In this document: in pieces, positions 1 to 33,072 of the stretch
Numbering within the stretch: the stretch's first letter is position 1
How the letters are laid out: each line of letters starts with the position of its first letter
IMG/VR virus record: IMGVR_UViG_3300035396_000152
Coordinates: 1 to 33,072 of that record
Length of the DNA stretch: 33,072 nt
Reading direction: 5' to 3' (one strand)
Source of the DNA: a virus
Lineage: Duplodnaviria > Caudoviricetes
Notes under the pieces: model-generated
What the model was told of the DNA's origin: nothing
Databases searched by the model: none
Seen by the model: the letters and a program-made list of their open reading frames with translations, nothing else
Translations under genes and position numbers: made by a program

Positions 1-148
1 CGTCGAGGCTGGCACCATCAAGGCTGGCTCCGTCGAGGCTGGCTCCAATTTTAACGGCTGCTTCAACAGTTTTTTTAATGCTGTTTTCTTCGGCTTCGTG
101 GCTAAAAATTATCTCTCCGCTAAACCTCGATAAAATGTCAATTTTCAC
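1..148 (-). CDS. Pentapeptide-repeat protein (N-terminal part; runs off the window)
   Basis: Not in ORF track. Manual translation from GTG at 148 (GGGGAG RBS upstream): MKIDILSRFSGEIIFSHEAEENSIKKTVEAAVKIGASLDGASLDGASLD, with the A-S-L-D-G pentapeptide repeating. Confidence 0.85.
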   Translation of the reverse strand, partial: MKIDILSRFSGEIIFSHEAEENSIKKTVEAAVKIGASLDGASLDGASLD

Positions 149-285
149 TTTTCTCTCCCCGCTATCATGTTTATGGTTTTTGCTATTCTAACATTCGTAG
201 TCTCTAGCGCTTCCGTCAACTCTCTTCGTATACGTAGAAAATTACGCAAGAAGGCAAGGTTTGTTTCAGTGATAACGGGATTCAT
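145..285 (-). CDS. Small hypothetical protein (46 aa)
   Basis: Manual translation MNPVITETNLAFLRNFLRIRRELTEALETTNVRIAKTINMIAGREK; its stop overlaps the next GTG start (GTGA coupling). Confidence 0.6.
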   Translation of the reverse strand: MNPVITETNLAFLRNFLRIRRELTEALETTNVRIAKTINMIAGREK

Positions 286-286
286 T

Positions 287-436
287 TTACTTCCCAGGCT
301 TCAGATTAAAGCCAGCTTGTTCTTTTTCCATAGCTTCAATTCCACGAACCGCAATTTCTTCCCAGGTGGGACGCCGGATCAATTTTTCTTTTCTCTCTCT
401 AAAACCATCCTCCAGCGCTATCATCGTCTTAAACAT
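287..436 (-). CDS. Small hypothetical protein (49 aa)
   Basis: Strong AAGGAG RBS; MFKTMIALEDGFRERKEKLIRRPTWEEIAVRGIEAMEKEQAGFNLKPGK; first gene after a predicted promoter. Confidence 0.65.
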   Translation of the reverse strand: MFKTMIALEDGFRERKEKLIRRPTWEEIAVRGIEAMEKEQAGFNLKPGK

Positions 437-465
437 TTTTATTACTCCTTGTTAGTTGTTCTTTA

Positions 466-520
466 TGAGTATAAGATAACTACTCACTAATCAAAATGCA
501 AGTCTTTTTTTTATTTTTTG
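466..520 (-). promoter_or_regulatory. Sigma70-type promoter with overlapping operator-like inverted repeat
   Basis: Minus strand TTGCAT (501-496), 17-nt spacer, TATCTT (478-473), A-tract upstream; TGAGTA-N9-TACTCA (466-486) straddles the -10. Confidence 0.6.
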
Positions 521-675
521 AAAATATTTTTTTTGTCATTTTCCTCTTGAATAATCTGCCTGATAATTTCCATAGCCTTACCAAGCAGGTCAATGTGTTT
601 GATATTTGCGGTTTCAGCCTTGCATATTGCCAGTGTCAAGTGTGCATTGTCTAAAAGCTCTTTGATGGTTTTCAT
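511..675 (-). CDS. Small hypothetical protein (54 aa)
   Basis: Manual translation MKTIKELLDNAHLTLAICKAETANIKHIDLLGKAMEIIRQIIQEENDKKNIFKK; ATGA overlap with upstream ORF. Confidence 0.55.
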   Translation of the reverse strand: MKTIKELLDNAHLTLAICKAETANIKHIDLLGKAMEIIRQIIQEENDKKNIFKK

Positions 676-833
676 GATATCTTATCCAGCTTTTTATAAG
701 TTTCTTTTAGTGAAGCATGAATAATGTGCGCTTTTCTTTTGCACTCGTTTATGTCTGATTCTGTAGTTATAGAATCAGCAAGTGCCATAGGAACGATCAG
801 CTCTCTTCTAGTTAAATCAGCTATTATATTCAC
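672..833 (-). CDS. Small hypothetical protein
   Basis: Track ORF 672..860; start moved to GTG at 833 behind AGGGGG RBS. Confidence 0.5.
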   Translation of the reverse strand: MNIIADLTRRELIVPMALADSITTESDINECKRKAHIIHASLKETYKKLDKIS

Positions 834-864
834 ACTTACCCCCCTATTGTTTACTCTCACGGAA

Positions 865-1008
865 TTAAACCGCTCTCTCTTTATTAAATACGCTTATTTG
901 TTCAATTGCTTTCATGCAGCCTATTTTTTCTACTAGATTAGTAGTTTCACTTTTAAGTAAAGATAAGTCGTGTAGTACTTTTTCTCTTATGTAATCGGTT
1001 AGTGTCAT
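865..1008 (-). CDS. Small hypothetical protein (47 aa)
   Basis: Manual translation MTLTDYIREKVLHDLSLLKSETTNLVEKIGCMKAIEQISVFNKERAV; TGATG coupling to helicase stop. Confidence 0.5.
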   Translation of the reverse strand: MTLTDYIREKVLHDLSLLKSETTNLVEKIGCMKAIEQISVFNKERAV

Positions 1009-2324
1009 CATTTACCCCCAAACTGTTTATGTAAATTATCTTCTTTTTTATCTGCTTTCTTTTCTCTTTCAGTTTCGACAAACTTACTATACTGTAAAAA
1101 TCCATTAAAGTTTATTTCAACATCGCTTGCACCATCTCTCTGTATAATCATTGCATCAATATCTTTATGTGTCGAATCAATAGCCATAGGCGTTCCTCTA
1201 TTCGCATCTGTCAAAACTATTGCAGTATCAGCACATTCAAGTATTGCCTGAGAGCCTTTAAAGTATGAATAAACCGGATTGCCAGTTTTCTTTTCAGCTT
1301 CACCGGAAAGCTGTGATAAAATTATAAGCGCAATATTTTCATCTCTGGCAATATCAGAAAGGTCTGCCATAATATTTTCAAGTTCGTCAACTCTGCCATT
1401 TTTCCCGTTTCCACGCCCCCTCATACGCTGTACATAATCGACAACAACAAAATCAACACGCCCTTTATGTTTACGGCTCTTGATAACCGTTGAAATATAA
1501 GCAGGAGAAACGGAAGATTTATTGCTTATATATAACGGCTCATTCATATAGGAGCCTGATTGCTCAATAAGCCCGTCCATGTTTCGCTTAAATATTTCTC
1601 CATTATGCAAATGGTTTGTGTCCGTTTCTGTACGAACAGCCATTATACAAGCATGGATTGCAAAGGGTTGCATTTCCATTGAAAACCATATTCCGCTGTG
1701 TCCGTCTTGTAGTAGTCCACTTGTAAGATGTATGGCAAACCTAGATTTTCCGGTTTTCTTTAAGCCTCCGATTATGTACGTTCTACCTTTTTGCATGTTG
1801 TTAATAACATTATTTAACCTTAACCATGGTGTACGCATACCCATAATTTTATCTTTGTTCAAGCCTCGCTCTTTTACGCTTTCCCAAAAACCCATAACGC
1901 TGTGACCGTGCGAATATTCAACATCTTTTATGTTCAATAATGCAATATCGTTTACCCTTGTTTGCACCTGTGATATATCACACTCTTTATTGTCTATCTG
2001 GATTATGGATTCTGAAAGAGCAACACGCAACACCCTATTAATATAAGCCTCTTCCATTAGTTCTAAATGGTCAATAAAACTTTGTTTGCTTACAGCTTGT
2101 TCTACGCACTCCATGGCAGATATTGTTAATTCGGAGTTGCTTGTAGTAGCTCCGATAGTCGAAACTGATACTGATACTTTTTTGTCAAAAAGATCTTTTA
2201 TTGCTCTGAACAGTAAAATGTGATTGGCATTAGTAAAATGATTCTCCGATACCCTGTCGATAGCTCCAACTAGTACTTCTGGCCATTGTACCATACAACC
2301 CAAAACATATTTTTCGTTAATCAT
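1008..2324 (-). CDS. dnaB: DnaB-like replicative helicase
   Basis: N-terminal EKYVLG...HF...H.LLF.AI..L; Walker A GGLKKTGKS; FSMEM; Walker B VVVDYVQ; LSQL; GSQAILECAD. Start set at ATG 2324 behind GGAGG. Confidence 0.92.
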   Translation of the reverse strand: MINEKYVLGCMVQWPEVLVGAIDRVSENHFTNANHILLFRAIKDLFDKKVSVSVSTIGATTSNSELTISAMECVEQAVSKQSFIDHLELMEEAYINRVLRVALSESIIQIDNKECDISQVQTRVNDIALLNIKDVEYSHGHSVMGFWESVKERGLNKDKIMGMRTPWLRLNNVINNMQKGRTYIIGGLKKTGKSRFAIHLTSGLLQDGHSGIWFSMEMQPFAIHACIMAVRTETDTNHLHNGEIFKRNMDGLIEQSGSYMNEPLYISNKSSVSPAYISTVIKSRKHKGRVDFVVVDYVQRMRGRGNGKNGRVDELENIMADLSDIARDENIALIILSQLSGEAEKKTGNPVYSYFKGSQAILECADTAIVLTDANRGTPMAIDSTHKDIDAMIIQRDGASDVEINFNGFLQYSKFVETEREKKADKKEDNLHKQFGGK

Positions 2325-3030
2325 TAGGTTCCTCCGCATTTAATCTCTTGGCTTCTAAAAGTGAAAAGTTATTGCAAACATACCGGATAGATAAATTGTG
2401 AGTGTGAAATTTATCGCTGGCACAAAACACAACATTGTTGAAAAATCGCTCAATAGTCATATCTGGAAAATCTTGCAAAAACTGTTTAAGGGTTTTTACG
2501 TCTTTTCGATAATCCATGTATTTTACTTTTTTAACAGCCTCGTACCCTTCTCCGAATCTTCTAATGATTTCAGAAAAAAGAGAATGTGCTGGTACAGCAC
2601 TATCTTTCTTTTCTTTAATTCTTAAATTCTTTAATTCTTTAGATGTGTTCACTCGTTGTTCACTCGTTGTTCGGTCGTTGTTCACTCGTTGTTCATTTTG
2701 ATGTTCACTATCCTGATACTTCTCATAGTTAGTTATTGATATTAAACGATTTGTGGAAGTTATTTGTTGTTCAATTTGTTGTTCACTTTCCATCAATTTA
2801 AGAATACGGTCAACCTTACTCTCATTTACGCCTGTACATTCTGCGACTTGTTTTCTACCTGTTGTAAGTTGTCCATATAATACGGTTATACGCTTTCCTC
2901 CAAGCATGGCATCTTTTGGTGTATGTTTAGCTTGCAACAACAACCATACCCATACTGCTAAATAGTCAGGATCTGACATTCTTGGATTATCAAACATGCA
3001 TCGATACAGTTTAATCCAGCCTCTTTGCAT
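2317..3030 (-). CDS. Phage replication initiator (replisome-organiser / lambda O-like)
   Basis: GWIKLYR N-terminus, wHTH-like segment, LISITNYEKYQ motif, internal repeat linker, directly upstream of the helicase. Confidence 0.85.
   Translation of the reverse strand: MQRGWIKLYRCMFDNPRMSDPDYLAVWVWLLLQAKHTPKDAMLGGKRITVLYGQLTTGRKQVAECTGVNESKVDRILKLMESEQQIEQQITSTNRLISITNYEKYQDSEHQNEQRVNNDRTTSEQRVNTSKELKNLRIKEKKDSAVPAHSLFSEIIRRFGEGYEAVKKVKYMDYRKDVKTLKQFLQDFPDMTIERFFNNVVFCASDKFHTHNLSIRYVCNNFSLLEAKRLNAEEPND
2601..2790. repeat. Putative replication origin: 11-bp iterons plus AT-rich segment inside the initiator gene
   Basis: TGTTCACTCGT at 2646, 2657 and 2679, variant TGTTCGGTCGT at 2668, partial copies at 2690 and 2702, TTGTTGTTCA x2 near 2764-2786; adjacent TTCTTTAA-type 8-mers at about 2611-2642. 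Confidence 0.75.
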
Positions 3031-3053
3031 TAACTGATCACCTTATTATAGCA

Positions 3054-3148
3054 TGCTGCAGGGCAAGGTGGAGGCGCTCAAACCATACCTTTTTAATGCA
3101 GGGCAACCCTTACAGCAATTTATTTTTATCCTTGGATTGTGAGCGCCT
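3054..3148 (-). promoter_or_regulatory. Structured 5' leader of the initiator gene (pseudoknot topology)
   Basis: Minus-strand order A (AGGCGCTCA 3148-3140), B (TGCTGTAAGGG 3117-3107), A' (TGAGCGCCT 3080-3072), B' (CCCTGCAGCA 3063-3054). Confidence 0.55.
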
Positions 3149-3160
3149 TAGATACCAATA

Positions 3161-3190
3161 AACATAAACTCACATATTATTAAAAGTCAA
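3161..3190 (-). promoter_or_regulatory. Sigma70-type promoter for replication module
   Basis: TTGACT (3190-3185), 18-nt spacer, TATGTT (3166-3161), AT-rich upstream. Confidence 0.5.
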
Positions 3191-3310
3191 TCTTTATTTT
3201 CACTTTTGCGAAACATCCTTAATCTAAAATCAATAAGTATTTTATATCTCTTTTATTTACAAATACTTACATAATTAAAAATAATTATCAAAACTGCAAA
3301 TAAGATCTGC

Positions 3311-3347
3311 AAAAAGAATAATCCCCGCCTATTTTGTAAGCAGGGAT
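3311..3347 (-). terminator. Intrinsic terminator ending the late operon
   Basis: ATCCCTGCTTA-CAAAA-TAGGCGGGGAT stem (two G-U pairs) followed by TATTCTTTTT. Confidence 0.75.
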
Positions 3348-3384
3348 CTCGGGAGGTGTGTGAGAGTGTAAAGATCGTAATCTA

Positions 3385-3963
3385 CTATAAAATTTGTACT
3401 GCTGTCAAATGTATCTTGTATTTTTCAAATTCACCTGGCTTTGGAGCGATAACGGGCTTTCCAGTTTCCATATCAACAACAACTTTTTTTCCGGTGTCGA
3501 AAATGAATTGTGGCAGAATTCCGCAAATAACCAGATAGATGAAATAATATTCGGAACAGAAAAACTTTCTAGCATCCGCGCCAACCTTGATAAGAGCCTG
3601 TTTAAACAAGCTTTTGAAGTCATAAGGCTTTCCCACCTGTTCCAATGCCCAATCGATTCCTGCGTGCCTTAAACGCTCAAATTCAGGCTTCAGGGAACTC
3701 CAATAAACTTCACCATCAAAATTTTCCAATTGAACCGATAAAAGATTGTATCTTATTCCGTCCGGCTCTGCCTCCAGAGTGAAAACATGATTGCCCTCAT
3801 AACCTCCGTAGTTTTCCAGTACAAAAGCTATACCCGTATGATTAACTTTCTGCTTACTAAAGAATCGAATAATAGAACCTAATGCAGAGCGGGATCTCCA
3901 TTCCAGCATGTCACCAGTCTTGATTTGGTCTCTGATTTGTTTGTACGCAACAAGTGATTTCAC
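3385..3963 (-). CDS. Permuted papain-like NlpC/P60 (YiiX/YaeF, C92-like) enzyme
   Basis: KTGD motif, NHTG (His first), LEA, GKPYD and FFCSE (Cys last): the permuted His-before-Cys order. Confidence 0.85.
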   Translation of the reverse strand: MKSLVAYKQIRDQIKTGDMLEWRSRSALGSIIRFFSKQKVNHTGIAFVLENYGGYEGNHVFTLEAEPDGIRYNLLSVQLENFDGEVYWSSLKPEFERLRHAGIDWALEQVGKPYDFKSLFKQALIKVGADARKFFCSEYYFIYLVICGILPQFIFDTGKKVVVDMETGKPVIAPKPGEFEKYKIHLTAVQIL

Positions 3964-3991
3964 AATTATTTTCCTTTACCTCTAAGGTAAA

Positions 3992-4351
3992 TCATTTTCT
4001 TCCCATAAATGCAATAGAGAAGTGATTACCGTCCGGCTTCGGTGTGCCGTCTGAACTCTTAAACCTACCACCCCACGACCCGCCCATCGATTCCCATAGT
4101 TCACCTATTTCTTTATAGTCCTCTGTTTTTGTTAACAATATTCCATTTTTAAAAACATTTAAATCCATGGCCAGCCTATCTAGATGGACGCTTTTAAGGC
4201 TCCCCACTTTTCTATCGGCGTATATTTTAACCATTTCAGGGGGCCTCCAGGCCTCGCCAAGCGTGCAGTCATAGCCAATATGTTTTATTCTCAAAATGAA
4301 ATCAGCAATAAGAACGGAGAACTCTTTTTGTTTTTCTAGTAGTAAAGACAT
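3992..4351 (-). CDS. M15-family metallopeptidase endolysin
   Basis: GEAWR, S.H...LA.D zinc-ligand motif, WGGRF, DGNHFS. Confidence 0.9.
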   Translation of the reverse strand: MSLLLEKQKEFSVLIADFILRIKHIGYDCTLGEAWRPPEMVKIYADRKVGSLKSVHLDRLAMDLNVFKNGILLTKTEDYKEIGELWESMGGSWGGRFKSSDGTPKPDGNHFSIAFMGRK

Positions 4352-4362
4352 AATATTTCCTT

Positions 4363-4791
4363 TTATTTAACCAGCGCAACGATTGTAGTGATCACAGAAA
4401 GCACGCTTATGATTATCAAAAACACTCGCTGCTCTGCATTGTTACTTGGCTTTTCTTCAATAAGTTTTTGCACATTATTCTCCAATCTCTCTTCTAGTAT
4501 TGGCATGGTTACGACACTTGATAATTTGCTCTCTATCTTTTCCAGTCTGACATAGTCGCGATTGCTTCGTTTTTCTAAATCTGTCAACCCTTTTTCAAGG
4601 GAATCAATTTTTCTTGAATATAAATCGGAAAGCATGTTTAACTTGCTGTTTAACGTCTCTACTGTCATTGTTACGATTTGCAGTCTATCCGTTACGTTAT
4701 TAAGCGCTTTTGTTGTTGTTTCTAAGCTTATCGTAAGTTGACCAATAACATAATCGGTAGAATTTTTATTTAGTTCATGTTCTTCTGGCAT
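4363..4791 (-). CDS. Coiled-coil protein with C-terminal transmembrane helix (possible holin-like protein)
   Basis: Heptad-rich body; hydrophobic tail VFLIIISVLSVITTIVALVK; immediately upstream of endolysin. The holin role is positional inference. Confidence 0.5.
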   Translation of the reverse strand: MPEEHELNKNSTDYVIGQLTISLETTTKALNNVTDRLQIVTMTVETLNSKLNMLSDLYSRKIDSLEKGLTDLEKRSNRDYVRLEKIESKLSSVVTMPILEERLENNVQKLIEEKPSNNAEQRVFLIIISVLSVITTIVALVK

Positions 4792-4794
4792 TTT

Positions 4795-5415
4795 TTACTC
4801 CTCAAATAAGCGGTCTATATCTTCGGCTGATATTTCTACTGCGGTATGTTTTATGGGGTCTCTTTTACCTGTCATACTCATGCTATATGTGCAAGAAAGG
4901 TCCCCACATAAAACGCAAGACATTTCTTCGACAACTATATCTGATCTATTCATTCTCATATTTATTATTGCTGCACAAGAACCTTTATTGTAGTCGCATA
5001 GTTCCCTTGAATACTGAGTGATGTCAACAGGGCTTATACGAAATATAAGGTTACCGGATTCTTCCGTTAACGTACAGTTTAAATTCTTATTGATATAGGA
5101 AGTCATTATGTAAGGAAGAAATTTCTTGAGCGCAATCATCGGAAGAACTTTAAGTATCCTTGTTTGTTTTGTGCTATGTCGATATTGCTCCATTGTTGCA
5201 TTGTATCCTAAAGTATAGTTGTCAACGTATAATTTCTTTCCAACAAAAGACTGAATCTGATTCCACTCCTCAAAAGAAATCCATCTTGTATCGGACAATA
5301 ACTTAGTTGCTATTGTGCTTATCTGCGATAAAACATACTGACTATCTAACCCACAACTAGATGCGTAGCTGAGAAGAAGTTTTGTTGCGTAAGATGATAT
5401 TGTGTTCTTGTCCAT
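4795..5415 (-). CDS. Stand-alone V4R/HNOB-like small-ligand-binding domain protein
   Basis: C-terminal CDYNKG...VVEEMSCVLCGDLSCTY fits the V4R C...E..C...GD..C pattern; N-terminal LLSYA...G.D...VL...L.D..WIS resembles sensor N-termini of bacterial signalling proteins. Confidence 0.65.
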   Translation of the reverse strand: MDKNTISSYATKLLLSYASSCGLDSQYVLSQISTIATKLLSDTRWISFEEWNQIQSFVGKKLYVDNYTLGYNATMEQYRHSTKQTRILKVLPMIALKKFLPYIMTSYINKNLNCTLTEESGNLIFRISPVDITQYSRELCDYNKGSCAAIINMRMNRSDIVVEEMSCVLCGDLSCTYSMSMTGKRDPIKHTAVEISAEDIDRLFEE

Positions 5416-5422
5416 AGTAATC

Positions 5423-7735
5423 TTATAAAATTGTTATTACGGCGGAACTATTAGTCTCTAAGGTATATGTAATATAAAAACCTCCGCCCGAAGGAGTTAG
5501 GGAGGTGTCTGCTGTTACTTGGATTGTCACTTTGCTTGTTCCATCTACGGTTGAAAACAATCCCGTTAATGTTCCGGTTATCTTACGTTCGACTTCGAGA
5601 CCACTAAGTATATCGCTATCTACAACAGTATCTTTTACTCCGGCTGTGTAACTTGCTAATCCAGAAATAGTTTGATAATTTCCTGAGCCATCATGAACAT
5701 GAATCTCATATGAAAGCACACCAGAACACGTTTGTCCATTGTTAGGTAATGCTATTTCGAAAAGAGATGTTGCCACATTGTCTGTTAAGACTTTAACTAA
5801 TTTTTTGTAAGGTATAGGTAAAAGCGTATTGCCACTATAATCTTTTATTACTTTATCTTGAGCTAACCATATGTCTTTGTTGGTTGTTGTTTTATCGCTT
5901 TCCATTAGTAGTTTTGCAGGAATGCTTCCGCTTGCGCTAGAGACCCACTCATCTACCGCAAGTATAGGGTTTTCATGCCACGCCCTTCCAGTAAATATTA
6001 CATCTACTGTACCGGTAGGTATGAATAGCGCATAGTATGTGTGCGCTGAGACCGAAGGAACTGTGTATGTTAGTGTTCTTAAATAAACCTCGATATCTCC
6101 GGACACAATAAATTTACTTACTTGTGCGTTATATTGCACGTTATCAATTACCGATACGTCTACTGTTGTGGTTTCATTAGAGGAGTGTATGTCAAATCTA
6201 CCTTCGGTTCCGCACTTAATAGATTCGTCTGTTGTTCTACATAGTAGAATGTAGTGTCTATTGTCGTCTGTCGTTCCCAACTTCTTTCCGTAAATAGGTC
6301 TTAGTGATTGGCCAAGAGCTGATACTGTTAGATCTCCGGCTGAAACAGCTCCAGCAACTGTCAATTTCTGTGTAGGCGCTTCACCAAGACCGACATTTCC
6401 TAACTGGTCTTCTATAATATTTGCTTCACGATACAGTACAACACTCGAAACGCTTCCGGATGCAATAACTGTCGGATATGATACCCACGCTCTGCCTGAG
6501 AAAAAAATGTCAAAAGTTGATGTACTAGCGGGAACAATCTTTAATGCAAAATAACTAACTGCTGAATACGTTAATGTGACAAGTGACACTTCGCATCTAT
6601 CTTTATGCACAAAAAATTCTTTCGCTTCTAACATAGTTGGACTATTTTGTATATCGATATCAACACTAGCAAAGGAGTCATAGTCTCCATAAATGCTAAT
6701 TCTCCCCACCGTCCCACTTCGACTTACGCTCTCTTCTGCTTTACACAATAACACATAGCTAGTCGTCACAGCTGTAGCCGTTCCTATTTTTTTACCAAAT
6801 ACTGGACGAAGAGAAACGCCATAACCTCCAGAATCTGGAGTTAACTCGCCGAATGCCGCAGCTCCGGCAACTTCTAGTTTTTCTGTTGGTAATGCTGTAC
6901 CAATACCAACATTATTACCATCTATTATGATTGCTCCAGAATTGGCGTTAGCTCCTAGTGCCAATTGTATCCCAGCAGCGGCAGTAATTCGCATTTCATT
7001 CCCACTTGTCGTATAATCCTGAAACCACAATTTATATCCGGTAGTTCCTCCAATAATCAGGTCTCCCGATGATATGCGAATACTTCCACCAGCTACATGA
7101 AATTTATCTGTTGGTGATGCTGTACCAATGCCAACTTTATCTAAACTGCCAACGGCGGTTAAAAGATTGGCATCCGTATCTCCTTCAACTCTAAAGTCAA
7201 CGCTTGCACCAGAATCATTAATAGTCACAGCTCCGTCTAATAGCGCACCAGTAGATTTTATATTGCCTACAATGTGTAGTTTTTCTGTTGGTTCTAAGGT
7301 TCCCACACCTACACGATTATCTCCAGCGTCTATAAATACATTCGGCGCCACGCTGGAAGTTCCCCATATCGCAGTGTCAACGTCATCAATATTAGCGTTG
7401 ATGGTTATACGACCGGAAGCATACAAATATTCCAAAACTTTAACGCTGTTTGCTAATAAATATGATGCTAACGTATCATTGATTACTAGTTTGTTATTAA
7501 CATCGGTTCCTATTGATACATCTCCCACCGCGGTAAGAGCCCCTGTTGTAAGCGCTCCTATCGATCTGGTCGGAGTTCCGCTTCCATCAAGCGTTAAAGC
7601 TTCATACTCTACAGTGCCTGCGTCAAAATATTTTAGCCGCTTATTTGTAGAATCAAAACCCAACAGCAAAGGTCTTTTTGAGGCTGCAATATTAACTGCT
7701 GAATCTTCAAGATTTTTAAATATGATATTTGCCAT
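5423..7735 (-). CDS. Tail fibre / receptor-binding protein
   Basis: Repeated (N/R/K)VG(I/V/L)G...PT(E/D/Q)K(L/F).V.G fibre motifs; last gene of the tail module. Confidence 0.8.
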   Translation of the reverse strand: MANIIFKNLEDSAVNIAASKRPLLLGFDSTNKRLKYFDAGTVEYEALTLDGSGTPTRSIGALTTGALTAVGDVSIGTDVNNKLVINDTLASYLLANSVKVLEYLYASGRITINANIDDVDTAIWGTSSVAPNVFIDAGDNRVGVGTLEPTEKLHIVGNIKSTGALLDGAVTINDSGASVDFRVEGDTDANLLTAVGSLDKVGIGTASPTDKFHVAGGSIRISSGDLIIGGTTGYKLWFQDYTTSGNEMRITAAAGIQLALGANANSGAIIIDGNNVGIGTALPTEKLEVAGAAAFGELTPDSGGYGVSLRPVFGKKIGTATAVTTSYVLLCKAEESVSRSGTVGRISIYGDYDSFASVDIDIQNSPTMLEAKEFFVHKDRCEVSLVTLTYSAVSYFALKIVPASTSTFDIFFSGRAWVSYPTVIASGSVSSVVLYREANIIEDQLGNVGLGEAPTQKLTVAGAVSAGDLTVSALGQSLRPIYGKKLGTTDDNRHYILLCRTTDESIKCGTEGRFDIHSSNETTTVDVSVIDNVQYNAQVSKFIVSGDIEVYLRTLTYTVPSVSAHTYYALFIPTGTVDVIFTGRAWHENPILAVDEWVSSASGSIPAKLLMESDKTTTNKDIWLAQDKVIKDYSGNTLLPIPYKKLVKVLTDNVATSLFEIALPNNGQTCSGVLSYEIHVHDGSGNYQTISGLASYTAGVKDTVVDSDILSGLEVERKITGTLTGLFSTVDGTSKVTIQVTADTSLTPSGGGFYITYTLETNSSAVITIL

Positions 7736-7736
7736 T

Positions 7737-8513
7737 TTAGTAAGTCCCCACTGACATGACGCCAGTATTGAATGTATTTTGCTTTATATCGCCAGTTGAG
7801 TATGTATCTTGCCAAGTTTCCGAATCCGGAACACTTGTTGCACCTATCTCCAACAGTTTTAAACCTATTGAAGGATTGCCTCCAACAGTGGTATTTATTT
7901 TTGTTTTAACAATTAACCAAACCTTATTGTTAAGAGCAGAAGAATTAAGTATTGATATGTTCGTTGATACTTGGTCTCCTATTTCAGCCTTAAGCATGGT
8001 ATACGCACACTCAATATCAATCATTGCCATAGGTTGCCAGCGCTGTAAAACGATTGCCCTTGCTAATCTTTCAGCCGTAAAAGCGTGCCTAATTCCATCG
8101 GCCTCAATGGTCAATATATTTTCTGATTCTCTAGCTTCATAAGCGGACTGTAGGAGTCCTGAATAATACTGCCAGTTTCCGTTTGTATCAATAATGCTCC
8201 AATTGTGTAAATTATTTGTGTTGCCAATGCGATAACAGTAAGAAGTAGCTGCAAAAGAGTTATTTTCTGGTAGCACTTTTTGATACTTGATTACAATTCC
8301 ACTTATCGTATCTTCGATATTTGTATAGCTAATCTTAACTGCTGGTTTGTTCCTTTTAAGAAGTATATCAGTATCGGCAATTTCATAAGCGATAGTACCG
8401 TCTAGATCGGTTCTAGCAAGTGCAAGCTTACCATTATATTTTTCATAGGCAAAGCCAGCGCTATTTTTTAAAAATAAATTCATGCACTCTTTAAATTTTG
8501 GTCTACCACTCAT
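7737..8513 (-). CDS. Tail tip / hub protein (C-terminal-type domain)
   Basis: TIEADGIRH..TA..LA and EIGDQV motifs typical of phage tail-tip C-termini; ATGA overlap and AGGAG RBS. Confidence 0.65.
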   Translation of the reverse strand: MSGRPKFKECMNLFLKNSAGFAYEKYNGKLALARTDLDGTIAYEIADTDILLKRNKPAVKISYTNIEDTISGIVIKYQKVLPENNSFAATSYCYRIGNTNNLHNWSIIDTNGNWQYYSGLLQSAYEARESENILTIEADGIRHAFTAERLARAIVLQRWQPMAMIDIECAYTMLKAEIGDQVSTNISILNSSALNNKVWLIVKTKINTTVGGNPSIGLKLLEIGATSVPDSETWQDTYSTGDIKQNTFNTGVMSVGTY

Positions 8514-10324
8514 AAATCAACTCCTGAATAAATAGCAGTAGCAATCTTCCAGTCCGCCCTATCTGTATAGTAAGCGTCAAAACTTGTTTCATCAAGGTTA
8601 AGATATGACATAGAGGGTACAGATGTACGACAAAAATCCTCTACTATAGAAGATGGGTTTGTTACCAAAGTATCAGCTAAGTCATTAAAATAATTTATTG
8701 CTATTTTTCTTCCTGTGTTTCTTGCATACATTTTTACAGAAGTTAAATCAGCTTGAAACAATACTTTTATTTCAATCGAAATTATTTTAAGTATTAAAGT
8801 CATTACTTGATGGGGTGCAGAAAAAGTACCTCTAGCAACAAATGGATTGATTGTGAGTCCGCCTAGAAAAGACTCTAATGACGTTGAGTCAAACCCAGAA
8901 ACTTCTAGCTCTTCATCAAACGGTAGTTCTTGGTCTGGATCGGTTGTATATAGCGTGGGAGATAAGTAACTACCTCCTTTGTCGGCGTAAGCTATATTAA
9001 AACCTATTGCCGCACTGGCAACGTTGCCCCCCGTAGAGTCCGTTACTTTATTGTATGTTCCTATAAATCTAACTTTTGCAGAAGCTACATTAAAATCAGT
9101 TGACAATACCGAGTCACAAGAAGGAGAAAAAATAAAACCAGTGTACTTTGGATTGCTGGCAACCGTTCGGTGTCCTATTGTCAAAATCTGATTGCCACCA
9201 AAAAGCATTCCCAAACCAATAAAAGTTCCAGGCAAGCTACCAAGAAAAGGGTAAGCTAATGGCATTTGTCCGAAATTTTTTGCAGTCTTTATAGACAATC
9301 CTATTTCTGTGCTAGCTTTTCTATTTATTGCCCCACCCATATCTATTATTTTAACCGTGGTGCCAATTGCATGAGACGCTAAAACGCTATCGTATGCCGC
9401 TCTTGCACACCAAAGAACATAACCCGTATAGGGCGTATCCACATTATAAAGAGTTTTTGTTGTTTTAGCTATTAGAGGAAGTATTTCGTTGTCTACCATG
9501 AGACAATACGACTTGCTAGCAATATCGATATCGTTATAAACTGTTTCTGATATTTCCACCATCTTATTGTTATAGTTTACCGAATCAAGAACATACCGAA
9601 CCAGTGGAAAAGAGGCTACAGCTTTCAATATTTTTCCGTCTATTACGTTGTCTAGTTCATCGCTGTTGCCAGAAATAAATTGATATCCCCTTTTTGACGT
9701 TTTATCATAAAACCATAAAGATGCTGAGTCTGGCAAGTATCCAGCTATACCATAATAATAATATAAGACGTTGCTACTTGCCATTACAATAGGACAAAAA
9801 GCAAAATCGTCAGACCACACGCCGTTTACTATTGGATATATTTTCCCAGCATCTTCCTGATAGGCATCAGGCACAAAGTATCCTATTTCCGTATCAAACT
9901 GCTTTAATGTACCAATACATTCAATCTTAATTTTATGCAAATCGTTTTTATCAATAGCATTTATTTTTCCAGTAAAAAACACCTCACTTGTTAATATTGA
10001 CATGGTAGTTCCGTAACCCATACGAATTTCAACCGTTCTACCAACAAGATTATTTTGAGTAATGTTTCCATCTGTATTATAAATCTCAATTGATACGCTT
10101 GGAGTTTTTGCAAACGTCTCCTTATAAACATCAATACTTTGCTCAATATCGGATATATCAACAAGTCTACCGGCCTTTACATCATAGCCTGCAAGCGAAG
10201 CTGTGGGGATAGTTCCAAATGCCATTTGTGTAAAAGTATCAGATGTGTTAGGCTTTATGACTACAAGCCAGTAACAAGCACCGCCTGCTAAAATAGCGTT
10301 AAAGCCAGCGGAAAAGGTTCTCAT
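8510..10324 (-). CDS. Tail tip / baseplate hub protein
   Basis: VFFTGKI, GKIYPIVNG and NPSSIVE...LDETSF motifs; follows tape measure and Dit-like gene. Confidence 0.65.
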   Translation of the reverse strand: MRTFSAGFNAILAGGACYWLVVIKPNTSDTFTQMAFGTIPTASLAGYDVKAGRLVDISDIEQSIDVYKETFAKTPSVSIEIYNTDGNITQNNLVGRTVEIRMGYGTTMSILTSEVFFTGKINAIDKNDLHKIKIECIGTLKQFDTEIGYFVPDAYQEDAGKIYPIVNGVWSDDFAFCPIVMASSNVLYYYYGIAGYLPDSASLWFYDKTSKRGYQFISGNSDELDNVIDGKILKAVASFPLVRYVLDSVNYNNKMVEISETVYNDIDIASKSYCLMVDNEILPLIAKTTKTLYNVDTPYTGYVLWCARAAYDSVLASHAIGTTVKIIDMGGAINRKASTEIGLSIKTAKNFGQMPLAYPFLGSLPGTFIGLGMLFGGNQILTIGHRTVASNPKYTGFIFSPSCDSVLSTDFNVASAKVRFIGTYNKVTDSTGGNVASAAIGFNIAYADKGGSYLSPTLYTTDPDQELPFDEELEVSGFDSTSLESFLGGLTINPFVARGTFSAPHQVMTLILKIISIEIKVLFQADLTSVKMYARNTGRKIAINYFNDLADTLVTNPSSIVEDFCRTSVPSMSYLNLDETSFDAYYTDRADWKIATAIYSGVDL

Positions 10325-10734
10325 TATATTATTTTCCTATATGGTAAACGTATGTTGTATTTTCCTGGTGGAATAAACTCAAAAACTCCTTCAAGACTTT
10401 GGCCGCCACCATAATTACATGTTGTTAGGGCCGTGCCAGCACCACCCCCGATATCTGTAATCGAAGGAGGGGTAGGGGTAATCGTAAACTGTAAAAGCTG
10501 GAAAGTTACAGTATCTTTCAAGAAATTTCTTAGTGCGTCCCCTTCAGATTTTACCACGTTTTGTAAAACTATTTCACCGACAACAATATTTGGGCCTCCA
10601 TCGTAAACCTTCAGCACTCCATCAACCGTTTCTTGTGCGTATTGATTAAGTCTGCTCACTTTCCAATTGCTCATATAGGACGGATTCTTGTTAATGGTCA
10701 CAGTGGTTGTGCTGTATGTAAATGATATGGACAC
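10324..10734 (-). CDS. Distal tail (Dit-like) protein
   Basis: 136-aa beta-rich ORF coupled to tape measure stop; positional call. Confidence 0.5.
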   Translation of the reverse strand: MSISFTYSTTTVTINKNPSYMSNWKVSRLNQYAQETVDGVLKVYDGGPNIVVGEIVLQNVVKSEGDALRNFLKDTVTFQLLQFTITPTPPSITDIGGGAGTALTTCNYGGGQSLEGVFEFIPPGKYNIRLPYRKII

Positions 10735-12500
10735 TACCGGCTCCTTTCAGCGTCAATGGAAGTAATCAGATCGCGTGTAAACTCTTTGTTGCCGATAACA
10801 TTACCCTGTATGTAAACATTCACATTGCCAGAGTTACGAGTGCCAGCGGAAACGGCGCGATCTACTGCATCACGTCCGCCCATGCGTTGCACTTCCCTAA
10901 CAGAAACAACCCTTTCACCAGGGGAAAGCATGGCCGGAATATTGTCGCTTCGTGAATTGCCGTTGCCCGAAGTCCAGCCGCCGTCTGCAAACTTTTGGCT
11001 TGCAATTGTAGCCACTTGAGCCGCGCCCGTTATACCCGCTGCAATTGCTAACGGAGTCGCAAAGATGCCACCCTGTGCCAATATTTTCATTATTGCAGCA
11101 GAAGTGTTCATTATTGTTTCACCAATAAGGAGAGCTTGCGAAAGCTTGGCATTGCCCTTCAAGGCCGTGTTGAGTTGTGCAAACGCCCCGATCATTGTGC
11201 CAACAGTGTTAATCATGTTCAGCTTACGTTGTTGCTCCATCTGTATAGAAAGATCGTTATATTTTTTCTCCTCACTATATTTCCATGCAAAAAGCTCAAC
11301 TTCTTTCGCGGACGCCTCAGCTTCTGCGTCTGAATATTCTAGTCTAAGCAAGGCTCTTTCTTGTAGGTACTCTGAAACAGTTTGATTCTCTGTAGAATAC
11401 CTATCGACAATATTGTTGATTTCTTTATCTATACCGCCCCTATCCACTTCTTCATCTGAATCTTCAGCGATGCCTTTGCGAGGATTTTTTCTTTTAGCGC
11501 TTTCTGCAATTCTGGCATTTATTTCCACTATTCGATTTTTGTAATTAACAAGAGTGGCGTCAGATTGTGCTGCTACCGTTTCTATGCTTTTCATCGCTTC
11601 AGTAATGGCTTCGGAGCTTCCAAACTTAAGCGTCTTATAGGAAGCAAGTGTCTGACCATACGCAGCTACAACAGGGATTCCTGCAAGCATAGTTTCGTTA
11701 AGATTTACGAATGTTGGTAATACTTCTCCGTCAATAGCAAAATCAAGATCTGTAAATCCTTGCTCGACGGCGCCTGTAGAAACAAGCAGTTTGCCAAGAA
11801 CTTTATCTGCGATACTCATTGCAGCTTCAAAAAAAGGATTTTGAGTTATAATCCTACCTATGTTTTCTTGTAAATCATCAAATTTATTGCCGAGAGCAAT
11901 AATCGGCCCTCCTGCAAGCTTAGTGATCGCTTGCGCTTGACCCTCATACCTTTCGTTAAGTTTACCTAAAACTGCTTCCATTTTTTGGGAGCTTGTAAGG
12001 TTCTTGTCAATCTCTATTCCATCGCGTGCAAGGGCGTTAGTTTTACCAGCTATACTCTTACCAACCTTTTGTGCGGCGGCGTCTAAATCCATGCCTGTTG
12101 CTGTTGCCATATCTAAAATGGCAGGGGTAAGTCTAAGTATTTGGCTTTCTGACAATCGATATGTTGCAAGCAGTCCCTGCATTGACATTATATTATCATC
12201 TTCAAACCTAGTTAGACCCTGCAAAACAGAGGATTGTTCGTTTATTGCTGAAGAGGTATAACCAAGAGCAGTATTTAGTTTAGCTTGGGCAACAACAGAT
12301 GCATCAAAAGCTTTTACCGATGCAACACCAAAAGAAACAATCTTATCGGCTGCAAAATAAGCCGCGAAAGCAGCTCCGACCTGCTTGGCTGTAGAGCTAA
12401 GCTTCTCCATATTCTTATCAAGCTTGTTAACATTTTGTCCAAGCTGAACAATAACCGGATTCCCTTTGTCATCAATTGCGATTGTAAATTTTAAAGCCAT
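10734..12500 (-). CDS. Tail tape measure protein
   Basis: Ala-rich helical protein; DMATATGMDL, NKFDDLQENIG, C-terminal KFADGG...SDNIPAMLSPGE; follows chaperone genes. Confidence 0.9.
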   Translation of the reverse strand: MALKFTIAIDDKGNPVIVQLGQNVNKLDKNMEKLSSTAKQVGAAFAAYFAADKIVSFGVASVKAFDASVVAQAKLNTALGYTSSAINEQSSVLQGLTRFEDDNIMSMQGLLATYRLSESQILRLTPAILDMATATGMDLDAAAQKVGKSIAGKTNALARDGIEIDKNLTSSQKMEAVLGKLNERYEGQAQAITKLAGGPIIALGNKFDDLQENIGRIITQNPFFEAAMSIADKVLGKLLVSTGAVEQGFTDLDFAIDGEVLPTFVNLNETMLAGIPVVAAYGQTLASYKTLKFGSSEAITEAMKSIETVAAQSDATLVNYKNRIVEINARIAESAKRKNPRKGIAEDSDEEVDRGGIDKEINNIVDRYSTENQTVSEYLQERALLRLEYSDAEAEASAKEVELFAWKYSEEKKYNDLSIQMEQQRKLNMINTVGTMIGAFAQLNTALKGNAKLSQALLIGETIMNTSAAIMKILAQGGIFATPLAIAAGITGAAQVATIASQKFADGGWTSGNGNSRSDNIPAMLSPGERVVSVREVQRMGGRDAVDRAVSAGTRNSGNVNVYIQGNVIGNKEFTRDLITSIDAERSR

Positions 12501-12502
12501 AA

Positions 12503-12886
12503 TTATTTTCTTTTTATTTCTTCCAGTTTAGTACGGCGTTCATCTCTAATTCTTTCCCTGAATCGCAATAATGAATGTTCGATACATACCCAAAACTCGG
12601 ACGTTTCCATTGCCAATTCTGTTGATCGCAACAATTCAGGCAGCATGCTAATAGAGGGCATACAATCACCGTCAAGAGGGGAGATATTGATCGCCCTGAT
12701 AAACACATTCCAAAATTCTGATAATCCTCCGTACCGTACAAGAAGGGCAGGGTTTTCATCAAACGTCGGATCGAGAACATAGGGACACCTCCCTTTTACT
12801 TTGTCGCAGTCTCGCTGGCATTGACTACAGTGGCCGGGGTGCCATCGGTACTCAACTGTGAGGTCAAGCCAGCTTTCGAGTTTCCC
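12503..12886 (-). CDS. -1 frameshift extension of tail assembly chaperone (gpGT-like)
   Basis: Slippery G GGA AAC at 12886-12880; the -1 frame is open from there to the stop at 12503. Confidence 0.8.
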   Translation of the reverse strand, partial: GKLESWLDLTVEYRWHPGHCSQCQRDCDKVKGRCPYVLDPTFDENPALLVRYGGLSEFWNVFIRAINISPLDGDCMPSISMLPELLRSTELAMETSEFWVCIEHSLLRFRERIRDERRTKLEEIKRK

Positions 12887-13341
12887 AGAGGCCCTCTGAT
12901 AAATGTCAAAACCTTATCGACTACTTTACTATCTTCAAAGGCTGAATCTGCTATGATGGATTGAGTATCAACATTGAACTCAATCGGCTCCCCCGTTTCC
13001 TCATTAACAACACCTTCCCAGCCACAAATAGTAGCGGCCATTGCTGCAATTCCTATTTTTGTTGCAAGTTTATTGTTTGTGCGATTGGCTATTGACGCTA
13101 AAACAGTAATTTCCTTTTCGATGCGTTCTTTGCCTTCTTGGTCTGGAGTTATTTTTAATTCCTCCCTTTTTTCTGCAAGCTCTTTTTTCGCAACCTCTTC
13201 AAGTTTTGCATCCGATAAGCTGGTAACAAAAGTCTTTTCTACAGCATCTGCTATTTCCTTTTTCTGTTCTTTTGTTAACTGCTTTAATTTTAAAACAGCC
13301 CCTTCTTTCCACTCTACAGTTGCGGTCATTGCTATTTTCAT
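12796..13341 (-). CDS. Tail assembly chaperone (gpG-like)
   Basis: Between tail tube and tape measure; ICGWEGV...GEPIEF motif; slippery site near 3' end. Confidence 0.8.
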   Translation of the reverse strand: MKIAMTATVEWKEGAVLKLKQLTKEQKKEIADAVEKTFVTSLSDAKLEEVAKKELAEKREELKITPDQEGKERIEKEITVLASIANRTNNKLATKIGIAAMAATICGWEGVVNEETGEPIEFNVDTQSIIADSAFEDSKVVDKVLTFIRGPLGNSKAGLTSQLSTDGTPATVVNASETATK

Positions 13342-13343
13342 AA

Positions 13344-14471
13344 TTACTCCCTCCTCATTTCGTTTGTGCTATTTGTGTTTTTGGTTATACAAAACAAAGG
13401 GCCATTCTGTAAAAGTGCGTTCGTTCCAATTTCGGAGGTAAAAGGATTGCTTGTTGGTTGTTTGCCTGCCATAAAGGTAATTGGCAACCGTGCAACATCG
13501 TCTCCCGTAGGAGCCGTGTCAGATATTACAAGGCTTGGCAAGTATAAGCCAAACTCATACGATCCATAAGTCCAGACGGCTTTCATAGCGCACTGCTGGA
13601 AAGAGTCTCTATAAGCGAGGTAGGTATCAACCGAGTGCTTCGAAAGTACTATTTCCGCTTGTACCTGATAGTGTCCGCTCAATACCGGCATTGAAGTAAC
13701 AAGTCCACTCTGGCTGTCTCTGTCAACAAATTGTGGCTTATCTACAGATATGTTAATGCTCTTTACTCCAAGCGTAACAAGGGAACCTGATGGCCCCAAA
13801 GCTAGAGAAAGGTTGTGATGTGGGATTGCAAGACTTGAGCCTGCCACGCCAGCCCCAAAAGTCCAAGCAGCTGAATTGTAGCTACCGCGATCTTCACGGG
13901 ATGCTATCCCTTTTGCGTTCCAACTTAAAAGGCCATTAGCCTCTGAAGAAAAACCGAAACCACTGCAAATCAAAAAAGGATATCGATGATCGTTCGGCCC
14001 CATCTTTCTAGCAAGCACGGCAAAGCGATTTTTACGGTCAAGAGCGTTGTAATCACCAGCCGTTTGTTCGTCAGAGCGATACGCTGCAAACTCCGTCTCA
14101 TTGCGATCAAGCTCAAACAAATGTTTATAGTATCCACCACCCAGAGAAACAGGGGAGTTGCCGGGCTTTTCCCAGCCAAACATCCAGTATAGCAAAGAAT
14201 CTAAACCGTGATACCGAAGCTTTCCTTCCATAGCATCAACAGAGGCGCTTAAGCCCGTCTGTACAGGCAAATCTTTAAACGCTAACCCTTCGATGCTGTC
14301 ATCTTCGGCGGTTTCCGAGACACCTTTAGGATTCATTGACGTGTAGGGAAAGGCGTGTCCAGCTCCAAGCTCTAAAATTGTTGAGCCGTTATGTACAAAT
14401 GAATTGCCGGCTTGCAATCCAGGCATTAACCGGAAAGCCCCTATCTGTTCGTGTTTTATTGACTCTGCCAT
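13344..14471 (-). CDS. Tail tube-like protein, copy 2
   Basis: Position before chaperone; Y.H.F motif; collinear similarity to 14487..15452. Confidence 0.65.
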   Translation of the reverse strand: MAESIKHEQIGAFRLMPGLQAGNSFVHNGSTILELGAGHAFPYTSMNPKGVSETAEDDSIEGLAFKDLPVQTGLSASVDAMEGKLRYHGLDSLLYWMFGWEKPGNSPVSLGGGYYKHLFELDRNETEFAAYRSDEQTAGDYNALDRKNRFAVLARKMGPNDHRYPFLICSGFGFSSEANGLLSWNAKGIASREDRGSYNSAAWTFGAGVAGSSLAIPHHNLSLALGPSGSLVTLGVKSINISVDKPQFVDRDSQSGLVTSMPVLSGHYQVQAEIVLSKHSVDTYLAYRDSFQQCAMKAVWTYGSYEFGLYLPSLVISDTAPTGDDVARLPITFMAGKQPTSNPFTSEIGTNALLQNGPLFCITKNTNSTNEMRRE

Positions 14472-14486
14472 TTTGTATATCCTTGA

Positions 14487-15452
14487 TTAACTGTTTACGC
14501 ACTCAAACTGTATAGGAGCGTTAAATGTCATATTTCCGTTATCATATGCAGCGCTTGACACTCCGTTGCGGCCAACTATGCACGCAGGATCAATTCTGCC
14601 TTTGTCGTCACTCGACACGGGGGCTTCAGACATTATGAAATTTGGAATCCTTACAATCAGATATGCAGCTGCACCAGCGTAAAACTTAGCCTCTAGTTGG
14701 AGCGGCGTTCTTGCATCGGCAAAAGCCTTGAAAGCATCGGTCGTATGTTCCGCAATCTGGAAAGCAAGAGACACCTCAGCCATTGCACTTTTAGGCTGTA
14801 GTTGTGTTTGAGAGTTCACGGAATCCATTGCGAAATTCCAGTTGATGCTAAACTCGCAGCTCTTAATACTCAAATTGTCTCCAGCTGCCAGAGCGTCCGC
14901 CTGATCCCCTACGCGGAAATAACCATTCGTACCACCAGCATGTTGATGTAAAAGCTCTGTACCGGGGCTTGTTGTGATAGTTGGGAAAGCCGTATCGTCT
15001 CGCACTTCTGCAATACAAGATATAGGATCAAAGCTCAACTTAAGCTTCCCGTCCGATTGGCTGGAAAGTTTGAAATTGTTCATCACGATACCAGCGTGCT
15101 TGTTTGTTTTAATAGCATCTAAAACGCAAGAAGACATTGACTTTGGATTGCTTGTCATTATTGGCGTGTAAACATTACCGGCCGCAGCCTGTCCGCAAAT
15201 TTGACGGAGGAACAATGGCAGCGTATTAACTTCTGCATTAACCTCTATTCCAGATCCACCCAAAGAGCGGACACCCTGAAGAGGTAGATTTTTAAAAGCC
15301 GTTCCAACATTTGCATCGTCTTCAATCATTGCAAATGACTGCTTAGGCATGGCTCCCATAAAAGGAATCAAATATGTTGGTGCAACATAAACACCATAAC
15401 TAGATTCGTCAACCAGCGCCATTTTCATTAAGATTTTTTTTGTCTCTGCCAT
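14487..15452 (-). CDS. Tail tube-like protein, copy 1
   Basis: ESSYG...APT..IPF N-terminus; KHAGI..NNFKLS...GKLKLSF; LIVRIPN C-terminus. Confidence 0.7.
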   Translation of the reverse strand: MAETKKILMKMALVDESSYGVYVAPTYLIPFMGAMPKQSFAMIEDDANVGTAFKNLPLQGVRSLGGSGIEVNAEVNTLPLFLRQICGQAAAGNVYTPIMTSNPKSMSSCVLDAIKTNKHAGIVMNNFKLSSQSDGKLKLSFDPISCIAEVRDDTAFPTITTSPGTELLHQHAGGTNGYFRVGDQADALAAGDNLSIKSCEFSINWNFAMDSVNSQTQLQPKSAMAEVSLAFQIAEHTTDAFKAFADARTPLQLEAKFYAGAAAYLIVRIPNFIMSEAPVSSDDKGRIDPACIVGRNGVSSAAYDNGNMTFNAPIQFECVNS

Positions 15453-15467
15453 ATTATTACCTCAAGT

Positions 15468-17510
15468 TTAAAGTTCAGTATCTTCAGTATCTACTCTAAA
15501 AGAAACCGCTATTGCAGTTGTGTTAACCCCGTCTCTAAATATCTCATACATCGGAATGTCGGAAAATTGTGCATTCGTAAAAACGTAACCATTACATGGA
15601 TATGTTGCTGTTTTGCGATCTAGAAAAGAATACATCATGCGCAATACAGCAGAACCAATCCTTGAAACATCAATCATGTCTTGTCCGCTCTTGCGATTGT
15701 CGGTTGATGTTTTAACGTGCAGCCATATCCCGAAAGTTATATCCCCCGTAATCTCTCTCTGTGAATCATACTCACCGCCCGTTGCACCGCGTTCACCTGG
15801 CTCTATAGCAACACAGGGGAAACCGCCATTTTCAAACCTATTATCAAGATCAAAAATTCTGCCAATCTGAACATTATCAGAAGAGAAAACGGCAACGCCG
15901 GAATCTTTTATTTCTAGAACCGCGTCTCTTATAGCGATAGCCAGATCGCCAATAGCTGTTTTCTCTGGCACGTCAAAAACTGCCCACGATTTTATTGTGT
16001 AAGAATCTTCAGAACTTCCAGTGTCGTTTTCCGCAAGAACTCTATAAGTGTACGATGTGTCAAGCTCAACAGTATCTTCATATTCGTTTACGGTTGATGT
16101 TGTTAAAAGCAACGTCACACCGCGATAAAGTTTTATAGTACTAAAGCCAGATCCGCCTTGCCAGCGTATAAGGATTTTACGGAAAGCAGTGTTTGCTGCC
16201 GATACTACAATAGCCCCAGGAGCCGTTGCCCCTGCCTGAACCGTTACCGCCCCGTACCTTGTCGCCGTTCCAGCTGTGCTTATAGTGACCAAATCTTTTT
16301 GTCCAGATGTAAGCGCTCCAAAAGTAGCATTGACTACCGTTCCGCTTACTATGCTAATTGACGACGCAGCCACGCTACCAAGGGTCACGGCTCCCGCAGT
16401 CAGTCCGGCGGCGGAATCAGTATCTGCATAGGTAATAACAATAGTTCCGCCTGTCGTTGGAAGAATATTTGGAACTACGCTTAATATAGAAGGATAGATC
16501 ACATCGGAGCCTGAAACGCCAGCCGTTTCACCGTATAAAAATCCATTTCTCGGTATTATGTTCCTGCGTGTAGGAACTTTAGCAATCTGATTTAAATTAG
16601 CATCTGTAGGGTCGTAAGCTAGTATTGTTTCTCGGCCTATGCGTGGTTTTCCAGTTGTCGTTGTTCTTGGAGTCGGAACATTATAGTACGTAATATTATC
16701 AAGATTATAGTTTGATGCTATACCAATTATACCGATAGGTGAATTTTTAATAAGTAAGTTTAATATTGTACTGCTTGTAGCTGATGCGGTTATCGCATTT
16801 ACTGAAAAGTTATCAAAAAGAGACCCTATAATGTAATTGGTTGCCGCACAAAGTAAGCCTCTTGCTCCGTTTGCTATAATACAATCAGACATACAAGATG
16901 CCGATGGTATAGCTACCTGATAATCTCCACCATTATTTCTAATATCAAGAGCATGTAAATTCATTGAATTTAAAGTTCCGCTATACGTAATCCCCCTGTT
17001 TACATTATTTGAATAGTTGCCGCGATTAAATCTCCAAATACTAGAACTTTGGATGAAAGAATGTAAACCATGCCGTCCTGCTCTTTTAGAGTCACAATCA
17101 GTAAATGTTAAGTGAGTGCTTACAGTTGTTAGTCCTTGTACATTATCTTCAGTGGCCCTATCGAATGTTAGACCTACAAACTCCACGTAAGCACAATCAA
17201 TTATTTGCAATACGTTTAATAGTGTTGCGTTTCCGTCAAGTATAAATCTATCTGTCATAGACAAAGGATCGCCAGCCGCATTTGTAATTCTGATTGTCGG
17301 CATAAATGTCGTTGGTGCACCTTTTAGCCCACTTAACACAATTGGAACTGTTGGTATAACTCCTGTTAGCGTTGGTACGATGTTGAGTATATAATATGTT
17401 GCGCTTAATGCAGCAAAAGCAGTATTGATATCATTGTAAGCAGTAGCGTAAGAGTCTCCGTTTCCCCCTGCGCCTGCCGATGGATCATACCATTTATAAG
17501 GTGCTGCCAT
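15468..17510 (-). CDS. Beta-helix + IPT/FN3-like domains fused to a tail-terminator-like C-terminal domain
   Basis: N-terminal GNG.SYATAY..I..A lead-in and Asn/Gly/Ile-rich beta-helix repeats; PSILSVVPN..PTTGGTIVIT (IPT); IRW...KLYRG...YEDT...TSYTYRVLAEN (FN3); C-terminal AIRDAV...FPCVAIEPGE...ITFGIWLHV. Confidence 0.65.
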   Translation of the reverse strand: MAAPYKWYDPSAGAGGNGDSYATAYNDINTAFAALSATYYILNIVPTLTGVIPTVPIVLSGLKGAPTTFMPTIRITNAAGDPLSMTDRFILDGNATLLNVLQIIDCAYVEFVGLTFDRATEDNVQGLTTVSTHLTFTDCDSKRAGRHGLHSFIQSSSIWRFNRGNYSNNVNRGITYSGTLNSMNLHALDIRNNGGDYQVAIPSASCMSDCIIANGARGLLCAATNYIIGSLFDNFSVNAITASATSSTILNLLIKNSPIGIIGIASNYNLDNITYYNVPTPRTTTTGKPRIGRETILAYDPTDANLNQIAKVPTRRNIIPRNGFLYGETAGVSGSDVIYPSILSVVPNILPTTGGTIVITYADTDSAAGLTAGAVTLGSVAASSISIVSGTVVNATFGALTSGQKDLVTISTAGTATRYGAVTVQAGATAPGAIVVSAANTAFRKILIRWQGGSGFSTIKLYRGVTLLLTTSTVNEYEDTVELDTSYTYRVLAENDTGSSEDSYTIKSWAVFDVPEKTAIGDLAIAIRDAVLEIKDSGVAVFSSDNVQIGRIFDLDNRFENGGFPCVAIEPGERGATGGEYDSQREITGDITFGIWLHVKTSTDNRKSGQDMIDVSRIGSAVLRMMYSFLDRKTATYPCNGYVFTNAQFSDIPMYEIFRDGVNTTAIAVSFRVDTEDTEL

Positions 17511-17896
17511 TAGTTAGCCTCCATAACGCCACTAAACTCTTCGGAGGTAAATGCTTCAGATAATGCAACTTTAACAGCTAGTGGGTTTTTATAGGCAAGA
17601 GGTTTTATTTCCATAAGTTTTTCCAGAGCGCTATCTTTTATTGAAGTGAAGTTATCAATAGGAATATCAATGATAACTTCTTTGTCTTTTTGGCCATAAG
17701 CGCAAGTTGACAAATCGACGGTTACATTTTCAGGAAATAGGCAGTTCCAAACATTGCTATTTGTAATTATTATGTTAGCCGTAACATCTTGCAACATCGG
17801 AGTATTGGCTTTATCTTGCGATATATTCACGCCGTCAATAACATCGCCGTCCTGTAGTTGTGGCATTGCCCAGCTGGTAATGTTATAATGGGTCAT
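17510..17896 (-). CDS. Hypothetical protein (virion module)
   Basis: 128-aa ORF translationally coupled on both sides. Confidence 0.65.
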   Translation of the reverse strand: MTHYNITSWAMPQLQDGDVIDGVNISQDKANTPMLQDVTANIIITNSNVWNCLFPENVTVDLSTCAYGQKDKEVIIDIPIDNFTSIKDSALEKLMEIKPLAYKNPLAVKVALSEAFTSEEFSGVMEAN

Positions 17897-18531
17897 AGCC
17901 TTGCCCTTCCGAGAGATTCGTTAATCGCCTTAAGCGCCTCTTGTGGAAGCTTGGATTCAAAAACACTTTGAAGAGCTGGATAAAAGAACATTCGACCACT
18001 TAGCCTTTCCAAATCTAACCGCCTTTTCATGTCTCTAGTTGGCCCTGCATCTTTTACAAAAGCATCTAGCAAATAAGTCATTACTACACCTTGCAGTTGC
18101 GGACGTATTTTAAAGTCAAGATGTGAGTTGGAAACATTTAATTTAGTAGCCTGTCTAGCTGTTATGTTCCACTTGCCATGCTGTCTAAAAACGTCTTTAA
18201 GAGCGCCCGTTCTTTCCGTTACCTTGCCATTCGTGGAAGGTTGCATCTTATAAAGAGGAACCCACCGCGCTCTTGTTCCTCCACCTTCTTTTGCTACTCG
18301 CTGGACAGTCCAAGCATAATACTGAGTTTTGCCCTGCCAAGTTACTTTCTTTATTCTTGCACCTGGCACGTTTCGCGGAATAATATTTTCCGCTGCCTGT
18401 CTTTTAATCTCATCCATTACGACTGTAAAATGCTTAAGCAGAGAGAGATTGTATTCTTTCCCTACTTTGTCTAACGCACGAACAAACGCGCCTGCATTAG
18501 AATTGACAACTTTTGTTCTTGATACAGCCAT
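17893..18531 (-). CDS. Basic neck / tail-completion protein (HK97 gp10-like, tentative)
   Basis: RTGALK and R.FFYPAL motifs; start moved to MAVSRT (18531) because the upstream extension overlaps a hairpin. Confidence 0.55.
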   Translation of the reverse strand: MAVSRTKVVNSNAGAFVRALDKVGKEYNLSLLKHFTVVMDEIKRQAAENIIPRNVPGARIKKVTWQGKTQYYAWTVQRVAKEGGGTRARWVPLYKMQPSTNGKVTERTGALKDVFRQHGKWNITARQATKLNVSNSHLDFKIRPQLQGVVMTYLLDAFVKDAGPTRDMKRRLDLERLSGRMFFYPALQSVFESKLPQEALKAINESLGRARL

Positions 18532-18544
18532 AAAGTAGTCCTTG

Positions 18545-18586
18545 CTAAAATGGAGGCAATAGCAGAATAAATCTACCATTGCCCCC
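18545..18586 (-). terminator. Hairpin/terminator after major capsid gene
   Basis: GGGGGCAATGGTAGA-TTTAT-TCTGCTATTGCCTCC followed by ATTTT. Confidence 0.6.
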
Positions 18587-18608
18587 GCTATATAGAATAA
18601 CTACCTAC

Positions 18609-19571
18609 TTAAGAGAGCGTGCAATGAAGCGCACCCTGCCACAGGCCGTAACCAGCAGCACGGTTTACGTCAACTCCGTACAAATGAGCTTTATTTGTAA
18701 ACTCATAGTCAGAGCCTTCAGCAAGAGCATTCACGTTCATAGCTGTTTCGCTCTGACGGATAAACGGAGCCACGGGAGCATCAGCACGGAAAAGTAAAAA
18801 CTTGTCAGTCCATGACGCAGCTGTCAACCTTGCATTAAAGACAGGAGTGATTGTAAGTCCAACATTCTTAAGAACGTTGTCAATTGCAGCACCACCGGAA
18901 TTAACCATATTCTGAGCGATAGCTTTAGCAGCCGCGCCGAAAATAGTTGCGTTTCCAGCCATGACAACCCAGTTCTTAGCATCTTCGTTGATTGGTTCAC
19001 CCTGATCGTCTTTGTACGAATAAGAGTAACCGATAGCACCAAAAATAGCCTCTGCCATTTCAGCAGCTGTAGGAGCCGTTGCAGTTCCAACATTAAGAGT
19101 GGGAACCTCTGTGGCTGTTAAAAGATTTGTCTGTGTACCAGAATCTCCATCGGCATGCGAAGCTGAAAAGAAAGCATTGCCGTCGTAACACTTGCCAAGA
19201 GTTGCACTAGTAGCATTAGTAATCAACTCTGTGATAAGAGTTGCCCAATGTGTATCAGCACGTTTTGCAAGTTCGCCGATTCTCTTAACAAGTTGACCTG
19301 TTTTATCTCTACGGAGATCGTTTAGGGCAATTTCAAGAGTTGATTCAAACTCACGATTTACGATAGTGTAATCGTACTCTCTTAACTGCTTGGCAATCCT
19401 ATTGCCTTTCCACTCGCGCATCTGTGGCACGTTTCCAAGCCATGCGTATTTTTCTTGAGCGGAATTACTAATTGTTTCAAGAGAAAGAGGAGCGATCCAC
19501 CCCATCTGATCTTTGGCTTCAAGAGCTGCATATATCAGCCCTAAAACCTCTTTTGATGTAATTTTTACCAT
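18609..19571 (-). CDS. Major capsid protein, Mu gpT-like family
   Basis: EKYAWLGNVPQMREWKG.R, IVNREFESTLEI...DLRRD..G, CYDG.AFF...H, YGVD....AGYGLWQ.A. Confidence 0.92.
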   Translation of the reverse strand: MVKITSKEVLGLIYAALEAKDQMGWIAPLSLETISNSAQEKYAWLGNVPQMREWKGNRIAKQLREYDYTIVNREFESTLEIALNDLRRDKTGQLVKRIGELAKRADTHWATLITELITNATSATLGKCYDGNAFFSASHADGDSGTQTNLLTATEVPTLNVGTATAPTAAEMAEAIFGAIGYSYSYKDDQGEPINEDAKNWVVMAGNATIFGAAAKAIAQNMVNSGGAAIDNVLKNVGLTITPVFNARLTAASWTDKFLLFRADAPVAPFIRQSETAMNVNALAEGSDYEFTNKAHLYGVDVNRAAGYGLWQGALHCTLS

Positions 19572-19594
19572 AATATCAAATACCTTTCTTCTGG

Positions 19595-20668
19595 TTATAC
19601 CAGCTGATATGCGTCAACGAAAGCAATAGTGAGGTCTTTAACAGCAGCCTCAACATTAAGAATTTCGATAGACAGGGTTAAAAGTTCATCGTTTGGCAAG
19701 TTGGTCACGGCAAGAGCAGTACCAGCAGCACCATTTACGAAAGGAATGACGTTTGTGCCATCATATACAAACGCAAGGTTTACATATGTGTCGTTTACAA
19801 CAGACACTTCAGCAGCACCAGAAACAGTCTCTGTGTTGTTCTTTTCAACATAAAGTTTAACTTCTGCACTGTCTGTAAGTTTACGGAAAGAAATGTCATC
19901 TGTACAGCCAGCAGTGAGAGTTGTATCTGTGATTGCGATACCAACAAAAACAACAGGCTTAACAACATCACTCAATTTTAGGCGTGTTCCGAAAAAGAAA
20001 GGCTTTGAAGCGCTATCCAGATAGAACGGTTCGCCATTGAGCTGAATGCTTGATCCATCACCAGCCTTGTCGTTTGTGTGAATGATAATACCGGAATTGT
20101 AATGCTCAGACCTTGCAGCACTTATCCCTTTGATGTAATGAGCTGCATCAGAGTCACCGTCAACAACAGTATGAATGAACTGAGTACCTAGAGCGGCACT
20201 TGCAGCACCGACAGGAGCTGTACGGAAAGGCATAAACACGCCGTTAGCGTTCATCGACTGTCTGGAAAGATTCACATCAAATTCAACAAGCGCAACGCCT
20301 GTAGATACAAACTGAACAACTTTACCAACAGGTGTACGCATTGGAGCGAGCGTGTAGGTATTGTCGTCAATCGCATATACGTAAGCGCCAACCATAAGAG
20401 CGTTCACTTTTGGAAGTGCAACCTGAAGAGAATATTTACCCTCTTCACCTCTGAGAGTTTCAACATTCAAAGCACCTGCGAGGCCTAATAGATTGTCTAT
20501 TTGAGCAACGCAATGTCCAACGAACTTTTCACCGTCTGCAAGAGCTTTAGCGTTACCGTCTACAACAGAAATCATTGATCCCTGATATAGCTTGGTTGCT
20601 GCGGTTACGGGATAGCTTGCAGTTCTACCCTCGCCCTTTTTAAAAACTGTGTCTGCTGATGCTGACAT
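19595..20668 (-). CDS. Capsid decoration/cement protein with C-terminal ConA/LamG-like domain
   Basis: First ~130 aa (YPV.AATKLYQG...FVG...VYAIDDNT...VGKV) match decoration proteins found before Mu-like capsids; the C-terminus is a beta-sandwich pattern (YVNLAFVYDG...FVNG). Confidence 0.7.
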   Translation of the reverse strand: MSASADTVFKKGEGRTASYPVTAATKLYQGSMISVVDGNAKALADGEKFVGHCVAQIDNLLGLAGALNVETLRGEEGKYSLQVALPKVNALMVGAYVYAIDDNTYTLAPMRTPVGKVVQFVSTGVALVEFDVNLSRQSMNANGVFMPFRTAPVGAASAALGTQFIHTVVDGDSDAAHYIKGISAARSEHYNSGIIIHTNDKAGDGSSIQLNGEPFYLDSASKPFFFGTRLKLSDVVKPVVFVGIAITDTTLTAGCTDDISFRKLTDSAEVKLYVEKNNTETVSGAAEVSVVNDTYVNLAFVYDGTNVIPFVNGAAGTALAVTNLPNDELLTLSIEILNVEAAVKDLTIAFVDAYQLV

Positions 20669-20684
20669 AGGTCAGTCCTCCTTT

Positions 20685-21260
20685 TTATTTGTTATTGTTT
20701 CGTTCAAAAGCTAAAAATGATTGTACGTTTCCACCAAAATCAGCACGAACTTTTTCGTCTGCTGACCACTTGTTAAGCGATGCAATAAAAGCATCTTTTC
20801 CACCCTTGTCAGTGTAGAGATCAGAAAGCTTTGTATCGGTATCAAATTTTGAAGCAAGAGCAGCTACATCGTTTGTCGCGGCTTCTTGCGTATGGTCAAT
20901 AGTTGAAGATGCACCCGCCTGAAAGTCTGCCAGCGCTTTTGCTTTTACTGCTTGAGCGTCTTTGAGTAATTCAGTTTTAGCCTCTTCAAGAGATTTTTCC
21001 GAAAGGACAAGAGTGCTTGCAAGCTGAATCTGATCAGCACTTGCGGCTTCAAAGATTGATTTAACTCTTGCTTTTTCGTCTGCCTTTGCCTTGTTTCCGG
21101 CTTCAACAGCCTTGGCTTCAAGGGCTTCTTTTCCCTGCTCTGTATTTTCAGCTTTTCCGGCTTCTTTTCCGGCTTCAAAAATCTGATTGTAAACAACCTG
21201 ATTCTTTTCTTTAAGCTGTTCAACAGATGCTTTTTCGAGCGATGTGCCGAAAATTTCCAT
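20685..21260 (-). CDS. Nested scaffold protein (Nu3-like) from internal start
   Basis: In-frame AAAGGAG-TTCAA-ATG (MEIFGTSLEK...) immediately after the protease domain. Confidence 0.7.
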   Translation of the reverse strand: MEIFGTSLEKASVEQLKEKNQVVYNQIFEAGKEAGKAENTEQGKEALEAKAVEAGNKAKADEKARVKSIFEAASADQIQLASTLVLSEKSLEEAKTELLKDAQAVKAKALADFQAGASSTIDHTQEAATNDVAALASKFDTDTKLSDLYTDKGGKDAFIASLNKWSADEKVRADFGGNVQSFLAFERNNNK

Positions 21261-22136
21261 TTGAACTCCTTTTTTTGATTTATTTTCACTAACCTTAAAT
21301 GTTCCTGTTTGTTTATCCAAGTAACCTATGGCGTCAATCAACCCATTGCTTAGTGCATCGGATGCAAAGAACACCTTAGCTTCTGCCATGTCTTTCTTTA
21401 CAACTTCAACATCAACACCGCGATTTCTTGCAATGTCCGATACAAACGTTTCATACATTTTATCAACCCGCTCCTGAAGAACGGATCGGGCTTCAGGTGA
21501 AAGCTCTTCGAACTGATTGCCAATAGCCTTGTATTTTCCGGCTTTTATAACAGACATCTTAAGTCCAAAGCTTTCGTAAAACTTTGATGCATCCATATGT
21601 ACGGAATAAACGCCAATGCTTCCTATGTTGGCACCTGGAGCGGCCATAACCATATCAGCTGCACTGCCATAGTAATAAGCAGCGCTTGTCATAAGTCCGT
21701 TTGTATATGAGATAAGCGGCTTCTTACCACGCGCTTCAAAGATTGCATCCGATAGTTCTTTAGTACCGTCAACCGTACCGCCGGGACTATCAATGCTGAA
21801 AACGACTGCATTCACAGCGCTATTGGAAAGGGCATGATTCAGAGTGCTTAAAATCTTTTCAGTAGAGCGGACACCAAAAAGCTCATCATAAATGTCAGTT
21901 GCTTTTTGTGTTTCGCCGTTGACGTCTATAATTGCAAAGCCATTTACAATGTCATATTCGTATCGACCTTCTTTATTTGCTGTTACAGACCTATTATAAA
22001 CATTGGTTTCCTTGGCGTTTTCTGGTAATCCAAAACTTTTGGCACGTATAAAAAGGGCGTTAAGAGCCTCTTCTTTTAAATACCATGATTCAGATCCGGC
22101 TCTTTCAACAAGCCTTTCAATCATATTGTTAGTCAT
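20685..22136 (-). CDS. S49 (SppA-like) prohead protease fused to scaffold
   Basis: IDSPGGTV, TSAAYY, GSIGV, AGKYKA, F...IARNRG, GLIDAI; charged helical C-terminus. Confidence 0.92.
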   Translation of the reverse strand: MTNNMIERLVERAGSESWYLKEEALNALFIRAKSFGLPENAKETNVYNRSVTANKEGRYEYDIVNGFAIIDVNGETQKATDIYDELFGVRSTEKILSTLNHALSNSAVNAVVFSIDSPGGTVDGTKELSDAIFEARGKKPLISYTNGLMTSAAYYYGSAADMVMAAPGANIGSIGVYSVHMDASKFYESFGLKMSVIKAGKYKAIGNQFEELSPEARSVLQERVDKMYETFVSDIARNRGVDVEVVKKDMAEAKVFFASDALSNGLIDAIGYLDKQTGTFKVSENKSKKGVQMEIFGTSLEKASVEQLKEKNQVVYNQIFEAGKEAGKAENTEQGKEALEAKAVEAGNKAKADEKARVKSIFEAASADQIQLASTLVLSEKSLEEAKTELLKDAQAVKAKALADFQAGASSTIDHTQEAATNDVAALASKFDTDTKLSDLYTDKGGKDAFIASLNKWSADEKVRADFGGNVQSFLAFERNNNK

Positions 22137-23766
22137 TTAAACTTCCCTTCTCTAAATCAACAGTTTTGGCACCGTCCGCGTCACCTACAGCCATAAATTC
22201 AGAAACGCCATGCTTTGAATAAATCTTTTTCTTTTCCGCGTAGAACTTGGCTTTCTCTTCAATTATCTGGAAAGCGTCCTCGTTGCGTTCAGCAGCTTCA
22301 CGTTGTGGAGAAGATAAGTCCCCTGCAATTCCTTTAAGAGCGGCATTAGTTTCCTTTACGGCATCGATATAACCCCATGCAGGCCAATCAACACGCACAT
22401 TAAGTATCTGTGGTGTGAGTTCTTTAGCCGCTGGAATCAGCCCTTTAAGCCAAGCTTCTTTGATTCTGGTTGCAAGATATCGCATCACAAAGTCATTCTC
22501 TAAATGTGAGCGCCAGCCCTTAAGCATTTTTCTGGCTTCAAGTATGCCACCACGGTATGAACTGTAATTGATTTCGGATAGGTCAAGGAATAAAACAGGG
22601 TATGGAATACGCACCTTCATTGCCAAGAACTTGCAAAGCCTTAAAAGGATAGGCTCTACTTCGGCGCCGTTTCTTTTGGGGTCTAATAGATCTATGCTTT
22701 CGCCTGTACGCAATGGTAACATCGTACCGGGCTGCATCTTTGAATATCGATAACCATATTTATCTGTAAGTTCCTTTGAGTCTGATGCATCAGTGCTTAA
22801 GCCCTCATATATTTCTTCAGGATTGTCCGATTTAATGACACCCATAATACAGGCGGCGGCTCTCATGCCTACGATCGTCACGTCAAGCAAATCTTCCATG
22901 TCCTTAAGAAGTCCGATACAAGATGAAAAGATTGGAACCTGTCTTGATTGCCCTGGACGCTCAATACCAACCGGACGTTTCATAAGCCATGAAGAAATTC
23001 TTCCAGCTTTTTCACGTTCAAAAAACTTAAAGTTGTCTTGTGCTATATTTACCGAATACCCATACTTATGTTCCTGTTCGGATAATCCAAGCTTTCTAAC
23101 CCAGTAACCAGATATCTTACCAGACAGTGAATATTGAACGCCATGCCTGACGGAATCATTTTTCATTCCTGATGGAGTTAAGATTCTATCGGCTTCAATT
23201 ATATCAACAACCGTTTGAACTCCTTCAACAGGACGGGAAGCGTCAAGAGGGAGTGTGACAAGCACGTCTCCGTCGTCACATTCAGCACCAACAATATTAT
23301 TGCAAATCTGTGTAATGCTTTTTTCACCTGTGACATCGCAGCCATTAATCGATTCATCGATGATTGCCTGCACTTGGTCGCGTAAAACATCATTGTCGGT
23401 AATACTACAGCGACAAACAGGGCCTTCACCTACGATCATTTGCTGCAAGGCAATAATTGTACCTTCAGCAATAGGGTTATCTTTTGAAAGTTGACGGCTT
23501 CTATAACGTAAAGTTGGAAGATTATTCCATAGTAGTTCCTGATCTGCCGTCTCGCTAGATACAAGCCAATCGGAATTATATTTATCAGACCTTGCACCAC
23601 GGTAAGCGTTACCAAAAGCAGAGCGCCCTGGACTCATAACGTCCGAAGCTTTTTCTTTGCCGGTACCGGAAATAAAAGAATCGGCAATGTGCTTAACAAG
23701 ATTAATCTTATCTTGCACCGGCAAAGAAGACACGCTCTTACGATAATCCCTTTTTTTCTTGCTCAT
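22129..23766 (-). CDS. Portal protein, lambda family
   Basis: LRYRSRQL...NPIA, IVGEG, IEADRI, RPGQSR..P, DLSEINYSS.R, W..ID..KE. Confidence 0.93.
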   Translation of the reverse strand: MSKKKRDYRKSVSSLPVQDKINLVKHIADSFISGTGKEKASDVMSPGRSAFGNAYRGARSDKYNSDWLVSSETADQELLWNNLPTLRYRSRQLSKDNPIAEGTIIALQQMIVGEGPVCRCSITDNDVLRDQVQAIIDESINGCDVTGEKSITQICNNIVGAECDDGDVLVTLPLDASRPVEGVQTVVDIIEADRILTPSGMKNDSVRHGVQYSLSGKISGYWVRKLGLSEQEHKYGYSVNIAQDNFKFFEREKAGRISSWLMKRPVGIERPGQSRQVPIFSSCIGLLKDMEDLLDVTIVGMRAAACIMGVIKSDNPEEIYEGLSTDASDSKELTDKYGYRYSKMQPGTMLPLRTGESIDLLDPKRNGAEVEPILLRLCKFLAMKVRIPYPVLFLDLSEINYSSYRGGILEARKMLKGWRSHLENDFVMRYLATRIKEAWLKGLIPAAKELTPQILNVRVDWPAWGYIDAVKETNAALKGIAGDLSSPQREAAERNEDAFQIIEEKAKFYAEKKKIYSKHGVSEFMAVGDADGAKTVDLEKGSLND

Positions 23767-24005
23767 GAGCGCCCTCCATATCCAATAGGCAGAAGCATTC
23801 TACGAACGCCCCCACCGCCATTTGATTCAATGGCCGCTTTTTGTTCGAGATATTTTAAGTGGATATGAATATCTTCGTATCGCTTGAATGTTACTGTTTG
23901 CCCGTCACCCTTAGTAAATCCAGCCTTGAGCATCATGTCCGATGGTTGATTTGCTAAAGCGTCTTTGAATCTTGTTAGCTCAGCTGCCCAGGTGGTAAAG
24001 CCCAT
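23763..24005 (-). CDS. gpW-like head completion protein
   Basis: 80 aa between terL and portal (lambda order); helix, DGQTVTF hairpin, helix; GGGAGG RBS. Confidence 0.65.
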   Translation of the reverse strand: MGFTTWAAELTRFKDALANQPSDMMLKAGFTKGDGQTVTFKRYEDIHIHLKYLEQKAAIESNGGGGVRRMLLPIGYGGRS

Positions 24006-24021
24006 TATAGAGCCTCCCTAT

Positions 24022-24056
24022 AAAACAAAAACCCGTGCTCATTTAAGCATGGGTTT
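24022..24056 (-). terminator. Intrinsic terminator directly upstream of the head genes
   Basis: AAACCCATGCT-TAAATG-AGCACGGGTTT then TTGTTTT. Confidence 0.7.
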
Positions 24057-24144
24057 AGAGAGAGAATGTGAGAACAAAAAAGTTTAGCCACTTAGCAATG
24101 ACCTTTCTTCACTGCTCTCAAGTCTCTCTACTGGCAATTTATGG

Positions 24145-24208
24145 TATAATTATTATAAAAACAATAGCTTGACTGAAATTGACCACATTAAATTGATTTT
24201 GACCACAT
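24145..24208 (-). promoter_or_regulatory. Putative activator-dependent late promoter
   Basis: TATAAT at 24157-24152 with no consensus -35; exact direct repeat ATGTGGTCAA at 24208-24199 and 24188-24179 (20-bp period). Confidence 0.5.
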
Positions 24209-26155
24209 CTATCTATTTCCCCACCAATCCCCATTGGCCATAGATCTTGATTGGCTGGCTTTCCGGTGTGCATCAAACGGGTCGCTGGCTTGCTGCGGGT
24301 TTTGCTCTTGCTCTCTCATAACCGCCCGTGTAATCGACTCTCTTTTAGGGTTCAAGGTAAAGGCAGGGTCTCTTAGTCTGGCACGTAAAGATCCTATTCC
24401 AGACATCGGGATATCAAGAGTAGCAAAAGCATAAGCCGATGCATATCGCAAATGGTCTGCACCTCTTGACAGCCACTTCCACGTGATAGCGCCGGTCTTT
24501 GCATTCTGATCTTTGAGCTTTGCCTGATTAACGAATTGCTGAAGAAACTCCCCCGACACATTGCTTGGCAAATGGAATTTTTCACCGCTTGCAACAGACT
24601 CTGTTTCGTTCAAATATTCTTCAGTCCTGATATTATAGTGGCTTTCTTGTTTTGAAAATATTACAGATCGGTTTTGATTGTTACGCCCCTTGATAGCTAC
24701 TAGCTGACGAACCCTGCGAGTAACATCATAAACCTCTTTGGTTCTGTGACCGCCGGAATCCCATGCACCTATAACGAACTTCCATTGCTGCCCGTCTTCA
24801 CCTATGTAGAGTTTGTTTACAAGATTAACAAGCATAGAGTCTTGAAGGTCAACAGCGTTTGTGGTATTCATGTCACACGGAATAAATAGTTCATCGACTA
24901 ACCAGCACTCGCAACTATAGCCAAAACCATAAACTACGCCATATATCCCATCATCCTGAGTGTCCGCGCCTGCAACCAATACCTTCACACCACGCGGAAC
25001 CGTACCTATTTTATAATCAGCTCTTTTAATTTTAAGACTATCGGTTGAATTTTTTGTCAACCCTTCTTTCCAGAATTTAGAACACCATGCCTGTATGAAG
25101 TTTTTATAATCATGGGGTTTATCTTTGGTCTCAATATATTCATCCCAAATTCTGTCAAAGCTCCTGAATGGTGAAACCATTGAATCCCATCGAAAGCAAA
25201 TCTTTTTAGCAAACGGTATCGGCTCAATCGTCTTTCCGTTGTCGTCTATTTCCCATTTATCCGGTGCGTAAACTCCTAAATTGTTCCACGACCGCTTAAA
25301 GTCCTGGCTGGTAAATGGCTGCATACAATACTTGCAGCGGCATTGCGGACGTGTTTCTTCATCAATCAGCTTCATATGGGTAAAAAAATCAAGCCTCTGA
25401 TATTTACCACAGTGTAAACAAGGCACGTGCCACCACAACTCAAGAACGCCAGGCATTGTCAACTTTTCCCAAAGCAGATCGCCCTCTGTACTTGGAGTTG
25501 AAACAAGTAAGCCCTGCGCCATACCCATATTCATATAAGTTGTCATTCTATCTTCACCAAGCTTCAAGGCGTTGGATTCCTTACCAATCGTCAACTTAAA
25601 CAACCGCACTTCATCCCATATCACATAGCGCTTAGGGAAAGAGTTCAATGATGCGATTGAGTTTGACCAAGCCGGATAAATGGTCATCGAATCTAATTCG
25701 ATACCATCCTTTGAAACATCACGAAGCTTTTTTATCCTACCTTTAAGAGATTCTGTCTGGTCAATCATGCCGATAATTTTATCTTCCATGATTTTCTTAG
25801 TAGTCTCTTCATCAGGGCCAACATACAACAAAGGCCCCGGATCTTGATCCGCTGCATACGCAACACGCGCTTGAGCTACAACGGTTTTAGCGCTTTGAGT
25901 AGGAGCAATGCACATCAACATTTCAATGCGTAAATCAGAGAAACAACTTATGGGCTGCTTAATATATGGGGTAAGAGTAAGGTCTATCTTGCCCTCAATG
26001 TTGTCCTTGGTCTGTAGCTTGATTGTTTGAACGTGATCTAATGGATCGATAGGAGAGCTTATAGTTATGGCCGCAAGTTCCCTCGATGAATATTTAACGC
26101 CGTCAAAAGTTTTAGGCTTAAGTTTTTTACGCTTTATCTTTTCCACTATCTTCAT
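24209..26155 (-). CDS. Terminase large subunit, lambda GpA family
   Basis: TPYI..P, Walker A-like PTQSAKT, DPGP, WDEV, VSTP, VPCLHCG.YQ.L, AGADTQ, DSGGHRT..VY, AIKG, DHLRYA. Confidence 0.95.
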   Translation of the reverse strand: MKIVEKIKRKKLKPKTFDGVKYSSRELAAITISSPIDPLDHVQTIKLQTKDNIEGKIDLTLTPYIKQPISCFSDLRIEMLMCIAPTQSAKTVVAQARVAYAADQDPGPLLYVGPDEETTKKIMEDKIIGMIDQTESLKGRIKKLRDVSKDGIELDSMTIYPAWSNSIASLNSFPKRYVIWDEVRLFKLTIGKESNALKLGEDRMTTYMNMGMAQGLLVSTPSTEGDLLWEKLTMPGVLELWWHVPCLHCGKYQRLDFFTHMKLIDEETRPQCRCKYCMQPFTSQDFKRSWNNLGVYAPDKWEIDDNGKTIEPIPFAKKICFRWDSMVSPFRSFDRIWDEYIETKDKPHDYKNFIQAWCSKFWKEGLTKNSTDSLKIKRADYKIGTVPRGVKVLVAGADTQDDGIYGVVYGFGYSCECWLVDELFIPCDMNTTNAVDLQDSMLVNLVNKLYIGEDGQQWKFVIGAWDSGGHRTKEVYDVTRRVRQLVAIKGRNNQNRSVIFSKQESHYNIRTEEYLNETESVASGEKFHLPSNVSGEFLQQFVNQAKLKDQNAKTGAITWKWLSRGADHLRYASAYAFATLDIPMSGIGSLRARLRDPAFTLNPKRESITRAVMREQEQNPQQASDPFDAHRKASQSRSMANGDWWGNR

Positions 26156-26792
26156 CCTTGAAATAAAGTTCTGGATCTTCCGATACCTCTTTTGCCCACT
26201 CTTTGTTTTCAGCTTCTTGTTTCAATAATTCAGCTGCCTCTCTGAACTTCATAACCATAAGCTTTTCAGCATCCGTAGCTGTAGGACAGCCAACCAATTG
26301 AGGGGCCGCTTTCTTAATGGCAAATTGTATCATGTTCATCGCAGCCGATAATATTCTAGTTGAGCGATCTTCTGCCTTATCTTTTGAAATCCATTGCCCC
26401 ATTCGTATCTTGTTTTTAATGTCTTCACCAATAATTCTTTTGCGCTTTAATTCTTTGTCAACGTCATTCTCTTCCCCTCCCGCTTTTTTTTTCCACAGGA
26501 AACGCAATACTTTCCGCAAGTCATAAAACCGAAACTGATAGTTTCCCTCCCTTGGTGGAATATCCCCAGTTTTAGTCTTGACCTGAATTTCCTTTTCGGT
26601 AATACCAAGCATATCGGGCATATCAGAAGCCGGGATTATGTAAAAATCATCCTTAAGCCATTTACGAATTGACCCACGTTCAACACGCCGGTGCTCTTGT
26701 AGGTCTCGCAAGAAAGTAAGGATGTGATCCTTTTCATCTTTAGAAAAGTTTTTGAGACTATATTCGATGTCTTGCTTAGAATGGGATGCCAT
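26127..26792 (-). CDS. Terminase small subunit (Nu1-like)
   Basis: Overlaps terL start; HTH-like LGIT...GDIP...YDL..V followed by coiled coil. Confidence 0.7.
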   Translation of the reverse strand: MASHSKQDIEYSLKNFSKDEKDHILTFLRDLQEHRRVERGSIRKWLKDDFYIIPASDMPDMLGITEKEIQVKTKTGDIPPREGNYQFRFYDLRKVLRFLWKKKAGGEENDVDKELKRKRIIGEDIKNKIRMGQWISKDKAEDRSTRILSAAMNMIQFAIKKAAPQLVGCPTATDAEKLMVMKFREAAELLKQEAENKEWAKEVSEDPELYFKDEDSGKDKA

Positions 26793-26793
26793 T

Positions 26794-28080
26794 TTATTTT
26801 ATTTTTTTGGGTTGAATGCCTGTCATTTCCGACCAGCGCTCTAGTGTAACCGCCACGTATTGCGGATCAATTTCTATTGCTCTACAACTGCGCTGTGTTT
26901 TTTCGCATGCGAGTATTGATGTACCACTTCCAGAAAACGGCTCATATATAATGTCGCTCTTGTCTGTATGGTTCTGTATTGCGTTAATGTAAAGTTCAAT
27001 AGGTTTCATTGTAGGATGCAAGTCGCAGGCTCTCGGTTTATCGCAAGTCCAAAGTGTTGTTTTAAAATCACCGGCCATAATTTTTTTATGTTTCTTTCCC
27101 CATGTAAATAAAATCGGTTCGTGCTGATAGTCATAATCCAACATCCCCATTGAAAAAGTCGGACTGTTTTTAATCCAGTTTAATATGTGGCGGACTTCAA
27201 GATCGGCTTCCATCATCATCACCATCATCATACCAAGCCCTCCGCCCTGCGGACTGCAAACAAAAACCGAACAATCATCCGCCATGTGTTGTTTGCATAA
27301 AGTGAAAACTTTGAGTAGCATCGCCTTAAGTTCGGGAACGCTCATATTATCACCGGCAATGTTTTCAGTTACCCTTCCCGACTTATCCACGCCATCTAGC
27401 ATTTTATTTTTATCTCCAATACCCACGCCATATGGTGGATCTGTAAATATCAAAGTTGGTTTGTCGCCTTTAAGTACAGCCGAAACCGTGAGTTCATCAG
27501 CGCTGCTACCACAAATAATTCTATGGTTTCCAAGTTCGTAAATGTCGCCAACGCTCACGCCCCATTTTTCTTGAATCTTTTTTGATGGGGAAAGTGATTC
27601 TTCATTTTCAGACGTGTCATGCTCCTCACCGTAACCGGCAATAAATTTATTGAAATCAATATCTCCTAATTCTATCGTTTCGTTCAATGTACCCATTTCA
27701 AGGCAGGCAGTTTTGATAAACTCATAAAGTCCTTCGTCCGTAACTTTGCCATAAGCCCCGACCGCAAGAAGCAGTTTATGTTTCGCCTCTTTTTCATCTT
27801 TCGCATCAATCCACACAACCGGAAGCTCTGGCACCTGCCAGCCCTCTTTCTGCATTTCTTTAAGTGTGGCAACTCTTTGGTGGCCGTCAATACTCCAACA
27901 GTGCGCACCGTCACGCCAAATAAAAAGAGGAAACGAAAACCCAAAATCGATTATTGATTTTTTAAGTTTTGCAAAGGCCTGTTTCGACAAGGTTTTCAAA
28001 CTCCCCTGGAAAGGCTCAATCTTAGTAATCGGCAATGTCGCCGCCCCCGTACACGTGACCCGAACAATCCTGTCTGCCAT
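26794..28080 (-). CDS. ParB-like domain + N4/N6 DNA methyltransferase (beta class)
   Basis: N-terminal SI..FGF..P...DGHQR; TDPPYG, HPTMKP, EPFSGSGT, IEIDP.Y; start at MADRIV behind AGGGGG. Confidence 0.92.
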   Translation of the reverse strand: MADRIVRVTCTGAATLPITKIEPFQGSLKTLSKQAFAKLKKSIIDFGFSFPLFIWRDGAHCWSIDGHQRVATLKEMQKEGWQVPELPVVWIDAKDEKEAKHKLLLAVGAYGKVTDEGLYEFIKTACLEMGTLNETIELGDIDFNKFIAGYGEEHDTSENEESLSPSKKIQEKWGVSVGDIYELGNHRIICGSSADELTVSAVLKGDKPTLIFTDPPYGVGIGDKNKMLDGVDKSGRVTENIAGDNMSVPELKAMLLKVFTLCKQHMADDCSVFVCSPQGGGLGMMMVMMMEADLEVRHILNWIKNSPTFSMGMLDYDYQHEPILFTWGKKHKKIMAGDFKTTLWTCDKPRACDLHPTMKPIELYINAIQNHTDKSDIIYEPFSGSGTSILACEKTQRSCRAIEIDPQYVAVTLERWSEMTGIQPKKIK

Positions 28081-28189
28081 AAAACCCCCTTGTGGACTAT
28101 GCAAAATATGCCTAGTGCCATACCTTTGTGGATAACTTTCGCCCCCGAAACCTTGGGGGGTCGATCAAATTTGCGTAAAATTCGCGTAC

Positions 28190-28240
28190 TCCTCGTGGCA
28201 AAAACAACCACCCGGCAATATTTGCCCAGGGAAGTACCTA
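28190..28240 (-). other. Putative cos region (cosQ-like AGGTACT followed by candidate cosN)
   Basis: Minus strand AGGTACTTCC resembles lambda cosQ context GGGTCCTTTCC; it lies upstream of the packaging genes of a GpA-type phage. Exact nick sites cannot be determined. Confidence 0.5.
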
Positions 28241-28552
28241 TTCTCTTTTTGAAAGCCGTTACACATCTGCATCACCTCATGACCCTCCCCATGTGCCGTA
28301 CCTGTGTCATGACCGCGCCCCTCTCTCTGATAGCGGTGAGTCCTCGCTCGTACTGAGACATGGATATCTGTGCCTCGTATCGTATGCGTGATGCTGAGGG
28401 CTGTACGTGTGGTGCGTTGGGTACGGACATGCTACGTAGTATCCGTTGTATCTCTACCCGTGCCCTCATGCCGCCCCCTACAGCTACGACCTGACAGTCT
28501 CGGTCATAAACTACCCCTACGCGCACGCCCGAAGAGTACGAGCAAAGATGTT

Positions 28553-28858
28553 TTATACGCATACCGTCAACTCCTTATGTTCGCCACATATCCAATCCTT
28601 TCTAACTGCTGGATATGAAGCAAGTATGTCGGTATGGTTGCGAGTGGGCGGGTATCTACGACACAGACCAAAGGGCTTATGCGTACTGCGATAGATGCAG
28701 GTTTCACAGCTTTGGGCCGTATCTTCTTGCGGTTTGTCGACTGCAACCTCATCAATAGTTTTAGTTGTGACTGCTATCTGATTTTCTGACTGCGTAGCGC
28801 TGGCTTTTACGGTAAGACCCCCATCGCGGTCGTGGTATCTGTTATTATGCTTTGACAT
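28553..28858 (-). CDS. Small Cys-rich phage protein
   Basis: CETC...GLCRRYPP...YPAV...W.CGE pattern; GAGGAGG RBS. Confidence 0.7.
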   Translation of the reverse strand: MSKHNNRYHDRDGGLTVKASATQSENQIAVTTKTIDEVAVDKPQEDTAQSCETCIYRSTHKPFGLCRRYPPTRNHTDILASYPAVRKDWICGEHKELTVCV

Positions 28859-28924
28859 CTTCCCTCCTCTTTTTCATCTCTTCCCCCTCAAATCTTTCAC
28901 GCATATAAACTACTATTGCTGATA

Positions 28925-29560
28925 TCATTTTTTACCTCTCTTAGTTTTACTTGCTTCTGCCTCGCAGTCCCAACACGCCCAGTGTGTAGTTATGCCAGAC
29001 CCTACAACGTCCCCGGCTGTACCAAGTTCTTTTCCACACTGTGTACACAGCGGTTTCTTTGATTGTTTCCATTGTGCAAATCCTACGGCTAATTGCATTT
29101 CTTTTAACGCGGCGTAATTTGCGCTTACTTCTTTCTTGATAGTTGCTTCACGTTTTTGCGCTTCAAGCAGGCGCTCAATTTCCGATATATTAACCGTGCA
29201 AAATTCGCACAGTCCACTCATGTCCGCTATCGTTCTATCTACCATTTGAAGCCGTATTTTGTTTGGTTCTTTCTCATTATACCAATACTCTATACCCTGC
29301 CACGTTATCTTATCTTTGCCAACAACAAGCTTGTCAAGGTTCGGGGTTATATAATTCGGGGTAATACCTAAATGCTCAGCAAAACTTTCGGCACCTCTTT
29401 CTCTAATCGGATCAGGTGAAGCCTCGTTTTTCTCTTTCCAAAACTTATCAAACGCTTTTTTCTGCCGCCTTTCTGCCGCAAAAATAATAATCCAAAAACT
29501 CACTATCACTATCAATGCACCAGCACCTATACCTACAAATCCACTAACAATCTGACTCAT
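28925..29560 (-). CDS. Membrane-anchored protein with C-terminal CxxC...CxxC
   Basis: N-terminal hydrophobic helix; CTQC and CWDC. Confidence 0.65.
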   Translation of the reverse strand: MSQIVSGFVGIGAGALIVIVSFWIIIFAAERRQKKAFDKFWKEKNEASPDPIRERGAESFAEHLGITPNYITPNLDKLVVGKDKITWQGIEYWYNEKEPNKIRLQMVDRTIADMSGLCEFCTVNISEIERLLEAQKREATIKKEVSANYAALKEMQLAVGFAQWKQSKKPLCTQCGKELGTAGDVVGSGITTHWACWDCEAEASKTKRGKK

Positions 29561-29817
29561 GACTTTATCCTTTTGTTTATTTTTACCCGTTTTGTTTGTT
29601 TACTTTTTTTAATTGGCAACTGCTTTATTAGCGATATGCTTACAGGTGTCTGATTATGTAGCCCCTCTCTCGCAAACCAATAATCATTAGAATCATTTAA
29701 AAATACAAGAATATTTATAGTTGCTTGACCTGTAATCATATCCAATTCAGTTTCCTGAATTCGCCCCATAATGCTTTTCCCTGCACCAGTAGGACACTTT
29801 TTTGCAAGATTACTCAT
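29557..29817 (-). CDS. Hypothetical protein
   Basis: Track ORF; start moved to MSNLAK behind GGAAGG. Confidence 0.5.
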   Translation of the reverse strand: MSNLAKKCPTGAGKSIMGRIQETELDMITGQATINILVFLNDSNDYWFAREGLHNQTPVSISLIKQLPIKKSKQTKRVKINKRIKS

Positions 29818-29913
29818 AGTAATTTCTTTCCTTCCCATCATTCCCCCCTCATTATGTTAAGTGCTTCTTGTTCCGATCTTGCAACTCTTCATAATATTTT
29901 GCCTGTAGTGGAC

Positions 29914-30096
29914 TCACTTACCCCTCCCTTTCTTTGTTTCAATTATCTTTCTTTCCCCTGGCTTAACTTCTCTCCCCTTATCGTTAATCCACGCGCAACG
30001 CTCATATCCACGCTTCCAGCTTCTAACGCAGTGCTTTGTGCATATATCGGCGCTCTCTGAATGCTGACAATCTTTACCGCTGCATGGACAATACAT
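29914..30096 (-). CDS. Small Cys-rich protein
   Basis: GGAGG RBS; six Cys in 60 aa. Confidence 0.55.
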   Translation of the reverse strand: MYCPCSGKDCQHSESADICTKHCVRSWKRGYERCAWINDKGREVKPGERKIIETKKGRGK

Positions 30097-30241
30097 TTGC
30101 TACCTCCGGCACTGGCTTAACCCTCACTATCGCACCGCCCTTACGACATGAACAATCCTTATCTGTACAACGGAAATAGTAGTCGCTGTTTTTGCTATTG
30201 TTGTGTTCAGCGGGTGATCCGCATTTTTCACAGTATGACAT
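30074..30241 (-). CDS. Small zinc-ribbon-like protein (55 aa)
   Basis: Not in track; MSYCEKCGSPAEHNNSKNSDYYFRCTDKDC...; TAATG coupling to the upstream gene. Confidence 0.55.
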   Translation of the reverse strand: MSYCEKCGSPAEHNNSKNSDYYFRCTDKDCSCRKGGAIVRVKPVPEVANVLSMQR

Positions 30242-30702
30242 TAACGCGCTCCCCTTTTTATAGCAACATCATACTGCCAGCTACGCCCCCAGAACATCAT
30301 TACGGCATCGCGTCCGTGCTCGGAGGTTTTTTGTGTCCATCCGGTTAATCTCGCAAACGCAACAGGATCGTTTTTGGTTTTGTTTCCTTTACGTGGAGGT
30401 ACGGCAATGTATTCGATTTTGTTTCGATACATCCACTCCATAAGTAAAGATGCGTCTCGTTTATTTTTACCGACGCCCTGTGAAATTTTACCGCGCACCG
30501 CATGGCTTAATCCCTGGAATTTTGCGTACAACGATTTATTAACGTTTGGGTTTTCTATATAAACCAAAACGGCCAGCCCAGATTCTTGGTACTTTTCTAG
30601 TGTGCCTATGATATCCCAAAAAGTTGTCGTGATTACAGCGCTCAAGTGTCCATCGATTAAAATAGCTAGTCCTTTTGATGGGTCGACTCCGATAATTATC
30701 AC
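30241..30702 (-). CDS. RuvC-like (RNase H fold) nuclease / Holliday junction resolvase
   Basis: IIIGVDP, VYIENP, TGW...SEH.RDA acidic catalytic pattern; GTG start behind GAGGAGG. Confidence 0.75.
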   Translation of the reverse strand: MIIIGVDPSKGLAILIDGHLSAVITTTFWDIIGTLEKYQESGLAVLVYIENPNVNKSLYAKFQGLSHAVRGKISQGVGKNKRDASLLMEWMYRNKIEYIAVPPRKGNKTKNDPVAFARLTGWTQKTSEHGRDAVMMFWGRSWQYDVAIKRGAR

Positions 30703-30748
30703 AAACCGCCTCCTCTCATAAGTATTTGAAAATAACATTTACCGCCCA

Positions 30749-31165
30749 TCATTTACCCCCTTTAATTATTATCAGCTCTTGACGTGCTTTAACTATCTCT
30801 TTCGCAAAATTTTTATTATACGCTATGTGGTTCTCGTTGTTAAGCTCTTCGTTAATTTCTTCTAAGTGTCGCAAACACTTTTCAATGGATAATGTTTTCA
30901 TTGGCTTTGTTAGTTGCTTTGTTGCGCTGCCTTTAATTTTCTTTATACATTTTGGACACAAGCACTTATTAGGAGAAACATAGACCGTAGAACATCCATT
31001 GCACTTCCACTCTTCACAATTAGTCCCTTGTATATGTCCTAAATATTTTATTTTGTCAAGTCCAATAGTTTTCTCCATATCCTCTATTCTCTTCTCTATT
31101 TTCCTTTTAAGCAAAAATGTTTTTCTTATTTTTGTGAATATTTTTTCAGCATCCTTGACTTCCAT
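30749..31165 (-). CDS. Hypothetical protein with CxxC...CxxC
   Basis: GAGGAGG RBS; CNGC and CPKC. Confidence 0.7.
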   Translation of the reverse strand: MEVKDAEKIFTKIRKTFLLKRKIEKRIEDMEKTIGLDKIKYLGHIQGTNCEEWKCNGCSTVYVSPNKCLCPKCIKKIKGSATKQLTKPMKTLSIEKCLRHLEEINEELNNENHIAYNKNFAKEIVKARQELIIIKGGK

Positions 31166-31218
31166 TTTTTCCTCCTCGAAAGTTTACTTGCGTTCTGTCT
31201 TGCACAAAATGTTATTGC

Positions 31219-31270
31219 ATCTAAGTTTTAGCATGATGCCGTTTTAATGGCATTCATGCTATTGTTGGGC
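31219..31270 (-). repeat. attC-like site E (degenerate R')
   Basis: GCCCAAC AATA GCATGAATGCC ATTAAAAC GGCATCATGC TAAAA CTTAGAT; the GTT core reads CTT. Confidence 0.65.
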
Positions 31271-31687
31271 GTTGTTGCCCACAGTGCTAGGGATGGCACT
31301 CTTAATTTCACATGGTGTTACTACTTCAATATCAAAAGTCCTTGTTACTTCCGATGTATAGCTTAGGATTGAACCACACTCGCCGCATTCATAATCTTTG
31401 CTTTCGTCTTTCGCTTCCCACGAGTCATGATTTTCACAGCCACATACAGGACATTTTATATAGGGCTCATAGTACAATTCTTTTTCATCCATATTTATAT
31501 TGATAGGCTTCAAAAAACCAACATTCTGCTTTAGTAGTGCGCTTGCTATTTTGTATTTTTTGTCACCGATAGATACTATGTCTCCAAACTCTACATCATC
31601 TCGCTCACACAAGATATGAGCAGAAGATGGGTCGAAGTTTTCAGTGTAAATTATGTGTTTGTCTTGTGGTCTCAGTATTAGCTTCAT
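31259..31687 (-). CDS. Zinc-ribbon-containing hypothetical protein (cassette gene)
   Basis: CPVCG...DSWE...ECGECG; stop falls inside attC-like site E. Confidence 0.75.
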   Translation of the reverse strand: MKLILRPQDKHIIYTENFDPSSAHILCERDDVEFGDIVSIGDKKYKIASALLKQNVGFLKPININMDEKELYYEPYIKCPVCGCENHDSWEAKDESKDYECGECGSILSYTSEVTRTFDIEVVTPCEIKSAIPSTVGNNAQQ

Positions 31688-31723
31688 TGTCTCTTTCCTT
31701 TCTTCTTAGCGCCACTCTTAATT

Positions 31724-31882
31724 TTATTTTCTGCCTTTGCATTTTTCTCTGTCTTCATTACATCCTTTACATGGGTCTCCTTGTGCATTCACTAATCCAA
31801 AACAAATTTGACCAGGAAGAGTACAGGTTTTTGGCACATAACCTTGACGAATACATAAATCTAACATGATGTCTTTTTCCAT
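31724..31882 (-). CDS. Small Cys-rich protein (52 aa, cassette gene)
   Basis: Not in track; AAAGGA RBS; MEKDIMLDLCIRQGYVPKTCTLPGQICFGLVNAQGDPCKGCNEDREKCKGRK. Confidence 0.7.
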   Translation of the reverse strand: MEKDIMLDLCIRQGYVPKTCTLPGQICFGLVNAQGDPCKGCNEDREKCKGRK

Positions 31883-31913
31883 AATTCCTTTCTTTGTCTT
31901 GTGGTGGTTTTGC

Positions 31914-31968
31914 GTACAACGTTTGCCGCTTTGTGAAGCGTACTAGTTTTATAAAGCGGCTGTTGAGT
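31914..31968 (-). repeat. attC-like site D
   Basis: ACTCAAC A GCCGCTTTAT...ACAAAGCGGC AAAC GTTGTAC. Confidence 0.7.
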
Positions 31969-31991
31969 GCTGTTGTAAATCGCATTCCATA

Positions 31992-32195
31992 TTATTCCTG
32001 CGCGGCGATTCTTTTTCCGTACTCCAGGCCGTACAGAAACATACGGAAAGCATTGTTTGTCTCACCGTGCTGATACCAGTTGCCAACAGGTGCGTTTATT
32101 TCTTTGTCAAACCGATAACGGCCAAACCCATAGTTAGAAACTGTTCTCTCGAAAAACTCGACCGCTTCGTACCACTCTTTTGATTTTGGTTTCAT
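31992..32195 (-). CDS. Hypothetical protein (cassette gene)
   Basis: GAGGAG RBS; 67 aa. Confidence 0.75.
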   Translation of the reverse strand: MKPKSKEWYEAVEFFERTVSNYGFGRYRFDKEINAPVGNWYQHGETNNAFRMFLYGLEYGKRIAAQE

Positions 32196-32253
32196 TTTCT
32201 TCTCCTCGCCGCGCCTATAATAAATTGTATTGTCTTGGCGCGAATTAAATTTC

Positions 32254-32344
32254 CTACAACGTATCTGCTATGGTGAAGTTGCGTACTCGCAATTTGGGTC
32301 GGAGCTTGCGGAAGCAAGCGTAGCCACCATAGCTTTTGTTGGAT
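32254..32344 (-). repeat. attC-like site C (long central region)
   Basis: ATCCAAC AAAA GCTATGGTG...CACCATAGC AGATAC GTTGTAG. Confidence 0.7.
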
Positions 32345-32603
32345 GCTGTGCTTTTGCGCGTGCCTTTGGTTCTTTCTTAACCATTATTTTGAAATAAATT
32401 GTTTTTATGTCATACCCTCTTTTCTCAAGTTCCTCGACAAAGGAATCGTCAAATTTAATACCTATATCTGCACCAATGTCAATGCTTGGTCTTTTGCTAC
32501 ATAAAACATTATTGAGTAAAGCCCCATCACACCGTCTTGGATAGCGGAACAGAATATCCTTTTGTCTTTTATCCCACATTGCTGATAATGAAAACTTCCC
32601 CAT
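32268..32603 (-). CDS. Hypothetical protein (cassette gene, reads into attC-like site)
   Basis: Start MGKFSL behind AAAGGA; SFVEELEKRGYDIKT. Confidence 0.7.
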   Translation of the reverse strand: MGKFSLSAMWDKRQKDILFRYPRRCDGALLNNVLCSKRPSIDIGADIGIKFDDSFVEELEKRGYDIKTIYFKIMVKKEPKARAKAQHPTKAMVATLASASSDPNCEYATSP

Positions 32604-32658
32604 CTTATTTCCTTTCGAGTGTGAAACACGCGCTACTGTCTTCGCGCAAAACAATTGC

Positions 32659-32716
32659 TTACAACGTATCAGGCATGATGCCGTGTTCCTGCATGGCAAT
32701 CATGCCGTTGTTGTGT
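32659..32716 (-). repeat. attC-like site B
   Basis: ACACAAC AACG GCATGATTGCC...GGCATCATGC CTGATAC GTTGTAA. Confidence 0.75.
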
Positions 32717-32930
32717 GTTGTTTGAGCGATGCAACCAGGGATGGTTGCTCTTCTGCCTCAATTATATCCTTCATAGTTATTCCCGAACTCCCACTTAATG
32801 GGTGCTTCATCGTTCTATATGCAAACTTAGCTTTGTTGCATTTAGTACATCTACAAATCTGAATCAGAAAATGGGCGTTGTAGTTTATAAAATCTACATC
32901 TCTCCATTTTGTGTATTTATGAAAGCACAT
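32700..32930 (-). CDS. Small C-H...C-x2-C protein (cassette gene)
   Basis: MCFHKYTKW...QICRCTKCNK; stop lies inside attC-like site B. Confidence 0.65.
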   Translation of the reverse strand: MCFHKYTKWRDVDFINYNAHFLIQICRCTKCNKAKFAYRTMKHPLSGSSGITMKDIIEAEEQPSLVASLKQHTTTA

Positions 32931-32980
32931 TTTTATTCTTTCTGTGCAACACGATGTTGCACTCTTATCGCTCAAATTTC

Positions 32981-33041
32981 ACACAACGTTGGAGCATGAT
33001 GCTGTGCCGCTTTGGGCATTGCATTCATGCGGTTGTTGTGC
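32981..33041 (-). repeat. attC-like site A
   Basis: GCACAAC AACC GCATGAATGC...GCATCATGC TCCAAC GTTGTGT. Confidence 0.75.
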
Positions 33042-33072
33042 GATGTAAACCATGCCACTGCCTTTAGTAATA

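Follow-up and report, generated by a model that had tools for sequence, protein, structure and literature searches.

A cassette array of small phage genes bounded by hairpin sites, with variant junctions at G^TT and a probable Xer-like route of joining

The phage contig and its cassettes

The window, i.e. the whole stretch of DNA that was analysed (33,072 nt), is the entire linear record IMGVR_UViG_3300035396_000152 of a tailed phage, with a CheckV completeness of about 63 %. It encodes terminase, portal, protease, major head, tape measure, endolysin, DnaD-like and DnaB proteins, together with a DNA methyltransferase and a Holliday-junction resolvase, and all genes are on the minus strand. The array lies at the right end of the window, upstream of the resolvase gene (Table 1), and the contig end cuts it just upstream. 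Proteins identical to those of the window are also recorded on a contig of 38,554 nt, so at least 5 kb of the genome lies beyond the window, probably including the front of the array. At the other end (1-80, minus strand) the contig breaks inside a pentapeptide-repeat-like gene (GASLD-type repeats), which is probably why the assembly has a gap there. A 206-aa gene at 4795-5415 (minus strand), between tail-fibre and lysis genes, is odd cargo for a phage: its predicted fold resembles the sensor region at the N terminus of GAF, HD and cyclase signalling proteins (TM about 0.7-0.77), and the fold matches, mostly from Thermodesulfobacteriota and Myxococcota clusters, give a weak hint of the host, as a lead only.

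An exact-motif scan for copies of sites A, B and E identified one near-identical copy of this phage (L003, 99.9 % over 5,136 nt); the other matches were attributed to chance (two inside one gene, two in bacterial genes), and further exact-motif scans for close copies of these sites gave no matches. No close relative was found in a terminase search, no cultured phage matched the array at the DNA level, and no RNA dataset was listed with the array stretch. Among capsid relatives (42-50 % identity), no cluster of three sites was present in 83 loci (80 capsid loci and others), and 29 records of distant capsid relatives gave 38 pattern matches, compared with 64 in the reversed control, and no array.

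Table 1 Features of the array and the adjoining core gene, listed from the contig end inwards
Feature	Position	Strand	Length (bp)	Description
Site A	32981..33041	-	61	crossover G 32987; closes cassette 1, the gene of which is truncated at the contig end
Cassette 2	32665..32986	-	322	leader, 76-aa Cys-rich phage-type ORF (32930-32700) and site B
Site B	32659..32716	-	58	crossover G 32665; a different site is joined here in a population variant
Cassette 3	32260..32664	-	405	111-aa ORF (32603-32268), which extends into site C and belongs to a phage protein family
Site C	32254..32344	-	91	branched; crossover G 32260; cassette 4 has another hairpin in front of it in runs from four studies
Cassette 4	31920..32259	-	340	67-aa ORF (32195-31992) and site D; weak terminal repeat
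Site D	31914..31968	-	55	crossover G 31920; covariance model E 2.6e-4
Cassette 5	31225..31919	-	695	52-aa ORF (31882-31724), 142-aa zinc-ribbon ORF (31687-31259) and site E
Site E	31219..31270	-	52	C replaces the crossover G at 31225
Cassette-like unit	30749..31224	-		leader and 138-aa ORF (31165-30749); continues into core early/late genes
Holliday-junction resolvase gene	30241..30738	-		first core gene behind the array; phrog_1770, E 1.3e-14

Five hairpin sites of 52-91 bp, all on the minus (coding) strand, separate the small phage-type genes, at the positions, on the strand and with the lengths that an earlier note on this DNA had given. Its description of the genes was also borne out. The stop codon falls within the site in three of the four complete cassettes (sites B, C and E) and 24 nt before site D in cassette 4. 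Each gene follows a leader of 38-66 nt with a Shine-Dalgarno-like run, weak in cassette 2. The cargo is of phage type: the protein of cassette 2 gave 8 matches, that of cassette 3 has 26 homologs and gave 5 cultured-phage records and 22 viral loci, and the larger protein of cassette 5 matches two PHROG families (phrog_14328 and phrog_6504); the ORF of cassette 4 had no Pfam or PHROG match. All leaders (31165-32986) carry AAGA 21-25 nt past the crossover, and four of the five form a small hairpin that encloses or closely follows this motif and precedes the ribosome-binding site. No closing site was found behind the 138-aa ORF, and a terminal-repeat remnant of a sixth cassette near 30740 was rejected as not significant (152 of 1000 shuffles).

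Cassettes 2 and 3 have private terminal inverted repeats, of 21 nt (32967-32987 with 32710-32730, 15/21 matches) and 23 nt (32643-32665 with 32338-32360, 14/21 matches), respectively, neither of which was equalled in 2000 shuffles, and the pairing of each cassette's own ends exceeds any cross-pairing. The terminal repeats of cassettes 4 and 5 were not significant (shuffle p 0.07 and 0.42). When the junctions of excised circles were modelled for cassettes 2 and 3, they folded at -29.3 and -31.1 kcal/mol, about 8 kcal/mol better than in the array (-21.4 and -22.7 kcal/mol). The outer part of the terminal repeat can alternatively pair locally, a possible switch.

Structure of the sites and their family

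On the coding strand the sites share CAAC, a 4-nt spacer and an arm starting with GC, followed at the far end by GTTGT in sites A-D, while site E has a shorter spacer and CTT; this is the layout that had been described. AAC and GTT thus stand at the two ends of four of the five sites, E being the exception. The spacer of site E is 2 nt shorter than that of an intact twin from another contig, and with its broken core this site is likely to be recombinationally dead. One unpaired base in the left arm, claimed for three sites, is present in A, B and E, and none in C and D. In sites A-D the arms are out of register by 2-3 positions according to a single script; in site A, which scored E 1.2e-6 with the covariance model described below, the offset is 2 and the bulge lies at +10. 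Outer-arm bases common to all five sites are C at -11, A at -10 and C at -8, and G at +8, A at +10 and A at +11; C -11 and A +11 imply a G-T pair at position 11 on the bottom strand.

The non-coding (bottom) strand folds better than the top strand in all five sites (A, -14.9 and -13.1 kcal/mol; B, -14.8 and -12.6; C, -19.0 and -16.8; D, -11.1 and -7.6; E, -10.2 and -10.1, i.e. by only 0.1 kcal/mol), with bottom-strand z-scores of -2.7 to -5.2. The long stem of site D is formed on the non-coding strand only, via G-T pairs. A first, loose attC scan gave 17 matches, no better than the 6-17 in controls. With strict hairpin criteria, 4 sites were recovered from the 2,072-nt array, compared with at most 1 in 300 resampled sequences; genes in the rest of the window gave 3 long matches.

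Scanning viral contigs for the site motif produced 37 loci, 14 of which were judged real by eye (three of these share one site). In an alignment of nine branched sites, including site C, whose left arm is misaligned by one column, 10 of 17 pairs are changed on both sides, and none of 500 shuffles reached the covariation score. The compensatory change of the arms on which the earlier note had made its reading depend is thus present. The family covariance model was built on these nine sites. Within the 33 kb of the window its matches were confined to the five sites; site C belonged to the training set, and site E scored only E = 0.15. Over 35 sources it gave 61 matches (E <= 1), 5 in the window array, 55 in 12 family loci and 1 in L090, and no match in L091, L092, 14 capsid-relative loci or 5 integrase loci. 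The same family, with compensatory changes, extends to 12 other viral records. Further examination covered 38 matches (the window, L090 and two partial matches excluded), of which 3 were out of register and 35 were scored: 30 have CAAC/GTTG and in 28 the bottom strand folds better, the register offset is 3 in 26, 4 in 6 and 2 in 3, and the length of family sites ranges from about 50 to 180 bp. The conserved outer arms also occur in most family sites, in counts that are partly circular, the bases being part of both pattern and model. In L144, 8 of 14 cassettes pair better with their own ends than in any cross-pairing; in L151 this holds for 1 of 6.

In the 86-kb phage record L144, at least 15 sites lie within about 9 kb (446-9622), with no recombinase detected, and many cargo ORFs run through the sites, gaining look-alike C-terminal peptides. 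Among the 22 viral loci with a homolog of the cassette 3 protein, L090 has it in opposite orientation between two sites of the same build, and in L091 it adjoins weaker sites; no convincing site was found at the others. In L090 (299-939) and in the cultured Polaribacter phage P12002L (L157, 30005-39248), sites of the same build point away from their genes, and cassette genes can therefore be inverted relative to the site.

These properties bear on two alternative readings of the hairpins. If they were RNA-level elements (terminators, processing sites or cassettes like the PeSL of T4-like phages) whose likeness promotes shuffling, their stability as RNA with flanks (-11.6 to -30.9 kcal/mol) would be expected, and modular shuffling of PeSL with mini-circles has been described (Arbiol 2010, PMC2839356). 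PeSL are likewise repeated hairpins between accessory genes, but as described there they consist of a sigma-70 promoter and a terminator. The coding strand of the array has no terminator-like site and no promoter excess, Rfam gave no relevant match to the sites, the transcribed strand folds worse, the sites of L090 and P12002L face away from their genes, and the variant junctions described below fall at a fixed core triplet with unlike sites upstream. Such an explanation is largely refuted, and a link to Flavo-1 or any Rfam family was rejected for want of a match.

The second reading is recombination of double-stranded DNA of the Xer/dif type, in which the palindromes would be paired enzyme-binding arms and their folding incidental. 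The 11-nt outer arms conserved in all five window sites and most family sites, which we take to resemble Xer arms, agree with it, as do the 6-nt spacer before GTT and the Xer-like enzyme of L151 (see below). It is nevertheless very improbable, given that the inner arms vary yet keep pairing, that the sites reach from about 50 to 180 bp and that one strand folds better.

Variant junctions in microbial-mat populations

The array stretch is present in six public microbial-mat metagenome runs from five studies, and the contigs of all six were compared (individual runs are called X1 to X5 where needed); parts of the array without coverage in low-depth runs were excluded. Five junctions were counted, among the pieces listed, at which contigs otherwise near-identical to the phage depart from it. 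At the first, contigs of X1, X2, X3 and X5 (four studies) match the window up to 32262, 2 nt from the G of site C, and then continue into one common, different upstream hairpin. Read depth in X1 was 14.4 downstream of the junction, 3.8 on the window path and 4.9 on the alternative path. The X2 contig is a variant of this very array because it follows the window for 550 nt, through cassette 4 and site D, and diverges only in cassette 5. A search of viral contigs for the alternative sequence upstream of site C gave no match; this sequence may be the site of another cassette or an entry site. At the second junction, a contig of X5 is identical over 208 nt (32462-32669) and then enters a different site-like arm at site B. 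The third, in X4, joins 31222 to 31918 with 2 letters in common, which corresponds to the exact absence of cassette 5; this joint is a single contig with 23 nt on its short side, of a class that carries a method warning.

The other two junctions are off-site. A contig of X3 lacks 30741-31503 (joint 30740/31504), with no site at either end, and contigs of X2 and X3 diverge at 29948. The X3 gap takes out site E and the 138-aa gene. Three of the five junctions among the pieces listed thus lie 0-4 nt from G^TT, for which a rough p of 3e-6 was calculated with 5-nt windows, windows and events having been chosen by the analyst. The earlier note had proposed mobile units of one or two genes and had named breakpoints at G^TT in relatives as a check; exchange at G^TT agrees with the proposal, and the check came out mixed, positive at three junctions and negative at 30740/31504 and 29948. 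Circular cassette junctions (back-joints), which it had also suggested looking for, were not present among the listed contig pieces of the six runs, in assemblies of a kind that drops rare forms.

Short matches from other molecules were left out of the count. A related 44-nt piece in X1 ends exactly at the G of site B (32665), with TA instead of AC before GTT, and in X2 the inner part of site E (31230-31267) occurs in another context with an intact GTTG end. Other such pieces are a leader piece (32601-32632) and pieces at 30844, 32166-32203, 32383 and 32442-32479.

The variant junctions mark past joining of cassettes rather than present-day joining in this phage. Exchange at G^TT could in principle have taken place elsewhere or long ago, the present variation being due to homologous reshuffling of cassette strings between phages and to illegitimate deletions, since both routes would leave the same junction at the edge of a shared cassette. 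The two off-site junctions, the broken site E, the circles not seen in the listed contig pieces and the 29 records of distant capsid relatives without the array are all compatible with this. We regard it as improbable: three different on-site junctions coexist in one population with flanks that are 99-100 % identical, and sites A-C with their terminal repeats are intact. It would also keep the site family real and only relocate the reaction.

Candidate recombinase and relation to known systems

As had been noted from the sequence, the window encodes no integrase: the contig, which is about 63 % complete, gave no tyrosine recombinase in searches with PF00589 and for relatives of the L151 recombinase, and no intI, attI or Pc was found beside the array in the contig, which stops just upstream of it. 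A tyrosine recombinase occurs in 1 of 14 family records and in none of the three that are at least 90 % complete. In the one record, L151, it lies directly upstream of such an array. Its best match is XerA-like (174.8 bits, cut-off 220), with IntI at 114 bits (cut-off 265), and it is without the IntI insertion that is present in a true IntI, a domain of roughly 35 residues given as the mark of IntI (Cury 2016, PMC4889954). A recombinase with 34 % identity on a Chryseobacterium plasmid (L155) is followed by co-directional genes with sites that look alike in build by eye; these gave no significant model score and no confirmation by script. In both (L151, 6300-6345; L155, 6860-6925) a palindromic stretch followed by GTTG lies directly after the Xer-like gene, a candidate entry site. 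Two cases, one phage and a plasmid whose sites were read by eye, support the link to an Xer-like enzyme, there being no recombinase in the contig and only one among the 14 family records.

Clusters of attC sites in phages are already published, with 17 CALINs in 10,705 phage genomes, and IntI1 recombined five of six phage sites tested, one of them from P12002L (Qi et al. 2023, PMC9892861). The main rival to our reading is that the array is an ordinary phage CALIN whose attC sites are genuine though atypical and are acted on in trans by a host IntI. Its cassettes lie in the same direction, promoterless and with no integrase nearby, and the AAC/GTT ends, unpaired spacer, variable top, better folding of the bottom strand and G^TT crossover all fit attC as characterized by Bouvier (2009, PMC2727003). 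The same account gives only AAC and GTT as conserved, and a classical TJE1 site also has CAAC, so the CAAC/GTTG core is no peculiarity, as the earlier note had thought it to be. Sites A, B and C fall within the attC length range of about 57-142 nt, and D and E are slightly short. Most family records are without a recombinase of their own, and loss of the extrahelical bases is described as lowering attC x attI recombination with residual activity kept, rather than abolishing it, the G bulge being essential for attC x attC deletion (Bouvier 2009, PMC2727003).

The claim that the layout defines integron attC sites was not supported, however. The extrahelical G of the classical L'' box, seen as C at +9 on the top strand, is absent from all five window sites and from all 35 scored family sites, and the arms are offset by 2-4 positions rather than 0, a register unlike that of IntI1-active phage sites. 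When genome records were analysed by script, three TJE1 sites had offset 0 and a C bulge at +9, and P12002L_attC1 had offset 3 and an A bulge, like window sites A-D; this comparison left out the PH101 sites and P12002L_attC2, which recombined with IntI1. P12002L_attC1 is the site that failed with IntI1 (Qi et al. 2023, PMC9892861), a single site. Five such sites are present in the regions of P12002L that were scanned, with no PF00589 match; none scored significantly with the family model, and they are thus of the same build and not of the same sequence family. The window sites further differ from attC in their 11-nt conserved outer arms, the phage-type cargo, private terminal repeats of 21-23 nt instead of the usual 9-11 nt, and the sole recombinase beside a related array (L151), which is without the IntI domain. 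Recombination by a host IntI is therefore considered unlikely, more probable as it is than any of the other alternatives. An 11-base stretch ending in AAC in TJE1 attC1 (L158, 240-250) is identical to that of site C, and judged by this arm classical and window-type sites are not cleanly separable.

The array behaves like an integron cassette array and is not one of classical attC sites, a class in which it was not placed because the G bulge was looked for and was absent. The explanation we favour, and hold to be rather probable, is a phage gene-cassette array joined at G^TT, likely by an Xer-like tyrosine recombinase and not IntI, acting on folded single-stranded hairpins; the enzyme would likely come from the host or from the missing part of the genome. 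The single-stranded non-coding strand of a site would fold so that AAC pairs with GTT and the two inner arms pair with each other, the size of the loop being free. Cutting at G^TT would release a cassette of leader, gene and site, and in the excised circle the cassette's own ends may lengthen the outer stem to about 21-23 bp, so that circles would insert more readily than cassettes leave the array. Cassettes may enter at the upstream end and decay downstream, as suggested by the long terminal repeats in cassettes 2-3, their weakness or absence in 4-5 and the broken core of site E. Transcription would come from an upstream phage promoter, with a ribosome-binding site for each gene.

Two further systems are similar in part. 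The rAID-1 clusters of Bacteroidales (Ross et al., bioRxiv 10.1101/471110), compared here by description only, have co-directional genes behind a XerD-like recombinase, an order shared with L151 and L155, and intergenic repeats called 'reminiscent of integrons'; as described, their cargo is chromosomal immunity genes of gut bacteria, unlike the phage-type cargo of the window, and membership is set by a recombinase more than 44 % identical to the B. fragilis enzyme. Insertions at attG and SALINs (Loot et al., bioRxiv 10.1101/2022.09.11.507474) likewise bring in cassettes without an integron platform and could explain the origin of the array, but are reported there as demonstrated for IntI with classical attC only. 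Neither this family of sites nor its exchange in a phage population was found described in the literature searched, in which most subscription journals were not covered. The breakpoint evidence inside one phage population is novel; the rAID-1 motif and the other CALINs of Qi et al. may bear on this novelty.

A long-standing question is how phages acquire and exchange their many small accessory genes where long homology is lacking, and the named sites and exact crossover points make one such route testable. The test is feasible now, as the cultured phage P12002L has sites of the same build. If an Xer-like enzyme without the hairpin-reading domain of IntI does act on folded strands, integron-type chemistry would extend beyond the IntI family, and such arrays would be misclassified or overlooked by present attC finders. 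In its widest form, for and against which we find the balance even, the picture would be of unrelated phages sharing a pool of hairpin-bounded cassettes through an IntI-independent, Xer-like single-strand system, in which the cassettes' own ends steer direction and the enzyme is mostly borrowed in trans, the present population having been caught reshuffling.

Follow-up and report, generated by a model that had tools for sequence, protein, structure and literature searches.

Organization of the array

The window, meaning the whole 33,072-base stretch that was analysed, is one whole virus record. The minus strand carries all of its genes for terminase, portal, capsid, tail, helicase and methyltransferase; the DNA methyltransferase gene (PF01555, 26794-28104) directly precedes the terminase genes. 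The last 1.9 kb of the window contain five attC-like sites, denoted A to E, which bound four units of 322 (A-B), 405 (B-C), 340 (C-D) and 695 bp (D-E), all read on the minus strand. The window stops within this array, and the unit that site A closes continues past the end of the contig. The same proteins are found in another contig, of 38,554 bases.

The plus (bottom) strand folds of all five sites are more stable than those of shuffled sequences. Site A (32981-33041, z = -2.7) extends from R'' GCACAAC to R' GTTGTGT; site B (32659-32716, z = -4.3) has spacers of 5 and 8; site C (32254-32344, z = -4.4) is long, with a branched tip; and sites D and E lie at 31914-31968 (z = -3.3) and 31219-31270 (z = -5.2). 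AAC/GTT R''/R' cores are present in sites A-D, while the R' of site E lacks the G of GTT, likewise in a second assembly (L319), and site E is therefore likely to be dead. Sites A, B and E have an extra-helical bulge at a distance of 11 nt from AAC; C and D have none. The R'-side spacers, read directly, are 7-8 nt long where classical attC sites have 5-6, and the sites do not have the classical extra-helical base at L'' position 4.

Cassette A-B (32665-32986, including the site B core) has a 91-residue ORF (32700-32975) of no recognized family, which stops within site B. Its 21-nt start arm (32967-32987) is complementary to its end arm (32710-32730), which lies within the ORF. Cassette B-C (32260-32664) is similarly arranged, with a 112-residue ORF of no family (32268-32606) that passes through site C, a 23-nt start arm (32643-32665) and an end arm (32338-32360) within the ORF. 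Cassette C-D (31920-32259; ORF 31992-32195, 67 residues, no family) has weakly pairing arms at 32240-32260 and 31962-31983, offset by 1 nt. Cassette D-E (31225-31919) carries two ORFs, of 52 residues (31724-31882) and 142 residues (31259-31687; phrog_14328, zinc-ribbon-like), and its arms are at 31900-31920 and 31264-31283. A further cassette-type start at 31197-31225 precedes the ORF at 30749-31165; no partner end for it was found downstream.

The ORFs of A-B and B-C and the longer ORF of D-E extend across the end arm and terminate within the attC-like site (32700-32730, 32268-32360 and 31259-31283), so that arm and hairpin are also coding sequence. The motif AAGAC or AAGAG occurs 21-29 nt past the crossover in all five cassette starts of the window (31197-32987, minus strand) and in 6 of 213 other starts of the class described below; it is perhaps a lineage-specific leader. 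A small hairpin with a TCCC loop, on the minus strand just ahead of the end arm, is common to A-B (32731-32748) and D-E (31283-31300).

Neither a scan of 36 proteins nor tblastn detected an intI gene in the 33 kb around the five sites; the same protein scan, and tblastn with two array-linked recombinases, found no recombinase in the window. A promoter scan stayed below shuffle level, Rfam gave no match, PADLOC gave none for six proteins, and the array DNA had no match in named phages. The D-E protein has no relatives in the viral contigs searched; one other protein was found, at 47%. Relatives of the terminase were found in 48 loci, most of which stop short of the array position; sites were seen only in the near-identical assembly L319, which may come from the same sample as the window and is therefore not an independent observation.

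Complementarity of the cassette ends

The original prediction held that the start of each unit matches the reverse complement of its own end beyond the attC core. All the start and end strings that it quoted are found in the sequence, on the minus strand. In A-B the start (32987-32967) and the own end (32710-32730) match at 18 of 21 letters, with mismatches at positions 9-11 only; in B-C (32665-32643 and 32338-32360) 17 of 23 match, including a perfect 9-mer at positions 15-23. As a null, the 213 other units of the class were used both ways, giving 426 non-cognate pairings, scored beyond the constant motif. None of these reached the scores of A-B and B-C, either by alignment or by duplex energy, and the rule holds for these two units. 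It is borderline for the other two: the score of C-D was reached by 22 of the 426 pairings by alignment and by 45 by energy, and that of D-E by 34 and 32, respectively. The start of C-D has a duplex energy of -8.1 with the end of B-C, as against -6.4 with its own. D-E had been described as a weak match from the outset, and its arms indeed share 5 nt only.

The proposal that a circularized unit would fold into one long hairpin at its junction was modelled in silico, with a similar outcome: the cognate pairing is best in A-B and B-C, is tied in D-E and is not the best of five in C-D. The modelled bottom-strand folds are more stable than the top-strand folds in all four units. The interruption of the stem, previously taken for an internal loop, is not a random loop; it corresponds instead to a motif of the class (G-M-A-A-T in the start; G-N-T-G-T in the end, read back). 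Positions 4-7, the R box, are matched at 4, 2, 1 and 2 of 4 letters in A-B, B-C, C-D and D-E, and at all four in 122 of 136 well-paired units of the class. The R box is eroded in three of the four units, and the window thus holds two strong and two eroded examples of a long-arm class.

Cassettes of the same class in other genomes

When the flanks of sites C and D served as the basis of pattern scans, matches were obtained in 88 genome loci and 46 viral loci, some of which are chance hits; the loci come from Clostridia, Bacteroidota, Patescibacteria, Spirochaetia, Fibrobacteres and others. From these, 216 non-redundant units between adjacent sites were obtained, with the neighbouring sites called without information on cognate pairing; units that span a missed site were kept in the set, which lowers the cognate means. 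Other patterns were less productive. With a loose CATGA/TCATG pattern 119 viral loci were obtained, of which the matches shown resembled chance occurrences within coding sequence; no locus fitted a strict window-type pattern, and 8 fitted an AAGAC pattern, one of them with a class-like singleton (L274).

The own-end rule extends to these cassettes. Over the 216 units, 4.3-6.4 of the 7 letters at positions 13-19 match between cognate ends, compared with 1.8-2.3 between non-cognate ends. The means are 6.42 against 2.31 in one Vallitaleaceae genome (97 units), 4.31 against 1.89 in 23 viral loci (64 units, 3 of them from the window) and 4.47 against 1.82 in 21 other loci (55 units); the best of 5000 permutations per set gave 2.82, 2.52 and 2.47, respectively. 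The Vallitaleaceae (Clostridia) array comprises at least 159 cassettes, with one family of about 40 copies (L120, L129, L131, L177, L264-L268).

Position 11 is a fixed non-standard pair in the class. It is A in the start and G in the end, read back, in 152 of 152 well-paired units, with a detector that required the A and scored the G, so that the result is partly set by the detector; with a looser detector, which only scored both, it is A in 100% and G in 86-96% of 136 units. The pair is a G-T wobble when the bottom strand is folded, and A-C, a mismatch, when the top strand is; it could thus mark the strand to be cut. Other wobble-type mismatches favour the bottom strand by 34 to 11, though T/G, with 34 cases the most frequent stray mismatch, is a wobble on neither strand.

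Comparison with classical integron cassettes

For comparison, 21 classical integron loci were collected (19 beside TIGR02249-positive genes, and two named phages), 18 of which gave 92 units. In these the cognate pairing stops at 8-12 nt, in line with the 9-11 nt given by Bouvier et al. 2009 (PMC2727003), and positions 13-19 are at background, with 1.55 matches in cognate and 1.61 in non-cognate pairings. The outer stem is absent from these classical units, in line with the suggestion that it does not belong to the standard attC site. An extra-helical base is found at the classical offset in 61 of the 92 control units; such counts of geometry, class against classical, are partly so by construction, because each of the two detectors had spacer ranges of its own.

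With the classical sites of IntI1 and VchIntIA the class shares the RYYYAAC/GTTRRRY-like cores, the bottom-strand hairpin and the G^TT crossover, as well as the presence of one gene per unit and a core that is owned by the upstream cassette. It differs in pairing cognate ends to 19-23 nt rather than 9-11, in its fixed non-standard position 11, in an R'-side spacer of 7-9 rather than 5-6 nt, and in a bulge that is displaced (two bases further up in A, B and E) or missing.

Clusters of attC-like sites in phages with no integrase in view, termed CALINs, have been published by Qi et al. 2023 (PMC9892861), where IntI1 was active on five of the six sites tested; the main text of that paper gives no account of long arms. 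As far as it extends, the window resembles these clusters. The sole site of the six that lacks a verified IntI1 product, P12002L_attC1, has 5/8 spacing and class-like flanks. This does not amount to clean experimental support, however, since P12002L_attC2, also with a class-like flank, did recombine. In Polaribacter phage P12002L (L280:29237-30960) two methyltransferase genes are encoded on the minus strand, and the class-like sites that surround them on the plus strand; the genes are thus inverted relative to their sites.

Recombinases adjoining host arrays

At least two sites were called in 64 loci, and among these five genomes have a recombinase in the stretch examined. The Vallitaleaceae array is headed by a 336-residue tyrosine recombinase. 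Some 60 nt separate its stop codon from the start of the first cassette, which has an arm that matches the end of the first site; first cassettes begin right after the recombinase gene in both L264 and L151. The Vallitaleaceae protein matches the integron integrase model TIGR02249 in two pieces and under the cut-off, and the solved structure that it matches best is that of an archaeal Xer protein. In four of the five array recombinases the distance from the KGxKDR to the RHS motif is 60-61 residues, compared with 102-103 in four IntI proteins; in the fifth (L139) the alignment leaves no room for the IntI insertion. The units of L139 and L173 pair poorly.

The best structure and family matches of the array-linked recombinases (archaeal XerA, PDB ID: 4a8e; NF040815) share the lack of the IntI insertion, which sets these enzymes apart from those of classical integrons. 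They differ from typical Xer proteins in scoring 202 and 208 against NF040815, where the cut-off is 220, and in the location of their genes at the head of cassette arrays. The putative link between enzyme and sites is one of neighbourhood. At its N terminus, one recombinase of the array type (L254:564-1676) shows weak HARP-like similarity (PF07443; E = 1.5e-4, under the cut-off); some others are shorter and seemingly without this part. Recombinases of this kind near attC sites were judged not to be IntI by Cury et al. 2016 (PMC4889954).

Natural variation at the crossovers

Six microbial-mat runs carry the array stretch of the window as contigs; no RNA data sets were among the holders listed. 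Contig depths are not read as frequencies. In one contig (X4) position 31222 is joined to 31918, so that 695 bases, unit D-E with its own downstream core, are skipped, and both cuts are at predicted crossovers; the joint is seen in a single contig whose shorter side has 23 letters, and joints of this kind call for caution. Contigs from X1, X2, X3 and X5 depart from the window at 32262, two bases beyond the site C crossover, all to one other upstream sequence. The 30 letters of it that are visible hold a short hairpin, and it may be another attC site or the primary insertion point of the phage.

In an X5 contig the start of B-C follows another hairpin core (32669), and in an X2 contig other class-type flanks surround an E-like core. 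An X3 contig joins 30740 to 31504, with 763 bases skipped or replaced, away from any site, indicating that not all variants are site-bound. A 92-base X1 contig departing at 32665 was set aside, as it has 3 differences in 44 letters and may belong to another organism. No back-joint of the kind that a cassette circle would give was found among the assembled contigs listed.

Integron cassettes are recognized by loss or gain at G^TT together with their own downstream site. This is found here in the one 695-base skip and in the divergence at sites B and C: the units of the window behave as cassettes bordered at G^TT. Taken with the advantage of cognate over non-cognate ends and with the lack of an extension in classical units, this behaviour argues for a distinct class of site, one of the two readings that the original prediction had offered.

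Origin and role of the long arms

The units of the window are integron-like cassettes bordered at G^TT, and their matching ends are, on balance, probably the two halves of a split long outer stem that would be read in the circle by a host recombinase without the IntI insertion. When a cassette is closed into a circle, its own start and end would pair on the folded bottom strand and so restore, below the crossover, a stem of about 19 bp. The wobble at position 11 may then indicate which strand is cut, and a host enzyme acting in trans would add cassettes to the phage and remove them. Decay of older, settled cassettes would account for the damage to site E and for the weakness of the arms in C-D and D-E.

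The other reading offered, that the arms are a trace of how cassettes are made, with one end copied from the other and no role in recombination, is unlikely. It would account for arms that vary from cassette to cassette and yet are complementary, for the lack of any compensatory change seen among homologous cassettes, and for the spread of eroded cassettes: the most amplified Vallitaleaceae family (39-40 copies) has broken arms, so that a perfect stem is not required for spread, and D-E is missing as a block in X4 although it is almost armless. However, in 8 small diverged families within one host genome (159 cassettes; bodies 70-93% identical) the arms are 99% identical, while flanks and bodies are 84% and 83% identical. 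This indicates selection on the arms and favours a functional stem over a relic. Plain copying would also not leave position 11 unpaired in all 152 well-paired units, a count that the detector partly sets. Pairing of the arms on either side of the gene within a linear single strand of DNA or RNA, either as a clamp that joins neighbouring sites or as a control of excision or expression, is still less probable. The arms do flank the gene in the array and could pair without circularization, and the end arm lies within an ORF in three units; but the pairing begins exactly at GTT/AAC and extends the attC hairpin in the modelled circle, and the greater stability of the bottom-strand folds disfavours a role at the transcript level.

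It is very improbable that the array is a common phage CALIN made up of classical sites, on which IntI acts and in which the somewhat long pairing arose by chance. Its GTT/AAC cores, its hairpins, the single bulge in sites A, B and E and the published activity of phage CALIN sites with IntI1 would fit such an array, but not a pairing that goes on where that of classical units ends, the longer R'-side spacers, the bulge two bases further up, or arms in A-B and B-C that outscore all 426 null pairings. The view that the units are transposon-like elements of small size, bounded by terminal inverted repeats and located between terminator hairpins, can hardly be credited. Unit-specific inverted ends of about 20 bp recall such elements, yet the repeats differ in each unit, the X4 deletion takes the unit with its downstream hairpin, and the downstream core is more alike than the upstream core in 14 of 18 cassette families of one host. 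The cores thus track the upstream unit, and this linkage contradicts the transposon model.

The reading of the ends as a split stem, used by a host recombinase, has to be weighed against several observations. There is no recombinase in the window, whose contig ends within the array; recombinase-bearing genomes are few (five), with poor pairing in two (L139 and L173). The family with broken arms is the most amplified, no compensatory changes were seen among homologous cassettes, and the T/G stray mismatches are not wobbles. The X4 joint is on one contig, the X3 joint is off-site and no circle appears in the assembled contigs.

Implications for integron-like systems

The long-stem units are a real and apparently unpublished variant of integron cassettes; no published account of long split arms was found in the literature searched, which largely excludes subscription papers. 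The window is a partly eroded phage example, and its own contribution is the natural variation at the crossovers: mat contigs without the whole D-E unit (one contig) or with neighbours changed at G^TT crossovers are new here.

Integrons are defined by the integrase insertion that reads the bulges of the hairpin. It is quite possible that a second, undescribed integron-like system exists, with Xer-like recombinases that lack the IntI insertion, a 19-bp split stem, and a fixed wobble that replaces the extra-helical base as the strand mark. Such a system would extend across Clostridia, Bacteroidota, Patescibacteria and phages, and would reshuffle phage accessory genes in trans in natural populations. 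Surveys of integrons leave out recombinases without the insertion (Cury et al., PMC4889954).

The long stem offers a direct assay, in which it is cut, scrambled and restored, and the unit-specific complementary arms constrain the open question of the origin of cassettes. If such enzymes do move long-stem cassettes, a large gene-capture system would have been missed, Clostridia included, with phages drawing on it.
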